DNA of 64,000 nt from a bacterium. Lineage in GTDB: Bacteria; UBA8248; JACPRG01; G963555815. Both the position numbers and the translations under genes were made by a program. The stretch is from the NCBI GenBank assembly GCA_965261595.1, contig CBDHDG010000007.1, forward strand, positions 96,001 to 160,000. Direction: 5' to 3'. This document shows, piece by piece, positions 1 to 64,000 of the stretch. The notes beneath the pieces are model-generated. The model did no database searches. It had not been told where the DNA came from and worked only from the letters and a program-made list of their open reading frames with translations. Every line of letters begins with the position of its first letter. The first letter of the stretch is position 1.

Positions 1-765
1 CGCGGCCCTGTGGGCCCGTGCACCGATGCGGAACTCCTCGGCCACATCCGGCAGGTCCTGGAGGACTCTCCCTTCCATGGCGAGGGCTACCGCAAGGTGT
101 GGGCGAGGCTGCGCTTCGCGGGCATCCGCACCAGCAAGGAGCGGGTGCGTCGCCTGATGCGGGAGGCGGGGCTTCAGGCCCCCCACCGGGTGGGCAAACC
201 CCGAGGTCCCAAGGCCCACAACGGGACCATCCGCACCGAGCGGCCCGACCGAATGTGGGGCACGGACATGACGACGACGGTGACCACCGAGGAGGGGGTG
301 GCCTCGGTGTTCGTGGCGGTGGATCACTGCTCGGTGGACTGCGTGGGGATCCATGCGGCCAAGAGCGGCAACCGCTTCGAGGCCCTGGAGCCGATCCGGC
401 AGGGGGTCGCCGAGCGCTTCGCCGGCTTGGAGGCGGATGTCGCCGAGGGGCTTAAAGTTCGTCACGACCACGGCCCCGCCTATCTGTCCGATGACTTTCA
501 GCGGGAGATCGCCTACCTGGGCATGACCAGTTCGCCCAGCTTCGTGCGGGCGCCCGAGGGAAATGGCTACTGTGAGTGGTTCATCCGCATCTTGAAGGAG
601 AATCTCCTGTGGGTGCGCTCTTTCGCCACCGTAGAGGAACTGCGGTGGGCGCTGCTTGAGTTCAAGAACCTGTACAACCATCATTGGATTCTCGAGGGCT
701 ACGGCTACCGAACGCCGGCCCAGGCAAGGCAGGAAAAACTCGCTCAAGTTGCGGAGGCCGCATGA
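1..765 (+). CDS. IS3-family transposase (OrfB, integrase core), 5' end outside window
   Basis: GYRKVWARL...RVRRLMRE HTH-like segment, W-x-T-D (WGTDMT), HDHG and NGYCE DDE-type motifs. Confidence 0.9.
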   Translation, partial: RGPVGPCTDAELLGHIRQVLEDSPFHGEGYRKVWARLRFAGIRTSKERVRRLMREAGLQAPHRVGKPRGPKAHNGTIRTERPDRMWGTDMTTTVTTEEGVASVFVAVDHCSVDCVGIHAAKSGNRFEALEPIRQGVAERFAGLEADVAEGLKVRHDHGPAYLSDDFQREIAYLGMTSSPSFVRAPEGNGYCEWFIRILKENLLWVRSFATVEELRWALLEFKNLYNHHWILEGYGYRTPAQARQEKLAQVAEAA

Positions 766-811
766 GGTCGAATACCCTCACCCGAGTGTCCAATAACCCA
801 GGGGCGGTCCA
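1..811 (+). mobile_element. IS3-family insertion sequence, right portion
   Basis: Transposase followed by TGTCCAATAACCCAGGGGCGGTCCA (787-811); the reverse complement TGGACCGCCCC.. resembles IS3-family terminal IRs, ending in CA. Confidence 0.75.
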
Positions 812-866
812 ACACACCGCCCCAGGATGAGACACCGGACTCTCATGTCAATACTCCCGTTCCTCT

Positions 867-950
867 GGTGAAGGGGTTGAAGGGTTATTCCTTAATCGCC
901 CTACGCGCGCGCGTGTGAAGTTATATGGAAAAACCGTTCACCCCTTCACC
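867..950. repeat. Imperfect ~24-bp inverted repeat built from TGAAGGG-like units; candidate replication origin of the satellite
   Basis: GGTGAAGGGGTTGAAGGGTTATTCC (867-891) vs GGAAAAACCGTTCACCCCTTCACC (927-950), with central ACGCGCGCGCGT palindrome, at the 3' end of the helicase gene. Confidence 0.6.
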
Positions 951-2204
951 CTGTTCACCCACAATCGCCACGGTGTAAACATTGCCGCGTTTCCCGTGAC
1001 GCTTCTCCACTCGGCGGCCCATCCAGATCCCCCATGCCGTCCGGCTCACGGCGCGGACGCCTTCGGCCTGGCACCAATCCTGATAGTCCTTGAAAAGAAA
1101 CCGCGATGGCGTTTCCGTAATTTCCGATCGCTCGCACCTGGCCTCGAACCAGCCGGTCAGGGTGTCGGTTGATTCAAAATAGGCCGCCGTTGCGTCCAGG
1201 ACAGCACGACAATCGCGCAGGCCGCCGGCAGCGTATGACATGGCCCCCTGCACGATCCACCGGAGCACGCCCGGCAATTCATCTGAGCGCAGCCGCGCCG
1301 GCAGCTTCGGGTCTGGCCTTTCGGGCTTCGCCTCAAACGGCCAAAGGCGCAGGCGGCGTCGCAGTGCATTGTCGACCATTCGCACGGAAGGCGGCTCGTT
1401 TGTGAGAATCCAGATGGTCGCTGCGGGCCTGAATTCGAAAAAATCTTGCCTCATGAACCGAGCCGGGAGAGTATCGCCGCCACTCAGGGCTTTGAGAGTT
1501 TCGCCCCTAAACGTGCCTCCCGTCACCTCCGGCGCGACGACATAGCGTTTGCCGAAAAGGCCGGCGATTCCGGTCGGATGCTGCTCGAATCTGGCATTGA
1601 GCACCGACGCAGGCAGGACGCCAGCGTAAGAGCCGAGGGCGGTGCTGATGGTATCGGCGCACGTAGTTTTGCCCGCACCGCCGTCGCCAGCCACGACATT
1701 CACACGGTGGTCCTCGTTGTGCCCACACGCCGACGCCCCCACCGCAACCTGAAGGGCGCGCGCCATCTTGTCATCACCGCCGCACCATTCCAACGCTAGT
1801 TTTTCCCAAAGTTCTGAAATTTCATCACCGAGGTCGCACCCTGTTGACATCGTGATCCAATCATCCAGTCGCTGTTCACGCTCTTCGCCCGTGGTGAGAT
1901 CAACAACCCTACCGCCCAGAAGGCCGAGGAGATTGGGGTTCGCGTCCCAGTCATCTTGGCGGAGGAGTTCGCCGGCCAGGCCTAGTGCGCCCCTGCAATG
2001 CGAAACCCGAAGCCATTGGGACCGAACCTTGGCCGAAATAGTAGCCTCAATGACGTTGGCCATGTCGTTGAGCGGAGCGCAGGATTCAGTCCAGCAACCG
2101 CGCTCCCACGCCATCCAGCGGCCCCGTTTCGGATGAAAGCGGCGGTTGTCTCTGTGAACGGCTACGAATTGTTGGGCGAAGCTGACGTGATGTGGTTTCA
2201 TCAC
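921..2204 (-). CDS. P4/D5-family phage/plasmid primase-helicase (D5_N + SF3 helicase)
   Basis: WDANPNLLG..GRVVDL D5_N motif, Walker A GDGGAGKTT, LKALSGGD..ARFMRQDFFEF, TNEPP, ALRRRL..PF. Confidence 0.9.
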   Translation of the reverse strand: MMKPHHVSFAQQFVAVHRDNRRFHPKRGRWMAWERGCWTESCAPLNDMANVIEATISAKVRSQWLRVSHCRGALGLAGELLRQDDWDANPNLLGLLGGRVVDLTTGEEREQRLDDWITMSTGCDLGDEISELWEKLALEWCGGDDKMARALQVAVGASACGHNEDHRVNVVAGDGGAGKTTCADTISTALGSYAGVLPASVLNARFEQHPTGIAGLFGKRYVVAPEVTGGTFRGETLKALSGGDTLPARFMRQDFFEFRPAATIWILTNEPPSVRMVDNALRRRLRLWPFEAKPERPDPKLPARLRSDELPGVLRWIVQGAMSYAAGGLRDCRAVLDATAAYFESTDTLTGWFEARCERSEITETPSRFLFKDYQDWCQAEGVRAVSRTAWGIWMGRRVEKRHGKRGNVYTVAIVGEQGEGVNGFSI

Positions 2205-2398
2205 GCTTCGCGCTTTTCGCCCGCCGCGCGGGGTCGGGAGTCGAGAAAATCCTTGACTTCAGATTCCCGCCACCGAACCGCCCTTTGGCCGACGCGAATT
2301 GGCTCAGGAAAATCAGCCTCGCGCATTAGCCGATAAATCGCCGAACGCGAGATTTTGCAGATTTCCTCAACTTCGTCGCGCTTAAGCATTTTGTACAT
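2201..2398 (-). CDS. alpA: AlpA-family transcriptional regulator/excisionase
   Basis: 65 aa; MLKRDEV...ISRSAIYRLM...FPEPIRVGQRAVRWRESEV is a typical AlpA pattern. Confidence 0.9.
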   Translation of the reverse strand: MYKMLKRDEVEEICKISRSAIYRLMREADFPEPIRVGQRAVRWRESEVKDFLDSRPRAAGEKREA

Positions 2399-2472
2399 CT
2401 TTTCGTTCCTCCGGGTTTCGGGTTTGCCTTCACTTTCCCTGAAGTTACTTCACCGATCCCGGATGTGTCATC

Positions 2473-3045
2473 CTAGCTTTTTGACCGCGTTGTGTAGGAC
2501 AAGAGCGGATCGTGCTTTCCCCAAATCCGCTCTGTGTTCTTGTAGGCTTTGAGCGTCGCCCCAAAGACCGCCCGGCCAACAACATCGCAAGCCGAACCGC
2601 CTTCGGCGCAGCATAGCTCCGGTCCGCCCCCGTTTCGTGTCGGCGGTAGGTCGTAGAGCGTACCGACATACTGGATGGCTCCGCAGATAATCCAATCCCG
2701 GTTGGCCTCCGGTGGACCCCCTTTTGTTGGCCGTGCCTGGCGCTTGTCTTTCCCTGGCCTTTGCTGGTCGTATAGCACGTCCGCGAGCCATTCCCGCAGT
2801 TCGGCCGGCAGGGGTTCCTTCGTTCGCAACAGATCCTCCGTAATAAGCTTCACCGCGTCCCATGCCATCTTGCTTTCGGCAGACTCGACTATCAGGTTGC
2901 GGAGAAAATCGTCGCGTCCATTCTTGGGTAGAACCTTTCGATAATGACGGGCATAGGTTTCCGCTCGGATCTCTCTTAATTCCGGCCTCGACAGGAACTG
3001 TTGACGTGTGACTGCTACCGCTCTTTCGAATGTCTTTTCATCCAT
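2473..3045 (-). CDS. Hypothetical protein (~190 aa) of the integrated element
   Basis: Likely start MDEKTFER at 3045 overlaps the integrase stop; ORF fills the gap to alpA. Confidence 0.7.
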   Translation of the reverse strand: MDEKTFERAVAVTRQQFLSRPELREIRAETYARHYRKVLPKNGRDDFLRNLIVESAESKMAWDAVKLITEDLLRTKEPLPAELREWLADVLYDQQRPGKDKRQARPTKGGPPEANRDWIICGAIQYVGTLYDLPPTRNGGGPELCCAEGGSACDVVGRAVFGATLKAYKNTERIWGKHDPLLSYTTRSKS

Positions 3046-4222
3046 GGAGCTTGACCACCTTCGCACCAGTGCCCCCGCACACGAACGCGCCCCACGATTC
3101 CATGAGCCGCGCCCGCTTCGCAAAAAGATCGGATCGTGCATATGAGCGCTCGACGGCACTCCCGACGGCATGAGCGAGAGACAATTCCATGACGGCGTGA
3201 TCGGCATTCGTCTTTTCGCTCGCCCACGTCCTGAATGCCGTCCTGAAGCCGTGGACAACCGTTTTCTCGGCAAGGCCCGTATCCCTCAAAACCTTCGTCA
3301 AGCTCATGTCCGAAAGCGGTTTGCCTTTTCGAACCGGAGACGGAAAAACCAACCCGCTCCCGTCATCGAGCGCCCGCGCCCGTTCGTGAACCTTTGCGGC
3401 CTCGTCAGACAAAGGCACTCGATGTTCCTTGCCGCCCTTCATGCGTTCGCCAGGGATCGTCCAGGTCCGCCCCTCGATGTCGATCTCTCCCCAGGTCGCG
3501 GCCCGGACCTCACCTGAACGCGCCGCCGTCAACACGAGAAACCGGAGCGCCAGTTTCGCGGCCATCGACGCCCGGCTCGCCTCGATGATTTCAAGTGCAT
3601 CTGGCACTTTGGCATAGGGAAGCGCCCGGAAGTGTTTCGCGCCGGTTGGCAAGGAGGGAAGGGCGGCGGATATGCCTTCGCCCGCCGGGTTGTGTTCAAT
3701 GAAACCGTGCGCCTGAGCCCAGGCCAACGTTGCGCGGATTCGCTGACGCAAGCGCCGCGCCCGCTCCGGGCGGCTTGTCCATATCGGCGTCAGGACGGAA
3801 AGCACGGCTTCCCGGTCGATCCGATCCACGGGCAGATCGCCCATGGCCGGGAAGGCGTACTTCTCCATCGACTGAATCCAGTTCTTGACATTCTTTTCGT
3901 TTTTCCATCTTGGGCGGTTCGCCTCAAAGGTCTTCTCCGCCGCCTCCCGGAATGTCGGAACCTTGGCCCGCCGCTTCGCGGCCAACGGATCGCCGCCGTC
4001 CCTTGCCAGCTTCCGATTGTCGAAAGCCTTCTCCCGAGCTTCGGCCAGCGAAGTCAGCGGGAAACCGCCCAAGCCGATATCCCGGCGTTTGCCGTTGACA
4101 ATAAGGCGTTGCACCCAGGACTTCGATCCACCGGGCGCAACGTACAAAAAAAGCGTGCCACCGTCAGAGTAGCGCCCCGGCTCCTTTATGGCCTTCACCT
4201 TTGCAGCATTGAGTCTGCCCAT
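3038..4222 (-). CDS. P4-like tyrosine integrase with arm-binding N-terminal domain
   Basis: PGRYSDGGTLFL.V...GSKSW arm-binding domain; catalytic R (TAARSGE), HGFR, LAH and Y (RSYAR); adjacent to tRNA 3' end. Confidence 0.95.
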   Translation of the reverse strand: MGRLNAAKVKAIKEPGRYSDGGTLFLYVAPGGSKSWVQRLIVNGKRRDIGLGGFPLTSLAEAREKAFDNRKLARDGGDPLAAKRRAKVPTFREAAEKTFEANRPRWKNEKNVKNWIQSMEKYAFPAMGDLPVDRIDREAVLSVLTPIWTSRPERARRLRQRIRATLAWAQAHGFIEHNPAGEGISAALPSLPTGAKHFRALPYAKVPDALEIIEASRASMAAKLALRFLVLTAARSGEVRAATWGEIDIEGRTWTIPGERMKGGKEHRVPLSDEAAKVHERARALDDGSGLVFPSPVRKGKPLSDMSLTKVLRDTGLAEKTVVHGFRTAFRTWASEKTNADHAVMELSLAHAVGSAVERSYARSDLFAKRARLMESWGAFVCGGTGAKVVKLHG

Positions 4223-4369
4223 GTCGCTTCTCCGTTTTCCCACAGTTTATCCCTCTTTAAATGTGGGAATATAGAGAAATGGGCGGGAAGTGTCAAGAAC
4301 AAAAAAGCCCGAAACCCCTTGTATTACTGGAGTTTCTGGCACTTACGGGAAGATATAAGAATGGATTCC

Positions 4370-4445
4370 TGGTGGAGCTGAGGGGGATCGAACCCCTGAC
4401 CTCATGACTGCCAGTCATGCGCTCTCCCAGCTGAGCTACAGCCCC
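4370..4445 (-). tRNA. tRNA-Ala (GGC)
   Basis: Minus strand GGGGCTGTAGCTCAGCTGGGAGAGCG CATGA CT GGC AG TCATG AGGTCAGGGGTTCGATCCCCCTCAGCTCCACCA; 76 nt with encoded CCA. Confidence 0.98.
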
Positions 4446-4793
4446 TTGAGACACCTGAATTTAGCATCCTCTCCCGGGCTTCGCAACGAAAAGAGCCGGT
4501 TCATCCTTCGTGCCGCGGGCGCTTGAGCAGGGCCGCGTTCCCACCCGCCCCGCCCGGTCCACACTTAGCGATGGCCCTGGGGAAGTTCGACCAAGCAGAT
4601 CCGGCGTCTCAAATATCTTGAGCCCGGACAACGCGTTGTCCGCTCAGATCCGGCCTGCTAACATGGGCGGCTCAAATCGGTCCCACAATCAGGAGACGAG
4701 GCCCGGAGAGGGCGAGCGAACAAAAGCCCCCCTCGCATACACGCCGGCGCCGTTCCCCCCGGGGGGGGGGATTCGGACGAGGAGAAGGAATCA

Positions 4794-5724
4794 ATGATTG
4801 CGTTGACCCGCTTGAGCCATTACGCGTTGCGCGTCGCGGACGTCGAGCGGTCTCTTTCATTCTATCTCAACGTTGTGGGAATCGACCTGACGGAGCGCCG
4901 TCCCGACGGGACGGCCTACCTGCGCCGCGGCCCCGATCATCACTGCCTGGCGCTCTATCCGCTGCACCACGCGCAATCCCATGACCCCGAGATGGCCGCC
5001 CGGCCGGCCCGGCCTGGACCACGCGTCCTTCGCCGTCCCCGGCCGCGAGGATGTGGACGGGGCCGCCCGGGCGCTGAAGGACGCCGGCGCCCGCGTGATC
5101 ACCGGCCCGGCCGAGCTGGACGAGCCGGGAAGCCCGTACGCCGTCCGGCTCGCCGACCCCGACGGGAACCGGATCGAGGTCTGCACGGACATGGCCGAGT
5201 GGATCGGCCCCGAGATCCCCCACGCGGCCAAACCCGTCAAACTGGGGCACCTCAACTTCCACGTCAAAGACCCCCGGAAGACACTGGGTTTTTACACCGA
5301 CGTCCTGGGGTTCCAGGTGTCGGATTGGATCGGTGACTTTTTCGTCTTTCTGCGCTGCAACCCAGACCACCACGCCTCCGCCCTCATTGAAGGCCCCGCC
5401 CCCAGCATGAACCACGCGGCCTTCGAAGTGGGGACGGTCGAGGACATGAAGAACGCGGCGGACATTTTGTGGAAGAACGGCGTCCAAACCCTCTGGGGCC
5501 TCGGGCGTCACGGCCCCGGCCACAACCTTTTCATTTACTACCCGGACCCCGATGGAAACGTAGTCGAGATATTCACCGAGCTCGACCGGATCTACGACGA
5601 CGGGAACTACAAGCCTCTGCGATGGGATCCGGAGGGGGCGGCGTGCGTGTGGACGCACCAGATCCCCGAAGCGTTCGTGGAGGCCACGCAGGCCGTCGGA
5701 AAATCCGCGAACGGAATGACGTGA
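4794..5724 (+). CDS. Two-domain VOC/glyoxalase protein, extradiol (catechol 2,3-) dioxygenase-like; frameshift near 5000
   Basis: LSHYALRV.D in the first frame, then LDHASF, DPDGNRIE, LGHLNF, HH, GRHGPGHNLFIYYPDPDGNVVE in the second frame. Confidence 0.8.
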
Positions 5725-6182
5725 AGGCCGCCCGACTGATGCGGAGAAGAAGACCAGCCGGTCCACGGGCAAAGAAAAAGTGGGACGCGAAGACCCAACG
5801 CCGTTGGGCGCGGGGAAAGAAAATGCTCTTCTCTACGCTGGACGCGCGTGGGAGGGCCAAAGGCGTGCCCGCCTGGTTCAACTTCCACGAGGGGGTGATG
5901 TACCTCGTCTCGATGAAGGATTCCGTGAAGGTGGCCAAAATCCGAAAAAACCCCCGCGTCCGCCTTCGGGTCCTGGAGGGGGGAGGAGGAGGGGAAAGGC
6001 CGCCGGGGGAGATGGACGCCGTCGCCGAGCCGGTCGAAGACGAGCGCTTGGCGTGGGCGCTGTTCCGCAAGAAAAACGAGAAGTACGATAAGTTTTACGG
6101 CGAAACAACACGGGAGAATTGACGCAAGCTGATGGCGGAGCGGATACTCATCGCCATCCGGCCGGTTGCAAAGGGTTCATGA
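5721..6182 (+). CDS. Pyridoxamine 5'-phosphate oxidase-like (split-barrel flavin/F420-binding) protein; in-frame TGA at 6120-6122
   Basis: FSTLDARG...VPAWF...KVAKIRKNPRVRL...KY; the same frame continues after the TGA into ERILIAIRP, a typical family C-terminal strand. Confidence 0.65.
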
Positions 6183-6275
6183 GCGGGGGGGAAGCAAGGG
6201 GGGGGGGATTTTACGCATTCGAGAATTGGGAAACCGGCCTCAAATGCCCGGCCAAGCGGTTAGACGCCACTCCTC

Positions 6276-8993
6276 TTAATCGTCCTCGTCTTCGTCGTCC
6301 TCGTCTTCGTCCTCCTCGTCCTCGTCTTCATCATCTTCGTCTTCGTCCTTATCTTCCTCCGAAGCCGTGATAACGCCTTTGGGAATCCCCTTCACTTCGC
6401 CCTTGCCCCCGTCAAAATTGAGCAGGTAGTCCCTCAGGGCGACAATTTGTTTCCGGGCGTTCCCCTTCCAGACGTTCTCGAGCGGGCTCTCACCGCCGCT
6501 GAAAAAGCTCGGCATGCGCGTCCCCGCCTGGATCTTCTGGGGATCCTTCAGCCATTCAAGAATCCAGTCCGGCCGCAAACGGTCTTGAGCCATCGCGAGG
6601 TCCGGCGCCAAGTCGGCGAGACTCTGTCCCGCTTTCACCACTTGCTGGTGACATTCCAGACACTGGAATTTCTGGAAGATGAATTTCCCGACGGCGGCTT
6701 TTCCTTCGGGACCGCCCCGCCGCTCGGCGGAGACGAACTGATAGGGGTCGGTGAATTGGTAAGGGGTCTTCAGGTCCAGTTTTTTGTCCTGGGCCATAAA
6801 GTACCGGACCAAGTCGGCGGCCTCCTCATCCGTTAACCCGAACTTGGGCATCCAGATCCCATCGTTCAGCGCGGGACGCAACGGAATGGGTTTCTTCAGG
6901 AAGCTGAACAGCCACTTGGGTTGAACCTTAGCGCCCTCTCCGGTGAGGATCGGGGGCGTGAGGGCCTTGTCCTTGTAATAACGCCGGACGAAGCCGCCTT
7001 TTCCTTCGATGACATGGCAACCCACGCAGTTGTACTTCTCGACGAGCCTTCGTCCGCGCTCCAGGGCCGCCTTCCGCGGAGAGAGCTTTCGGACAAACTT
7101 TCCAGACATCTCGTGCCCGTTCCACCGCCGCAGAAATGTCCGCAGGGCCTTGGTGTTTTTGTCGCTCAGGTAGAAATTAGGCATCCGGAGGTCAATCCGG
7201 TCGGTGCTGAAGATCCTGGGATTTTTCAGCTTGGCGAAGACCCAAGCCTCCCACTCTTCATGAATCTCCGTCACGTCCCCGAAATCCAGCTCGCCGGGCG
7301 ACTTGTTGGCAAACGTTGTCAGCTCGACGCTCAGTCGGCCGAGCTTGGCCGTCTTCTCGATGTCGTGGCACCCGTAGCACCCGTAGGTCTCCACCAAGCG
7401 GCGACCTTCTTTGATGACGGCCAGATCCTTCATTCGGGCGGCCAGCCGGACGTCGGGTCGCGCGGGTTTGCCCCGGGCGAGAAGGTAGGAGGCGATGGCC
7501 TGCGCCTCGGCATCGGGCAGCTTCAAGCTGGGCATGACTGTCCCGGGGTCATAGTGCCTGGGGTTTTTCAACCAGTTGACCACCCAGTCGGGTTTGACCT
7601 TCATGGCCACGCGGCTCAGGTCGGGCCCGTGCGTTCCTCCTTTGCCGTCGATGTTGTGACACGCGAGACAGCCCCGGGTCTCGAACAGTCTTTTTCCGCG
7701 CTTGACCGATTCCCGCCGGTTGGGACCGGGATTGAACTTGTAGGGTCCGGAAGGCGGCAATTTTTTCGATGCGTCGACCAGGTAAGCGGAGATCGCCGTG
7801 GCTTGCGCGCGCGTCAAGGCGAAGTACGGCATCCCCGTCTTGGGCAGGTACTTTCGGGGTTCGAGAATCCAGGGGACCATCCACTCGGGGCGGAACTTTT
7901 CCGACGCCTTGAGGAGGGTCGGACCGACTTTGGGGATGTTCTCGTAACCCTCGAGCAGATGGCAGCCGTGGCAGCCGAGCTCGAGGAACAGACGCTTGCC
8001 CTTGGAGACGACCGGCGCTTCGGGAATATCGAGCGTCCGGCTGTGGCATTTCAGGCAGTTCGTCTGGATCTCATCGCCCCGCAGGAGCGGGGCTTCCCAA
8101 AACTTCAGGTGCTTGCCCGTCTTCAGGTCGATGCCGTGGGCCTTCGTCAGGCTGTTCAGCGCCGGCCCCTGTCCGCCGTGACACAGGGTGCAACCGAATT
8201 TCCCGACCGGATGTTTGCCCAAGAGAAGGGATCGGTTCGGGTGGGTCTTGAAAGGTGCCGGGAATTTGTCGAATCCACGACGATCCACCCCCAAATGGCA
8301 AGTCTGGCAACGGTCGACGGTCAAAAGCGGCTGTTCAAAGTTGTTGATCTCGATACCTTTAAGGACGACCTGTTGGATGGCGGACACCCGGCCTTGAATC
8401 GTGGCCAGACGCCTCTTTGAGGCGTCCTCCCGGTTTCCCAGATTCGATTTTTCATCTTTCAGGTCGCTGAGGGACTTCTCAATCCCCGCAATCTCCTCGA
8501 GGATCTTCGCCTCTTGTCCCATGAGCCTGGATTCCCGCGTGCCGAGGACGTCGGCGCGGGCGTTGAGGGCGTCGAAATGGGCTTTTTCGGCGGTCGCCGC
8601 CTCTCCCTCGTGGATGGCATGCTTGTATTCGTAGTAGGCCTCGTCTCGCTCGCTCCGGATGAACTTGTTTTCCAGCGAGACTTTCTCAAGCTTTTGCCGG
8701 GTGGCGGCCAGCCGGTTCTTGGCGGCCGCGTACGTGGCATTGGAGGCCAGGTCTTCCTCGGCCTTCTGAATGGCGGCGGTCAGCTTCGCCAAGCCCCCCG
8801 AAACCTTCGCGGTCTCAGCCTTGAGCTCGTCCCGCACCCTCTCGCCTTCCAGCCGGTTGAACTCCGCTTGGTAGTCCTTCCAGGGACGGCGGCCCTTGAT
8901 CTCATCCCAGAGGGACCAGCCGATGCTCAGGACCAGCAGCATGCTGGTGACGAAGAAAAAAAGCGATTTCGAGGTTCGTTCTACGGGGGGCAT
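6276..8993 (-). CDS. Membrane-anchored multiheme cytochrome c (8 CxxCH), subunit of the Rieske/cytochrome b complex
   Basis: N-terminal TM helix, coiled coil, CQTCH, CTLCH, CLKCH, CHGCH, CLACH, CYGCH, CVGCH, CLECH, repeated W...P..MP motifs, acidic tail. Confidence 0.9.
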   Translation of the reverse strand: MPPVERTSKSLFFFVTSMLLVLSIGWSLWDEIKGRRPWKDYQAEFNRLEGERVRDELKAETAKVSGGLAKLTAAIQKAEEDLASNATYAAAKNRLAATRQKLEKVSLENKFIRSERDEAYYEYKHAIHEGEAATAEKAHFDALNARADVLGTRESRLMGQEAKILEEIAGIEKSLSDLKDEKSNLGNREDASKRRLATIQGRVSAIQQVVLKGIEINNFEQPLLTVDRCQTCHLGVDRRGFDKFPAPFKTHPNRSLLLGKHPVGKFGCTLCHGGQGPALNSLTKAHGIDLKTGKHLKFWEAPLLRGDEIQTNCLKCHSRTLDIPEAPVVSKGKRLFLELGCHGCHLLEGYENIPKVGPTLLKASEKFRPEWMVPWILEPRKYLPKTGMPYFALTRAQATAISAYLVDASKKLPPSGPYKFNPGPNRRESVKRGKRLFETRGCLACHNIDGKGGTHGPDLSRVAMKVKPDWVVNWLKNPRHYDPGTVMPSLKLPDAEAQAIASYLLARGKPARPDVRLAARMKDLAVIKEGRRLVETYGCYGCHDIEKTAKLGRLSVELTTFANKSPGELDFGDVTEIHEEWEAWVFAKLKNPRIFSTDRIDLRMPNFYLSDKNTKALRTFLRRWNGHEMSGKFVRKLSPRKAALERGRRLVEKYNCVGCHVIEGKGGFVRRYYKDKALTPPILTGEGAKVQPKWLFSFLKKPIPLRPALNDGIWMPKFGLTDEEAADLVRYFMAQDKKLDLKTPYQFTDPYQFVSAERRGGPEGKAAVGKFIFQKFQCLECHQQVVKAGQSLADLAPDLAMAQDRLRPDWILEWLKDPQKIQAGTRMPSFFSGGESPLENVWKGNARKQIVALRDYLLNFDGGKGEVKGIPKGVITASEEDKDEDEDDEDEDEEDEDEDDEDEDD

Positions 8994-9023
8994 CGATTCA
9001 CCGGATAGTCAACGGGGGGACAC

Positions 9024-9917
9024 TCAGATATTGAACCAGGGCGTGACCCAGATGTATTTGATGTTGAAGGCGATTCGAAGGAACGCCTTGATGGGCACAG
9101 CCATCATGGTCAGGAACAGGAAGGCCTTCAGGGCGTATCGGGTGATCCCCACGTTTTGGTATCCGCCCGTTTTCATCCGGAAAAGGTACCAGAGAACACC
9201 CAGAAAATAGTAGCCCGATACGAATAAGGCCCCGATGTGAAAAGCCGGGGAAGTCAGAAACGTCTCGACCTTCCCGGACGGCTCCATCTTGAATCCGAAG
9301 ACCGAAGGCAAATCGATGTTCGTCAGGGCGACGACCTTGTGCGGGTCCCATTTCTGGCCCGGCAGGAAGAAGTTCCACCCCGGACCCCGGAGAAAAACGC
9401 CGTTGATGATGAGAACGATCCAAAGGATGGCGAATCCGAACAGGAAGATCAGGATCGCCACCTTGCGCTCAGCGAAGGTGTAATACCCGTTGCCGTTCGG
9501 GTTGATGTCAACGAAGGGGATTACCATCAGTCCGACAATGATCAAGCTCGGCAGGACCACCCCGGCCATCCAGGGATCGAAATAGACCAGCATCTCTTGG
9601 AGCCCCAGGAAATACCAGGGGGCTTTGGAGGGATTCGGGGTCAAGGCGGGGTTGGCCGGCTCCTCGAGCGGCGCGTCGAGTCCGACGGACCAGACCGTGA
9701 GCAGAATCATGATCACCAGGCAGCAGAGAAACTCCGCCCGCACCAGATAGGGCCAGACGTGGACCTTGTCGGCCTCCCGCGTCCGCGTCCGCTTCGCGAC
9801 CCGGAACTGGCCCACCGTCTGCGCGGCCGGCGACCCTACGGCGTCGGGATTCTGGGGCGTAGGGGCTTGATCCGCCTGATCTTCAGGATTAACGGGGGCC
9901 TTCTTGCGTTTCGCCAT
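9024..9917 (-). CDS. Cytochrome b subunit IV-like (PetD/QcrC type) with C-terminal TM extension
   Basis: VWP, PLEEPANPALTP..KAPWYFLGLQEML, GV...VIPFVD. Confidence 0.85.
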   Translation of the reverse strand: MAKRKKAPVNPEDQADQAPTPQNPDAVGSPAAQTVGQFRVAKRTRTREADKVHVWPYLVRAEFLCCLVIMILLTVWSVGLDAPLEEPANPALTPNPSKAPWYFLGLQEMLVYFDPWMAGVVLPSLIIVGLMVIPFVDINPNGNGYYTFAERKVAILIFLFGFAILWIVLIINGVFLRGPGWNFFLPGQKWDPHKVVALTNIDLPSVFGFKMEPSGKVETFLTSPAFHIGALFVSGYYFLGVLWYLFRMKTGGYQNVGITRYALKAFLFLTMMAVPIKAFLRIAFNIKYIWVTPWFNI

Positions 9918-9997
9918 TCCGCCTCACCGAGTGGGGAATTTCCGTGCAAGGACCCCCCGACAGCGTGGATGCTGAAACCGAGCGGGTCGGGCCGATC

Positions 9998-10783
9998 TCA
10001 GAGCGGCCCGGAGATTCCCCCGTCCTTCCGAATGCGCCAAAAATGGACGATCATCAACAATCCGGCCACAATGGGCAGGACGATGCAGTGCAAAACGTAA
10101 AACCGCAGCAGCGCGGGAGGACCGACAAGCGAGCCGCCGATCAGGGCCGATCGGGCGTCGAAACGGGGCGTCACCCCGACCAGATCGCCCAAGGGTCCCT
10201 CATGCCCGAGAAGCGGCGTCGCCCGCGCCATGTTCGTCCCGACGGTCACGGCCCAGATGGAAAGCTGGTCCCACGGAAGCAGGTAGCCGGTGAAGCTCAG
10301 GAGCAACGTGAACACCAGCAAAAGCACCCCAATCACCCAGTTGAATTCTCGGGGGGGCTTATAGGAGCCGGTCATGAAGACCCGGAACATGTGAAGCCAG
10401 ACCGTGATGACCATCGCGTGGGCCGCCCAGCGGTGCATGTTCCGCATGAGCATCCCGAAAGGCGCGTCGAACTCGAGATACTTGATGTCGGCATAGGCGT
10501 ACTCGCCCACCGGCCGGTAGTAGAACATCAAAACCACGCCGGTCACCGTCAGCACCAGAAACATGAGGAAGGTGATCCCGCCCATGCACCAGGTAAAACG
10601 CACCCGGAGTGCGTGACGCCGGATCTTCGCGGGATGCAGATGAAGCCAGACATTGTTGGCCACCTGAAGAACGCGATTCCTCGGCGTGTCGGCGTATCCA
10701 TGCCGGAACATGGATTTCCACACGTAGGACTCGAACATCATCCGCTTCAATTCAGCCAAGCTGGGCACGTTCAATTTCGGCAC
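9998..10783 (-). CDS. petB: Cytochrome b6 (N-terminal half of split cytochrome b)
   Basis: [52 protein letters not shown]. Confidence 0.92.
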
Positions 10784-10793
10784 GGCTCTTTCC

Positions 10794-11327
10794 TCAGACC
10801 TTCAGGCTGGCGTCCGGATGGCTCCACTGCCCTTTTTCCTGCCGGAATGTCTTTCCCTTGTCGATGACGATCTCCCCCTCCTCATTCAGGGCGATCTTGA
10901 CCCGTTCGAGGGGACGGGGCGCGGGGCCCTCGAAATTCACCCCGGACTTGCGGAAACCGCTTCCGTGGCAGGGGCATTTGAACTTTTTCTCGGAGGCCAG
11001 CCAGCGGGGCGTGCACCCCAGGTGCGTACAGATGGCCAGCAAGGTATAGAAGCCCTCTTTCTCCCGGACAATCCACACCCGCTTGGAGAGTTTGAACTTC
11101 TCGCTGACGACCCCGACGACGTAATTGTCCGGTTTCCCCGCGTTGAAAACCTTCGAGGGCTCGAACAAAACCCGCGGGAACATGAAGCGCAGGAACCCCA
11201 GACCGCCGACGGCTAAGGAGAGGAAGAACCCTCCCCAGGCCGCCACGGAGAGAAAGTGCCTCCGGGCGAAGGTGTCGCGTTCGGTTCTGAGCCGCGGGAC
11301 GCGGGCGTCTTGAATGTGTTCGGTCAT
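10794..11327 (-). CDS. petC: Rieske 2Fe-2S subunit of quinol:cytochrome c reductase
   Basis: Tat-like RRHFL plus TM helix; CTHLGC and CPCHGS; GPAPRPL. Confidence 0.93.
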
Positions 11328-11742
11328 GCTTTCAACGAGCGATTCAGCGGGACAACGCGCTCATGCCGCTTCCGTGATGAGTTTCACGAAGCCCGGGGCG
11401 CCAGTCTTCCCGCTTGCGTCAAATTGGATTCCCTGTCGGAGTGCGCGATGGTTTGATTCGCCTGTCCGTCGGATTACGGGATTCCGAGAGACCCAGATTC
11501 GGAAAGGGGGTGGCGGATACCGCCCCCTGATTCCATATTTCCGTTGTCAAAATATATCAACCGGCGGCTCGACTTGTCAACTCGAATTTCCGCCTCTCCC
11601 GCCGGGTCCTGTCGCGAAGGACGCCCATTTTGACTCGGCGTCCCGCGGTCACGTAAGATTCGGTCCGTCAAAAGGTTTTTATCAAAGCGGAGCCGCGGAC
11701 TCCACGGGGGCGAATTCTTCGGGACCGAAGGGGAACAGGGCG

Positions 11743-12281
11743 ATGAAGACGGTTCTTCCCCTCGCGGCCGCGCTGATCATCCTGGCCGGCTGCGGCCCGG
11801 CGGTGAAAGAAAGAACTTCGCCCGCTCGAACCGGCGGCCGGCGGCCGATGCGGATCGGGGCGGCGAATCGGCCGTCCGAAAGCCCGATGCCCGGAGCGTC
11901 GGCGGGGCGGAAAGGCCGAAACGAGATTCCCCGGATTCTCCGGACGCCCTGCGCCGGGACCGGGACCGCCTGAGGCGGGAGCTGAGCCGGCTCTACGGCG
12001 AGCGGCGCCGCCGCGACGCGGAGCTGGGGCTGACGAAGGATTTTCTGGCCGACCTGTTCGGCGCCCTTCAGTCGGAGGATTACCCGCGGGCCATGGCCTC
12101 CATCGACCGCTTTCTTCGCGCCCACCCCGGCCATTCCCTGGGTCCTCCGATCTCGGCCCTTCGTCCGACGGTGGAAAAGCTCCAAGCCGGCGCCGCCGAG
12201 CGGGAGGCCTTGCGGGAAGAGATCCGCAGCCTCAAAGACATTCAGCTCCGCTTCGACGATCTCCGAAAAGAGGGCTCCTGA
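11743..12281 (+). CDS. Putative lipoprotein (QseG-like position), frameshift near 11940
   Basis: MKTVLPLAAALIILAGC lipobox; helical C-terminus ..EEIRSLKDIQ.. in a second frame; directly upstream of the response regulator. Confidence 0.6.
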
Positions 12282-12338
12282 GCGCCCTCCCCCATCTCTC
12301 CCGCCCGCGAGGAATCCGTCATCGAGACCCGACCGCCG

Positions 12339-13790
12339 ATGCCCTCTCCTTTGAAATCCCTGAAGGCCCTTCTGGTCGATGACGACGAGAACATCCTCCA
12401 CACCCTCGGCATGCGTCTGGAGGCCCAGGGCGCGGAGGTGAGGACGGCCGCAGACGGGGTCGAGGCCGTGGAGACGGCGGCCGCGTTCCGACCCGACGTG
12501 ATCCTGCTGGACCTCAAGATGCCCCGGATGGGGGGGCTGGCGGCCCTTCGCGAAATCCGGAAACTCGACTTCCCCTGTCAGGTCGTGGTCCTGACGGCGC
12601 ACGGAACCACCGCCAACGCCGTGGAGGCCATGCGGGAGGGGGCCGTCGATTTCCTCGAAAAGCCTTTGGACCCGGATCAGCTTTCCGTCCTGTTCCAGAA
12701 AGTAGCCGCGCGAAGCGCCCCCAAGGCCCCCGCATCCGTCGGCCCCGGGCCGGACGGCGGCGGAGCGGTGGAAGGTGGTCCGGGGCCAACCGCTTTGTCC
12801 CCCGATGAATTGCGTCACGAGGCCGAGCGCCAGTTCATCGGCGAGGCCCCCGGCGTCCGCCGCGTCCGGGCGCTGCTCCTTCAGGCCGCGCCCACAGAAG
12901 CGCCCATCCTCCTTGCCGGCGAGAGCGGCGTGGGCAAAGAGGTGGTGGCCCGGACGATCCACGTGCTGAGCACCCGGCGGAACGCCCCCTTTGTCGCCCT
13001 CAACTGCGCGGCCATTCCGGAAACCCTGTTCGAAAGCGAGGTCTTCGGCCATGAGCGCGGCGCCTTCACGGGAGCGACGGCCAAACGGGCGGGGGCATTC
13101 GAGGTGGCCCACGGAGGAACGCTCTTTCTCGACGAGGTGGCCGAGATGCCGCCCGACTTGCAGGTCAAGTTTCTCCGCGTCCTCGAAACCGGCCGGTTCC
13201 GCCTCCTGGGCGGAAGAGAGGAGATGGAGGTGGACGTTCGCGTCGTGGCGGCGACCAACCGAAATCTGCACGAGGCCATCGAGGAAGGAAGACTGCGCAA
13301 GGACCTCTTTTACCGGCTGAACGTCTTCACGATCTTTCTGCCTCCCCTTCGGGAGCGGCTGGAAGACCTCCAGAACCTCACGGACCATTTCATCAAGATG
13401 TTCAATGCCCGGTACAAGAAATCGGTCGGCGGATTTTCCGCGGAAAGCTGGGGGCTGATGCGGGGGTATGCCTGGCCGGGAAACGTTCGGGAGCTTCGAA
13501 ACGTCATCGAGCGCGCGGTGATTTTGTGTTCGGGGGCTGAAGCGGGGCCGGAGCATCTGCCCGAAGAGCTGACCCGGCCGCCGGGGGACGCCGGAAACGA
13601 CGAGTCCTCCGCCAGGATGGTCTCCGTTCCGCTGGGGCCGCTGTCGCGGGTGGAGGAGCGGCTCATCGCCCGGGCCCTCGACGAAACCAAAGGCAAAAAA
13701 CCCGAGGCGGCGCGGATTCTCGAAATCAGCCTGAAGACGTTTTATAATAAGCTCAAGAAGATGAAGGAGGATCCGGAGAAGGACGCGTAG
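12339..13790 (+). CDS. Sigma54-dependent response regulator (NtrC/AtoC family)
   Basis: Receiver LLVDDD/LLDLKMP, GESGVGKE, GAFTGA, LFLDEV, WPGNVREL, C-terminal HTH. Confidence 0.95.
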   Translation: MPSPLKSLKALLVDDDENILHTLGMRLEAQGAEVRTAADGVEAVETAAAFRPDVILLDLKMPRMGGLAALREIRKLDFPCQVVVLTAHGTTANAVEAMREGAVDFLEKPLDPDQLSVLFQKVAARSAPKAPASVGPGPDGGGAVEGGPGPTALSPDELRHEAERQFIGEAPGVRRVRALLLQAAPTEAPILLAGESGVGKEVVARTIHVLSTRRNAPFVALNCAAIPETLFESEVFGHERGAFTGATAKRAGAFEVAHGGTLFLDEVAEMPPDLQVKFLRVLETGRFRLLGGREEMEVDVRVVAATNRNLHEAIEEGRLRKDLFYRLNVFTIFLPPLRERLEDLQNLTDHFIKMFNARYKKSVGGFSAESWGLMRGYAWPGNVRELRNVIERAVILCSGAEAGPEHLPEELTRPPGDAGNDESSARMVSVPLGPLSRVEERLIARALDETKGKKPEAARILEISLKTFYNKLKKMKEDPEKDA

Positions 13791-13902
13791 ACCATGGGCG
13801 GTCCACGCCCATCCCTCCGACCCGAGGCGCTGAAGTTTCGCGGCCGGGCGCTTCTCCAAGCCGAATCTCCCGAGGGGGAAGGGAAACATCGAGGAGAGTT
13901 GA

Positions 13903-14403
13903 ATGCCATTGACCGAAACGGAGCGAAGTTGGGTCCTGGAATTTCTCGAAAAGGTGAAAACCTCCTTTTCCGATGACGGCCGATTCTCGGAAGCCCATGA
14001 TCGGGACCCGGGCCTCCCCGACCAAGAGCCCCCCGAGCCGGAGGTCTGGCTGACCATCTGGGAAAATACCTGGATTCGCGTGAATCCTCATCCCGAACAG
14101 GCGGGCGTCCAGGTGTCTCTCGCCACGCGCGCCCGCAACGTGAGCGAGGCCATCGAGGGCAACGCCCTCCAACTGGGGGATTCCTTCGAGGAGCTGCTGG
14201 AAGACGGCCTGGAGGACGCGGGCGAGGAGAACGTCTACGGCGTTTATCATTATCACGACAGCGGCGTCTTCTACTTCCAGTCCGAGCTGCCGCTTCCCGG
14301 CGGTTGGGCGGACCTGAAAACCGATTCGGTCAGGGAGAGGGTGTGCAAGCTGGCCCTGGGCTACCCCCTCGGGTTTGGCCGGTTCTTCATGGAGGAAGAT
14401 TAA
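13903..14403 (+). CDS. Hypothetical acidic protein
   Basis: 166-aa ORF with GAGGAG SD; family not recognised. Confidence 0.7.
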   Translation: MPLTETERSWVLEFLEKVKTSFSDDGRFSEAHDRDPGLPDQEPPEPEVWLTIWENTWIRVNPHPEQAGVQVSLATRARNVSEAIEGNALQLGDSFEELLEDGLEDAGEENVYGVYHYHDSGVFYFQSELPLPGGWADLKTDSVRERVCKLALGYPLGFGRFFMEED

Positions 14404-14508
14404 GGGGAGAGGCCACGGGCGCCGGAAACGCGGCCCGCGGCGTTCATGCGAGTCGTGCGCGGGATGGCCGAAGCGCCGGACGGATGCGTTCATGGGGAGA
14501 AGACGACC

Positions 14509-15157
14509 ATGTCCGAGACCATCAAATATCTTCTGGCCGAGGAGGAGATTCCGGAGAGCTGGTACAACATCGCGGCCGATCTGCCGAAACCGGTTCCGCC
14601 GCCGCTTCATCCCGGAACGGGCGCGCCCATCGGCCCTGAGGATCTCGCGCCGCTTTTTCCGATGGCGCTCATCGAGCAGGAGGTCAGCACCGAGCGCGAG
14701 ATCGAGATCCCAAAGGAGGTGCGGCGGATCTATCGCCAATGGCGCCCCTCGCCGCTCTATCGCGCCCGGCGCTTCGAGCGCGCGCTCGATACGCCGGCGA
14801 AGATCTATTACAAGTACGAAGGCGTCAGCCCGAGCGGCAGCCACAAGACCAACACCGCCGTCGCGCAGGCCTATTACAACAAGGCCGCCGGGGTGAAACG
14901 CCTCACGACCGAGACCGGCGCCGGCCAGTGGGGCGCGGCGCTCGCCTTCGCCGGGTCGCTGTTCGATCTGGAAATCAGCGTCTACATGGTCAAGATCAGC
15001 TACGAGCAGAAACCCTACCGCAGGGCGATCATGGAGGCCTACGGCGCGCGATGCGTGCCCAGCCCGAGCGACGAAGACCGAATCGGGGCGGGCCATCCTT
15101 GCCGAAGACCCGGACAGCCTGGGCAGCCTCGGGATGGCGATCAGCGAGGCGGTCGAG
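14509..15157 (+). pseudogene. trpB2: TrpB2-like PLP enzyme, 3'-truncated and frameshifted
   Basis: [54 protein letters not shown]; homology ends at about half length. Confidence 0.85.
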
Positions 15158-16028
15158 CTCGATCACGTGAAGTTCGCGAATGAATGCGCCATCGACATCC
15201 CGGGCGAGGAGACCGAGGCGTTGGGGAAGATGGCGCGCGAGTATGATTCATTCATCATGGCGCAGGCCAAGGCGCGCCACCCCGATCTCAAGGACCGTTT
15301 CTTCAACGTCGACTTCATCCTGGACCCGAAGGGGGAGGTCATCCTCGTCCACTACAAGGTCTCGCCGCTCTTCCCCGTGGAGCATTCCGCGCTGCCCGCA
15401 CGACATCTACGACTGGTGGATCGAGAAATACGGAAACAACCTGGACGCGTTCTGGCCGGTGGCGGACACCGAAATCGGCCGGCTGGGCATCATGATGGCC
15501 AACGAGGGCTCCTACCCCGAGAACGCCCGGGCCCTGGCGTTGAACGGCGCCGAGGTGGTCTACCGCGCGTCGTATCCCCATCCGGCGACCGGCAACGAGA
15601 TCTTCGAGATCCAGAGCCGCGCCCGCGCGCTGGACAACAACATGTACATCGTCGCGCCCAACATGGGGACGTATTACCTATTCGCGGAGGAGGACACCCC
15701 CATCGACACCTTCGGGGGACGGTCCTTCATCATCAACCACAAGGGGCAGATCGTCGGCAAGCAGGAGTACGGCGCGGGCTCCACATACGTCGCGGGGGTG
15801 ATCGACATCGAGGCCATGCGCGACCACCGCGCCCGGGCCCAGTGGAACAACTGGATAAAAGACCTGCGGACAGAGCTCTATCAGATCGTCTATGATCAGC
15901 CCATCTATCCCAAGAACCTGTACCTGGACCGGGCGCCGATGAAGCACGCCGAATACCGGGAAAAGGTCAACCAGCGGCAGATCGACCTGATGCACGAGCG
16001 GGACATCTGGGTGAAGCCCGGGCGGTGA
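15158..16028 (+). pseudogene. Nitrilase/carbon-nitrogen hydrolase-family protein, 5'-truncated, frameshift near 15390
   Basis: AIDIPGEET, RFFN..FILDP.G.VIL.HYK, DTEIGRLG, YPENARALALNGAEVV, RARALDNNMYIVAPN, GRSFII. Confidence 0.8.
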
Positions 16029-16100
16029 GTGGCCATCGTCGATCCATCAACCCGACCGGCGGCCGGCAGCCCGGGGCCGAGAAATGAAGGAGACTTTCGA

Positions 16101-17093
16101 ATGACCATGCGGGCCATGATTATCGAGGAGCTGGGCGGAGCGGAGGTCTTCAAGTCGGCCACGATCCCCCGGCCCGAAACGAAGCCGGGACACCTGCTCA
16201 TCCGGGTGGAGGCGACGAGCGTCAACCCGCTGGACTGCAAGCTCAGAAGCATTCCATTGCCGTTCTCTTCGCCGCTGCCCGCGGTTCTGCATGGCGATGT
16301 AGCCGGCGTTGTAGAGGCCGTGGGCGAGGGGGTTTCGGATTTTCAGGCGGGGGACGAGGTCTATGCATGCGCCGGAGGGGTCGGCCGTTACAGCGGCGCC
16401 CTGGCGGAGTGCATGGCGGTCGATGCGGATCTGGCCGCGCACAAGCCCCGCTCCCTGTCCATGGCCGAGGCGGCGGCGCTTCCGCTGGTGGCCCTGACAG
16501 CCTGGGAATCGCTCTTCGATCGGGCCGGGGTCGAGGCGGGCGACAAGGTCCTGATCCACGCGGCGGCCGGGGGCGTGGGGCATGTGGCGATCCAACTGGC
16601 GAAATGGCGGGGCGCGGAAGTGTTCGCGACGGCCAGCTCGGACGAAAAGATGAAGATCGCCAGCGATCTCGGCGTGGACGCCGCGATCAACTATAAGCAG
16701 GATTCCGTTGCCGATTACGTGGGGGCCCACACCGGAGGCCGGGGGTTCGACGTGGTCTTCGACACCGTGGGCGGGGACAACCTGGAGCGCAGCTTCGAAG
16801 CCGCGAGGATCATGGGCGCCGTGGTGACGATCGCGGGCGGCGGAGAGCACAACCTGATGTTGATGCAGGGAAAGGGCCTGACGTTGCACTTCGAGTCCAT
16901 GCTCTTCCCCTTGCTTGGGGGCTCCGGCCGGGCCGAGCAGGGGAAGATCTTGCGGGAGACGGCGAAGCTCGTGGACGAGGGCAAGCTGAAACCGCTCATC
17001 GACCCCAACGTCTTCACCATCGATCGGGTCGCCGAGGCGCACCGCCATCTGGAGTCGGGGAAGGCGGTGGGGAAGGTCGTCCTGACTTGGTGA
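16101..17093 (+). CDS. MDR-superfamily NAD(P)H:quinone oxidoreductase
   Basis: SVNPLD, LHGDVAGVVEAVG, AAAGGVGH, GKVVL; AAGGAG SD. Confidence 0.92.
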   Translation: MTMRAMIIEELGGAEVFKSATIPRPETKPGHLLIRVEATSVNPLDCKLRSIPLPFSSPLPAVLHGDVAGVVEAVGEGVSDFQAGDEVYACAGGVGRYSGALAECMAVDADLAAHKPRSLSMAEAAALPLVALTAWESLFDRAGVEAGDKVLIHAAAGGVGHVAIQLAKWRGAEVFATASSDEKMKIASDLGVDAAINYKQDSVADYVGAHTGGRGFDVVFDTVGGDNLERSFEAARIMGAVVTIAGGGEHNLMLMQGKGLTLHFESMLFPLLGGSGRAEQGKILRETAKLVDEGKLKPLIDPNVFTIDRVAEAHRHLESGKAVGKVVLTW

Positions 17094-17321
17094 CACGCCC
17101 GTGTGTGATCGGCCATTGGATTGTCGGCCAACGCATCGGGGCGGGTGCGGGAGTCCACTGACTCTCGCCCCCTCATCATCGGCGAATACAAACCCCGGCG
17201 ACACCGCCGCTCGCATCAAAGCGAACTCCCCACCCTCCCCCTTCCTCGGGATGGGGCTTGAGACTGAGCGCCTTCTTGATCTCCTTGACCGTGAGACCGG
17301 GGGGATTGATAGGCGGCAATC

Positions 17322-18500
17322 TCAGGCGACGGCCGTCTCTCCCCCCCCCTCCCCCTCCCCCTCCCCCTTCTTCCGGAAGTGGGGCATGACTTCCTTGGCG
17401 AAGATTTCCAGGTTCTTCAGCGTGAGGTCCTGGGGAAGGCTGCCGAAGTGGAGTAGCGCGACCAGGAGGCCGAGCCCCGTCTCTCTCTCGAACTCCTTCA
17501 GACGCTCGCGCACCGTCGCGCCGCTTCCGACAATCACCGTCCCGTTCTCATGAAGGGCGCGCACATCGAAGCGGTCCTTGTTCATGAGATCCCGCAGGGC
17601 GATCACCTTCGGCATGGATTGCTCGCTCAGGTAGCCCGGCGGGAAGAACTGTTGGAAGGGGCGCTTGAGAAGCCGGTTGAAGAGAAACTCCATGTGGGGC
17701 CCCGCCTCCTCCCAGGCCGCTTCGTCGGTCTCGGCGACGTAGATCGGCAGGGCGACGCCCATCTGGTCCGGCGGGGCCTCGTAGCCGAACTTCCGGGCCT
17801 GGACCTTGTACTCGCCCAGGATCCGCTTCACCGTCGTAAGGGGGCTGAACACCTGCATGTAGGGGTATCGCCGCTCCGCGGAGAAGGCGACCGTCTCCGG
17901 ACTGCCGGAGGACGGCATCCAGACGGGGGGGTGGGGCTTCTGATAGGGCCGGGGCCACGGGTTGACGTAGCGGAATTGGTAATGCCGGCCCTCGAAGGCG
18001 AAAGGCCCCGGCTCCGTCCACGCCCGCAGGATGAGATCGTGGGCTTCCAGGAACCGGTCCCGGGAGGTGGTCGGATCCATGCTGAAGGAGGTGTACTCGT
18101 CTCCGACGCCGCGGACGAAGCCGGAAATGATCCGGCCCTTGGTGATCACATCGAGCATCGCCACCTCCTCCGCCACCCGAAGGGGATGGTTCCGCAGACA
18201 GATGGCGTTGCCCAGGATCGCGATCTTGGCCCGTGACGTGCGCCGCGCCAGGGCCGCCGCCATGATGTTGGGCGAAGGCATCGTGCCGTAACAGGTCTGG
18301 TGATGCTCGTTGACGCAGATGCCGTCGTAGCCCAGCGCATCGGCCCGCTCGAACGTGTCCAGGTATTCGTGGTAAAGCCGGTGGCCCACTTCCGGGTCAT
18401 ACAGGGCGTTGGGGATGGTGGCCCACGAAGTTCCATGGGTCTCCAGGTAATCCTCCGGCAGGCCGGGATAGGGCATGAGGTGGAAAAAGTAGAACTGCAT
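17322..18500 (-). CDS. LLM-class flavin-dependent oxidoreductase (luciferase-like)
   Basis: LGYDGICVNEHH, PLRVAEEVAMLD..GR...GFVRG, WPRPYQKPHPP, FAKEVMP. Confidence 0.92.
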   Translation of the reverse strand: MQFYFFHLMPYPGLPEDYLETHGTSWATIPNALYDPEVGHRLYHEYLDTFERADALGYDGICVNEHHQTCYGTMPSPNIMAAALARRTSRAKIAILGNAICLRNHPLRVAEEVAMLDVITKGRIISGFVRGVGDEYTSFSMDPTTSRDRFLEAHDLILRAWTEPGPFAFEGRHYQFRYVNPWPRPYQKPHPPVWMPSSGSPETVAFSAERRYPYMQVFSPLTTVKRILGEYKVQARKFGYEAPPDQMGVALPIYVAETDEAAWEEAGPHMEFLFNRLLKRPFQQFFPPGYLSEQSMPKVIALRDLMNKDRFDVRALHENGTVIVGSGATVRERLKEFERETGLGLLVALLHFGSLPQDLTLKNLEIFAKEVMPHFRKKGEGEGEGGGETAVA

Positions 18501-18547
18501 CGGAGGTCCCTCGGATTTGGAAAACGGCGGGGATCCGTGATGACCGC

Positions 18548-18733
18548 TCACAACGCGCAATGTGTCCCGTGCGCCGGAAGTATACGCCTGAAAGGACATG
18601 TCCGGAAAGGCGCGCTTGTGTTCCCCCCTTTCCGAAGGTGAACGTGGGAACCCGCCCGCCTGACCACCACCCATCCATCGCGCTCAAAGGCGCGAACCAC
18701 GCGCAACGACGCCAGATTATGCAACGCGACCAC
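18548..18733 (-). pseudogene. hicA: HicA-family toxin, N-terminal part only
   Basis: VVRAFERDGWVVVRRAGSHVHLRK matches the HicA GSH motif; the family C-terminal half is not recognisable. Confidence 0.65.
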
Positions 18734-19361
18734 GTGGGGACTGACCCTCCTCGATTTCAAGGCGGCCTTCGATGGCGTCGCCAATCATGAACAGGGCCTC
18801 TTCCACCGAGTCTCCCTGGGACACACAACCGGGTAGGGAAGGACACTCAACGATAAAACCGCCGTCCTCAAGGTCCGGCGCCAGGACCACATCGAATTCC
18901 CGCCGCTTGACCTTGACTTTGTACCCCGACCGTTGAGACAGGTTCCGGACGGATTCCCCGAGATCGGCAATCAGTCTATCCAAAGAGACGATGGTGAATA
19001 TGGGTTGCCCATGGTTCAATGCGTCCATGAGGACCTCCGGGTCCGGCGCCAGGACAAAGACGCCCACGCCGTCCGTGATGAACCTTAGCGTTCTTGGAGG
19101 TCCTTCGGCATCCGGCATGTTCTTCCGTAACCAGTTCAGACTTTTCCGGATTTTTTGCAGACTGAGCCCGGCGTCTCGGAGGGCCCGAACAACCCGGAGT
19201 TGAACCAGATTCTTAAATGAATAAAGACGGACCGAACCCCGTCCGGAGGCCCCTTGGACGGAAGGCTTTACAATGTGCGCCCGGTCCCAATAGTCGAGTT
19301 GACGCTGACTGAGCCCCACAAGCTCCCGTGCGGTTTTCGAGTTAAAGTTCACGGACTCCAT
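18717..19361 (-). CDS. MerR-type HTH fused to a HicB-like antitoxin domain
   Basis: N-term LVGLSQRQLDYWD...RLYSF..LVQLRVV..LRDAGLSLQKI; C-term DLEDGGFIVECPSLPGCVSQGDSVEEAL..I.DAI. Confidence 0.85.
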   Translation of the reverse strand: MESVNFNSKTARELVGLSQRQLDYWDRAHIVKPSVQGASGRGSVRLYSFKNLVQLRVVRALRDAGLSLQKIRKSLNWLRKNMPDAEGPPRTLRFITDGVGVFVLAPDPEVLMDALNHGQPIFTIVSLDRLIADLGESVRNLSQRSGYKVKVKRREFDVVLAPDLEDGGFIVECPSLPGCVSQGDSVEEALFMIGDAIEGRLEIEEGQSPRGRVA

Positions 19362-19407
19362 TTTGCTTTTCCCTATAGGCGGATGGCGCGAGGAATACAT
19401 ATAGGTA

Positions 19408-19437
19408 TTTATAAAATCATTGGATGCAATATGTCAA
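19408..19437 (-). promoter_or_regulatory. Sigma70-type promoter of merR-hicB
   Basis: TTGACA-18 nt-TATAAA; the spacer contains the dyad ATTG-CATC-CAAT. Confidence 0.55.
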
Positions 19438-19623
19438 AGGTTTTTCTCTCGCCGGCATTTCTCGCAAATGGACAGGGGTTTTGCCGAGACCGATAAATCG
19501 TTTTTCCGCAACCTGCTAAAACATCGTCAACGAATTGATCCATCGGGACATTCCTCCCGGCAATAAAAAAACGCACCCACCGAGATGGGCGCGCCTTGCG
19601 ATCTTCCGGGAAAAACGCGGGAA

Positions 19624-20964
19624 TCAGTTGGCCGAGGCCGCCGCCGGATTCACTTCCTCCCCATCCTCCTCGACGATCCACCGGACCGACTTGGAGCACG
19701 GGCAGGCCCCGCCTACGTGTTTCAGGACGGGCGACTTCTTGATGGCCTCCTCCGCCGGGATCTCTCCGGCCTCGACCTGACCCACGAGATCGAAATAGAA
19801 CTTGAACTCGAAGCCCGCCAGATAGGCATCGGGAAGGGTCCGGGCCAGATGGCGGCCGTATTCGGCCGCGTCGGTGAATTCCTCGCCGTCCACGCCGAAC
19901 ATCCCGAAGGCGCTGCCCCCCCGGCGGCGGTTGAACCGCCTCTCCGGCAGGTGGATCAAATCCTCCCAATGGATGCCCTGAGCGGTCTCCCGATATTTCA
20001 CGACCTTGTCCAGCAGGCTTTCCGCGCCGTCCGCCGGCAGGTCGGGCAGTTTCGCCCGGACGTAGCGCACGTTGAGGTCCCACACCAGTTTTTCGACCTC
20101 TTCGATATACCGGGCCTGGGCTTCGGCGTTGTTCAGATCTTTTAAGCCCATCCGGAGGTTGCGGCCGCCGCCTTTCTCATGGCCGAACATGTCGAGACCT
20201 AGGGGGAACCACTTGTAGACCACCTTTTGGAGGGCGGGCATGGTGGTGTAAATCGCTCCCTGCGCGGCCTGCGTCACCCAGCGGCGCAGGGGGACGACGC
20301 CCGCGGCCAGGTGGAACGCCTCCTCCTGGAGCATCGGCGGCATGCTCGCGGCGAACGGTTTATACGCGCAGACCTTCTGCATCGTGAGCTGGTACTTGCC
20401 GACCCGGTCGATGAGCGCGGCGAAGACGACGTTGTCCACGAAGGAATCGTACCGGACGTTGAAGGCCCCGAGGACGTGGGTCCCCGTCTCCATCGAGAGG
20501 ATCTCTTCGATGTACGCGTCGGCCTTTTTCTTCGAGACGCCGCTCCAGTCGTCGTCCACAAGGAGGGAGAACATCTGGTAACCGTGGCGCAGCTCTTCGG
20601 CCATGACGCGCAGGACCCAGAACCGGTCCTCGTCGCTCTGGGCGCGGGCCAGGGTCTCTTGGTGCTGCTGGATGGAGCCGAACTCCGTGCTGGCCTGCGC
20701 CCGGAGGATTTGCAGCAGGGCACCGGCCAACGGCTCGTCCATCTCGGCGGCTTTTTGGAATTTCGGCTTTCCCCGGCGGTCGCCCACGGTGATGGTGTCG
20801 GGGACGCCGGCGTCGCGGTAGGCGCAGAGGTCGAACTTGGGGTCCCGGGGAAAGTGCTTCTCCCAGTTGTTCAGGAGCAGGTCGTAATCCGGCAGGAACT
20901 TCTCTCTCCACCGAATGACCGCGTCATGATATTTTTTCGGCAGGGTTTGCTTCGGGAAATTCAT
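19624..20964 (-). CDS. BoxB/PaaA-like ferritin-fold diiron aryl-CoA epoxidase subunit
   Basis: QASTEFGSIQQH, AEELRHG, IDRVGKYQL, MLQEEAFH, GLDMFG, as in BoxB-type EExxH pairs. Confidence 0.75.
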   Translation of the reverse strand: MNFPKQTLPKKYHDAVIRWREKFLPDYDLLLNNWEKHFPRDPKFDLCAYRDAGVPDTITVGDRRGKPKFQKAAEMDEPLAGALLQILRAQASTEFGSIQQHQETLARAQSDEDRFWVLRVMAEELRHGYQMFSLLVDDDWSGVSKKKADAYIEEILSMETGTHVLGAFNVRYDSFVDNVVFAALIDRVGKYQLTMQKVCAYKPFAASMPPMLQEEAFHLAAGVVPLRRWVTQAAQGAIYTTMPALQKVVYKWFPLGLDMFGHEKGGGRNLRMGLKDLNNAEAQARYIEEVEKLVWDLNVRYVRAKLPDLPADGAESLLDKVVKYRETAQGIHWEDLIHLPERRFNRRRGGSAFGMFGVDGEEFTDAAEYGRHLARTLPDAYLAGFEFKFYFDLVGQVEAGEIPAEEAIKKSPVLKHVGGACPCSKSVRWIVEEDGEEVNPAAASAN

Positions 20965-21050
20965 ATCTAAAGTCCTTGGCCCCTCGGGCCGCCCTCGGCC
21001 CTCCCCCCCCCCCGCCTCCTCTTTCATGCCGGGGGGTGGTTTGCGCCAAC

Positions 21051-21512
21051 CTACGCGATGGATTTCTCCAGCGCCTGGATGGGTGAAGGAGCGAATCCCA
21101 GCGCCTGAAAGTACTTGATGATGTCCTCGCTCTGGGTGCTCACCAGCGTCCGGACGGTCTTGGCGCCGGCGGCCTTGAAGTGCTCGAACATCGCCTCGGC
21201 CAACCCCCGCCCAATGGACTGTCCCCGGCGGTCCGGGTCGATCCCCATGATCTCAATCCAGCCGGTCGGCTCTTCCAGCCCGAACTCTCCCGACCTGATC
21301 TCACCCAGCATGAAGCCCACGACGACGCCGCCGATCTCGGCCACCTGGGAGGTCTCCGGATTCCGGCGGATGTAGTAAATGGCCCTGCGCTCCCATTCCT
21401 CGGGTCTGTAGGTCCCCGTAATTTTTTCGTCGATCTTGGCCAAGCTGCCGATGTCCAACTCATCGAGGGGGCGGATTTTCACGGTCACAGTCGCTCCAGC
21501 CAATTCAGGCAC
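21051..21512 (-). CDS. GNAT-family acetyltransferase
   Basis: VAEIGGVVVGF, IGIDP-like strand then RRGQSIGRGL acetyl-CoA motif, YFQALGF. Confidence 0.9.
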   Translation of the reverse strand: MPELAGATVTVKIRPLDELDIGSLAKIDEKITGTYRPEEWERRAIYYIRRNPETSQVAEIGGVVVGFMLGEIRSGEFGLEEPTGWIEIMGIDPDRRGQSIGRGLAEAMFEHFKAAGAKTVRTLVSTQSEDIIKYFQALGFAPSPIQALEKSIA

Positions 21513-21585
21513 CCCCTCCGCTCGGTCCTAATTCCCTTGACGGATTCCCCAACCCACGGGCTCGTCTTTTTCACCTTGGGAGTGA

Positions 21586-21613
21586 ATCATATTACAGTAT
21601 TATCATATGTCAA
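21586..21613 (-). promoter_or_regulatory. Sigma70-type promoter for the GNAT-boxB-like pair
   Basis: TTGACA-16 nt-TATGAT in an AT-rich patch. Confidence 0.55.
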
Positions 21614-21697
21614 TATTTACTTATGACCAAGCGGGAACAGATTTTTTCATTCCATCCGGAATCCCGGAGGTTTTTCCCTCCGCTTGACCTTCGCGAC

Positions 21698-24600
21698 CTA
21701 GCGCCGGGGCTGTTCCCGGACCCCCTCCGTCGGAGAGAGTCCCGCGGGGACGGCCTCTGATCTCGGCCGGGGGGGAATCTCTCCCTCCCTCGCCTCGTCC
21801 GACGCTGAAGAGACGTGCGCCCGCGCCAGGGTCCGGCGCTCGGACTCCTCCGCCTCAGTCCCGAACACCAGCCGGCGGAGGTAGGCGGCGATGTCGTCCA
21901 CAACCGCGTAGAGCGTGGGCGTCATGAAGAGCGTGATGAAGGTGGCGAACCCCAGGCCGGTCGCCACAACGATCCCCAGCGGCTTCATCATTTCCGATCC
22001 CTCGCCCATCCCGATGGCCAGCGGGAGAAGGGCGACGATGGTCGTCATCGAGGTCATCAGGATGGGACGGAGACGGAGACGGCCCGCCTCCCGGATGGCC
22101 TCCAGCTTTGGCAGGCCGTGGTCCCGCCGCTGCTGGACGATGTACTCGACGAGAAGGATCGCGTTGTTCACCACGATCCCCACCAGCAGGATGACCCCCA
22201 GCATGACGGTCGCCCCGATGGCGGTGTTCGTAAAGTACAACCCCAGAAGGCCGCCCATCAAGGCCATCGGAACGGTCAGGATGATCACCAGGGGGTTGGA
22301 GAGCGATTCGTACTGAACGGCCATCACCACGAACACCAGGAAAATGGCCAGGGCGCTCAGCAGGATCATCGTCCGGTTGTTCTCGGACATGGCCTCTTCC
22401 TCTCCGCCGGCCAGGATGCCGTAGCCGGGGGGCAGGTTCATCCCACGGATCACGGCGCGGATGTCTTTCGCCACATCGCCCAGGGGCCGGCCGTCGATGT
22501 CCGCCACAACCTGGAGGACGCGCGACTGGTCCTCCCGGCTGATGGCGGCCGGGCCCATCCCGGAGCCCACCTTCGCCACGTGGCGCAGCGGGATGATCTC
22601 GACGGACCTGGGGAAGAGGCTGAGGTTCTCAATGTCGCTCTGCGAGCCGATGAAGGCCCCCGCGTACCGGACCCGGACGTCCACCTGGCGGTCCCCCCGC
22701 GTAAGCTTGGTGGCAATCACCCCGTCCACGGCCGCCCGGACGGTGTTGCCCACCTCGGTCACCGTGAGCCCGAACTGGGCGGCCCGCTCGCGGTCCACGC
22801 GGACGCGGAACTCGGGCTCGGTGTCATCCAGGTTGCGGTCCACGTTCGTCACACCCGGCACGGTCTTCATGCGCTCGATCAGCTCGCGTCCGAGCTCGTT
22901 CAGGGTATCGAGGTCGTCGCCGCGGACACTGATGCCGATGTCCCGCCGGTGGTTCGCGTTGCCCACGTTCAACCCCCGGACCCGGGATTTGCGGATGAAG
23001 ATGCGCGCGTCGGGGATGCCCAGCGCGCGGACCTTCCGGTTGAGCTTCCTGACATAATCGAGGGTCTTGACTTCCGGGTCCACAGTCACGTCCACGTTGC
23101 CGATGGTGGCCTGGGTCCTCACACCCCGGCCGTAGAGCCGTCCGCCGGCGACCAGGAAGGTGGATCGGCTCTCCGGCATCTCGAGCGCCACGTCGCTCAG
23201 CTTGCGGATCACCTCGGTGTTTTCCTCCAGCGTCCGGCCCGGCGGGAACCGCACGTAAATCGTCGCCCGGTGGTCATCGACCGGCGGCAGGAGCTCTGTG
23301 CCGACCTGTCCATAGATCGGGATGATGGCCGTGAAACCGACGACAATCAGCCCGAGGACCAGGTAGCGAAATCGCAGGATTCCCCCGAGGGCCCGGGCGT
23401 ACAGGTTGGTGATCCATTCGATCAGCGCTTGGAAAATCCGGATGGGGAAGAAGCGCCCGATGCCGCTCGATCGGGGGATGCAGAGCAGCTTGGCCGAGAG
23501 CGTGGCGATCAGCGTCAGGGCCACCAGAAGGGAGATGACCATGGCGAAGGAGATCGTCAGGACCATCTCCCGGAACAGGAGCGCGGCGATCCCGGAAATG
23601 AACAGGAAGGGCACAATGGCCGCCAGGTTGGTCCCCGCGGAGGCCCACAGGGCGGACTCCACTTCTTTCGCGCCGGCGTGGGCGGATTCGATCGGGTCCC
23701 CGCTGCACTGCTGGTGGCGCGAGATGTTCTCGAGCATGACGATGCTGTTGTCCACAAGCATCCCCACCCCCAGCGCGAGTCCGCCCAGGCTGAAGATGTT
23801 CAGCGTCAGGCCGCTCAACTTCATCAGGAAGAACGTCACGGTCAGCGCGATGGGGATCGACAGGCCGACGATGAAGGTCCGGCGCAGGCTCCCCAGGAAG
23901 AAAAGGACCACCAGGATGGCCAGCCCCCCGCCGATGCCGATGGCGGTGGAGACGTCCCGGATCGAGTTCTTGATGAACCAGGATTGATCGAACATGATTT
24001 TCAACTGGGTGTCCGTTGGGAACAGGCCCTGGGTCCTGAGGGACGCGAGACGCTTGTGGACCCCTTTGGCCACGTCCACGGTGTTGGCGTCGGGCTGCTT
24101 CAGCAGAACGACCTTGATGGCCTCGTCGTTGTTGACCCAGGCGAAAATCCGCTGGCGCTCCCCGCCGTCTTCCACCCGCGCGAAGTCTCTCAGATAGACC
24201 TTCTTCCCCTGTGCGTTATGGAAGATGACATTCTCTAAGTCCTCGGGTTTGGATAGACGCCCCATGGTCCGGGTCAGGAATTCCGCCCCCCGGCCGATGA
24301 CGCGCCCTCCGCTCACCTCCCGGTTCTCATCATCCAGACGCTTGATCACATCGTTGATGTTGAGGCCCATCTGTTGGAGGCGGGGAAAGTCCACCAGGAC
24401 CTGAATCTCTTCCCGCTGTCCGCCCATGACCTCGACCGAGGCGACGCCGGGGACGATCAACAGGTCGCGGACGAGGATCTCGTCGGCCCACGTCCGAAGG
24501 GCCGTGCCCGTCAGCGTCTTGGAGGACAGGGAAAATTCCAGGATGGGAAGCTGGGCCGGATCGAACTTCCAGACCCGGGGCGGATCGATGTCGTCCGGAA

Positions 24601-24955
24601 GGCCCCGCCGCGCGAGACTCACCTTCGTGATGGTGTCCTGCACGGCCAAGTCGATGTTGCGGTCGAACCGGAAAAAGAGGTTGATGAAGGACCGGCCCTC
24701 GGAGCTGGACGAGTAGATCTTCCGGATGCCGTCCGTCGTCGCCAGCTCCCGTTCCAGAACCTTCGTCACCTCCTCCTCCATGACGGTCGGGTTCACGCCC
24801 GGATAACTCACGATGACAATGATGCGCGGGTAAATGATGCGGGGGAGAGAGTCTACCGGAAGGCTCCTGACGGAGGCCAGCCCCAGGACGATGACGCAGA
24901 GGGTGATCATCAGCGTCCCGATGGGTCGGCGGATGCTGATCCGGCTGAGCGACAT
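21698..24955 (-). CDS. RND efflux permease (AcrB/AcrD/AcrF family)
   Basis: SIRRPI, GMLVDNSIVMLENI, GIVVNNAILLV, RLRPILMTS. Confidence 0.96.
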   Translation of the reverse strand: MSLSRISIRRPIGTLMITLCVIVLGLASVRSLPVDSLPRIIYPRIIVIVSYPGVNPTVMEEEVTKVLERELATTDGIRKIYSSSSEGRSFINLFFRFDRNIDLAVQDTITKVSLARRGLPDDIDPPRVWKFDPAQLPILEFSLSSKTLTGTALRTWADEILVRDLLIVPGVASVEVMGGQREEIQVLVDFPRLQQMGLNINDVIKRLDDENREVSGGRVIGRGAEFLTRTMGRLSKPEDLENVIFHNAQGKKVYLRDFARVEDGGERQRIFAWVNNDEAIKVVLLKQPDANTVDVAKGVHKRLASLRTQGLFPTDTQLKIMFDQSWFIKNSIRDVSTAIGIGGGLAILVVLFFLGSLRRTFIVGLSIPIALTVTFFLMKLSGLTLNIFSLGGLALGVGMLVDNSIVMLENISRHQQCSGDPIESAHAGAKEVESALWASAGTNLAAIVPFLFISGIAALLFREMVLTISFAMVISLLVALTLIATLSAKLLCIPRSSGIGRFFPIRIFQALIEWITNLYARALGGILRFRYLVLGLIVVGFTAIIPIYGQVGTELLPPVDDHRATIYVRFPPGRTLEENTEVIRKLSDVALEMPESRSTFLVAGGRLYGRGVRTQATIGNVDVTVDPEVKTLDYVRKLNRKVRALGIPDARIFIRKSRVRGLNVGNANHRRDIGISVRGDDLDTLNELGRELIERMKTVPGVTNVDRNLDDTEPEFRVRVDRERAAQFGLTVTEVGNTVRAAVDGVIATKLTRGDRQVDVRVRYAGAFIGSQSDIENLSLFPRSVEIIPLRHVAKVGSGMGPAAISREDQSRVLQVVADIDGRPLGDVAKDIRAVIRGMNLPPGYGILAGGEEEAMSENNRTMILLSALAIFLVFVVMAVQYESLSNPLVIILTVPMALMGGLLGLYFTNTAIGATVMLGVILLVGIVVNNAILLVEYIVQQRRDHGLPKLEAIREAGRLRLRPILMTSMTTIVALLPLAIGMGEGSEMMKPLGIVVATGLGFATFITLFMTPTLYAVVDDIAAYLRRLVFGTEAEESERRTLARAHVSSASDEAREGEIPPRPRSEAVPAGLSPTEGVREQPRR

Positions 24956-24972
24956 GAGGGGGCGTCCTTATC

Positions 24973-26585
24973 TCACCGGGTGATCTTGATCGAGCTTCCG
25001 GGGCGAAGACGGTTTTGACCCTTGATGACGACAAGGTCCCCGGCCTTCAGGCCCGAGCGGACTTCGGCCCAGTCCCCGGCAACCTCTCCCGCGACGACCC
25101 TGCGGGACTCGGCGATGTGGCCCGGCCGGGACGGCCGGCCGCCTTGTTTCGCGTGCGCGGGACCTTTGCCGAAGCGCCCGCCGGACGGAACGGCCGACGG
25201 TTGAACCCCTTTCCGCTTCTGAAGGCCCGGAGGGGTTCCATTGGGGGACGCCGCGGCGGCGTCTTTCCTGTGCGGGCTTCCCGCCGGCTCCCCCCCCCCC
25301 TCCTGTTCACCCGTGCGCCTTGGGACGGCGATCCTTTGGGCGGCGATTTCTTGGCGACGAAGACCTCATGCCGCCCTCCCCGCACCCGGCGGACAAGGGC
25401 GGCCTTGGGGATGATCAGGCCCTCCCGGGGCGAGTGTGAAGTCAAGGTCAGGCGGGCAAGAAGACCCGCGGGAAGCGCGCCCCCCGGGTTGTCCAGCCCG
25501 ACCTCGATGGTGGCCTGCCTGGAGGCCGGATCCACCGCCGGGAAGACCCGAATCACCCGCCCGGGGAACTTCCGGCCCGGGTAGGCGTCGAACGTTACGG
25601 CCGTCCTTTGTCCGACCTTCACTTTGGAGAGATCCAGCTCGGAGATTTGCGTACGGATTTTCAGCCGATCGGTGTTCACCAGGGTGATCATGTGCGTGCC
25701 GACCCGGGCCAGGTCGCCGGGCTCGATGCGCCGCTCCGACACGATCCCGGCGATGGGGGAGACCGTCCGCGCGTGTTCCATCCGGACGCGCAGGAGGTTG
25801 GCGTTCACCCGGTCGCGGAGAAGCTCACTGCGGGCGCCGGCGATGTCCTCTTTACGGGCGCCCGCCCTTATCAGCCTGAGTTTCGCCCGGGCGGCCAGAA
25901 GGGCGGCCTTGCTCTCTTCAAGCTTGGCTTCCATCTCCGCCTGATCGGCCTCGGTCGATTTCGCCAGGGTCCTGGACGCCAAGCGCCGCTGGGGGCTGAC
26001 CACCCCTTGGCGGAACATCCTTTCGTACATGTCCGCGTCGGTCTTGGCTTCGTTCTTCTTGGCGCGGGAGGAATCCACCTCCGCCCGGACCCGGGCCGCG
26101 AGGGCCTTGGCCTGCGCCACCTGGGCGGCGACCTGGGCGATTTCCTCGGGCCGGTTTCCGGCCAGGAGCTTCGCCACCCGCGACCGGGCGGTCTGGACCT
26201 CAGCCTTGGCCAGCTCGAATTGGTGGCGCGAGATCGCGTCGTCCTGGAGGACGAGGACCTGCCCCTTTTCGACGCGATCGCCCTCGCGCACGTCCAGCCG
26301 GAGGACCTGACCCTCGGTGCGGGCCGAGAGCTTGATTACGGTTTCGGGGATGGCGGTTCCGGTGGCGATAATGGTGTATACGAGCCGGCCGCGCTTGACG
26401 GGCGCCACGCGCACGGCGATGGTCGAGCTTCGAAAGCGCCTGTGCGCCTTGCCCTTGGATTGGGGCTGCTCGCCCTTGCAGGACATCAGCGCCAGGGACA
26501 AGGCCAAAAAGAGGCCGAATCCCGTGCGTGTCCGCCGCCTGGGTTTCAAAAGGACGATCCCCTCCCCCTTCTCCCTCGCCTTCAT
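24973..26585 (-). CDS. RND periplasmic adaptor (MFP), frameshift probably at the C-run 25290-25300
   Basis: Lipobox-like LMSC, VREGDRVEKGQVL, SPIAGIV, FPAVDPASR; terminal GLKAGDLVVIKGQNRLRPG lies in another frame ending at 24973. Confidence 0.85.
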
Positions 26586-26615
26586 TCCGACATCAAAATC
26601 GATTATATGATTGTA

Positions 26616-27200
26616 CCCAGATATCCCATATGGATCATAACTTTTGTCGGACCGGAGAACATTTTCTGGAGTAAAATCAATGCATGAGCCTCCCCGAGCC
26701 ATCCTCTCGCGGGGTAATCCAATGGGTGAAGCGAAAAAGTGGGCGTTGAAGGTCCGTTTTGAGCGTCGGCTGAGGCTTGAGTTTCACGGAACCAGAATGA
26801 CTTCGGATGCGGGATTGCTGGCCTGCCGAGAGGGATCAAGCACTGGTCGTTACGCGGCCTTCAGCTTAAGCTCCTCAAAATGGGCGGCCGGCTCGTGCGG
26901 TACGCCCGCCACATCACCTTCCAGTTGGCCGAGGTCGGTGTATCCAGGAAGACATTTGCCCTTATCTTGGAGAGAATCAAGCGATGATGCCCGGTGCCTG
27001 TCTAGCGACCCTAAGCGGAGTCCACACAAGGGCAAAATGACGAAGACTCCAAACCTGGTGGTCAAGCCCGTTTACACGCCGGCGCTGACATGGTTTTCCA
27101 ATGGCGGATACCGCTCCGATCAGGGTTTCAGGCGCCCGAAATGGTGTTGACAGCCCCGGTAAAGAGGGCTCTAATTGAGTTAAAGAGCAACGGGTGGTCA
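26616..27200 (+). mobile_element. Internally deleted IS1380-family remnant
   Basis: Left IR CCCAGATATCCCATATGG at 26616; transposase N-term ([20 protein letters not shown]) joined directly to C-term (IKHWSL..KLLKMG..ARHITFQLAEV). Confidence 0.8.
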
Positions 27201-27224
27201 ATACAAGAGTTGTCTTGATTTAAA

Positions 27225-28919
27225 CCGGGATTTCCCAGATGACCACTCTTAGCCATCCTGCGGTCCTCCTGTGTCATCAAAGTACCCCATTTTACTACAG
27301 ATTCAGGGTCTCTTTGCAGAACCCTCTGCTCAATCGAGGGGCAACGGCCGTCCTAAAGCCGCAATCCCTTGAAAACCCAGCTCTACCGGCACACTCAGGG
27401 GAGTTCGGCACAGACTGATCCCCCGTCTCCACCACGTCACTAAGCTTCCGGGCCATCTGCTCCGTCATCCGGTATCTGGTACGGGAGGCGGTAACCACAA
27501 CCGTCGAATTCGTTCAAGGATTGCCCTGAACAGTTGACGCGGCACGGCCACCTCGGCCATCTGGAAGGTGGTGTGCCGGGCGTGGGTGACCACCTTGGCC
27601 CCAATCTTAATCAGCTTCTCGCGTAACGTCGTCAGCGACCAGTGCTTCACCGCTCTGGGCAACGCCAGCCGCCGCAGGAAGTTTGCCAGGTTGTACGCCA
27701 AGGCAAATAGTTGCAAGCGAACCTGGTTCTCTTCAAAGCCGTGGCAGGACAGGCGCGTCCAGTTCAGGGCGTACTTGCCCTCCTTGATCCACTGCTCCGC
27801 CGTCCCACGCTGGTTGTAGAACCTCACGACGTTCTCTTCCCGCCAGTGCAGGTTGGTCACGATGAAGCTGACTCTTGGAAACAACTCGCCCTGGTGCCAC
27901 TCGACCGCCACCACCACCCGGCGAGGCTTCTCCCAACTAGCCGCCTGATAGGAGACGCTGTGGTAGAAGATAATGGGCCTTTTGGGCGGTCGGCCAACCG
28001 GCCGGGTCAGAAGGCATTCGATGTCCCTGTACAAGATGGCGTTGGCCGGAAGCCGAATCGCATAGGAGTAGCCCTCCGCCTCAAGGTATCGGTACACCTC
28101 CGGCTTGGCAAATGCCGCGTCGCCTCGAAAAAACCGACAGACCTTCGCATCCCGGTAGCGAGCTACCACCGGCTCCAATACAGACCACCAGTCATCAGCG
28201 CTGTGGACCTTGCCGTTGCGCAACAGCGCCCGCTCCAGATCGCCAAACTGGTTGAAGCAAAACAGTGGGTGATAGCAGGTGCAGCCGAAGTGGCCGTTGT
28301 AGGAAGAGCCTTCCTGCTCACCGTGGGTCGGGCTGACCGAACTGTCCATGTCCAGGATCAGCTTGCGAATCGGCTTGCGTTTGCGGACACGATCCACCAA
28401 CACACCGGGCAGACCGCTCAGCGCCTTGAGGGGTTAAGGGGCCGGGTGAGGGTCTGCGTCTCGAATCGGCTCATCTGGCTGGTGGAGGCAGCGGTGTGAT
28501 ACTTCGCTCGCCCCCCAACCACCTGACGCATGGCGGGATCGACACAGAGCCGCTCGGCATCATTGGTGTCTTTATATCCTGCCAGGCGGCTGTAGACCGA
28601 CTGGCGCACCAAAGCGGTGAGGCTGTGCCGGGTGTTCCCGCCCGTCCGTGAATCGGACAGAAACCCCTCGGCCGCCTTCGTCAGCCCCAACACCTCATCC
28701 AGTTCACGATAGGCAAGCAAACCGGCGTCACTCGTAACCTTTGCTCCGTGAAACTCCAGCCTGAGCCGACCGTCGAATTGGAGCCTCAACGGCCTCTTTT
28801 TCGCTTCACCCATCGGGTCCCCTCGCAAGATGATGGCAGGGAGAGGCCAACACCTTGATTTTACACGAGAAAACGGCCTTCGGGGCGTTAAAAATTATCA
28901 TCCATATGGGAAATGCGGG
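27225..28919 (-). mobile_element. IS1380-family insertion sequence (1695 bp)
   Basis: Terminal IRs CCGGGATTTCCCAGATG (27225) and CCCGCATTTCCCATATG (minus strand from 28919). Confidence 0.88.
27465..28813 (-). CDS. IS1380-family transposase, frameshift near 28430
   Basis: [26 protein letters not shown]...[26 protein letters not shown]. Confidence 0.9.
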
Positions 28920-28974
28920 TTGTATTACGATGAATGAGAACGTGTGGCAATAAATTCCCCGCTCGGAACCGGCC

Positions 28975-29331
28975 ATGTCGACGAATCCGTATGAGTTCCG
29001 GACCGAACCGGATCGCGAGGCGCTCTCCGTCTCCGGGGAGATTCGCGGGGAGTCGGCCCGTAGGTTTTCCGCCGATCTGGCCCGAGAGGCCCTTCGCCGG
29101 GGCAGGCCGGGGGGGGTCGTCCATCTGGATTTGGATGAGTTGGACCTGTTGGATGGGGCCGCCGTGGCCGAGATGGTGAACGCCCTCCGGGAGATTTTGA
29201 ATGCCCGGCGGCGTCTTGAAATCCATCGCTCTCCCCAAATGCTCGCCCACACCCTCTACAAGACCGGGATGCTCGAGGACAGACGGGTCACGCTCATTGA
29301 TCCCGTCGAAGAAGGGTCCACGGCGAACTGA
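28975..29331 (+). CDS. STAS-domain-like protein
   Basis: LSVSGEI...VHLDLDELDLLDG.AV..MV...L..TG pattern. Confidence 0.65.
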   Translation: MSTNPYEFRTEPDREALSVSGEIRGESARRFSADLAREALRRGRPGGVVHLDLDELDLLDGAAVAEMVNALREILNARRRLEIHRSPQMLAHTLYKTGMLEDRRVTLIDPVEEGSTAN

Positions 29332-29363
29332 GATCCCCTCCTGTGTCATCCCGCCTCTCATTT

Positions 29364-29429
29364 AGACGGCGGGGGGTTCCCAACCCTGGGGGGTTCCCAA
29401 CCCCTTGGAAGGGTTCCCCAGCGCCGTCT
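29364..29429. repeat. Short tandem repeats enclosed by an 8-bp inverted repeat
   Basis: AGACGGCG ... GGGGGGTTCCCAACCC x2 plus a degenerate third copy ... CGCCGTCT. Confidence 0.6.
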
Positions 29430-29643
29430 CCGCATGTTCGGCCCATCCCTCCTTTTCACCTTTTTACAAAAACGCCCCTCCTGTTTGTAAAGTATTCAAC
29501 CCGTGACCCCGCTGTAAACGCCGGACACCCCTCTTGGACGGGTCCGCACGTGATTCACCGACCCTCGGATATCTGTATAACCTGTTGTATTTAATTAAGT
29601 TAAATATTATCGAAAGGCGCTGGCCGTCTTCAATCGCCGCTTT

Positions 29644-29659
29644 TGGCAAGCCCCTTGCT
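29644..29659 (+). promoter_or_regulatory. Sigma54 (-24/-12) promoter
   Basis: TGGCAAGCCCCTTGCT = GG-N10-GC; upstream AT-rich tract and a TTTACAAA/TTTGTAAA dyad. Confidence 0.7.
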
Positions 29660-29719
29660 CTATAGAGGGTGCGTGAGGGTCGTTGCGATAACGATGTGAT
29701 CGATAGGGAGCATCGGATC

Positions 29720-30571
29720 ATGGAAATCCACCTGCTTTTCGGACTGATGGCCGCCGCCGGTTTATACCTCCTGGTCTATTGGATCGCCCAATTTCGATGG
29801 GAGAGGTCCAAGGCCAGGGCCGCGCGCCCGATGTTCACCTACGCCGGGTGGATCCAACCCGCGAGACCATACCGCCGCCGGGGCCGCAAAGCGCGGCGCT
29901 GGATATCGGCCGGAATGGGGATGGCGGTCCTGGCAAGCATGTGGATGCCTGCCCCTGCCAACGCCAACGAATTCAACCTGGCGGACCGCTTGCTGAAAAA
30001 CCTCAGCGCCCTGAACCGCATGCAGACGCAAGGGGCCGCCATCCTCATTCCGGCCGAGCTTCGGCGGGCCCATGAGGCGCACGAACGGGCCATGCGCCAC
30101 GCGCGGAGCATCGTCAAACTCCGCGCCTTCCAGGCGGCCCTGCGGGACCGGAAGGAGACGGCCCGGCGCAACAAACGGGTGGAAACCCTGAATTCCCTGA
30201 ACCGCTGGGCCCGGCTCGAGGTCATCGAGCACGACAGCGCCGGTGTCGCGATCTGTGAGGAGGTCGACGCCGTCGTCCAGCGGTTCGCCATCCTGCGCCA
30301 GGTCCGGTGGATGCTCCGGCAGAACGGGTATGACGCGCCGGATTTGACCGGACCCGAAGTCTCCGGCGCGTTCCGCGGGCGCGTCAAGGCGGTCGCGGCT
30401 TCCGTGAGGGAAATCACGGGGGCGTTCAAGCGGATGGCGGCCGGGGACGAAGGCCCGGGGGACAATGATGATTCCCGCCGCGCCGCGCGAATCAGGGTGA
30501 AGACAGCGGCCCTGCGGGTCCACCGGACCGAGCGTCCGGACCTGTATCCACTGACGGCTTCCAGGCGCTGA
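29720..30571 (+). CDS. Hypothetical membrane-anchored protein
   Basis: Two N-terminal hydrophobic segments, GC3-rich codons, GGGAG SD. Confidence 0.7.
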   Translation: MEIHLLFGLMAAAGLYLLVYWIAQFRWERSKARAARPMFTYAGWIQPARPYRRRGRKARRWISAGMGMAVLASMWMPAPANANEFNLADRLLKNLSALNRMQTQGAAILIPAELRRAHEAHERAMRHARSIVKLRAFQAALRDRKETARRNKRVETLNSLNRWARLEVIEHDSAGVAICEEVDAVVQRFAILRQVRWMLRQNGYDAPDLTGPEVSGAFRGRVKAVAASVREITGAFKRMAAGDEGPGDNDDSRRAARIRVKTAALRVHRTERPDLYPLTASRR

Positions 30572-30665
30572 GACAACCGCAGCTCCCCCTGCGGCCTCGG
30601 CATATCCGGGGGGCGGCGCCCGACTCCCTGCCGGCGCCGCCCCTTTTCATTCTCGGGAGACGCAC

Positions 30666-30896
30666 ATGATGAAGGAACAGGCGGCTCTACAGTACAATAG
30701 GTGCGACTACGAGGTCGGAACAAGCCGGAAAGGCGTCGCCGGGCGGTGGAGGTTCAACCTCAAAATCTCGAAGGATGGAAAAACCGTCTTCGAGTACGAC
30801 GGCCCGCCGGAATTCCTGACTTCAACGGTGGCGGAAAACGTCGGCGTGAGACACGCGAGAACTTGGATCAACGCGTACTTGCGCAAGTATCGGTAA
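30666..30896 (+). CDS. Small hypothetical protein
   Basis: 76 aa with GGGAG SD and plausible composition. Confidence 0.6.
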   Translation: MMKEQAALQYNRCDYEVGTSRKGVAGRWRFNLKISKDGKTVFEYDGPPEFLTSTVAENVGVRHARTWINAYLRKYR

Positions 30897-31185
30897 GCGG
30901 CGGAACCCGCCAGGAGAAGGATCCTCCGCCCTCGCGCTGGGCCTTGAAAGCTTGGCCATGCTTGGGTTGGGTGTCTGATGGGTTGCGCCGGTCGGCTCTC
31001 ACCCCCCGCCGACTTGGGTCTTCGACCCACACGGAAGAGTCCAAAAAACGCCCGCACACGCAAACCGCAAATGTCCGCTCGTCTCGAATCCCAATCGATC
31101 CCGCATATATAATGATTCCCGACCCGCCGCGGGCGCCTCCCGGAACTTTCTCCCGGCCGGAGAATAAGAAGAGGATAGAAAAAGG

Positions 31186-32799
31186 ATGTTCCTCGGGTCC
31201 ATCGCGAAGAAGATCTTCTGGGGATACCTGACGGTCATCCTCCTGGCCGTCGGTCTGAGCCTGTACGCCATCGTTCGTCTCCAGGCCATGAGCGAATTGA
31301 CCGCCTCCATCCTGCGGACGGACTTGGACCTCATCACCCAGACCAGGCGTCTGCGGGGCGACCTGCTCGCCCAGGTCCGGAGCGAAAAACAGTTCGGGGT
31401 CACCGCAGACCCGGATTACATGACCCTCGCGCGCAAAAAGGGCGCGGAGATCCGCTCCCGGACCCGGATGCTCCTGGACCGGAAGCTTCCCCCCCGGCTG
31501 AAGCAGCCCCTGGCCTTTTTCACCGATCAGCACAGCGATTACGAACAGACGCTCGAGCTTCTGGCGGCCAAAGGAAAATCCGGGACGGGACGAAGCGGTC
31601 TCCGCTCCGGCGCGGCCGATATCAAGGCCCGCCTGAACGGGTATTTCGACTCGATGCGGGGCCAACTGGCCGACCTGCTGTCGGCCGCGGAAGCCCAGGC
31701 GAATCAGCGGACGGCCGAATCCAACGCCATGGCCCGCCGGGCGAGTCAGGTTTTGCTCGGGCTCTGTGTCGCCGCGGCGGTGGCGGCGCTGCTCATCGCC
31801 TGGTGGATGGCCCGCCGCATCGGCCGCCCGCTCAAGGCCCTGCGAGGAGGGACCTTCCGCGTCGCCCAGGGCGATTTCGACCATCCCGTTCCCGAATCGG
31901 GCGACGATGAGCTGGCGCACCTGGCCCGGTCCTTCAACCGGATGGCCGTTCGGCTGCGTTCCCTCGACCAAACCAAGGCCGAGTTCTTTTCCGCGATCTC
32001 CCATGAGCTGCGCATCCCCATGACATCGGTCCGGGAGGCCCATCAACTCATGCTCGACGGCATTCCGGGCCCGCTGACCGCCGAGCAGTCCAAACTCCTG
32101 CGGATCGCCCGGGAGGGAAACGACAAGATCCTTCGCCTCATCGACGACCTGCTGAAGCTGGCGAAGCTCGAGGCCGACATGATGAAGCTCAACCTGAGCC
32201 CCTGGCGGATGGAGGCGCTGATCGACGCCGCGGTCGAGGAGATCCGGCCCATCGCCCTCCAAGCCTCCGTCAGTCTCCGGAAGGATCTGGATGGGAACCT
32301 CCCCCTCATGAAGGTGGACGGCGTCAAGATCCAGGGGGTCCTGACGAACCTGCTCAGCAACGCCGTCAAGTTCACCCCGCCGGGCGGCGAGGTCCGCGTC
32401 CGCGCGGGCTTGCGCCGAGCCCCGGCTTCGGCGGACGAGGTGCTGCGGGTCTCGGTCTCGGACACCGGAACGGGGATCGCCGGGGAAAACCTGGAACGGA
32501 TCTTCGACAAATTCTACCGGGCGGAGGACGCGGCCAGCCGACAGGGCTCCGGCCTGGGACTGCCCATCGCCAAGCGGATGGTCGAAAACCACGGAGGCCG
32601 CATCTGGGCCGAATCGCGGACGGCGGACACGGACGGGCCGGAAGGCGGCGGCCGGCGGCCCGGCAGCACGCTCCATTTCGAGATCCCCGTCGAGGAATCG
32701 CCCGCTTCGGGAGAAAACGGCCGCCCCGGGACGAAACCCCTGAGCGCGTCGGGAGCGGCCCGGCATCATGGGGGCGGAGGCGACCCCTCTCCAGGTTGA
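31186..32799 (+). CDS. HAMP-domain sensor histidine kinase (GlrK/QseE-like)
   Basis: 2 TM, DELAHLARSFN HAMP, ISHELRIP H-box, NLLSNAVKF, DTGTGI, GSGLGL. Confidence 0.93.
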   Translation: MFLGSIAKKIFWGYLTVILLAVGLSLYAIVRLQAMSELTASILRTDLDLITQTRRLRGDLLAQVRSEKQFGVTADPDYMTLARKKGAEIRSRTRMLLDRKLPPRLKQPLAFFTDQHSDYEQTLELLAAKGKSGTGRSGLRSGAADIKARLNGYFDSMRGQLADLLSAAEAQANQRTAESNAMARRASQVLLGLCVAAAVAALLIAWWMARRIGRPLKALRGGTFRVAQGDFDHPVPESGDDELAHLARSFNRMAVRLRSLDQTKAEFFSAISHELRIPMTSVREAHQLMLDGIPGPLTAEQSKLLRIAREGNDKILRLIDDLLKLAKLEADMMKLNLSPWRMEALIDAAVEEIRPIALQASVSLRKDLDGNLPLMKVDGVKIQGVLTNLLSNAVKFTPPGGEVRVRAGLRRAPASADEVLRVSVSDTGTGIAGENLERIFDKFYRAEDAASRQGSGLGLPIAKRMVENHGGRIWAESRTADTDGPEGGGRRPGSTLHFEIPVEESPASGENGRPGTKPLSASGAARHHGGGGDPSPG

Positions 32800-32821
32800 T
32801 CGCCCGCCGGCCGTCTGCGCC

Positions 32822-32851
32822 TTGACATCCTCAAGACCCGAAACTTAGAAT
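32822..32851 (+). promoter_or_regulatory. Sigma70-type promoter of the folD operon
   Basis: TTGACA-18 nt-TAGAAT. Confidence 0.6.
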
Positions 32852-32898
32852 TTCAATCCTGACCGCGCCGTTGCTCGCTTCAATTTCCAAGGAAAATC

Positions 32899-33771
32899 AT
32901 GTCTGCGCAAATCCTGAGCGGGAAAGAAATCGGCCAGTCCATCCGCGACCGGCTCAAGGTCGAGATTGACGAGATCCTTGATACGGGCGCGCCCAAACCC
33001 CGGCTGACCGTCGTCCTCGTCGGCGACGATCCCGCCTCGCACGTCTACGTCCGGAACAAGCAGAGGGCCTGCGAAAATGCGGGGATCGACACGGAGGATG
33101 AAAGGCCCTCCGCCGACATCTCCCCCGACGCGCTCATCGCCCTGGTCGACCGGCTCAACGAAGACCCGGCCGTCAACGGCGTCCTCGTCCAACTCCCCCT
33201 GCCCGATCACATCGACGAGGCGGCCGTCCTCGAACAAATCCGGCCGGAGAAGGACGTGGACGGTTTTCACCCGATCAATCTGGGAAAGCTGCTTCTGGGA
33301 GAAGACGCCCTCGCCCCGGCGACGCCCTCGGGCGTCATCGCCATGCTGGACCACGCCGGACTCGGGATCCAGGGGAAGAACGTCGCCATGGTGGGCCGAA
33401 GCCGGATCGTCGGCAAGCCCTTGGCGGCGATGTTCGTCAACCGCTCGGCCACCGTCACCGTCTGCCACAGCAAGACGCGCGACCTGAAGGAAGAGTGCCG
33501 CCGTGCGGACATCGTCGTCGCCGCGATCGGCCGGGCCCGGATGATCGGCGCCGACTACATCCGCGACGGCGCCGTCGTCATCGACGTGGGCATCAACCGC
33601 GTGGACGACAAACTGGTCGGCGACGTGGACTTCGACGCGGTCGTGGACAAGGCGGGCGCCATCACGCCCGTCCCCGGCGGCGTCGGACCGATGACGATCA
33701 CCATGCTTTTGCACAACACCCTGAAGGCCTACCGATTCCAGACGCGGGGAACCGGCGCCCGCGCCCTCTGA
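32899..33771 (+). CDS. folD: Methylenetetrahydrofolate dehydrogenase/cyclohydrolase
   Basis: GDDPASHVYVRNK, VQLPLP, KDVDGFHP, TPVPGGVGPMTI. Confidence 0.97.
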   Translation: MSAQILSGKEIGQSIRDRLKVEIDEILDTGAPKPRLTVVLVGDDPASHVYVRNKQRACENAGIDTEDERPSADISPDALIALVDRLNEDPAVNGVLVQLPLPDHIDEAAVLEQIRPEKDVDGFHPINLGKLLLGEDALAPATPSGVIAMLDHAGLGIQGKNVAMVGRSRIVGKPLAAMFVNRSATVTVCHSKTRDLKEECRRADIVVAAIGRARMIGADYIRDGAVVIDVGINRVDDKLVGDVDFDAVVDKAGAITPVPGGVGPMTITMLLHNTLKAYRFQTRGTGARAL

Positions 33772-33785
33772 CGGACCCCATCGCG

Positions 33786-35177
33786 ATGACCTCGCCCGAC
33801 CTGTTGGAATCCGCCAAGCGGCAGGTCTACACCGTCTCGGCCCTCACCCGGGAGATCCGCGAGCACCTGGAGACGGGCTACCCCGACGTGTGGGTGGAAG
33901 GGGAGATCTCCAACCTCCGCCGCCCCGCTTCCGGCCATCTCTACCTCACCCTGAAGGACGAAAAGGCCCAGCTTCGCACGGTCCTGTTCCGCATGGTCGC
34001 CTCGCGGCTGCGCTTCGATCTCGAGGACGGCCTCAAGGTCCTCGCGCGGGGCCGGCTCACGGTCTACGAGCCCCGGGGCGAGTACCAGCTCACGGCGGAC
34101 CACATCGAGCCGATGGGCGTCGGCCCGCTCGAGCTGGCCTTTCAGCAAACCTGCGAGCGGCTCCGGAGGGAGGGCCTGTTCGACGAAGACCGAAAGCGGC
34201 CCCTGCCCTTCTTCCCGAAACGGGTGGGGATCGTGACCTCGCCCTCGGGGGCCGCCGTGCGGGACATTCTCCGGATCCTCCACGATCGGGCGCCCGGCGT
34301 TCAGGTCCTCATCGCGCCCGTCCGCGTCCAGGGGACGGGGGCGGCGGCGGAGATCGCCGGGGCCATCGCCGACCTCAACCGGCAGGACGACGTGGACGTC
34401 ATCATCGCCGGACGCGGGGGCGGGTCCATCGAGGATCTCTGGGCCTTCAATGAAGAGGGGGTGGCGCGGGCCATCTTCGCCTCGCGAATCCCGATCATCA
34501 GCGCGGTCGGACACGAGGTCGATTTCACCGTGGCCGATTTCGTCGCGGACGCCCGCGCCCCGACGCCGACGGCGGCGGCCGAGATGGCCGTCCCGAGGAC
34601 CGCGGAGCTGAGCGCGCGCCTCAGGGAGATCGAGGGGCGGATGGCGTCCAGGGTCGGAGCCCGGGCGGAGACCCTGCGCGGGGAGCTGGATTCCCTGATG
34701 GAACGGAGGCCGTTTCGGCGGCCCCTGGACGTGTTTCACGAAAAACAACAGGAGGTGGACTTCCTGGAGGAGCGGCTCCGGGTCGCGGTCTCCCGGGAGC
34801 TGAGGGCGCGGCGCGGGGCCGTGGAGTCGGCGGGCCGGTGGCTGTGGACGGCGGCCCCGAAGGGAACCGTGGCCCGGCTCCGCCTGAGAACGGAGGGCCT
34901 CGAAGAGGCGCTCTTCCGCTCGGTGGCGCACCGGCGCCGGTGGCTCCGCGAGCGGTTCGCCTCCCTGGCCCGCCGCCTTGAGACGTCGAGCCCCCTCTCC
35001 GTCCTGGGGCGGGGATACGGAATTTGCCGCCTCCTTCCGGACCTGCGGATCTTGAAGGAGGCGTCGGCCGCTTCGGTGGGCGACAAAATCCGCGTAGACT
35101 TGGGCGCGGGGCGCCTGGTGTGCGGCGTGCGGGAGGTCCATCCGGAGGAGGGGATCGGTGAAAGAGCCAAGCTTTGA
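33786..35177 (+). CDS. xseA: Exodeoxyribonuclease VII large subunit
   Basis: VWVEGEISN, SGHLYLTLKD, RGGGSIEDLWAFNEE, VGHEVD..ADFVAD.RAPTPTAAAE. Confidence 0.97.
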   Translation: MTSPDLLESAKRQVYTVSALTREIREHLETGYPDVWVEGEISNLRRPASGHLYLTLKDEKAQLRTVLFRMVASRLRFDLEDGLKVLARGRLTVYEPRGEYQLTADHIEPMGVGPLELAFQQTCERLRREGLFDEDRKRPLPFFPKRVGIVTSPSGAAVRDILRILHDRAPGVQVLIAPVRVQGTGAAAEIAGAIADLNRQDDVDVIIAGRGGGSIEDLWAFNEEGVARAIFASRIPIISAVGHEVDFTVADFVADARAPTPTAAAEMAVPRTAELSARLREIEGRMASRVGARAETLRGELDSLMERRPFRRPLDVFHEKQQEVDFLEERLRVAVSRELRARRGAVESAGRWLWTAAPKGTVARLRLRTEGLEEALFRSVAHRRRWLRERFASLARRLETSSPLSVLGRGYGICRLLPDLRILKEASAASVGDKIRVDLGAGRLVCGVREVHPEEGIGERAKL

Positions 35178-35424
35178 GGAGGCGTTGTCGCGCCTGGAGG
35201 AGATCGTCCGGGCGCTCGAGGACGGGGATGCGGAGCTGGACCGGACCCTTTCGCTGTTCGAGGAGGGGGTGAAACTCTCCAAGCTCTGTCACAAGCGCCT
35301 GGAGTCCGCCGAGAAGAAGATCGAGCTTCTGGTCAAGAAAGAGGGCAAAAAACCGGAGCGCCGCCGGGTCGACGAACCCGGGGGAAACGGGGAGACGCTC
35401 TCCCTCCTCGACGAGGCCGAATAG
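35158..35424 (+). CDS. xseB: Exodeoxyribonuclease VII small subunit
   Basis: SFEEAL.RLEEIV..LE.G...L...L.LFEEG. Confidence 0.95.
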   Translation: MKEPSFEEALSRLEEIVRALEDGDAELDRTLSLFEEGVKLSKLCHKRLESAEKKIELLVKKEGKKPERRRVDEPGGNGETLSLLDEAE

Positions 35425-35468
35425 CCCGCGCGCTCAAGCGGAGCGGGGGGGGCTTCACGGGAGAATCG

Positions 35469-36365
35469 ATGACCGCGTTTGATCTGGACGCCTACATGCG
35501 GGAGAAAGCCGGCCGGGTGAACCGCCGGATCGAGGCCTTCCTCGACGCACCGGCCGATGAGAACGGCCTCTACGCCGCCATGCGCCACAGCCTGATGGCC
35601 GCGGGAAAGCGGCTTCGGCCCATTCTGGCGATCGCCGGGGCCGAGGCCGTGGGAGGGGACGGGGACGCCGCCCTCCCCCTCGCCGCCGCCCTGGAGCTTA
35701 TTCACACGTATTCCCTCGTCCACGACGACCTGCCGGCGATGGATGACAGCGACACCCGGCGCGGGCGTCCGACGAGCCACAAGCAGTTCGGCGAGGCGAC
35801 GGCCATCCTCACGGGCGACGCCCTCCTGACCCACGCCTTCGAAATCCTGACCGACCCCGAAAGGACGGACGGCCTGGACCCCCGGCTGATTCCAAAGGTC
35901 GTGTGCGAGGTGTCCCGCGCCATCGGGGTGGAGGGGATGATCGGCGGGCAGGCCGCTGATCTGAGATTCATGGGGGTTCAACCCGGTCCGGAAGACGTGC
36001 GGTACATCCACCACCGCAAGACCGCCGCGTTGATCCGGGTCTCCGTCTGGAGCGGGGCCGTCCTGGGCGGGGCGGACGACGAACAGGCCGGGGCCGTCAG
36101 CCGGTACGGACAGAACGTCGGCTTGGCTTTTCAGATCGTGGATGATATATTGGATGAAATGGGAGGCTCCCAACGGCTTGGAAAAACAGCGGGAAGCGAC
36201 CGGGAAGCCGGAAAGGCCACCTATCCCAAGGTCTTCGGAATCGGCGAATCCCGGAAGCTCGCGCGCGATCTCGTGGATTCAGCGCTTTCGGAGCTGGCCG
36301 CATTCGGGCAAGGGGCCGAGCCGCTTCGAAGCGTCGCGCGGTTTATTGTGGCCAGGGATTTCTGA
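35469..36365 (+). CDS. ispA: Farnesyl/geranyl diphosphate synthase
   Basis: GKRLRP, SLVHDDLPAMDD...RRG, FQIVDDILD. Confidence 0.95.
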   Translation: MTAFDLDAYMREKAGRVNRRIEAFLDAPADENGLYAAMRHSLMAAGKRLRPILAIAGAEAVGGDGDAALPLAAALELIHTYSLVHDDLPAMDDSDTRRGRPTSHKQFGEATAILTGDALLTHAFEILTDPERTDGLDPRLIPKVVCEVSRAIGVEGMIGGQAADLRFMGVQPGPEDVRYIHHRKTAALIRVSVWSGAVLGGADDEQAGAVSRYGQNVGLAFQIVDDILDEMGGSQRLGKTAGSDREAGKATYPKVFGIGESRKLARDLVDSALSELAAFGQGAEPLRSVARFIVARDF

Positions 36366-36511
36366 TCGCCATGGACCTTTTCCCTTGTGCGGATAAAACG
36401 GGCGAATCGGAGAACGAAGGCTCCCGTCTCCGCCCTTATCTCCCCCAAGTTTCTCCGGCTCGGTGTTCAGCCCTTTTCGTTCCGCATGGCTGCCAGGAGC
36501 GCTAACCGGAA

Positions 36512-38482
36512 ATGTCCGAAATCCTCAACACCATCGACAGCCCCAAAGACCTGCGCCGCCTGACGATTCCGCAGTTGGAGCAGCTGGCCGCCGAGGCCCG
36601 GGACGAGATCGTCCGCGTCACCACCACCGTCACCGGCGGGCACCTGGGCGCCAACCTTGGCTCGGTCGAGCTCACCCTGGCGCTGCACTTCGTCTTCAAC
36701 ACCCCCGAGGACCAGTTGGTCTGGGACGTCGGGCACCAGGTGTACACCCACAAGCTCGTCACCGGCCGGCGGGAGCGGTTCGAAACCATTCGCCAGTACA
36801 AGGGGCTTTACGGGTTCACCAAGCGCGGAGAAAGCCCGTACGACATCTTTACGACCGCGCACGCGGGAACGTCGATCTCCACCGCCTTCGGCCTCGCCGA
36901 AGCCCAGGACATGCGGGGGAAGGACCACCAAGTCATCGCGGTCATCGGGGACGGGGCGCTGACCTCCGGAATCGCCATGGAGGGATTGAACAACGCCGGG
37001 GCCTCGGACACGAACTTCATTCTGATCCTCAACGACAACAACATGTCCATCGCCCCCAACGTGGGCGCCTTCTCCACCTACCTGAGCCGGCTCCTCACCG
37101 GACACATCTTCGTCAGTCTTCGCAGGGAGTTCATCAAGCTCCTGAAGCAGATCCCGGCCATCGGCAACACGGCGGTCAAGGTGGCCCGGAAGCTGGAAGA
37201 GGCGGTCAAGTCCCTCGTCTCTCCGGGCATCATTTTCGAGGAGCTCGGATACAAGTACATCGGTCCGATTCGGGGCCATAACCTGGGCGCCCTGATCCAG
37301 ACCTTCGAGAACATCAAACAGTTCGAAGGCCCCCTGCTGGTTCACGTTCTGACGGAAAAGGGAAAGGGATACCGGCCGGCCGAAGAGAACCGCGTGAAGT
37401 ACCACGGGGTGTCGGCGAAGAAACCCCAGCCCCCGGGCGGGAAAAACGGCAAGGCCGCGAAGCCCGCCCCTCCCGCGCCCCCCTCCTACACCGGGGTTTT
37501 CGCAAAGACCCTGATCCGCCTCGCCGAGCGCGACGAGCGGATCATCGGCGTGACCGCCGCCATGCCCGACGGCACGGGCCTCGACAAGTTTCAAGAGGTT
37601 TACCCCGACCGCTTCTACGACGTGGGCATCGCTGAGCAGCACGGCGTGGCCTTCTGCGCGGGGCTCGCTTCAGAGGGAATGAAACCCGTCGCCGCCATCT
37701 ATTCCTCGTTCCTCCAGCGGGCCTACGATCAGATCTTTCACAACGTCTGCCTCCAGAACCTGCCCGTCACGTTCGTTCTGGACCGCGGAGGCGTTGTCGG
37801 CGAGGACGGTCCGACGCACCACGGCGTCTACGACATGACGTACCTTCGGGCCTTTCCCAACATGGTCATCATGTCCCCGATGGATGAAAACGAGCTTCAG
37901 CACATGCTGCACACGGCCATCGAGCATCCGGGTCCGGCCGCTGTCCGCTATCCCCGGGGAGGGGGCGTGGGCGTCCCGCTCGACGAGACGTTCCGCCGGC
38001 TCGATATCGGCAAGGGGGAGATCCTCCGCGACGGCGGGCACGTCGCCCTGCTGGCCATCGGCAAGACCGTCCATCCATCCTTGGAGGCGGCGGCGGTCCT
38101 GGCCGAGAAGGGAATCGAGGCGACGGTGGTCAACATGCGATTCGCCAAGCCGGTGGACGCGGAGATCATCCAGCGTCTGGCCCGCGGCGTCCGACGGCTC
38201 ATCACCCTCGAAGACCACACCCTGCCCGGCGGGTTCGGCGGCGCCGTCCTGGAGTCCCTGGCGGACCAGGGCCTGTTGCGCAACACCCGGGTCCTTCGCC
38301 TGGGGATCCCCGACACGTTCGTGCCGCACGGCGCGCCGAAGATCCTCCACAGGCTCATCGGCATCGACACCGAGAGCATCGTGGAATCGACCCGGAAATT
38401 CATCGACAACTCCCGGTTCAGCCAGCATCAACCCGAGCTTCTTAGGACGGCGCCGGATGGGGAGAAGGCGGCGGCTCGATAG
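36512..38482 (+). CDS. dxs: 1-deoxy-D-xylulose-5-phosphate synthase
   Basis: WDVGHQ.YTHK, GDGALT.G, LNDN.MSI, DVGIAEQH, DGPTHHG. Confidence 0.98.
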   Translation: MSEILNTIDSPKDLRRLTIPQLEQLAAEARDEIVRVTTTVTGGHLGANLGSVELTLALHFVFNTPEDQLVWDVGHQVYTHKLVTGRRERFETIRQYKGLYGFTKRGESPYDIFTTAHAGTSISTAFGLAEAQDMRGKDHQVIAVIGDGALTSGIAMEGLNNAGASDTNFILILNDNNMSIAPNVGAFSTYLSRLLTGHIFVSLRREFIKLLKQIPAIGNTAVKVARKLEEAVKSLVSPGIIFEELGYKYIGPIRGHNLGALIQTFENIKQFEGPLLVHVLTEKGKGYRPAEENRVKYHGVSAKKPQPPGGKNGKAAKPAPPAPPSYTGVFAKTLIRLAERDERIIGVTAAMPDGTGLDKFQEVYPDRFYDVGIAEQHGVAFCAGLASEGMKPVAAIYSSFLQRAYDQIFHNVCLQNLPVTFVLDRGGVVGEDGPTHHGVYDMTYLRAFPNMVIMSPMDENELQHMLHTAIEHPGPAAVRYPRGGGVGVPLDETFRRLDIGKGEILRDGGHVALLAIGKTVHPSLEAAAVLAEKGIEATVVNMRFAKPVDAEIIQRLARGVRRLITLEDHTLPGGFGGAVLESLADQGLLRNTRVLRLGIPDTFVPHGAPKILHRLIGIDTESIVESTRKFIDNSRFSQHQPELLRTAPDGEKAAAR

Positions 38483-39263
38483 CCTCCTCGTGGAGAGGGG
38501 TTTGGCGGCGACCCGGGAGCGCGCCCGGGCGCTTATCCTCGCCGGCGTGGTCGAGGCGGGGGGCCGCCGCGATCTCAAGCCCGGCTCCAGCCTCGACGCC
38601 GAAACCTCCATCCAAGTCACCCGCGATCCGAACCCTTACGTCAGCCGCGGCGGCCTCAAGCTGGCCCACGCCCTCGATCGGTTCGGCCTCGACGCGTCGG
38701 ACCGCGTCTGGCTGGACGTGGGGGCTTCCACCGGCGGTTTTACGCACTGTCTGCTCGAAGCCGGGGCCCGGCGGGTCATCGCACTGGATGTCGGACGGGG
38801 CCAGCTCGATTGGAGGCTCCGGACCGATCCCCGCGTCGCCCTCCTCGAAGGCGTGAACGCGCGGCGGCTCCGCGGCGAGGACCTGCCCGAATCCCCCGAC
38901 GCGGCCACGGTGGACGTCTCTTTCATCTCCCTGCGTCTGGTCGTCCCCCCCATCGCCGCCGTCCTGAAGCCGGCCGGACGCATCGTCGCCCTCGTCAAGC
39001 CGCAGTTCGAAGTCGAGAAGGGGGAGGTCGGAAAGGGGGGCGTGGTCCGCGACCCGGCAAAACACGTTGCGGTCCTGCGCGGATTGATCCGGTTTTTCCG
39101 GGAAAGGGAATTCCCCGTGACCGGTCTGACCCCCTCGCCCATCACCGGGGCCAAGGGGAACGTGGAGCACCTGATCCTGATCGATTTGGGCGCGGAGGCG
39201 CGAGGGATTTATCCGGACGAGGAGGCGATCGGCCGCACGGTCGCCGAAGCGATGGAGGCGTAA
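38457..39263 (+). CDS. tlyA: TlyA-family rRNA 2'-O-methyltransferase
   Basis: RLDSLLVERG, YVSRGGLKL, DVGASTGGFT, DVSFISL, LVKPQFE, GNVE. Confidence 0.96.
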   Translation: MGRRRRLDSLLVERGLAATRERARALILAGVVEAGGRRDLKPGSSLDAETSIQVTRDPNPYVSRGGLKLAHALDRFGLDASDRVWLDVGASTGGFTHCLLEAGARRVIALDVGRGQLDWRLRTDPRVALLEGVNARRLRGEDLPESPDAATVDVSFISLRLVVPPIAAVLKPAGRIVALVKPQFEVEKGEVGKGGVVRDPAKHVAVLRGLIRFFREREFPVTGLTPSPITGAKGNVEHLILIDLGAEARGIYPDEEAIGRTVAEAMEA

Positions 39264-39268
39264 ACCGC

Positions 39269-39874
39269 ATGACCGGATTCAGCGACCTGACGGAGCAAAC
39301 AGGGGAAACGGCCCCGGCCGGGCCGGGGGAGACGGAAGAAGGGGCGGAGAAAAGCGCCCGCGGGGTCGTCCGCCGGGCGGCCCTGGCGGCGGCCCTGGCC
39401 GGAATCTCCCCCATCCCGCTGGGGGGGATCGCCGGCGTTCCGGCGCTCCAGGCGAAGATGCTCGTGCGTTTGGCGAAGACGTTCGGCCGGACCCTGCATT
39501 GGAAAGAAGCCCGGAACCTGGCCGGTCTCCTCGGCGGAGCCACGGCCCTTCAAACGCTCTGCCGCCTGTTCACCCGGACGGCGGCCCGGGCGATTCCGGC
39601 CGCCGGCCTCGCGGCGGGAGCGGCGTCGGCCTTCGGTTCGACGTTTGCGCTCGGACAGGTGGCCATCCGGTATTTCCGCCCGGCGCCGTCCGGTTCCACC
39701 ACCTCCCCCCCCTCCCCCTCCCCCCCCGGGTCCGACGCTGAAGGATTCGAGCGGGAGGCCCGGACCTTGCGGCTCGAATGGGAAGCCGGGGCGATCTCCG
39801 AAGAAACCTACCGCCGGGACCTCGAAACCCTCCGGAAGGGACTCGACTCCGCCCGGAAAGATGCCGAGGGATGA
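39269..39874 (+). CDS. DUF697/YcjF-like membrane protein
   Basis: AAALAGISPIP..., LQAKML..LAK.FG, AIPAAG...STFALG...IRYF. Confidence 0.65.
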   Translation: MTGFSDLTEQTGETAPAGPGETEEGAEKSARGVVRRAALAAALAGISPIPLGGIAGVPALQAKMLVRLAKTFGRTLHWKEARNLAGLLGGATALQTLCRLFTRTAARAIPAAGLAAGAASAFGSTFALGQVAIRYFRPAPSGSTTSPPSPSPPGSDAEGFEREARTLRLEWEAGAISEETYRRDLETLRKGLDSARKDAEG

Positions 39875-40473
39875 TCCTCGAAGCACTCGGGGGCGTCGGC
39901 TTCTGGCTGCCTCCCGTGGCCGGTGCGGCCATCGGCTACGGGACCAACCTCCTGGCCATCCGGATGCTGTTCCATCCCTACCGCGAGCTTCGGCTCCTCG
40001 GCCGGGCCGTCCCGTTCACACCGGGGCTGATTCCGCGCGAGCGCGGGAAGATCGCCGAGACCATCGCCGAATCCATCGAGCGGGAGTTCCTTTCGGGCGA
40101 AGAGCTGGTCGGTCTGCTGAAGGATTCCTCCATCAAACGGCAGGCCGTGCGCACCATCGGGGACATGGTGGACGACAAGTTGAAGCCGTTCCCCTTGCCC
40201 GAGGCGCTGCGGCATTCGATCAAGCTCATCCTGTCGCGCGAGGTGGTGAAACAAATCGACGCCTTCTTCGAGGAGCGGGCGCACCACGTGGCCGAAAGCC
40301 TGGATGTGAAAGGGACCATCGTGAGCAAGCTCGACCGGATGGACCTGGCCGAGCTGGAAAAGCTGGTGTACGGCGTGGCCGGCAGCCAACTCCGGCGAAT
40401 CACGGTCTTCGGCGGGCTTCTGGGGTTTCTGATCGGCTGCGCGCAGGCCCTTGCGTTCCGGCTCGCGGGATGA
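39871..40473 (+). CDS. DUF445-family membrane protein
   Basis: GAAIGYGTNLLAIRMLFHP, GLIPRER..IA, LE.LV....QLR.I..FGGLLGFLIG. Confidence 0.85.
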   Translation: MILEALGGVGFWLPPVAGAAIGYGTNLLAIRMLFHPYRELRLLGRAVPFTPGLIPRERGKIAETIAESIEREFLSGEELVGLLKDSSIKRQAVRTIGDMVDDKLKPFPLPEALRHSIKLILSREVVKQIDAFFEERAHHVAESLDVKGTIVSKLDRMDLAELEKLVYGVAGSQLRRITVFGGLLGFLIGCAQALAFRLAG

Positions 40474-40477
40474 CGCC

Positions 40478-43400
40478 ATGACAAAGACCGGGACCCGGCC
40501 CCTATCGATCCTCACGGGCCCGTTTCATCCCGACATCGAGTCGGCCCTGAAAGACCGCCTGAACGAGTGGGCCGCCGCCAACCGGGCGCGGGGGTCTCTG
40601 ACGCCGTGCGCCCTGGTCGCTCCCTCCGGGGAGATGCGCCGTTACCTGAAACACCTCATCACGCTTCGGTGGGGGATGACGCTCGCCGGGGCGCACTTGC
40701 TGGACGTCCAGGGCCTGAGCCGGAAAATCGTCTCCACCGCCGGCGGGGATCCGCCGCCCGGTCAGGCGGACGATCTGGTCTTGGATGATCTCATCCGGGA
40801 CATCGTCCGAAACGAGAAATTTCCGGCCGACTGGAAGGCGCTCGTCCGGACAACCGGCGGGGCCGCGGCCCTCCGCCGCAGTCTCCGGGATCTCGAAGAG
40901 GCCCGCGTCCCGGCCCGCGTAAAGAACCGGGAGCCCGTCCTGCGTCTTCACGCCCTTTTTCAGGAGAGAAGAAAAAGACTGGGGCTGGGCACGACCAGCG
41001 ACCCGGTGGAGGCGGCCATCCGGGTCTCAGGGGATTCTGGGTTTCTCCAGTCCATGGACCGCGTCTTGTATTACGGCTTCTACGACATGACGCAACTCCA
41101 GATGGACCTCCTGGGGGCGGTGTCCTCCCACTCTCCGACGACGATGTTTCTCCCCTGCGCTCCGGGCCGCCGGGCTTTCGAATTCGCCGAGGGGTTTCTG
41201 GGGACGCTGGAGGCCCGGTTCGCCGGAGCGGACGCCCGACCCGCGGCGGACGCGGGGCAAGGCGAGGCGGCGGGGAAAAGCCCTCCAGCCGGGGAAGGGG
41301 ATCCGCCGCTCTTGCGGCCCGCGCTCGATGGGCTCTTCTCGGAAGAGGCGATCGGCCGACCGCCGCATATCGAGGAAGGGGCCCTGCGGTCCTTCACGGC
41401 CGCCGGTCCCACGGGCGAGCTTGAGATCGCCGCGAAGGAGATCCTTCGGTGGATTGAAGAAGAGGGCGCGGCCTTCGACGGAATCGGCGTCATCGCCCGG
41501 AACCTCGACGCTTATCTCCCCCATCTTCCGGCCGTTTTCGACGCCCATGCGGTCCCCTTCCGCACGCCGGAAAAGCGGCCCGTCTTCCGATCCCCTTGGG
41601 CGATGACGCTTCTCGCCCTGAACCGGGTCCTGGCCGGGGGCTATTCGAAGACCGACATCCTCGATGTCCTCGCCTCCCCGTATTTCCAGGCCGGAGAGGG
41701 CGGGGTCTCCGTCGGCGAGATCGCCCGCGGACGGGTGCGGCGGTTCGGCGTCATCCGGGGCGTCGAAGACTGGCGGAAACTCGCGCGAGGGGAACGAGCA
41801 ACCGGCGCTTCGGATTCGGACCCGATTGCGGAGGAGGAGATCGGCAGGTTCCAGGATGGGCTCGGCCGGCTGCTCGACGCCGCCGCGAGGCTCCCCCGCC
41901 GGGGCCCCTGGGGGGTCATGATCGATAAGTACGGACAACTGATCCGGGACGTGCTCGGTGGGTCGATGTTTGAACAGGAAGACCAAGACCGGCCGGAGGA
42001 GATTCCCCGCGAATCGCCCGAGGAGTCGTTGACGGCCATCTTCGCCGCCCTCGCGGACCGGGCGAAGATCCGGCCCGAGACCGACGCCGAAAGCTTTCTC
42101 GCCCGTGTGGGAGAGCACCTTCGGACGCATGAGGTTTCCCCGCGCGAGCCGGGCCACGCCGGGGTCGAGGTCCTGAACGCCATGGACGCCCGGGGGAAAC
42201 GATTCGACCGCATCGTCGTCATGGGTCTACAAGAGGGCGTTTGGCCCCGCACAGAAAACGAGGACCCCTTTTTAAACAACAAAATCAGGAGAGGTCTTTC
42301 CGATTCCTTCAGTGTCCACCTGCCGCAAAAATCGGCAGGCGGCGCGGAGGAGCGGCTTTTGTTCACCCTGGCGCTCGCCTCCGGGCGGCGGCGGGTCACG
42401 CTGACCCGGCAGCGGTCGGGGGAGGACGGACGGCCGCTGGTGCGCTCCTGGTATCTTCACGAGCTCGCGCGCGCCCTGGGCCGGACCGACGGAAACCTCC
42501 CGGGAACCGCACCGGTCCCCCGCAGGCTCGAAGATCGGATGGATCAGAGAATCTTTTCCGATTCCCTCTGGACCCCGGCGGAGTGGACGGCCCGGCTTCT
42601 GATCCACGGACACAATCCAGAGGCGCTGCACTCGATCCGGGGCCTCGAAGCGGGTGTTCTGGAGGGTTGTTTTGACGCCGGCTCGCGGCTTTCACGCCTC
42701 GGGTCCGATCTGACGGATCGGGACGGCATGATCGACAAACGGCCCGAACGGTGGAATGACCTGAAGGAAAAAGGGTTTTCCCCCACGGCCCTGGAGACTT
42801 ACGCCCGGTGTCCGTTCCGGTTCTTCGCGAAGCATATCCTCCGGCTGGAAGAACTGGACGATTTCGAGGAAATCGCCGAGCTGGAATCCCGGGACATCGG
42901 CGACCTGCTCCATGAGATATTCGAGCGGTTCTTTTCCAGCCGGGCGCACGACGCCCCCGCCGACGCCTCCGCGCCGCTCTCCCGCGCCATCGAAACGACG
43001 CTGAACGGTTATGAGAAAAAAGCGCCGGTGGGCCACCCGTTTCTTTGGCGGAGGACGCGGCGGACGCTGAGTGCGCTGGCCGAAGGCTATATCGGCCGGG
43101 GTCTTGAATTCCTTCGGGAGAGCGGGTTTCAACCGGTGGCTTACGAGAAACGGTCGGATGCCACCCTGCCCGATGACCCGGCCTTTCCCTCGATTCTGAG
43201 GAGGATGAAGATCCACGGACGCCTGGACCGAATCGACCGCAGGGAGAGCGAAACGGGGGTGGAGCTCCGCGTGGTCGATTACAAATACACCGCCGGCAAG
43301 GGCGTGCCCAAACGGAACCTGGAAGAGGAGACCATCCAGGGGCGAAGTCTTCAGCCCGCCTTTTACGCCCTGCTCGCCCGGGCGGACGAGCCCGACGCCA

Positions 43401-43717
43401 AGGTGAGCGCGGAGCTTCACTACGTCGCCCCCAACTGGCCGGAAAAAACACCCCGCCGATACGCGCTCCCCTCCGACGCGTGGGAGTCCGGTTGGACGAT
43501 GGAAATGGGGAAGACCCTCTCGGAGATTCTCACGGGCATCCGCGACGGGCAGTTCCACATCATCCCCCAAGACGGCGAAGGGAGCCATTGCCGGACGTGC
43601 CCCTATCAGGTCCTCTGCCGCCGGAACCACAGGCCGACCCGCTACCGCCGGACGGCGGACCCGCGGACCCGCGGGATCGAAAGCCTGCCGGAGAAAAAAT
43701 GGCCTCCCCGGACATGA
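40478..43717 (+). CDS. addB: AddB-like helicase-nuclease subunit (PD-(D/E)XK, Fe-S cysteines)
   Basis: FSPTALETYARCPF, GRLDRID..VVDYK, CRTCPYQVLC; EERLLF. Confidence 0.8.
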   Translation: MTKTGTRPLSILTGPFHPDIESALKDRLNEWAAANRARGSLTPCALVAPSGEMRRYLKHLITLRWGMTLAGAHLLDVQGLSRKIVSTAGGDPPPGQADDLVLDDLIRDIVRNEKFPADWKALVRTTGGAAALRRSLRDLEEARVPARVKNREPVLRLHALFQERRKRLGLGTTSDPVEAAIRVSGDSGFLQSMDRVLYYGFYDMTQLQMDLLGAVSSHSPTTMFLPCAPGRRAFEFAEGFLGTLEARFAGADARPAADAGQGEAAGKSPPAGEGDPPLLRPALDGLFSEEAIGRPPHIEEGALRSFTAAGPTGELEIAAKEILRWIEEEGAAFDGIGVIARNLDAYLPHLPAVFDAHAVPFRTPEKRPVFRSPWAMTLLALNRVLAGGYSKTDILDVLASPYFQAGEGGVSVGEIARGRVRRFGVIRGVEDWRKLARGERATGASDSDPIAEEEIGRFQDGLGRLLDAAARLPRRGPWGVMIDKYGQLIRDVLGGSMFEQEDQDRPEEIPRESPEESLTAIFAALADRAKIRPETDAESFLARVGEHLRTHEVSPREPGHAGVEVLNAMDARGKRFDRIVVMGLQEGVWPRTENEDPFLNNKIRRGLSDSFSVHLPQKSAGGAEERLLFTLALASGRRRVTLTRQRSGEDGRPLVRSWYLHELARALGRTDGNLPGTAPVPRRLEDRMDQRIFSDSLWTPAEWTARLLIHGHNPEALHSIRGLEAGVLEGCFDAGSRLSRLGSDLTDRDGMIDKRPERWNDLKEKGFSPTALETYARCPFRFFAKHILRLEELDDFEEIAELESRDIGDLLHEIFERFFSSRAHDAPADASAPLSRAIETTLNGYEKKAPVGHPFLWRRTRRTLSALAEGYIGRGLEFLRESGFQPVAYEKRSDATLPDDPAFPSILRRMKIHGRLDRIDRRESETGVELRVVDYKYTAGKGVPKRNLEEETIQGRSLQPAFYALLARADEPDAKVSAELHYVAPNWPEKTPRRYALPSDAWESGWTMEMGKTLSEILTGIRDGQFHIIPQDGEGSHCRTCPYQVLCRRNHRPTRYRRTADPRTRGIESLPEKKWPPRT

Positions 43718-46700
43718 ATCCAACGGCCGCCGAGACGCCCCTCGCCGACGCGAAGGACCGCCTTCGGGCCGTCACGACGTTCGACCGCAACGTGGTGGTC
43801 ACGGCGGGCGCCGGGACCGGCAAAACGTCCCTGCTCACCGAGCGACTCCTGAACCTCTTTTTCCGCCGGCTGGAGCCGGCCCGTCCGTCGGAATGCGCGG
43901 CCCTCACTTTCACGAGAAAGGCCGCCGGTGAAATGGCCGGGCGGCTGCGTGAGCACCTGGAACGGTTCGTCGCGTGGTCGGCCGGGGAAGGTCCGCCCGG
44001 GGAGTCCGGGGAGGTCGCGGCCGGGATCTACCGCAGTCTCGGCGCGCGATATGAACGGACGCACGAAGAGCTGGGCCGGATCGCGCGTGAGACCCTCCGG
44101 GACCTCGAGATGCTCCCCATCTCCACGTACCACAGCTTTGCCGCCCGGCTCCTGCGGCTCTACCCCCTCGAGGCGGGCGTGGACCCGAATTTCATCGATG
44201 ACGACGGGACGGTGTTCGCGGAGCGGTTCGATCGGCAGTGGCATGATTGGCTCGCCGGGGAGCTCGGAGAGAAGGCCCCTCGCGGGCCGCTGTGGGAGAA
44301 GGCGCTGGATGAATTCGACCTCTCCGTCCTGGAGGCGCTGGCCGAACAACTGTGCTCGGAATTGTTCCCCCTGGACGAACTCGAAGGCGCGCTGGCCGAC
44401 GGGACATTATTCACAGCCCCGGCCGGCTGGCTGGAGGGAGTCGCCGCGGAAGCCGGAATCCTCGCGTCGAAATACCCGGGGGACAGAAAGGTCGAGGTCT
44501 CAATCCGGAAATCGGTCGAGCTTTTGGAGGCCTTTCAGGAAGGCATCCCGGAGGAGAGGCTGTCGGGGATTCGGGAGGATATCGACGCGCGGCCGGGCAA
44601 GCTCAAGGCGATGACCGAGGAGGATTATCGGGCCTGCCTCCGGGTGATCAAGATCGCCCGCGACATCGGGTCCTTGAAGCGCAGCGCGATCTCGAATTCC
44701 CTGCAACTGGTCCTCCCCTTCGCCCGAAAGTTCCGGAGGGACTTTGTCCTTGCCGGCCATCTGCACTTCGATTCCCAACTCGCCCGGGCTCGGGACCTGC
44801 TCCGGGACCGGCCGAAGATCCGCCGCGCGCTGAAGGACCGCATCCGACACCTCCTGGTCGATGAGTTCCAGGACACCGACCCGATCCAGTACGAAATCGT
44901 CCTCTTCCTGGCGGAGGAGAGGGAAGGCGAGGCGACGAGCTGGCGGGACGTCCGGCTGGAGCCGGGAAAGCTCTTCATCGTCGGCGACCCCAAGCAGTCC
45001 ATCTACAAGTTCAGGGGCGCCGACATCGGGGCCTATCAGGTGCTCCTGAACGACGTGCTCCGTGAGAGAACACTGGAGTTGATCGTTAATTTCCGGAGCC
45101 ACGACCGGATCGTGGACGTTCTGAACGGCCTGTTCGAAAAGCTGATTGTCGCGCGCGAGAATATCCAACCCGTCTATCAGGCCGCGCGGCCCCGCCCCGG
45201 CGGGCCGGCGACCCTCGAATCCCAGGGCATGGAGGTGCGGGTGACGCGGCCCGAAGGCGATGAGACCTGGAACGCCGAGGAGGGCGCCCGCCGGGAGGCC
45301 CGGGAGATCGCCCGGATGATTCACGAAGACTGGGTCGGAGCGGGGGGGGAGGGAAGGAAGGCCGGGATTCCCGGCCCGGAGAATGGCGCCCGTCCGGTCG
45401 AGTATGGAGACATCGCCCTCCTGTTCCGGAAGATGACCTACGTCGGCGCCTACATCGACGCGCTGCGCGAGAACGGCATCCCCTATGTTTCCGAATTCGC
45501 GCGGGGGTTCTTCGAGACGCAGGAAGTGACCGACTTTCTGAACCTGCTCGCCTGTCTCGTCTATCCCGAGGACCGGCTCGCCCTGGCCGGCGTCCTGCGC
45601 TCGCCCATCGGCGGCCTGACCGACAAAGAGCTGGTTGCCTGGCGCCGAGAAGCCGAAATCCCCCCATGGGCTTCGGCGATGGAGGAGAGGCTGCGCGCTG
45701 TCCGCCGGGCGATCCGCCCCCTGCCCGTCTCGGAAGCGTTGGATCGGGTCCTCGCGGGTTTTCCGGTCCTGGAATCCGCCATCCTCCTGGCCGGAGAACA
45801 GGGGAGGAGCAACGTTCTGAAGATCCGCTCCCTGGCGCTCGATCGGGAAAGGAACCTGGACGTGGGATTATCCGGTCTGGTGGACTGGTTGAGGGCGCAG
45901 GGGCGCGAGACCCGGGACGAAGGCGAAAGCCCGCTGGCCGAGGAGAACATCAACGCCGTCAAGCTGCTCACCGTGCACAAGGCGAAGGGGCTGGAGTTCC
46001 CCATCGTCATTCTGGCGGGTTTGCAGGCAGGCTCGCGTCCAATGACAAGTCCCGTCCGCGTCGGGCGCGATTGGACGACGGGCCGTTGGGCGTTACAGAT
46101 CGGCGCCGTCCAGACCCCGCAGATGGCGTGGGCGAATGAACGGGACATCCGGCTGGAGGAGGCCGAGGAGCGGCGTCTTTTCTATGTGGCGGCCACCCGC
46201 GCGAGAGAGCGCCTGGTCCTCTCCGCCGCCGTGCGGCACGAGCGGGGAAAGCCAACGAAAGCGGAGGGGATGCTCGCCCGTCTCAACGAAGCCCTGGAGA
46301 TCGACGTCCGGGAGGCGGAAGCGGGCGCGCTCCCCATCGGGGATGGACGGATCTCTCTGGCTCACGTGACTTCAGGGGCGGAGGGCGGGCCAATCCCCGC
46401 GTCAATGGACGAAGCGCCGATGCCGCAAGACTTGGAGCAAACCTGGACCCGCCGGAGGGCCGAGGCGGAACGGGTCCGGAAACAACTGTTGGACATCCGA
46501 CCGTCCCATTTGAACGACGAAGAAGGCGAGGCCGGGTGGGCGAAGTCGGAGGGCGAAGGGATCCCACGCGACAGGAGGCTCCTGGTTGGGAGCGTCGCCC
46601 ACGGTGTGCTGGAGAGGATCGACCTGAAAGAGCCGGATAGGGGTCTCGACGATGCCGTCCGGCTTGCGCTGGATGAGTGCCTGCCCGAGGCCCCGAAGGA

Positions 46701-47079
46701 TGAGCGGAAGGAGATTTACGAAAAAGTAAAGGCGATGGTCAGCGGTTTTGTCGGCTCAAGCGACTTCACGGACCGGATCCAGCCCTTCGAGGTCCTTGGC
46801 CGGGAGGTCCCGTGTTTCTTGCCTGACGTTGAAAAGAACGGGTTTGCCGGGTCGGTGGAGGGAAAAATTGACCTGGTTCTCAGAGATGCGGAGGGCATCC
46901 TGGTCATCGACTACAAGACCGACAGGATTGATGCTTTAAAAACCAGGGAGGGCGCCGAGAAATACAGGCGGCAGGGAGAGCTATACTGCCGGGCGCTTTC
47001 GGATGCCCTTGGTGTGGAGATCAAACGATTCGCTGTGGCCTTCCTCAGACCGGCGGTTCTGGAGATGGTTTCTTTCTAA
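43699..47079 (+). CDS. addA: AddA-like UvrD helicase-nuclease
   Basis: AGAGTGKT, TFTRKAA.EM, VDEFQDT, VGDPKQSIY.FRGAD, TVHKAKGLEF, YVAATRA, GKIDLV..IDYKT. Confidence 0.85.
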   Translation: MASPDMNPTAAETPLADAKDRLRAVTTFDRNVVVTAGAGTGKTSLLTERLLNLFFRRLEPARPSECAALTFTRKAAGEMAGRLREHLERFVAWSAGEGPPGESGEVAAGIYRSLGARYERTHEELGRIARETLRDLEMLPISTYHSFAARLLRLYPLEAGVDPNFIDDDGTVFAERFDRQWHDWLAGELGEKAPRGPLWEKALDEFDLSVLEALAEQLCSELFPLDELEGALADGTLFTAPAGWLEGVAAEAGILASKYPGDRKVEVSIRKSVELLEAFQEGIPEERLSGIREDIDARPGKLKAMTEEDYRACLRVIKIARDIGSLKRSAISNSLQLVLPFARKFRRDFVLAGHLHFDSQLARARDLLRDRPKIRRALKDRIRHLLVDEFQDTDPIQYEIVLFLAEEREGEATSWRDVRLEPGKLFIVGDPKQSIYKFRGADIGAYQVLLNDVLRERTLELIVNFRSHDRIVDVLNGLFEKLIVARENIQPVYQAARPRPGGPATLESQGMEVRVTRPEGDETWNAEEGARREAREIARMIHEDWVGAGGEGRKAGIPGPENGARPVEYGDIALLFRKMTYVGAYIDALRENGIPYVSEFARGFFETQEVTDFLNLLACLVYPEDRLALAGVLRSPIGGLTDKELVAWRREAEIPPWASAMEERLRAVRRAIRPLPVSEALDRVLAGFPVLESAILLAGEQGRSNVLKIRSLALDRERNLDVGLSGLVDWLRAQGRETRDEGESPLAEENINAVKLLTVHKAKGLEFPIVILAGLQAGSRPMTSPVRVGRDWTTGRWALQIGAVQTPQMAWANERDIRLEEAEERRLFYVAATRARERLVLSAAVRHERGKPTKAEGMLARLNEALEIDVREAEAGALPIGDGRISLAHVTSGAEGGPIPASMDEAPMPQDLEQTWTRRRAEAERVRKQLLDIRPSHLNDEEGEAGWAKSEGEGIPRDRRLLVGSVAHGVLERIDLKEPDRGLDDAVRLALDECLPEAPKDERKEIYEKVKAMVSGFVGSSDFTDRIQPFEVLGREVPCFLPDVEKNGFAGSVEGKIDLVLRDAEGILVIDYKTDRIDALKTREGAEKYRRQGELYCRALSDALGVEIKRFAVAFLRPAVLEMVSF

Positions 47080-47130
47080 GGGTCGCGGAGCGGCATCCCG
47101 CCCTCTCCCCCCCCATCCCCCGAACGGGGA

Positions 47131-47832
47131 CTACAACGTGAATTCTTTTTTCAGCTTGTGATACCGGGCCATGACCTTCCGGATGTATTTCCGCGTTTCT
47201 CGGTATGGGGGAATTCCCCGATACCTGCGGACCTTCCTGGGACCGGCATTGTACGCCGCCAGGGCGATCTCGAGTTTTTTCGGGTAACGCCGGTAGCGAT
47301 GCAGGAGCTTCTTGAAGTAGCGGACGGCGCCGTCGATGTTCTGGTGAACGTCATAAGGATCTTCAACGCCCATTTCGGCCGCCGTTCCGGGCATGAGCTA
47401 CATCACCCCCATCGCCCCCTTGTGGGATCGGGCGAGCGGGTCGAAGCCGGATTCCACGGCAATCATGGAGCGAATCAGAATCGGGTCCACGCCGTGGCGT
47501 TGGGCGGCTTTCCGGGCGATCTTCCGGATATCTTCCTTCGTGAGGGGACCATCCTCGGCAGTCTCAGGTTCGATGAACGGCTGGAACACAGAAGCGGGGT
47601 TCGGGCTGAACCCGGAGCCGGGGAAGAAAACGCTCCCCCGCTCATAGGCCACGGTGAGGAAGGTTTTCGCCCGATTCATCATCGAGGAAACCGGGAGATC
47701 CCCGATACGCCCAACCCCGAAAAGCGTCATCGACAACAGGACAAGCGGCACGATGACGGCCTTGCGCACGGAGTGGCGGGCCCTCAGCCGAGCGTACCTT
47801 GAACCCGCGGCCACAACCGCGGACAAAACCAT
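47131..47832 (-). pseudogene. Slt-family lytic transglycosylase with an in-frame TAG (47398-47400); start approximate
   Basis: IAVESGFDP.ARS.KGAMGVM*LMPGTA...NIDGAVRY...AAYNAGP...PPY.ET..Y. Confidence 0.85.
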
Positions 47833-48418
47833 TCTCAGGTATGCATAAACCGGGTGCAACATCCCCGCGACCCTTATGGCTTTTCCTTGCAGGTCAGCAA
47901 AAATTGGAATGACCCCTCCTTGTGTTGGCACAGCAATCGGGGGGTTTGTTCCCCTTTGGGACCCCTGAATACCCCTATGTGCCTGTGCAGGCGCTTTCCC
48001 GGATCTTTGCCCGTTCAACTGATGGCCGGAAAATCCGGAAAGTCCCCTGACCCTTTTGTCGAGAATTCGGTGAAACCATCTACCCAATTGCGAAAGAATA
48101 CAAAACTTTAGCATTGTAAATAAAATTTGTCGAATCCGTTGGCCAAAAAGATTCCTGTCCATTTTTTCGATTCGAAAGGTGATTGACCGCCCTTCTTTGC
48201 CGTTATAGATTAGAGTCAGATATGCGGCAACAAGTTCTCGGGGTGCCGTCGACCGGCGTTACATTCAGACTGAATCAGTGTAATATATTGATATAAAATC
48301 ATTTAGCTAAACACGAAACCCCGTGTGATTCGAGGTTTCGGGAATACAAAAAAATAGAGGGTGAAATCGCGTCCACGAACAATCGTTCCTGGTGACCATT
48401 TTTATGTAGAAATAACCG

Positions 48419-49564
48419 ATGGAGATCTTCTTGGGTCCGGATTCCAAGAAAAACCTCAAAGATTTCGGGGAGGCCGATTTCAAGGCCCTGGCCGACGGGC
48501 TGAGCCTGCCGGCGTATCGGGGGCGGCAAATCGCCAAGTGGATCTTCGGAAAAAGGGTCTTCACCTTTGACGAGATGACCGACCTGCCGCTGGACCTGCG
48601 CCGGACTTTGGAAGATGGATTCTTCATCGGCCGCCTGGCCCTGGAATCGGCCGAAACCTCCCGGGACGCCACGCGGAAATTCCTGTTCCGGTCTTCCCGG
48701 GGCGCCCCGGTGGAATCCGTCCTCATCCCCGACGGGGCCCGCCGGACCCTTTGCGTCTCCACCCAGGCGGGGTGCCGAATGGGGTGCGGCTTTTGCGTCA
48801 CGGGCGCCCTCGGCCTCCTGGACCAGTTGTCGGCCGGGGACATCGCGGGCCAATTCATCGAGGTGGCCCGCGAAACCGGAGAGCGAATCACGCACGTCGT
48901 CCTGATGGGCATGGGGGAGCCGCTGGACAACTACGAGAACGTCGCCCGCGCCGTCCGGACGCTTGTCCACCCGGATTGGATCGGCCTGTCCCCCCGAAGG
49001 GTTACGCTGTCCACCTGCGGGCTGATTCCTCCATTGATTCGCTTCAAGACTGAATTCCCCCGCGTCCGCCTCGCCGTCTCGTTGGGGGCGCCGGATGATG
49101 AGCGGCGCAACCGGCTGATCCCCGTGAACCGCCGCTATCCCCTGGCCGCGCTGATGGAAGCATGCCGCGATCTGCCCCTTCAACCCCGGGAGCGCGTCAC
49201 GTTCGAGTACACGCTGCTGCGGGGCGTCAATGACTCGGTGGAGGACGCCCGCGCGTTGGCCCGGCTGATTCGGGGGGTCCGGTGCAAGGTGAACCTGCTC
49301 CCCTTCAACGCCTCGCCGGTCCTGCCGTACGAGCGCCCCGATGAGGCGGCCGTGGACCGGTTCGCCCGCGTCCTCGCGGCCAAGGGGGTCACCGTAACGG
49401 TCCGGAAAAGCAGAGGGCGGGACATCGAGGCCGCTTGCGGCCTCCTGGCGGCGGGCCTTCCGAAAAGGGCGCCGCAAACCGCGGACGCCGAGGCGGGCGG
49501 CGCGGCCGAACCCACGCCGGAAAGGACGCCGAAAACCGCTTCTCACCCGAGCCCCCCCGCCTGA
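48419..49564 (+). CDS. rlmN: Dual-specificity RNA methyltransferase (radical SAM)
   Basis: CVSTQAGCRMGCGFC, MGMGEPLDN, RGRDIEAACGLL. Confidence 0.96.
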   Translation: MEIFLGPDSKKNLKDFGEADFKALADGLSLPAYRGRQIAKWIFGKRVFTFDEMTDLPLDLRRTLEDGFFIGRLALESAETSRDATRKFLFRSSRGAPVESVLIPDGARRTLCVSTQAGCRMGCGFCVTGALGLLDQLSAGDIAGQFIEVARETGERITHVVLMGMGEPLDNYENVARAVRTLVHPDWIGLSPRRVTLSTCGLIPPLIRFKTEFPRVRLAVSLGAPDDERRNRLIPVNRRYPLAALMEACRDLPLQPRERVTFEYTLLRGVNDSVEDARALARLIRGVRCKVNLLPFNASPVLPYERPDEAAVDRFARVLAAKGVTVTVRKSRGRDIEAACGLLAAGLPKRAPQTADAEAGGAAEPTPERTPKTASHPSPPA

Positions 49565-49576
49565 TCGGCCGGGCGT

Positions 49577-49605
49577 TTGACACGAACCGGGGCGTAAGAT
49601 AAGTT
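49577..49605 (+). promoter_or_regulatory. Sigma70-type promoter of coaD
   Basis: TTGACA-17 nt-TAAGTT. Confidence 0.5.
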
Positions 49606-49637
49606 GATCCGCCTTTTCGGCCAGAACGAGGGACTTC

Positions 49638-50129
49638 ATGAACAGGATCGCCATTTATCCCGGAACGTTCGATCCCTTTACGAACGGCCATCTCGATATT
49701 GTCGCCCGCGTCCGCGACCTGTTCGATCACGTGGTGGTGGCGGTGACGAACAATCCCTCCAAGACGCCCTTGTTCACGACAAAAGAGCGGGTCGCGCTGA
49801 TTCGGGAGGCCGTGTCCGACTTCCCCTCGGTCGAAGTCGACGCCTTCGACGGTCTGCTCGTCGATTACGCGAAGAAAAAGTCGGCCAAGGTGATCCTTCG
49901 GGGGCTTCGCGCGGTGTCGGATTTTGAATACGAGCTCCAGATGGCCCTGATGAACCGCTGGCTGAACGCGGGAATCGAAACCTTCTTCATGGCGCCCAAC
50001 GCGGAATACTCTTTCCTGAGCAGCGGTCTGGTCAAAGAAGTGGCCTCTTACGGGGGAGATGTGCACAAGCTGGTCCCCGAATGTGTGCAGACCGCCCTGA
50101 GCGGAAAGATTTCCAAATCCTCCGGTTGA
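49638..50129 (+). CDS. coaD: Pantetheine-phosphate adenylyltransferase
   Basis: YPGTFDPFTNGHLD, RGLRAVSDFEYE, SS.LVKEVA. Confidence 0.98.
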   Translation: MNRIAIYPGTFDPFTNGHLDIVARVRDLFDHVVVAVTNNPSKTPLFTTKERVALIREAVSDFPSVEVDAFDGLLVDYAKKKSAKVILRGLRAVSDFEYELQMALMNRWLNAGIETFFMAPNAEYSFLSSGLVKEVASYGGDVHKLVPECVQTALSGKISKSSG

Positions 50130-50152
50130 CGCCGGTCATCGAAGGGAATCGG

Positions 50153-51388
50153 ATGAAAGCGAAACCGGCGCCGGGCCGGACCGCGGCGCGGCCTGTTCAG
50201 CTCTCCGGGCGAATCGCCGCCTTGAGACCTTCTCCCACGTTGGCGATCACCGCCCAGGCCCGGGATTTGCGCGCCCAAGGGGTGGACATCATCAGCTTCG
50301 GGGCCGGTGAGCCGGATTTCAACACGCCGGAGCCCATTGTCCGCGAAGCGAAGCTGGCCCTGGACGAGGGCTTCACGCAATACACGGCCGTGGGCGGCAT
50401 CCCGGAGCTGAAGGAGGGGATCGCCCGAAAGCTCCTGCGCGACAACGGCTGCGAATACCGGCCGGATGAAATCATCATCACCGTGGGCGCCAAACAGGCC
50501 TTCCACTCGGTTTGCCAAGTCCTGCTGGACCCGGGCTCGGAGCTCATCATCCCATCGCCCTACTGGGTCTCCTACTCGGACATCGTTTCGCTCGCCGGAG
50601 GAACCCCGGTCCTCTGCCCGCTCGGCGAAGAGAACGGGTTCGACCTGGACCCCGACGCGATCGAGCGATGCGTGACGTCCGCCACCCGGGCCGTGTTGAT
50701 TAACTCTCCGTCCAATCCGACCGGGGCCGTCTACTCCAGGGCGTCCATCGAGGCGGTTGTCCAACTGGCGCTGCGGCGCGGCCTCCTGGTCATCACCGAC
50801 GAGATTTACGAGAAGATCATCTACGATGAGGCGGTTCACGTGTGCCCGGCCGGGCTCGGCGAGGAGGCCCGCGACCGGACCATTGTGATCAACGGCTTCT
50901 CCAAAGCCTACGCCATGACGGGCTGGCGGCTGGGATACGTGGCCGGGCCGAGGCCGATCGTCACCGCCCTGGACACCTTTCAGGGCCAGGGCACGAACAA
51001 CCCCACCTCCTTCGTTCAAAAGGCCGCCGTCGTGGCCATCGACAGCGATGACTCGGTCTTCGAGCCGATGGTCCGGGAATTCAAAAAGCGGCGGGACGTG
51101 ATCGTCTCCGGGCTGAACGCCATCGAGGGCGTGCGGTGCACCCTGCCCCGAGGCGCCTTCTACGCCTTCCCCCGTGTGGACGGCCTGTTCGGAAAGACGG
51201 GCTCCGCGGGGAAGATCACAACCTCGGAAGGGCTCTGCCGACACCTGCTGGAAGAAGGCCGGATCGCCGCCGTGCCCGGCAGCGCATTCGGCGCCGAAGG
51301 ATACCTCCGACTGTCCTACGCGACCTCGTTGGAGAACATCCAAACGGGGCTTGACCGCATGGCCGAGGCCGTCGCGCGGCTGTCCTGA
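50153..51388 (+). CDS. Class I PLP aminotransferase (aspartate aminotransferase type)
   Basis: GEPDFNTP, NSPSNPTG, DEIYE, NGFSKAYAMTGWRLGY, RLSYA. Confidence 0.95.
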   Translation: MKAKPAPGRTAARPVQLSGRIAALRPSPTLAITAQARDLRAQGVDIISFGAGEPDFNTPEPIVREAKLALDEGFTQYTAVGGIPELKEGIARKLLRDNGCEYRPDEIIITVGAKQAFHSVCQVLLDPGSELIIPSPYWVSYSDIVSLAGGTPVLCPLGEENGFDLDPDAIERCVTSATRAVLINSPSNPTGAVYSRASIEAVVQLALRRGLLVITDEIYEKIIYDEAVHVCPAGLGEEARDRTIVINGFSKAYAMTGWRLGYVAGPRPIVTALDTFQGQGTNNPTSFVQKAAVVAIDSDDSVFEPMVREFKKRRDVIVSGLNAIEGVRCTLPRGAFYAFPRVDGLFGKTGSAGKITTSEGLCRHLLEEGRIAAVPGSAFGAEGYLRLSYATSLENIQTGLDRMAEAVARLS

Positions 51389-51421
51389 GACGCGCGGCCT
51401 CCCACCGGCAGGTGATCCGTT

Positions 51422-51610
51422 GTGACAACGTTCCTGTACATCATCGGGCGAATGTTGCAGCTCCTGGGGATGATCTACCTCGGGTGGGCGCTCTACCAGG
51501 GGATCAGCTTGAAACACGGCGGGATGGCTGAAGAATACAAGTGGCTCGGGATCGGCGTCGTCATCTTCCTCATCGGGCGCTTGATGGAGCGGCGATGGGG
51601 TTCCAAGTAA
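51422..51610 (+). CDS. Small two-TM hypothetical protein
   Basis: 62 aa, two hydrophobic helices, AGGTGA SD. Confidence 0.65.
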   Translation: MTTFLYIIGRMLQLLGMIYLGWALYQGISLKHGGMAEEYKWLGIGVVIFLIGRLMERRWGSK

Positions 51611-51841
51611 CGGGCCGAGGCCGACGGAACGACTCGCCGCCGCCGGCCGGAAAATCCCGCCGAACGACTTCCACGCCTCATCCATCCCGCCTTCCTGCCG
51701 CAAGCACTTGACCACCCGGGGTCCCCGGATGTACACCAAAGTCCTGATTCATCTCTCAAGGGCCAACGGCTCGGAACGGATCCTTCACCCGTCCGCCTGA
51801 GCGGCCGGCGGGATGCGGCGCAACCGGGGAAGTGAAGAGCG

Positions 51842-52633
51842 ATGAAGGGAGCCGCGTCCACCGATAAGAAATACTCCGGCGCGAAATGGTCGGTCCTGTT
51901 CTTTGCGGGCATCATCATTCTCTGGCAGCTCCTGATTCCCATGTTCGGCGTTCCCGACTACCTGATGCCCACGCCCTGGCGGGTGGTCGAGGAGTTTGGC
52001 AAGCGCGGCTCCGTCATCCTCGCCAACCTGGTGCCGACGTTCGAGGTTACAATTCTTGGATTTCTGATCGGGGCGGTGGTCGGCATCTCCTCGGGCATCG
52101 GGATTGTATACTCGCGCTTCCTGTGGCTGACCGTCTATCCCGCGCTCGTTCTCGTCAGCTCTGTTCCCCGCATCGCCATCGCCCCGTTGATCCTGATCTG
52201 GTTCGGCATCGACAGCCTCTTGTCCAAGGTGATCATCTCTTTCCTCGTCGCCTTCTTTCCGATGCTCATCAATTCCGTCGTGGGGCTGTCCCAGGTGAGT
52301 CCGGACATGATCGACCTCGGGAAAACGATGGGCATGAGCCGTATAGATGAATTCAAGAAGATCCGCCTGCCCAATTCGGTTCCGTTCCTGTTCGCCGGGT
52401 TCAAAGCTTCTATCGCCTTAGCGGTGATCGGCGCGGTGGTCGCGGAGTTTGTCTCGGGCGAGCGCGGGCTGGGCTTCCTGATCATCGTCGGCTTCGACGA
52501 CATGAATTCCAGCATTGTCTTCGCCTCCATCATCGTTCTCGCGGCGATGTCGCTGGGGATGTTCGGAATCCTGGTGTGGCTGGAGAAGGTCCTCATGCCG
52601 TGGCGTCAAGGGATTCAAATCACGGAAATGTGA
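51842..52633 (+). CDS. ABC transporter permease (NitT/TauT/SsuC type)
   Basis: P.YLMPTP..V, PRIAIAPL..IWFG, AVIGAVVAEF...GLG. Confidence 0.93.
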   Translation: MKGAASTDKKYSGAKWSVLFFAGIIILWQLLIPMFGVPDYLMPTPWRVVEEFGKRGSVILANLVPTFEVTILGFLIGAVVGISSGIGIVYSRFLWLTVYPALVLVSSVPRIAIAPLILIWFGIDSLLSKVIISFLVAFFPMLINSVVGLSQVSPDMIDLGKTMGMSRIDEFKKIRLPNSVPFLFAGFKASIALAVIGAVVAEFVSGERGLGFLIIVGFDDMNSSIVFASIIVLAAMSLGMFGILVWLEKVLMPWRQGIQITEM

Positions 52634-52670
52634 AGTGTTCCCGCCTGAAATCAACGAAAGGAGAAAGCTT

Positions 52671-53684
52671 ATGAGGGGCAAAATCGGATCGGTCTGGGTC
52701 GCGGCGCTCGCGGCCGTCGTATTTTCGTGGGGGTGGACGCCCCAGCCGGCGGCGGCGAAAGAGCTCAAGATCATCCTGGACTGGATTTACGGCGGAAAGC
52801 ACGCCCCGTTTTTCGTCGCCCGGGATAAGGGCTTCTGGAAAAAGGCCGGCGTGGACGTGAAGATCCTCCAGGGGCGGGGCTCGGGAAAAGCCGCCTTCTG
52901 GGTCGATACCAAGAAGGTCGACTACAGTTACGGGGACTTCGCCACGATGCTCAAGGTCGTCCAGAAGGGCGGGAAGAACATGGCCGTCGGCGCGGTGCAC
53001 GTTTACCAGACGGGATGCTACATCTTCTTCGCGAAAACCGGAATCAAGACGCCCAAAGACCTGGAGGGGAAACGGTACGGGGGGCCTCCGGCGGACTTCG
53101 GACGGACCCTGATGCCCGCCATGGCCGGCGCCATGGGCTTTGACATGAAGAAGGTCATCTTCAAAACCATGAAGCCGGCGGTCAGGACCCCCGCGCTGTT
53201 CGAGAGCAAGATCGACTTCATGTCGGGAACGCGCGGGTCGAGCTGTCCGCGGATGCGCATCCAAGCCGAGCGCAGGGGCAGGAAGATCTCGTTCCTCTAC
53301 TTCAAGGACATGGGCCTCGAATCCTACGGGCACGTGATCCAGGTCCACCGGGATCGGATCAAGAACAACCCCAAAGAAATCCAGGGCGTCGTGGGCGGGT
53401 TCTTCGACGCCTTTGCCTGGACGGTCAAGAACCTCGACGGGGGCTATAACGTCTACATCAAGGCCAATCCCACCAAGGATAAGGAGATCTCGAAGATTCA
53501 ATTGGCTGAGGCGATCGAAGACGTCCAGGACGCCGAAGTGATGGCAAAGGGCCTCGGTTACATGAAGGAATCGATGGTGAAGAAGTCGGTGGCGACGGCC
53601 AACAAGTACTTCAAGCTCTCGCCGCCCGTCGATTACACGAAAACCTACACCAACCGGTTCATCCGGCCGAATCCGGGATTGTAG
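52671..53684 (+). CDS. ABC substrate-binding protein (NMT1/THI5-like)
   Basis: Signal peptide, LDW...HAPFFVA.DKGF, TPKDLEGK, YTNRF. Confidence 0.9.
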   Translation: MRGKIGSVWVAALAAVVFSWGWTPQPAAAKELKIILDWIYGGKHAPFFVARDKGFWKKAGVDVKILQGRGSGKAAFWVDTKKVDYSYGDFATMLKVVQKGGKNMAVGAVHVYQTGCYIFFAKTGIKTPKDLEGKRYGGPPADFGRTLMPAMAGAMGFDMKKVIFKTMKPAVRTPALFESKIDFMSGTRGSSCPRMRIQAERRGRKISFLYFKDMGLESYGHVIQVHRDRIKNNPKEIQGVVGGFFDAFAWTVKNLDGGYNVYIKANPTKDKEISKIQLAEAIEDVQDAEVMAKGLGYMKESMVKKSVATANKYFKLSPPVDYTKTYTNRFIRPNPGL

Positions 53685-53694
53685 AGGAGCACCA

Positions 53695-54453
53695 TTGCCG
53701 AGCGTCATCGAATATCGAAACCTCCGGAAGGTCTACAACCCGGACAGCGGCGAGGTCGTTGCCCTGGAGGAGGTCAGCCTCGAAGTGGGGGACGGGGAGC
53801 TCCTCACCGTCATCGGCCGGAGCGGGTGCGGAAAGACCACGCTTCTCAAGCTGACAGCCGGCCTGCTGGCGCCGACGGCGGGGACGGTTCATGTGGCGGG
53901 GGCGCCGGTCCTCGGCCCCCTGACCAACGTGGGGATTGTCTTCCAGGCCCCGGTGCTGCTCGACTGGCGGAAGACCCTCGACAATGTCCTGCTGCAAATC
54001 GAGGCCCGCAAGCTCAACGTCGAGGAATACCGTGAAAAGGCCCTCAAGCTTCTGGATCTCGTCGGCCTCAAGGGCTTCGAGGACAAGTACCCCAGCGAGC
54101 TTTCGGGCGGGATGCAGCAGCGCGCCTCGATCACCCGGGCGCTCATCCATGACCCGCCCCTGCTCCTGATGGATGAGCCTTTCGGGGCGCTGGACGCCAT
54201 CACGCGGGACGAGATGAACCTGGAGCTGCTGCGCATCTGGCGGGAGGCCCGGAAAACCATCCTGTTCATCACCCACAGCATTCCCGAGGCTGTGTTTCTG
54301 GGGGATCGGGTGATCGTGATGACGCCGCGACCCGGCCGGATTGCGGAGATCATTCCCATCGATCTCCCCCGTCCCCGGAAAACAGCCCTGCGGGATGAGC
54401 CGAAGTTCATCAAATACGTCAAACACATCCGCGGAAGCCTGGGCGTGGCGTAG
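53695..54453 (+). CDS. ABC transporter ATP-binding protein
   Basis: GRSGCGKT, LSGGMQQR, LLMDEPFGALD. Confidence 0.95.
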   Translation: MPSVIEYRNLRKVYNPDSGEVVALEEVSLEVGDGELLTVIGRSGCGKTTLLKLTAGLLAPTAGTVHVAGAPVLGPLTNVGIVFQAPVLLDWRKTLDNVLLQIEARKLNVEEYREKALKLLDLVGLKGFEDKYPSELSGGMQQRASITRALIHDPPLLLMDEPFGALDAITRDEMNLELLRIWREARKTILFITHSIPEAVFLGDRVIVMTPRPGRIAEIIPIDLPRPRKTALRDEPKFIKYVKHIRGSLGVA

Positions 54454-54663
54454 CCTTTGCGTCCTGGCTCCCGAACCAATCGACCCAAGGGGCGGCGCGG
54501 GAGAAGAGGCGGTCCCAGCCGGTTTTCGATTCCGCATGGAATCCGCGCGGAAGCTCCGCGTCAACCAACCCATGTCGACTCGATGCGCCGGGATCTTCCA
54601 CCGGCAGGGTTCGCGTCCGAGAGCGAAACCCCCCGGATCCAAGATTCCGGTGGAAACTCCGAC

Positions 54664-55266
54664 TCAGTACTTTCTCAAGATTCCCACCACGATGCCCTGA
54701 ATCTTGAACTCGCCGTCCCGGACGATGATGGGCTCCATCGTGGGGTTGGCGGGTTGCAGGCGCACATGGCCGTTCTCGCGGTAATAACGCTTGAGGGTCG
54801 CCTCGTTTCCATCCAGGAGGGCGACGACGGTTTCTCCGTTGTTGGCGGTTTTGCGCTCTTCGATGATGACGAAGTCGCCGTCCTCGATGTGGTCGTCGAT
54901 CATCGACTGGCCCTTCACCTGGAGGACGTAAAGATTTCTGGCCCCGGCCTCCGTCCACGGGAGGGCGATGGTGGTCGGATCCAGGACGGCTTCCAGGGGG
55001 GTCCCGGCGGCGATGTAGCCCATCAGGGGCAGCTCCCGCACAGGCTCCGGCTCCCTCCCCTCCAGGACCTCGATGGAACGGCTGCGGTTCCAGCCCCGCT
55101 TCATGAGTCCCTTCTCGATGAGGTTGAGGATGTGCTTGTGCACTGTGGCGGGGGAGGCCAACCCGAAGCCCGCCCCGATCTCCTCCAGGCTCGGAGAATA
55201 ACCTTTTTCCTCGATGAACTCTTTCACAAAATCCAGTATCTGGCGTTGTCGTTTTGTCAGGTACAT
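54664..55266 (-). CDS. lexA: SOS repressor LexA
   Basis: LTKRQRQIL, YSPSLEEI, cleavage site IAAG, catalytic S (GQSM) and K (ATLK). Confidence 0.96.
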   Translation of the reverse strand: MYLTKRQRQILDFVKEFIEEKGYSPSLEEIGAGFGLASPATVHKHILNLIEKGLMKRGWNRSRSIEVLEGREPEPVRELPLMGYIAAGTPLEAVLDPTTIALPWTEAGARNLYVLQVKGQSMIDDHIEDGDFVIIEERKTANNGETVVALLDGNEATLKRYYRENGHVRLQPANPTMEPIIVRDGEFKIQGIVVGILRKY

Positions 55267-55365
55267 CGTTCAATCCTCTCTTTCGGTAAAACCCGAACCG
55301 CTTTGAAAATCCAACGACGGCCATCCATCCAGCGACTTTTTTTCAGCTTGTCCCCATCTTCGCTC

Positions 55366-55395
55366 AATATACGACGAAATGGCCACGAAAGTAAA
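55366..55395 (-). promoter_or_regulatory. Putative lexA promoter with TTTC-N7-TTTC direct repeat (candidate operator)
   Basis: TTTACT-18 nt-TATATT; ACGAAA repeated at 55374 and 55385 (11-bp period). Confidence 0.45.
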
Positions 55396-55400
55396 GCCCC

Positions 55401-55453
55401 AAAAAAAATCCCCGGCGAAGGAATCGAGAAGTCCGCGCCTTGCCGGGGATTTT
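55401..55453 (-). terminator. Rho-independent terminator
   Basis: Minus strand ATCCCCGGC...GCCGGGGAT stem followed by a T8 run. Confidence 0.75.
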
Positions 55454-55580
55454 CGGTGGTGCCGACGAGATTAGCCTGGGCGCCTGCCCGGCCAACACCA
55501 GGTCAGGTCGTCAGACCTCGGCCACCTCGCGATCACTACATGAAGATTTCTTCAAATGATCACCTCCTTTCCCGCGTTAC
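55401..55580 (-). ncRNA. Putative structured small RNA carrying a 14-codon micro-ORF (55555-55511)
   Basis: Own TTGACA promoter, AAAGGAGGTGATC SD, long hairpin and terminator. Confidence 0.5.
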
Positions 55581-55584
55581 CGGA

Positions 55585-55614
55585 AACTTAAGGGGTGCGG
55601 ACCCGTTCTGTCAA
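55585..55614 (-). promoter_or_regulatory. Sigma70-type promoter of the small transcript
   Basis: TTGACA-18 nt-TAAGTT. Confidence 0.6.
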
Positions 55615-55814
55615 GCCTAAATATGGAAACGTCCAGATGCTTGAGAAAACTATTCGCTTTGAAATCAGATAGATCGCATTAAAAACTTAGAGCCCCTCTT
55701 GACCTTTTACATGAGCCTTTGTTACCTTTCAGACGAAGATGGTTTGTTTCTTGCTGTTCGTAGTACGGAGAACGCATGTACGATCGCCGCTCGGATGATT
55801 CTCAGAGGGGAAAA

Positions 55815-57839
55815 ATGAATCCCATGCGACTCCGATCAAAGAGGGCGCTCCTGTCCTTCTTCGCGCTGTTTTTCTTTTTCATGTTGGGGCGTCCGAGCCT
55901 CGCGCATGAGCCTTTCCAAACCCCCAAGGGGCTGGAAAGCAGCGTCGATTTCTGGATCAAGGTGTTCACGCGGTACAAACGAAATCAGGCCGTCGTTCAT
56001 GACACGGAAGATCCAAGCCTGATCTACGATGTCGTCAACCTGGACGGCGCCGGAGGCCCAAGCAGCTCCCGCGTACGGTGGCGGAGGGCCAGACGCGCCC
56101 GGGAGCGTTATGCCCGCCTGTTCCGCGCTTGGTCCGTTTCCCCTCCCCGGCCGCGGGACCTGTCGCGGAAGGAACGCCGGATCATCCGGGCCCTCCGGAA
56201 GCGCCGATACAATTTATCCAAAGCGTCCCGAAACGTTCGCGCCCAGCAGGGTGTGCAGGAAAAGTTCCGCGATGGGATCATCCGATCCGGGCGCTATCTC
56301 AGCCGTATGCGGCGCGTTTTTCTCGACTATGGTCTTCCGCCGGACTTGACGTATCTTCCCCACGTCGAATCCTCTTTCAACTACGAGGCCTATTCCAAAT
56401 TCGGGGCGTCGGGGGTCTGGCAGTTCACCCGGTCGACGGGGCGGCTTTTCCTGAAGATCAACTACGATATCGATGAGCGCCGGGACCCCATGCTCGCCAC
56501 GCACGCGGCGGCCAAGCTCCTGCGCCGGAACCACAAAGAGCTTGGAACCTGGCCCCTGGCGGTCACGGCCTATAACCACGGACGCGCGGGGATGGCGCGC
56601 GCGGTCCGCCTCCACCAAACCCGACACCTCCCGACATTGATCCGGAAATACAGGAGCCGGACGTTCAAGTTCGCGTCGAAAAACTTCTACGCCGAATTTC
56701 TGGCGGCGCGAATCGTCGCCAAGAACGCGCGGCGGTACTTCGGGCCCCTGCGGGAGAGAAAACACTCGCGGGATCGGGTCTTCCGGCTCCCGGCCTACGT
56801 TTCCGTGGAGACGCTGACCAAAATTTCACCCGTCACCCTTGAGGAGATCCAACGTTATAATCCGGCGCTCAGGGGTCCGGTTCTTCGGGGAGAGCGCCGA
56901 ATCCCGAAGGGTTATCTTCTGCGTTTGCCCGCGCGGAAAACGAAGGACTTCCGCCGGCGCTACGCCTCCATGTCCGCCTCGCTCAAGCACGCCGATCAAA
57001 AACGCATTCGGTGGTATCGCGTCAGGCGGGGAGAGACCCTCGGGGCGATTGCCCGGCGTTTTCGCATGTCGGTTCGGACGCTGGCGTCCGTCAACAACAT
57101 CCGAAACACCTCCCGGGTCCGCGCGGGCATGATCATCTCGATTCCGGGCTCGCGGCGGACCGCCGCCGCCAGGCCGGCTCAACGGAAACGCCGGATAACG
57201 AACGCCCGGCTCCGGGCCGCCGCCGCACCGGCCGTGAAACGGCCCGAGGCCAAACCCGCGCGGGCCGTCAAAGCCCTTGAGCCCGCGCCCCGGGTGATCA
57301 GCCCGGCCGTCTCATCGCGGTCCGCCCGGACGAACGGGACGGAGAATGGGAATCAGACGCGGCCGGAGTGGAGGGAAAGGGATCTCTCCCCGGTCCACGT
57401 AACCGGTAAGTCCGGCAAGCAAGGCTGGACGCGCGTGGAGGCGGAGGAAACCCTGAGCCATTTCGCCAAATGGCTGGATGCCTCGAAGCGCGTCCTGCGC
57501 CGGCTGAACCGGATGGGGCGAAAGCAATCCATCCGGATGGGGCAAAAGCTGAAACTCACGTTCCGCAGGGTCAACCCGGAGGAATTCGAACAAAGCCGGC
57601 TGGAGTATCACAAGAGCCTGGAGGATGATTTCTTCGAGACCTACCGGATTGTCAGGACCTTCCACCACACCATTCGGAAGGGGGAGAGCCTTTGGGGCCT
57701 CGCCCGCGAAGTTTATGAAGTTCCATTCTGGATCATGGCCCACTATAATCCGGGGTTATTCAACTCGAGCGTGGCCGTAGGGGTCAAGGTCACGTTTCCC
57801 GTGGTGGTTCCCAAAGGGCGAAAGACATCCGGAAACTGA
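55815..57839 (+). CDS. MltD-like lytic transglycosylase with LysM domains
   Basis: LPHVESSF, GVWQF..STGR, AYNHG, YRVRRGETLGAIARRF and HTIRKGESLW LysM repeats; alternative start 55776. Confidence 0.92.
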   Translation: MNPMRLRSKRALLSFFALFFFFMLGRPSLAHEPFQTPKGLESSVDFWIKVFTRYKRNQAVVHDTEDPSLIYDVVNLDGAGGPSSSRVRWRRARRARERYARLFRAWSVSPPRPRDLSRKERRIIRALRKRRYNLSKASRNVRAQQGVQEKFRDGIIRSGRYLSRMRRVFLDYGLPPDLTYLPHVESSFNYEAYSKFGASGVWQFTRSTGRLFLKINYDIDERRDPMLATHAAAKLLRRNHKELGTWPLAVTAYNHGRAGMARAVRLHQTRHLPTLIRKYRSRTFKFASKNFYAEFLAARIVAKNARRYFGPLRERKHSRDRVFRLPAYVSVETLTKISPVTLEEIQRYNPALRGPVLRGERRIPKGYLLRLPARKTKDFRRRYASMSASLKHADQKRIRWYRVRRGETLGAIARRFRMSVRTLASVNNIRNTSRVRAGMIISIPGSRRTAAARPAQRKRRITNARLRAAAAPAVKRPEAKPARAVKALEPAPRVISPAVSSRSARTNGTENGNQTRPEWRERDLSPVHVTGKSGKQGWTRVEAEETLSHFAKWLDASKRVLRRLNRMGRKQSIRMGQKLKLTFRRVNPEEFEQSRLEYHKSLEDDFFETYRIVRTFHHTIRKGESLWGLAREVYEVPFWIMAHYNPGLFNSSVAVGVKVTFPVVVPKGRKTSGN

Positions 57840-57919
57840 GCGCAGCGCACTCCTGATTTCGGGATGACCTCGTTCCCAGGGAAAGGTTCCGGGGGCAGCG
57901 GCCCTCCGCCGGAGGAGTC

Positions 57920-59020
57920 ATGGACGTTACGATTGGAAAGGCTGAATTTCAAAAAGCGCTTTCCCGTGTGCAGGGGATCGCCGAAAGCCGGAGCAGCGCC
58001 ATGCCGATCCTCCAGCACATCCTGCTGGAGACCGAAGAGGGCGGCGTTCGAATATCGGCCACGGACCTGGACATCAGCCTGCGGGCCGGCTACGAAGCGA
58101 GCGTCAAAACCCCGGGCCGCGTCACCCTCCCCGCACGCAAGCTTTTCGACGTCGTCCGGGAGCTCCCGGATTCGGACGTCCACCTGGAAGCGGAAGAAGG
58201 GCAGTGGGTCCGGCTGACGTGCGCCCGCTCGAATTTCCGATTCCCCGGTCTCGAGACGGACGATTTTCCGAACATCCCCGCGTTCGGCGATGGGCCTTCT
58301 TTCCCCCTGCCGGCGTCGGATTTGGTGGGGATGATCCGCAAGACCCAGTTCGCGATCTCCACCGACGAGACGCGCACCGCCCTCAACGGCATCTATCTCG
58401 AGTCCAAGAGCGGAACCCTGAACCTCGTGGCCACCGACGGGCATCGGCTGGCCTGGGTTTCCCGGCCTGTCGAGACCTTGACCGAAGACATGGGCATCAT
58501 CATCCACCGAAAAGCCATCCAGGAACTTCTCAAAATCGTCTCGGATGGAGACAAGAGCGTCCAGTTCCAGCGTCAGGACAACCACGTCCTGTTTCAGATC
58601 GACTCCGTGACGCTCGTTTCCCGGCTCATCGAAGGCCAATTCCCCAACTACCAGCAGGTCGTCCCCATGGGAAACGACCAGCGGGCGACCGTCTCCCTCG
58701 AAGCGCTCGGAGGGGGACTGAGGCGGGTCTCCCTGATGGCCAACGAAAAGTCCAGGATGGTCAAGCTTCGCTTTAAAGAGGGCATTCTCTCCTTGTTCAG
58801 CGATACCTCCGAGGTGGGAGAAGCCAGCGAGGAGATCGAAATCGACTACGGAGGGCCCGAGATTCTGATCGGCTTCAATTCCCGCTACATCTTGGATTTC
58901 CTCTCCGTCGTCGAGGACGATACGCTGCGGATCGATCTCAAGGATTCATTGAGCTCCATGCTCCTGGCGCCCCGTGAAGACAAAAACTACTACTGCGTCG
59001 TCATGCCCATGAGGGTCTGA
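57920..59020 (+). CDS. dnaN: DNA polymerase III beta clamp
   Basis: ATDLDISL, STDETR..LNG, ATDGHRL, RLIEGQFPNY, GFNSRYILD, VVMPMRV. Confidence 0.97.
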   Translation: MDVTIGKAEFQKALSRVQGIAESRSSAMPILQHILLETEEGGVRISATDLDISLRAGYEASVKTPGRVTLPARKLFDVVRELPDSDVHLEAEEGQWVRLTCARSNFRFPGLETDDFPNIPAFGDGPSFPLPASDLVGMIRKTQFAISTDETRTALNGIYLESKSGTLNLVATDGHRLAWVSRPVETLTEDMGIIIHRKAIQELLKIVSDGDKSVQFQRQDNHVLFQIDSVTLVSRLIEGQFPNYQQVVPMGNDQRATVSLEALGGGLRRVSLMANEKSRMVKLRFKEGILSLFSDTSEVGEASEEIEIDYGGPEILIGFNSRYILDFLSVVEDDTLRIDLKDSLSSMLLAPREDKNYYCVVMPMRV

Positions 59021-59229
59021 GAGCGCCATCCGGCGGCCGGAGATCCTATTCCGGCGACGGGGGCCGCCCCGGGGGCCGGGACTTCCGTCCGGCCGTCCGA
59101 AAGCCGCGTCTCGGGGGTCCCCCCGTCAGGCGCTGCTCGCGGATCCCCCTCTTGGGCGTCCCCGAAGGGAAGCGCGCCTCCTGAATCCCGACGGCTGAAT
59201 CTTTCCCGAATTACACAAGCGAGACAAGC

Positions 59230-60537
59230 TTGAGCGAACCACGCCCCGCTTCGCCGAAGTCGGGATTTTTCTATGGTTGGTTCGTTGTGGGGATCTCCTT
59301 CCTCACACTGGCCGTGGGGGGGTCCTCCAACGGGTCCTTCTCCGTCTTCTACGTGGCCATCCTGGAAGAGTTCAACTGGAGCCGGGCCGATACGGCCGGG
59401 GCTTTTTCCCTCAGCATGCTGATCTTCGGCGCTTGCAGCCCGCTGGTCGGATGGCTGTTGGACCGATTCGGCGCGCGCAGGGTGATGCCGTTCGGCGTCA
59501 TCGTTCTCTCGGCGGGGCTGTTGGTTTCGAGTCTCGTTTCCTCCCTGTGGCAGCTCTACATTTTCTACGGCGTCCTGGTGGCCGTGGGCGTCACGCACAT
59601 CGGCTTCATCCCCAATGTCATCATCATCTGCAACTGGTTTTTCCGCCACCGGGCCCTCGCGCTCGGAATCGCCAACGCCGGCCGCGGCGTCGGGGCGCTG
59701 ATCCTCATCCCCCTGATCCAGTACGGCATTCAGACGGTGGGGTGGCGAAACACCTACATCCTCTTGGGAACCTTCGTCTTCATCCTTCTCTTTCCTTTCC
59801 TCGCCATCTTTTTGCGCGGACGCCCCGAGGACAAGGGCCTGAGACGGCTGGGCGATCCGGAGGACGCCTCCCGGGAAGGCGAGCCGGCCCGGGAGGCGCC
59901 GCGCGGCCCCTCCTTGCGGGATGCGATGCGTTCTTACCGATTCTGGGCGTTGGCCGTCGTCGGGATCATCAACGGGCTGGCGTTCTCCGGCCTACTGGTG
60001 CATGTGGTCGCCTACATCGGCGACGTAGGCTACCCGACGCTGTTCGCCGCCACCATCTTCGGCCTGTCCGCGGTCTTCCGCTCCGGGGGCGGGATTATCG
60101 GCGGACACACCTCGGACCGGATCGGCCGCGAGTCGGCCTTCGCCCTCTTCAGTCTCCTGACCTTTTCCGGCACGGTGGCCCTGATTTTCGCCCGGCCAGA
60201 AGCGCCCTGGATCATTTACGCCTTCGCGATCCTTCACGGCCTGGGATCGGGGGCCACGGGGACGATCAACTCTTCGCTCAAAGCGGATATATTTCAGGGC
60301 CGAAGTTTCGGTCTGATCTTCGGCTTCAATCAGGCGGCCACCGGGATCGGGGCCGCCCTGGGACCGTGGCTGATGGGCCTCGTTTACGACCGGATGGGGA
60401 CCTACGTCCCCGCGCTCCAGGCCATGCTCCTGATCTACGTCCTGACGGTCGTGGGAATCTGGATCGTGGCCCCGCGGAAAGTCCGCCCCATCGGCCGCAG
60501 GGCCAAAGAGACCTTTATCGAAACCCGGACGCCCTGA
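59230..60537 (+). CDS. MFS transporter (MCT/OFA-like)
   Basis: FFYGWFVV, GWLLDRFGARRV, SDRIGRE, about 12 TM. Confidence 0.92.
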   Translation: MSEPRPASPKSGFFYGWFVVGISFLTLAVGGSSNGSFSVFYVAILEEFNWSRADTAGAFSLSMLIFGACSPLVGWLLDRFGARRVMPFGVIVLSAGLLVSSLVSSLWQLYIFYGVLVAVGVTHIGFIPNVIIICNWFFRHRALALGIANAGRGVGALILIPLIQYGIQTVGWRNTYILLGTFVFILLFPFLAIFLRGRPEDKGLRRLGDPEDASREGEPAREAPRGPSLRDAMRSYRFWALAVVGIINGLAFSGLLVHVVAYIGDVGYPTLFAATIFGLSAVFRSGGGIIGGHTSDRIGRESAFALFSLLTFSGTVALIFARPEAPWIIYAFAILHGLGSGATGTINSSLKADIFQGRSFGLIFGFNQAATGIGAALGPWLMGLVYDRMGTYVPALQAMLLIYVLTVVGIWIVAPRKVRPIGRRAKETFIETRTP

Positions 60538-60637
60538 GTCGGGGTCCTCTCAAAAGAGACAGGGTCTGAGATGATCGGAACGTGGATCAACGTCGCGCCG
60601 GCTCCGGCGTCCCTGTTCTCATCCGAAGAATCTTCTC

Positions 60638-61348
60638 ATGCGGATTCCGGCAAACGCCATCGAAGGGATTTTCGTCCGGCGCGTGAACCGCTTCCGGGAG
60701 GAGGTCCGGATCGGGCGCGGAAACTTGGCTGTCCATGTGGCGCACTCGGGGAGACTGGGGGAGCTGCTCGTCCCCGGAGGCCGGGCACTCCTCGTCCCGG
60801 CCGCGGGCGCGCATCGGAAGACCTCCCACGACTTGCTCCTGGCGGGCCGGCCCGACGGCCGGGGGTGGGTCTGCGTGGACGCGCGGGTTCCGAACAAGCT
60901 GGTGAAGGAAGCCCTCGAAGCGGGCCGCCTGCCGGGATTCGAGGGTTTTTCGCGGATATCGCCGGAGCCCCGCGTGCCGGGAGGACGGCTGGATTTCTGT
61001 CTGACGGGTGAAGGCGTCCGGCCGTGTTGGGTCGAGACAAAGTGCGTCACGCTTGTCGAGGAAGGGGTCGCGAGATTTCCCGACGCCCCGACGGTTCGCG
61101 GCGCTCGACACCTGCGGCGCCTGATCGCGCTCGCCCGGGCGGGCGACCGATCGGCCGTCCTGTTCATCATCCTACGATCGGACACAAAATCCTTTTCGCC
61201 CAACGAAAAGAACGACCCGCTTTTCGCCGAAACCCTCCGCGAAGCCATCTCCGCCGGCGTGACGGCAAGGGCGCTGAAATGCGACGTCAACAAAGAGAGA
61301 ATCCGGATCCACGGTGAGATCCCGATGGGGATCGCGCCGCTCCCGTGA
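60638..61348 (+). CDS. sfsA: SfsA DNA/RNA nuclease (sugar fermentation stimulation protein)
   Basis: RVNRF, HVAHSGRLGELL.PG, RLDF, VETKCVTL, FPDAPTVRGARHL. Confidence 0.93.
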   Translation: MRIPANAIEGIFVRRVNRFREEVRIGRGNLAVHVAHSGRLGELLVPGGRALLVPAAGAHRKTSHDLLLAGRPDGRGWVCVDARVPNKLVKEALEAGRLPGFEGFSRISPEPRVPGGRLDFCLTGEGVRPCWVETKCVTLVEEGVARFPDAPTVRGARHLRRLIALARAGDRSAVLFIILRSDTKSFSPNEKNDPLFAETLREAISAGVTARALKCDVNKERIRIHGEIPMGIAPLP

Positions 61349-61354
61349 TGACCC

Positions 61355-62347
61355 TCAGACCTTAAAAGCCTCCCGCGTATTCGGGGGAAAAAGCTCCTCG
61401 ACGAGAACATCCCGCTCGGCCAGGTCCTGTTCCATCGAGAAGCGCAGGAGGGCTTCGAGCGTCTTGCGATTTTCCTCCACGCCGTAGGGCCAGAGGTCTT
61501 TGCCCAGAACCGCCTCTTCCTCTTCGATCTCCGTCAGCAGCCAGGGCAGCGTGTACCGGATGGCCTGGGTGTCACGGAGCCACGCCTCAGCCATGGTCTT
61601 GGCCTCGCAGAACGCCTTGAAGAGGTTCTGCGTGATCCAGGGGTGCTCCCGGACAATCTCCTCTTTGATGACGACGGTGTGCATGATGGGGAAGACCCCT
61701 GTCCGCCGGTAATAGTCCATTTCGACCCGCTTGTGGTCCTTGAAGAGCCGCCGGACGTTGGGCGATCCCTCGCGGAAGCAGCGGGGAATGCGGGAGGTGA
61801 ACAGGGCGTCGATCCCCCCCTCGTCCAACTCCTCGCTGAGGGTCCGGCCGTCCGGGATGAGGGACAGCTTGACGCCCTCCGGTAGGCCGATGTCGATGCG
61901 CTCCTTCCGTCCCGGATTCTCCAGGCCGCCCACGCGAAACTCCACGTCCTCGGGCCGGACGCCGTAATCTTCCTGGAAGATCCCCTTGAGCCAGACGATG
62001 GCGGTCATGGCCCACTCCGGGATGCCGACGCGCTTGCCCTTGAGGTCCTCGGGCCGCTCGATGCCCGAATGGACGTTGATGAAGACGAAGGCGTGGCGGA
62101 ACATCCGGGACGGGAAGACGGGGATGGCGATGAAGGGCGGGTTGGGCCGGGTCCTGTAGAGCAGATAAGCCGACAGGCTCATCTCCGAGGCGTCGAACTC
62201 CTCGAACTGACACATCCGCCAGAAGATCTCTTCCACGGGGAGGGCGAGGTAGTTGAGGTCCACGCCGTCCACCCGGACGGTCCCGTCGCGCAAGGGGCGG
62301 GTGCGGTCGTAATCCCAACAAGCCAGCGTCAACGGAACCCGCGACAT
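61355..62347 (-). CDS. 4,5-dihydroxyphthalate decarboxylase-like / ABC substrate-binding-fold protein
   Basis: LACWDYDRT.PL.DG.V, FDASEMSLS, PVFPSRMFRH, FPIMHTVV, WPYG..NR. Confidence 0.85.
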   Translation of the reverse strand: MSRVPLTLACWDYDRTRPLRDGTVRVDGVDLNYLALPVEEIFWRMCQFEEFDASEMSLSAYLLYRTRPNPPFIAIPVFPSRMFRHAFVFINVHSGIERPEDLKGKRVGIPEWAMTAIVWLKGIFQEDYGVRPEDVEFRVGGLENPGRKERIDIGLPEGVKLSLIPDGRTLSEELDEGGIDALFTSRIPRCFREGSPNVRRLFKDHKRVEMDYYRRTGVFPIMHTVVIKEEIVREHPWITQNLFKAFCEAKTMAEAWLRDTQAIRYTLPWLLTEIEEEEAVLGKDLWPYGVEENRKTLEALLRFSMEQDLAERDVLVEELFPPNTREAFKV

Positions 62348-62451
62348 GGGAAAACCTCTAGATGATTAGAGAAAAGGAAAAACCTTGGGGGGACATTTTG
62401 AAAACGTCACCCGGTGGGGTGTGTCCCCCCAATCCCCCCTCGAAAACTTTC

Positions 62452-62505
62452 GTTTCTTGCGATAGAGGCAAGCGCCTTACGGCGCTTGCCTCTATCGCAA
62501 GAAAC
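62452..62505. repeat. Perfect 25-bp palindrome with 4-nt loop
   Basis: GTTTCTTGCGATAGAGGCAAGCGCC-TTAC-GGCGCTTGCCTCTATCGCAAGAAAC. Confidence 0.95.
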
Positions 62506-62700
62506 TGGCACATTGGCCGGATGCTGCGGCTTGCGTAGCCAGACGGGCATCCGGCCAAAGAACAAAACCATCAGGAGGCCGAGAACAACCGTCCCAGCCA
62601 ACCCCACCCCAACCCAGCAGGCCAAGCGTCAAGCTTGGCCGTCGAAAGTCCTAAGGGCTAAGGGAGTCTGGGGGGCGTCTTACAAGAAGCCCCCCAGGGT
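62492..62700. repeat. ~200-bp multi-hairpin intergenic repeat, copy A
   Basis: Collinear similarity with 63597-63793. Confidence 0.9.
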
Positions 62701-62710
62701 CTTCCCGCCT

Positions 62711-63463
62711 CTACCCGAATACAATTCCGCCATCGACCAGGATCGTCTGGCCGCTGACAAAGTCGCTATCGGCCGAGGAGAGATAGATCACCGTTCCCAC
62801 CACATCTTCCGGGTATTCCGAGCGCTTGATGGCTCGCCGCTCGATGTTGGCCTCAACGACCGCCTTGGGGGCGGCCTGATTCGAGGGGGAGAGGATAAAT
62901 CCGGGCATGACCGCGTTGACGGTGATTCCGTGGGGTCCGAGCTCCCGGGCGACGGCGCGGGTCATCCCGACGACCCCGGCCTTGGAGGTCGAGTAATGGA
63001 GGAAATCGGGGATCCCCGTGTCGACGACGGCGGAGGAGATGTTGACGATCTTCCCGGCGCCTTGCTCCTTCATCCGCCCCCCGAAGGCCCGGGTGGGGAC
63101 ATACGTGCCGGTGATGTTGACGTGGATGACCTTGTTCCACTCTTCCATCGAGATATCGAAGAACGACTGCCTCTTGAGGCCGGCGAAAACGGCCGCGTTG
63201 TTGACGAGGATATCCACGCTTCCGAAGGCGTCCACCGTCTGTTGGACGGCGTCCTCCATGGCGGAAAGGTCCGTGACATCGGCCTGGATGCCGATGGCTT
63301 CCGCCCCCGAGTCGCGGAGTTTCCCGGCGGGTCCCTCGCAATCGAGGATGTCGTTGATGACGATCTTCGCCCCTTCCTTCGCCATGGCCTCGGCGTACAC
63401 CCAGCCGATCCCCTGCGCGGAGCCCGTGATCACAGCCACCTTTCCGTCGAGTCTGCCCGCCAT
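62711..63463 (-). CDS. Short-chain dehydrogenase/reductase
   Basis: ITGSAQGIG, LVNNA, NISS, YSTSK. Confidence 0.95.
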   Translation of the reverse strand: MAGRLDGKVAVITGSAQGIGWVYAEAMAKEGAKIVINDILDCEGPAGKLRDSGAEAIGIQADVTDLSAMEDAVQQTVDAFGSVDILVNNAAVFAGLKRQSFFDISMEEWNKVIHVNITGTYVPTRAFGGRMKEQGAGKIVNISSAVVDTGIPDFLHYSTSKAGVVGMTRAVARELGPHGITVNAVMPGFILSPSNQAAPKAVVEANIERRAIKRSEYPEDVVGTVIYLSSADSDFVSGQTILVDGGIVFG

Positions 63464-63543
63464 GTGTATACTCCTCTTCTTGCGGGGGGCGGGTGCATGT
63501 CGGTGACCCTCGGGTCGGGTGACCCTCCAGCCCGCTGTCGGAA

Positions 63544-63566
63544 GGCGGGCTGGAAGCCCGCCCTAC
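63544..63566 (-). repeat. GTAG-type REP-like palindrome
   Basis: Minus strand GTAG-GGCGGGCT-TCC-AGCCCGCC. Confidence 0.6.
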
Positions 63567-63596
63567 CTTTCATTAGGCGATAGTGTGCTTTGCAAA

Positions 63597-63793
63597 CTAT
63601 CGCAAAAACCGGCACATTGGCCGGATGCCGCAGCTGGCGAAGCCAGACGGGCATCCGGCCAAAGAACAAAGCCGCCAGGAGGCCGAGAACAACCGCCTCC
63701 GCCACCCCACACCCAGCAGGCCAAGCCTACGGCTTGGCCGTCAAAAGTTTTCGAGGGGGTCTGGGGGACAGTTTTCAAAATGTCCCCCAGGGT
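63597..63793. repeat. ~200-bp multi-hairpin intergenic repeat, copy B
   Basis: Collinear similarity with 62492-62700. Confidence 0.9.
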
Positions 63794-63805
63794 TTATCCC
63801 ACCAT

Positions 63806-64000
63806 TCACCCCATCGCGATCCCGCCGTCGACGATGATGTTCTGCCCCGTCACGAAATCGCTATCCGAGGACGCCAGATAGATCATCGTCCCGACCAGGT
63901 CCTCGGGATACTGGTTGCGCTTGATGCAGCGCACCTTCACGTTGTCCTCATGACGCGACGCGGGGAGTCCATCGTTCGACGTGATATCCACATAACCGGG
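63806..64000 (-). CDS. Short-chain dehydrogenase/reductase, C-terminal part (runs off the window)
   Basis: PGYV...IKR.QYPEDLVGT.IYLAS.DSDFVTGQ.I.VDGG; paralog of 62711-63463. Confidence 0.9.
   Translation of the reverse strand, partial: PGYVDITSNDGLPASRHEDNVKVRCIKRNQYPEDLVGTMIYLASSDSDFVTGQNIIVDGGIAMG

Follow-up and report, generated by a model that had tools for sequence, protein, structure and literature searches.

What kind of gene, if any, lies upstream of lexA on the minus strand of the DNA analysed here (a bacterial stretch of 64,000 nucleotides, called the window throughout)? The original prediction had described a self-contained small transcript in this place, with a TTGACA/TAAGTT promoter, a ribosome-binding site complementary to the 16S rRNA tail, a TTG-initiated ORF of 14 codons, a stem covering its stop codon and an intrinsic terminator. 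Every one of these elements, namely the promoter, the exceptionally long Shine-Dalgarno sequence (super-SD), the micro-ORF, the stop-containing hairpin and the terminator with its stem and T8 tract, is present on the minus strand between 55614 and 55401 (Table 1). The stop codon falls inside the long hairpin in the folds, and the promoter and terminator of the unit agree with a self-contained transcript. The unit is more than a product of chance; its fold has a z-score of -3.75, and 0 of 200 shuffled sequences fold equally well.

Table 1. Elements of the unit and the neighbouring lexA gene, with positions in the window.
Feature	Position	Strand	Remarks
Putative promoter	55614-55585	-	-35 TTGACA 55614-55609; 18-nt spacer; -10 TAAGTT 55590-55585
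Predicted transcript	55578-55401	-	About 170-178 nt; starts at A (55578 or 55577), ends in the T-tract
P1, 5' strand CGCG	55576-55573	-	Pairs with 55531-55528 in the family alifold
Extended SD GAAAGGAGGTGATC	55571-55558	-	Core single-stranded, in the bulge that separates P1 from P1b
P1b hairpin	55560-55532	-	Constrained fold; AUCAUU (55560-55555) pairs with AGUGAU (55537-55532)
P1b apical stem	55554-55550 / 55545-55541	-	Constrained fold
Micro-ORF MKKSSCSDREVAEV	55555-55511	-	TTG start, 14 codons, TGA stop 55513-55511
P1, 3' strand CGCG	55531-55528	-	In ORF codons 9-10; ends on the first G of GAGGTG
P2 long hairpin	55526-55458	-	Stop codon inside; apical part variable
Asymmetric bulge AAUCUCG, P2 3' strand	55472-55466	-	Unpaired in the fold
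Intrinsic terminator	55456-55399	-	Stem AUCCCCGGC / GCCGGGGAU (55450-55442 / 55416-55408), U8 55408-55401
lexA	55266-54664	-	Pfam LexA_DNA_bind and Peptidase_S24

The limits of the unit are marked by conservation. In the alignment of the window's family, the -35 element has the same letters in 5/5 copies, and the -10 element reads TAAGTT, TAATGT or TAAGCT at equal spacing; in the genera of the other family, TTGAC(T/A)..GATGAT or GATAAT occupies the promoter's position. Sequence conservation of the transcript starts on its 5' side at AACGCGGG, and a GC-rich stem followed by a T-tract lies 3' of the unit in every class copy displayed. A simple consensus scanner flagged neither the sRNA promoter, because its -10 matches the consensus at only 3 of 6 letters, nor the sRNA terminator, because the loop is too long for the scanner's rule; the promoter of lexA was flagged instead. 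From these features, the unit has its own promoter and terminator, and its transcript is predicted to begin with an A. RNA contigs from two metatranscriptome studies, X1 (55411-55562) and X5 (55413-55574), match the window with 0 differences. The sRNA contigs cover only 55411-55574, stop at 55411 and 55413, in the terminator, and are separate from the lexA contigs in the runs compared. Since such contigs show neither true ends nor strand, they are a weak hint that the unit is transcribed and indicate presence only; the gaps in contig cover over 55278-55410 and 55575-55800 were not counted as evidence. Every sampled word of the stretch is present in the DNA runs.

The ribosome-binding site AAAGGAGGTGATC (55570-55558), together with the preceding G (55571), is Watson-Crick complementary at all 14 nt to the 3' tail of the 16S rRNA of the same genome, GAUCACCUCCUUUC, which bears out the complementarity noted in the original prediction. 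The extended SD is 100% identical across the 5 family copies and is kept as AGGAGGTG(A/G)TC(C) in all relatives. Its 12-mer AAGGAGGTGATC occurs at 6 places in the genome (the sRNA site, the rDNA itself and 4 others), so that a very long SD is unusual in this genome, not unique. Ribosome binding had been among the functions first suggested, and the design of the unit does point to ribosome engagement.

The unit has relatives well beyond its own genome. Upstream of lexA, the whole unit is 81-95% identical in 4 of the 6 other genomes of the window's family, and a covariance model made from the 5 family copies gave one full-length match each in 42 of the 51 genomes of the phylum. A motif scan found the same design in Binatia, Acidobacteriota, Acidimicrobiia, Actinomycetes, Pirellulaceae and others. 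Outside Ms_IGR-5 (Rfam RF02471; see below), the design occurs once per genome in at least eight groups, going by the labels of the search tool or the titles of records: the window's phylum (records titled Nitrospinaceae/Nitrospinota), Binatia, Acidobacteriota, Acidimicrobiia, Pirellulaceae, Sumerlaeota, Deltaproteobacteria-labelled MAGs and Spirochaetales-labelled MAGs. DNA matches of 29-39 nt in 14 genomes of family f2 were treated as chance or irrelevant; 13 of them (29 nt, genus g7, L007-L019) fall within a long stretch that looks coding (..SEREVAEVW..). By eye, that stretch resembles an aminopeptidase. ARAGORN reports no tRNA or tmRNA at the locus, and a divergent SRP or 6S RNA was ruled out, as both score above threshold elsewhere in the genome.

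Is the unit a member of a described RNA family? The first reading of the locus had recognised none, and a scan of 50000-60000 indeed finds no Rfam family at the site with E <= 1. The best match of RF02471 over the window's whole genome reaches 12.2 bits and lies elsewhere than at the sRNA site. What has to be amended is that RF02471 is linked to the unit through intermediates, so that a match to a known Rfam family, named in the original prediction as a refutation, is reached only indirectly. Against a gathering threshold of 45 bits, RF02471 scores 81-106 bits on actinomycete copies, 21-44 bits on the other copies tested (Acidimicrobiia, Binatia, a Spirochaetales MAG, the unplaced L157 and the phylum genus g7) and 21 bits (E 0.33) on the phylum relative L036. 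Reciprocally, a model made from the window's family only (R1) gives a single genome-wide match at the locus in 4/5 genomes, with E-values of 6.2e-6, 2.8e-5, 1.1e-3 and 0.0135, and two of these matches are loci on which RF02471 scores 92-94 bits; a whole-genome search of G053 with R1 gave no match. As RF02471 scores nothing on the window itself, the window is a sub-threshold remote relative: it lies below the gathering threshold, and its host belongs to a phylum of 51 genomes, none of which was reached via the actinomycete centre. Among Actinomycetes, RF02471 is found once per genome in 73/101 (67/95 without unpublished genomes).

Ms_IGR-5 and the window share a 5' A, a short 5' strand, AAGGAGGUG(G/A)UCC, an ORF of 12-14 codons and GAGGUGRCYG and, further 3', a stop at +15, a hairpin, RAAUCC..CAG.YCACC and a terminator. 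Both Ms_IGR-5 and the window's family are single copy and stand-alone, and each detects the other via intermediates. On the other hand, the window has a non-actinobacterial host and an ORF of 14 codons that starts with TTG and stops with UGA, and it differs from Ms_IGR-5 in the apical part of P2 and in the bulge (AAUCUCG). The Rfam consensus structure of RF02471 leaves GGUGR/YCACC unpaired, whereas pair counts across the copies support pairing. In Mycobacterium smegmatis, Ms_IGR-5 is ncMSMEG15794c, between MSMEG_5794 and MSMEG_5795. A preprint describes Ms_IGR-5 as validated but uncharacterised and as NAD-capped (bioRxiv 10.1101/2021.12.14.472595), and a second paper reports its expression in Streptomyces lividans (PMC8079986). 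Among open-access papers and preprints, no paper on the ORF, structure or function of Ms_IGR-5/RF02471 was found.

According to the comparative folds, three helices organise the RNA. Helix P1 links the 5' end with the ORF. In P1b, AUCAUU consists of the SD tail plus the start codon. The 5' strand of P2 (GGUG-CCGA-GGUCUG..) spans the last 4 codons and the stop, and its 3' strand ends in UCGG-CA-CCACC. Covariation is strong in P1 and P2, with 90.2% of cells paired, 28/32 pairs changed on both sides, and a covariation score of 0.346 as compared with 0.116 for shuffles (0/500 reach 0.346) and at most 0.039 with the partner slid; these values lean towards structure, since the cross-phylum loci were picked by a motif already containing AGGAGGTG, TGTA and GAGGTGRCYG and the alignment (A6) was fitted to the model, and the copy counts are not independent, because the copies are related. 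No model was made from the multi-phylum MAFFT alignment (A5), as its 3' end was misaligned, and A6 was used in its place. The top mutual-information pairs are those of P1 and P2. Across phyla, the pair types counted in P1 are GC 60 / CG 19 / AU 13, CG 45 / UA 22 / AU 14 / GC 6 and GC 34 / AU 25 / CG 23; a P1 helix of at least 4 bp forms in 37/43 own strand pairs as against 35% of cross pairs. In P2, compensatory changes occur in every helix but the invariant GGUG/CACC stem. Support for P1b is moderate: one compensatory change occurs in the window's family (GAUCA/UGAUC to GAUCG/CGAUC), GGUCC pairs with GGACY in other phyla, and a helix of at least 5 bp forms in 26/53 own strand pairs versus 32% of cross pairs.

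The bulge in P2 reads RAAUCC(C) or ACUCC in relatives, and a regular expression for the bulge motif (A[AC]T..-CAG-N-YYACC) finds it in 98/150 copies. A mutual-information scan found no covarying partner for the RAAUCC bulge. A pseudoknot of the bulge with an apical-loop GAUUC would be possible in g7 and Binatia and is impossible in the window's family. A by-eye reading in which YCACC on the 3' strand mimics the anti-SD and pairs with the SD near the 5' end was dropped, because the R/Y positions fail to track each other in g7.

Within this structure lies a reading frame, the TTG-started 14-residue ORF of the original prediction, that is genuine and evolutionarily maintained. Its frame, its length of 11-15 codons and its stop position are kept in 147/150 copies, with a start codon 6-15 nt from GGAGG and in frame with the fixed-place stop. 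In 138/147 copies, the stop codon follows the first G of GAGGTG at a distance of 15 nt; of the ATG codons counted, 84 are in frame and 12 are not, and about 90% of the copies have the other two frames closed. The ORF is also found in 25/25 actinomycete RF02471 loci analysed, with 12 codons and the same stop position (27 loci were sampled, and L197 and L199 were left out). The homologs and the covariation that were proposed as checks at the outset have been found, the former in many phyla and the latter in P1 and P2; the check on peptide conservation turned out otherwise, with 92 distinct peptides among the 147 copies, all 11-15 residues long, hydrophilic and variable. The only near-constant residues are E-V-A/T and R/W-T-R, whose coding nucleotides take part in P1, P1b and P2. 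Across the copies, structure and reading frame are conserved and the peptide sequence is not.

These observations bear directly on the possibility that the locus is a micro-protein gene, in which a peptide of 12-14 residues (M..C..EV...) is the product and the RNA structure tunes its expression. The maintained start, frame, length and stop would be expected of such a gene, and copy L022 has a peptide identical to that of the window despite 3 synonymous changes. Differences number 81 synonymous and 118 non-synonymous, and the neutral expectation for the synonymous share is about 1 in 4; the observed share is somewhat above this, so some selection on the peptide may exist. Ribosome-protected reads on MS_IGR-5 homologs in Mycobacterium abscessus and M. 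smegmatis, reported in one paper (PMC4974804), likewise favour a translated product. Against it stand the diversity of the peptides, the coincidence of the constant residues with paired nucleotides, and the distribution of differences over the three codon positions (43, 73 and 83), with no codon periodicity and no third-position excess. In addition, 8 copies with a stop at +14 (at least 4 of them from records titled Pirellulaceae) keep the ORF and read the conserved GAGGTGGC in another frame, as R-G-G-R. A conserved Cys as a sensor or active residue was ruled out: the apparent conservation is biased because the motif scan required TGTA, and in the actinomycete RF02471 sample, which is free of that bias, only 10/25 peptides contain Cys. 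The small-peptide gene first proposed survives in its ORF, but not in its peptide sequence, and we regard it as unlikely that the peptide is the product.

The drifting peptide sequence would suit a second alternative, a non-translated RNA with an incidental ORF, which would either act as an sRNA by base pairing or, as a decoy, bind 30S subunits through the anti-SD tail of their 16S rRNA. The 14-nt complementarity to 16S rRNA exceeds the needs of initiation, the SD is the best conserved block of the unit, and the bulge in P2 is pyrimidine-rich and anti-SD-like. However, an incidental ORF would hardly account for an in-frame start and fixed stop in nearly all copies or for the closure of the other frames. 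Moreover, indels inside the ORF between families come in multiples of three (14 versus 12 codons), and the ORF survives a change of frame relative to the RNA motif. A non-translated RNA is for these reasons quite improbable.

The position upstream of lexA invites a third reading, a cis-acting leader-peptide attenuator in which translation of the ORF sets terminator read-through into lexA. The order of leader ORF, hairpin, terminator and gene is the classical one, the unit stands directly upstream of lexA in 5/5 copies of the window's family, an acidobacterial variant lies upstream of an L31 gene, and the apical GCCGGG of P2 appears by eye to be complementary to CCCGGC in the 5' arm of the terminator. 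Adjacency to lexA is, however, confined to that family: the next gene encodes YtoQ in genus g7 and L31 in the acidobacterial variant, is another gene in g11 and g5 (read by eye) and varies in Actinomycetes, so that the downstream gene changes across genera and phyla and no stable cis association is seen. Between the sRNA terminator and lexA lies a conserved promoter-like TTGACT..TATATT, which would serve lexA on its own, and no regulatory codon or arrest motif is conserved in the ORF. The separation of the sRNA and lexA RNA contigs points the same way, weakly, as contigs show no ends. The functional tie to lexA that was first suggested is not borne out; the unit appears to be an independent gene and not a lexA leader, and control of lexA by attenuation is very unlikely.

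A type I toxin-like unit or a UGA-recoding (selenocysteine-type) leader, suggested by a UGA stop within a hairpin beside a stress-response gene, has next to no likelihood, and both ideas were rejected, since the stops among the 147 copies are mixed (TAG 110, TGA 24, TAA 13), indels of 1-2 nt occur 3' of the stop within the window's family, readthrough would run across the terminator, and the short, hydrophilic and variable peptides have neither a hydrophobic helix nor an antisense partner seen in the sequence. Sensing of RF1 upstream of rpmE-prfA in Acidobacteria was also ruled out, the stops there being mixed as well (TGA, TAG and TAA).

On balance, we favour the reading of the unit as a widespread, one-per-genome small translated RNA, of which Ms_IGR-5 is the actinobacterial branch, and which probably works as a ribosome-gated switch or senses translational status, with the peptide as a by-product. 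In such a switch, the exposed super-SD would serve as a docking site for the 30S subunit. A ribosome reading the short frame would melt P1b and P1 as well as the lower half of P2; at termination, the internal SD-like GAGGUG would lie 6-9 nt behind the P and A sites of this ribosome. With the ribosome on the RNA, the 3' strand of P2, which carries the RAAUCC bulge and the anti-SD-like YCACC, would be single-stranded; without translation it would stay locked in the helix. The switch might act on a target RNA, on a protein partner or on the stability of the RNA itself.

A more far-reaching form of this proposal, which we hold tentatively and consider rather doubtful, is an ancient, multi-phylum family of ribosome-gated switches. 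The super-SD would load a ribosome, the mini-frame of fixed length would park it inside the helix, the internal SD-like motif would hold the anti-SD, and the effector strand would become exposed, so that the RNA would act as a housekeeping riboregulator of translational state, with Ms_IGR-5 as its actinobacterial form. If this were true, free 30S subunits, an intact 16S tail and termination capacity would be candidate signals, and the riboregulator would be of an undescribed kind. Ms_IGR-5 has so far counted as an sRNA of Actinobacteria with unknown function; under the reading proposed here, an orphan sRNA becomes a testable case of translation as a structural switch. As RF02471 is found in tractable hosts (M. 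smegmatis and Streptomyces), the question is open to experiment. In annotation, the unit should be entered as a small-RNA / micro-ORF gene in its own right and not as a lexA leader, and the Rfam model and consensus structure of RF02471 could be widened.

Several known systems resemble the proposed switch in part. Leader-peptide attenuators and ribosome-sensing upstream ORFs (trpL, pheL, ermCL and tnaC) each act in cis on a single regulated operon and have diagnostic codons or arrest motifs. Like these leaders, the unit would combine a short ORF with an RNA that translation remodels downstream, the position of the ribosome setting the fold; in contrast to them, it has changing neighbours and its own terminator and is without a conserved regulatory codon. 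The frameshift site of prfB (RF2) has an internal SD-like element before a stop codon. By analogy, the GAGGUG of the unit lies 6-9 nt upstream of the P and A sites of a terminating ribosome, a spacing that would permit pairing with the anti-SD; unlike prfB, the unit has no slippery site or downstream frame, and its stop may be TAG, TGA or TAA. Dual-function sRNAs, such as Bacillus subtilis SR1/SR1P, Staphylococcus aureus RNAIII/hld and Escherichia coli SgrS/SgrT, code for peptides that are 26 to about 45 residues long, have conserved sequences and serve their own functions. Whereas the unit of the window has a frame of 11-15 codons whose amino-acid sequence drifts freely, it resembles these RNAs in being a small transcript closed by a terminator, with both a structure and a translated frame.

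Every feature that the original prediction had described for the unit, which lies between a divergent SLT/LysM transglycosylase gene (Pfam) upstream and lexA downstream, was confirmed on the minus strand (see table). The Shine-Dalgarno (SD) stretch, described as the full complement of the 16S tail, is indeed a perfect complement, 14 nt long because the 16S rRNA of the host genome ends ...GGAUCACCUCCUUUCU; the first count was one nucleotide short. That genome has six copies of the 12-mer AAGGAGGTGATC: one at the unit, one in the rDNA and four elsewhere. Folding of the 191-nt RNA is predicted at -86.4 kcal/mol (z = -3.75), and 0 of 200 shuffles were as stable. A simple scanner missed both the promoter and the terminator of the unit and marked a lexA promoter (TTTACT-18-TATATT) instead, while Rfam (E <= 1) and ARAGORN gave no match at the site. 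A 387-codon ORF (window 54457-55620, plus strand) runs antisense over lexA and the entire unit, and looks like the typical spurious long frame of GC-rich DNA. A weak aceE-II match within an ABC-transporter-like ORF (window 53884-54032, minus strand; 18.7 bits, E 0.22, where the gathering score is 100) was taken as chance.

Features of the unit, its predicted helices and the next gene, in window coordinates
Feature	Position	Strand	Remark
-35 TTGACA	55614-55609	minus	18 nt to -10; read from sequence
-10 TAAGTT	55590-55585	minus	read from sequence
Helix P1	55576-55573 with 55531-55528	minus	predicted fold of window
Extended SD GAAAGGAGGTGATC	55571-55558	minus	complement of own 16S 3' tail
Helix P1b	55560-55555 with 55537-55532	minus	predicted fold of window
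Micro-ORF, peptide MKKSSCSDREVAEV	TTG at 55555, 13 more codons, TGA 55513-55511	minus	
Long imperfect hairpin	55526-55458	minus	stop codon inside
Helix P2	55526-55458	minus	predicted fold of window
Terminator	T8 at 55408-55401	minus	GC-rich stem then T8
lexA, next gene downstream	55266-54664		Pfam LexA_DNA_bind and Peptidase_S24

The homologs sought by DNA search exist: among 41 related genomes, 4 of 6 others of the same family carry full-length copies with 81-95% identity. Shorter matches (29-39 nt) in 14 other genomes were set aside, the thirteen of 29 nt falling in a coding-looking region. In genus g7 of the second family (L007-L019, about 1501-1529 in each locus), such a stretch is 90% identical to window 55537-55509 within conserved coding-looking sequence (..GVSEREVAEVWRQEV..), probably a chance likeness to the ...REVAEV end of the ORF. 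A covariance model, R1, was built from the five family copies with the terminator excluded (127 positions, 32 pairs). Of the 51 genomes of the class, which is the whole phylum in the dataset, 42 contain a full-length R1 match, each of them exactly once. The positive genomes comprise 4/6 in the window's family (host genome excluded) and 37/42 in the second family, including 23/23 in g7 and 5/5 in g11; R1 had no match in two 2.1-Mb genomes of genus g2 or in the single genomes of two further families. Copies in the second family also have their own TTGAC-type promoter and terminator. One g7 genome (L036) has a group II intron domain (2196-2420; RF02005, 168.6 bits) close to the unit, and a tRNA at 1756-1845.

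A motif scan of one genome per species (AGGAGGTG-N16-26-TGTA-N3-12-GAGGTGRCYG) returned at least 118 matching stretches. Ten of the 118 listed failed a filter for purines before AGGAGG and three more turned out to be in coding sequence; in the remaining listed matches the parts stand in the same order as in the window. By record title, the listed sources include Binatia; Bryobacterales, Terriglobia and Solibacter; Acidimicrobiia; Actinomadura, Spirillospora, Saccharothrix and Natronosporangium; Pirellulaceae; Sumerlaeota; and MAGs labelled Deltaproteobacteria or Syntrophobacter, Spirochaetales and Gammaproteobacteria. An acidobacterial variant (L074, L076, L080, L082, L085, L108, L115, L137 and L146, from Bryobacterales, Terriglobia and similar records) precedes the gene for ribosomal protein L31 by about 200-250 nt (Pfam at three loci, the others by eye). 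Its fold differs downstream, where CACUGA pairs with UCAGUG and CCUGUGGACC stands opposite GGUCCAG, and R1 scores it at only 12-15 bits; it may have turned into a cis leader.

Covariation, proposed as a check, was found in A6, an alignment of 95 copies from all groups. Motif-based choice of loci and fitting to R1 both favour structure in A6, in which 90.2% of cells are paired, both sides change in 28 of 32 pairs, and the covariation score is 0.346, as opposed to 0.116 in shuffles (reached by 0 of 500) and at most 0.039 with partners slid. The top mutual-information column pairs of the entire alignment are precisely those of P1 and P2. P1 joins RNA nucleotides 3-6 to the codons just before the SD-like GAGGUG, and its three inner pairs are of several types (GC 60, CG 19, AU 13; CG 45, UA 22, AU 14, GC 6; GC 34, AU 25, CG 23). 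Independently of alignment, a P1 helix of at least 4 bp forms in 37 of 43 distinct own strand pairs versus 35% of cross-combinations. In the predicted fold the SD core occupies a single-stranded bulge separating P1 from P1b, and the start codon lies within P1b, for which comparative support is only moderate. The 3' strand of P2 carries a conserved asymmetric bulge (AAUCUCG in the window, RAAUCC(C) or ACUCC elsewhere), with CAG-N-YCACC after it. Searched for as a regular expression, this arrangement matches 98 of 150 copies, and a mutual-information scan of A6 found no pairing partner for the bulge. The analysis shows that the unit is a stand-alone, single-copy small RNA with a covarying fold.

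The reading frame was followed through 150 copies, of which the scan supplied 108 and the phylum 42; some are near-identical or from one genome reached twice. In 147, a start codon (ATG 116, GTG 15, TTG 12, CTG 4) lies 6-15 nt past GGAGG and in frame with a stop (TAG 110, TGA 24, TAA 13), giving 11-15 codons. Counted from the first G of GAGGTG, the stop falls at 15 nt in 138 copies; eight have it at 14 nt and one at 16 nt. Those eight (L068, L079, L091 and L098, titled Pirellulaceae, and L140, L150, L160 and L172) keep the ORF, which passes through GAGGTGGC in a different frame and gives ..RGGR(T/G). Over the 112 distinct regions from SD to stop, ATG falls in frame 84 times and out of frame 12 times, and both alternative frames are closed in about 90%. 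In an unbiased actinomycete sample of 27 published loci, two were left out where the pattern fell on an unrelated site, and in each of the other 25 the ORF spans 12 codons and stops at +15. A small-peptide gene, as originally suggested, fits this retention of the frame; the peptide itself drifts through 92 distinct sequences. Codon positions 1, 2 and 3 show 43, 73 and 83 differences, with no third-position excess, and codon changes are 81 synonymous versus 118 non-synonymous. Near-constant residues coincide with the codons that take part in P1, P1b and P2, and Cys, forced into scan-derived peptides by TGTA, occurs in only 10 of the 25 unbiased ones. These results show selection on a short frame of fixed length and stop position, and not on the peptide sequence; a micro-peptide gene is unlikely.

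Translation rather than the peptide could well be the working principle of the unit, a reading held tentatively. The exposed 14-nt SD would capture a 30S subunit, and translation would open P1b, P1 and the lower half of P2. At termination GAGGUG would lie 6-9 nt behind the ribosomal P and A sites, a place at which the anti-SD could retain the ribosome, and the conserved 3' strand of P2 would meanwhile be free, so that the RNA would act as a ribosome-gated switch. Ribosome-protected reads have been reported for MS_IGR-5 homologs of M. abscessus and M. smegmatis (PMC4974804). The same exposed SD would also suit a non-translated sRNA or anti-SD decoy; beside the retained frame, this alternative appears quite improbable.

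Readthrough feeding lexA, also proposed, would make the unit a lexA attenuator. The unit is immediately upstream of lexA in 5/5 family copies; the next gene is YtoQ in g7 (Pfam) and others again in g11 and genus g5 (by eye). Because downstream genes differ in this way, lexA adjacency is specific to one lineage, the leader proposal fails, and an attenuator is very unlikely. Fourteen RNA runs contain part of 54600-55800, and four, from four studies, were compared with the window. Contigs of X1 (55411-55562) and X5 (55413-55574) are identical to it and cover the predicted sRNA only, with a word depth in X5 of 11.9 versus 4 on the lexA contig; the lexA contigs of X1, X2, X3 and X5 are separate pieces. 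As contigs show neither strand nor true ends, they give a weak hint of the predicted discrete transcript, fitting a start at about 55578 and the terminator. Between terminator and lexA, a lexA promoter-like element (TTTACT/TTGACT-18-TATATT, window 55366-55395, minus strand) overlaps TTGACTTTCGT-N5-TTTCG, conserved in 5/5 family copies. This direct repeat of TTTCG with 11-nt spacing could be a candidate LexA operator of the lineage; an SOS box of direct-repeat form is known from Alphaproteobacteria. A type I toxin or UGA recoding is scarcely credible beside the drifting peptides and the prevalence of TAG. The original interpretation as a whole is supported in part only.

Rfam, run on 20 loci, links these copies to RF02471 (Ms_IGR-5; threshold 45 bits). 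Five actinomycete copies score 81.6-106.5 bits, Acidimicrobiia 28.6-43.9, a Spirochaetales MAG 40.1, Binatia 25.5 and 37.1, L157 26.6, and the host-phylum relative L036 21 (E 0.33); six other loci had no RF02471 match at E <= 1, nor did a search of the host genome match the unit. In reverse, R1 over five whole genomes gave a single match, at the homologous locus, in four (E 6.2e-6, 2.8e-5, 1.1e-3 and 0.0135) and none in the fifth. Of 101 evenly drawn Actinomycetes, 73 carry RF02471 itself, once per genome and in 72 above threshold (67/95 without six unpublished genomes, all positive). The neighbours of RF02471 there recur only partly (L186-L213; 55 of 85 candidate ORFs scanned at 16 of the 27 published loci): THAP4_heme-bd (nitrobindin-like) at 5/16 loci, pyridoxamine-phosphate oxidase at 4, FUR at 2 and NlpC/P60 at 2. 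Taken together, the RF02471 scores and the reverse search therefore make the window element a remote member of the Ms_IGR-5 kind that stays below threshold, so that the claim of no known family holds for direct matching and not for kinship. That the unit is an independent gene of this kind is very probable; that it is one and also works by translation rather than peptide is somewhat favoured.

What is striking here, and testable, is the breadth, the occurrence once per genome, and an extended SD combined with a fixed frame and a fixed stop inside a helix. The sRNA IGR-5 of M. smegmatis, which lies between MSMEG_5794 and MSMEG_5795, is described as validated but uncharacterised, with an NAD cap and A at +1 (bioRxiv 10.1101/2021.12.14.472595); it has been renamed ncMSMEG15794c (PMC10454040) and is reported as expressed in S. 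lividans (PMC8079986). A literature search of open-access papers and preprints found nothing on the ORF, fold or function of Ms_IGR-5/RF02471 and, on dual-function sRNAs, only general reviews. The unit is a new, remote member of a kind already known but functionally blank.
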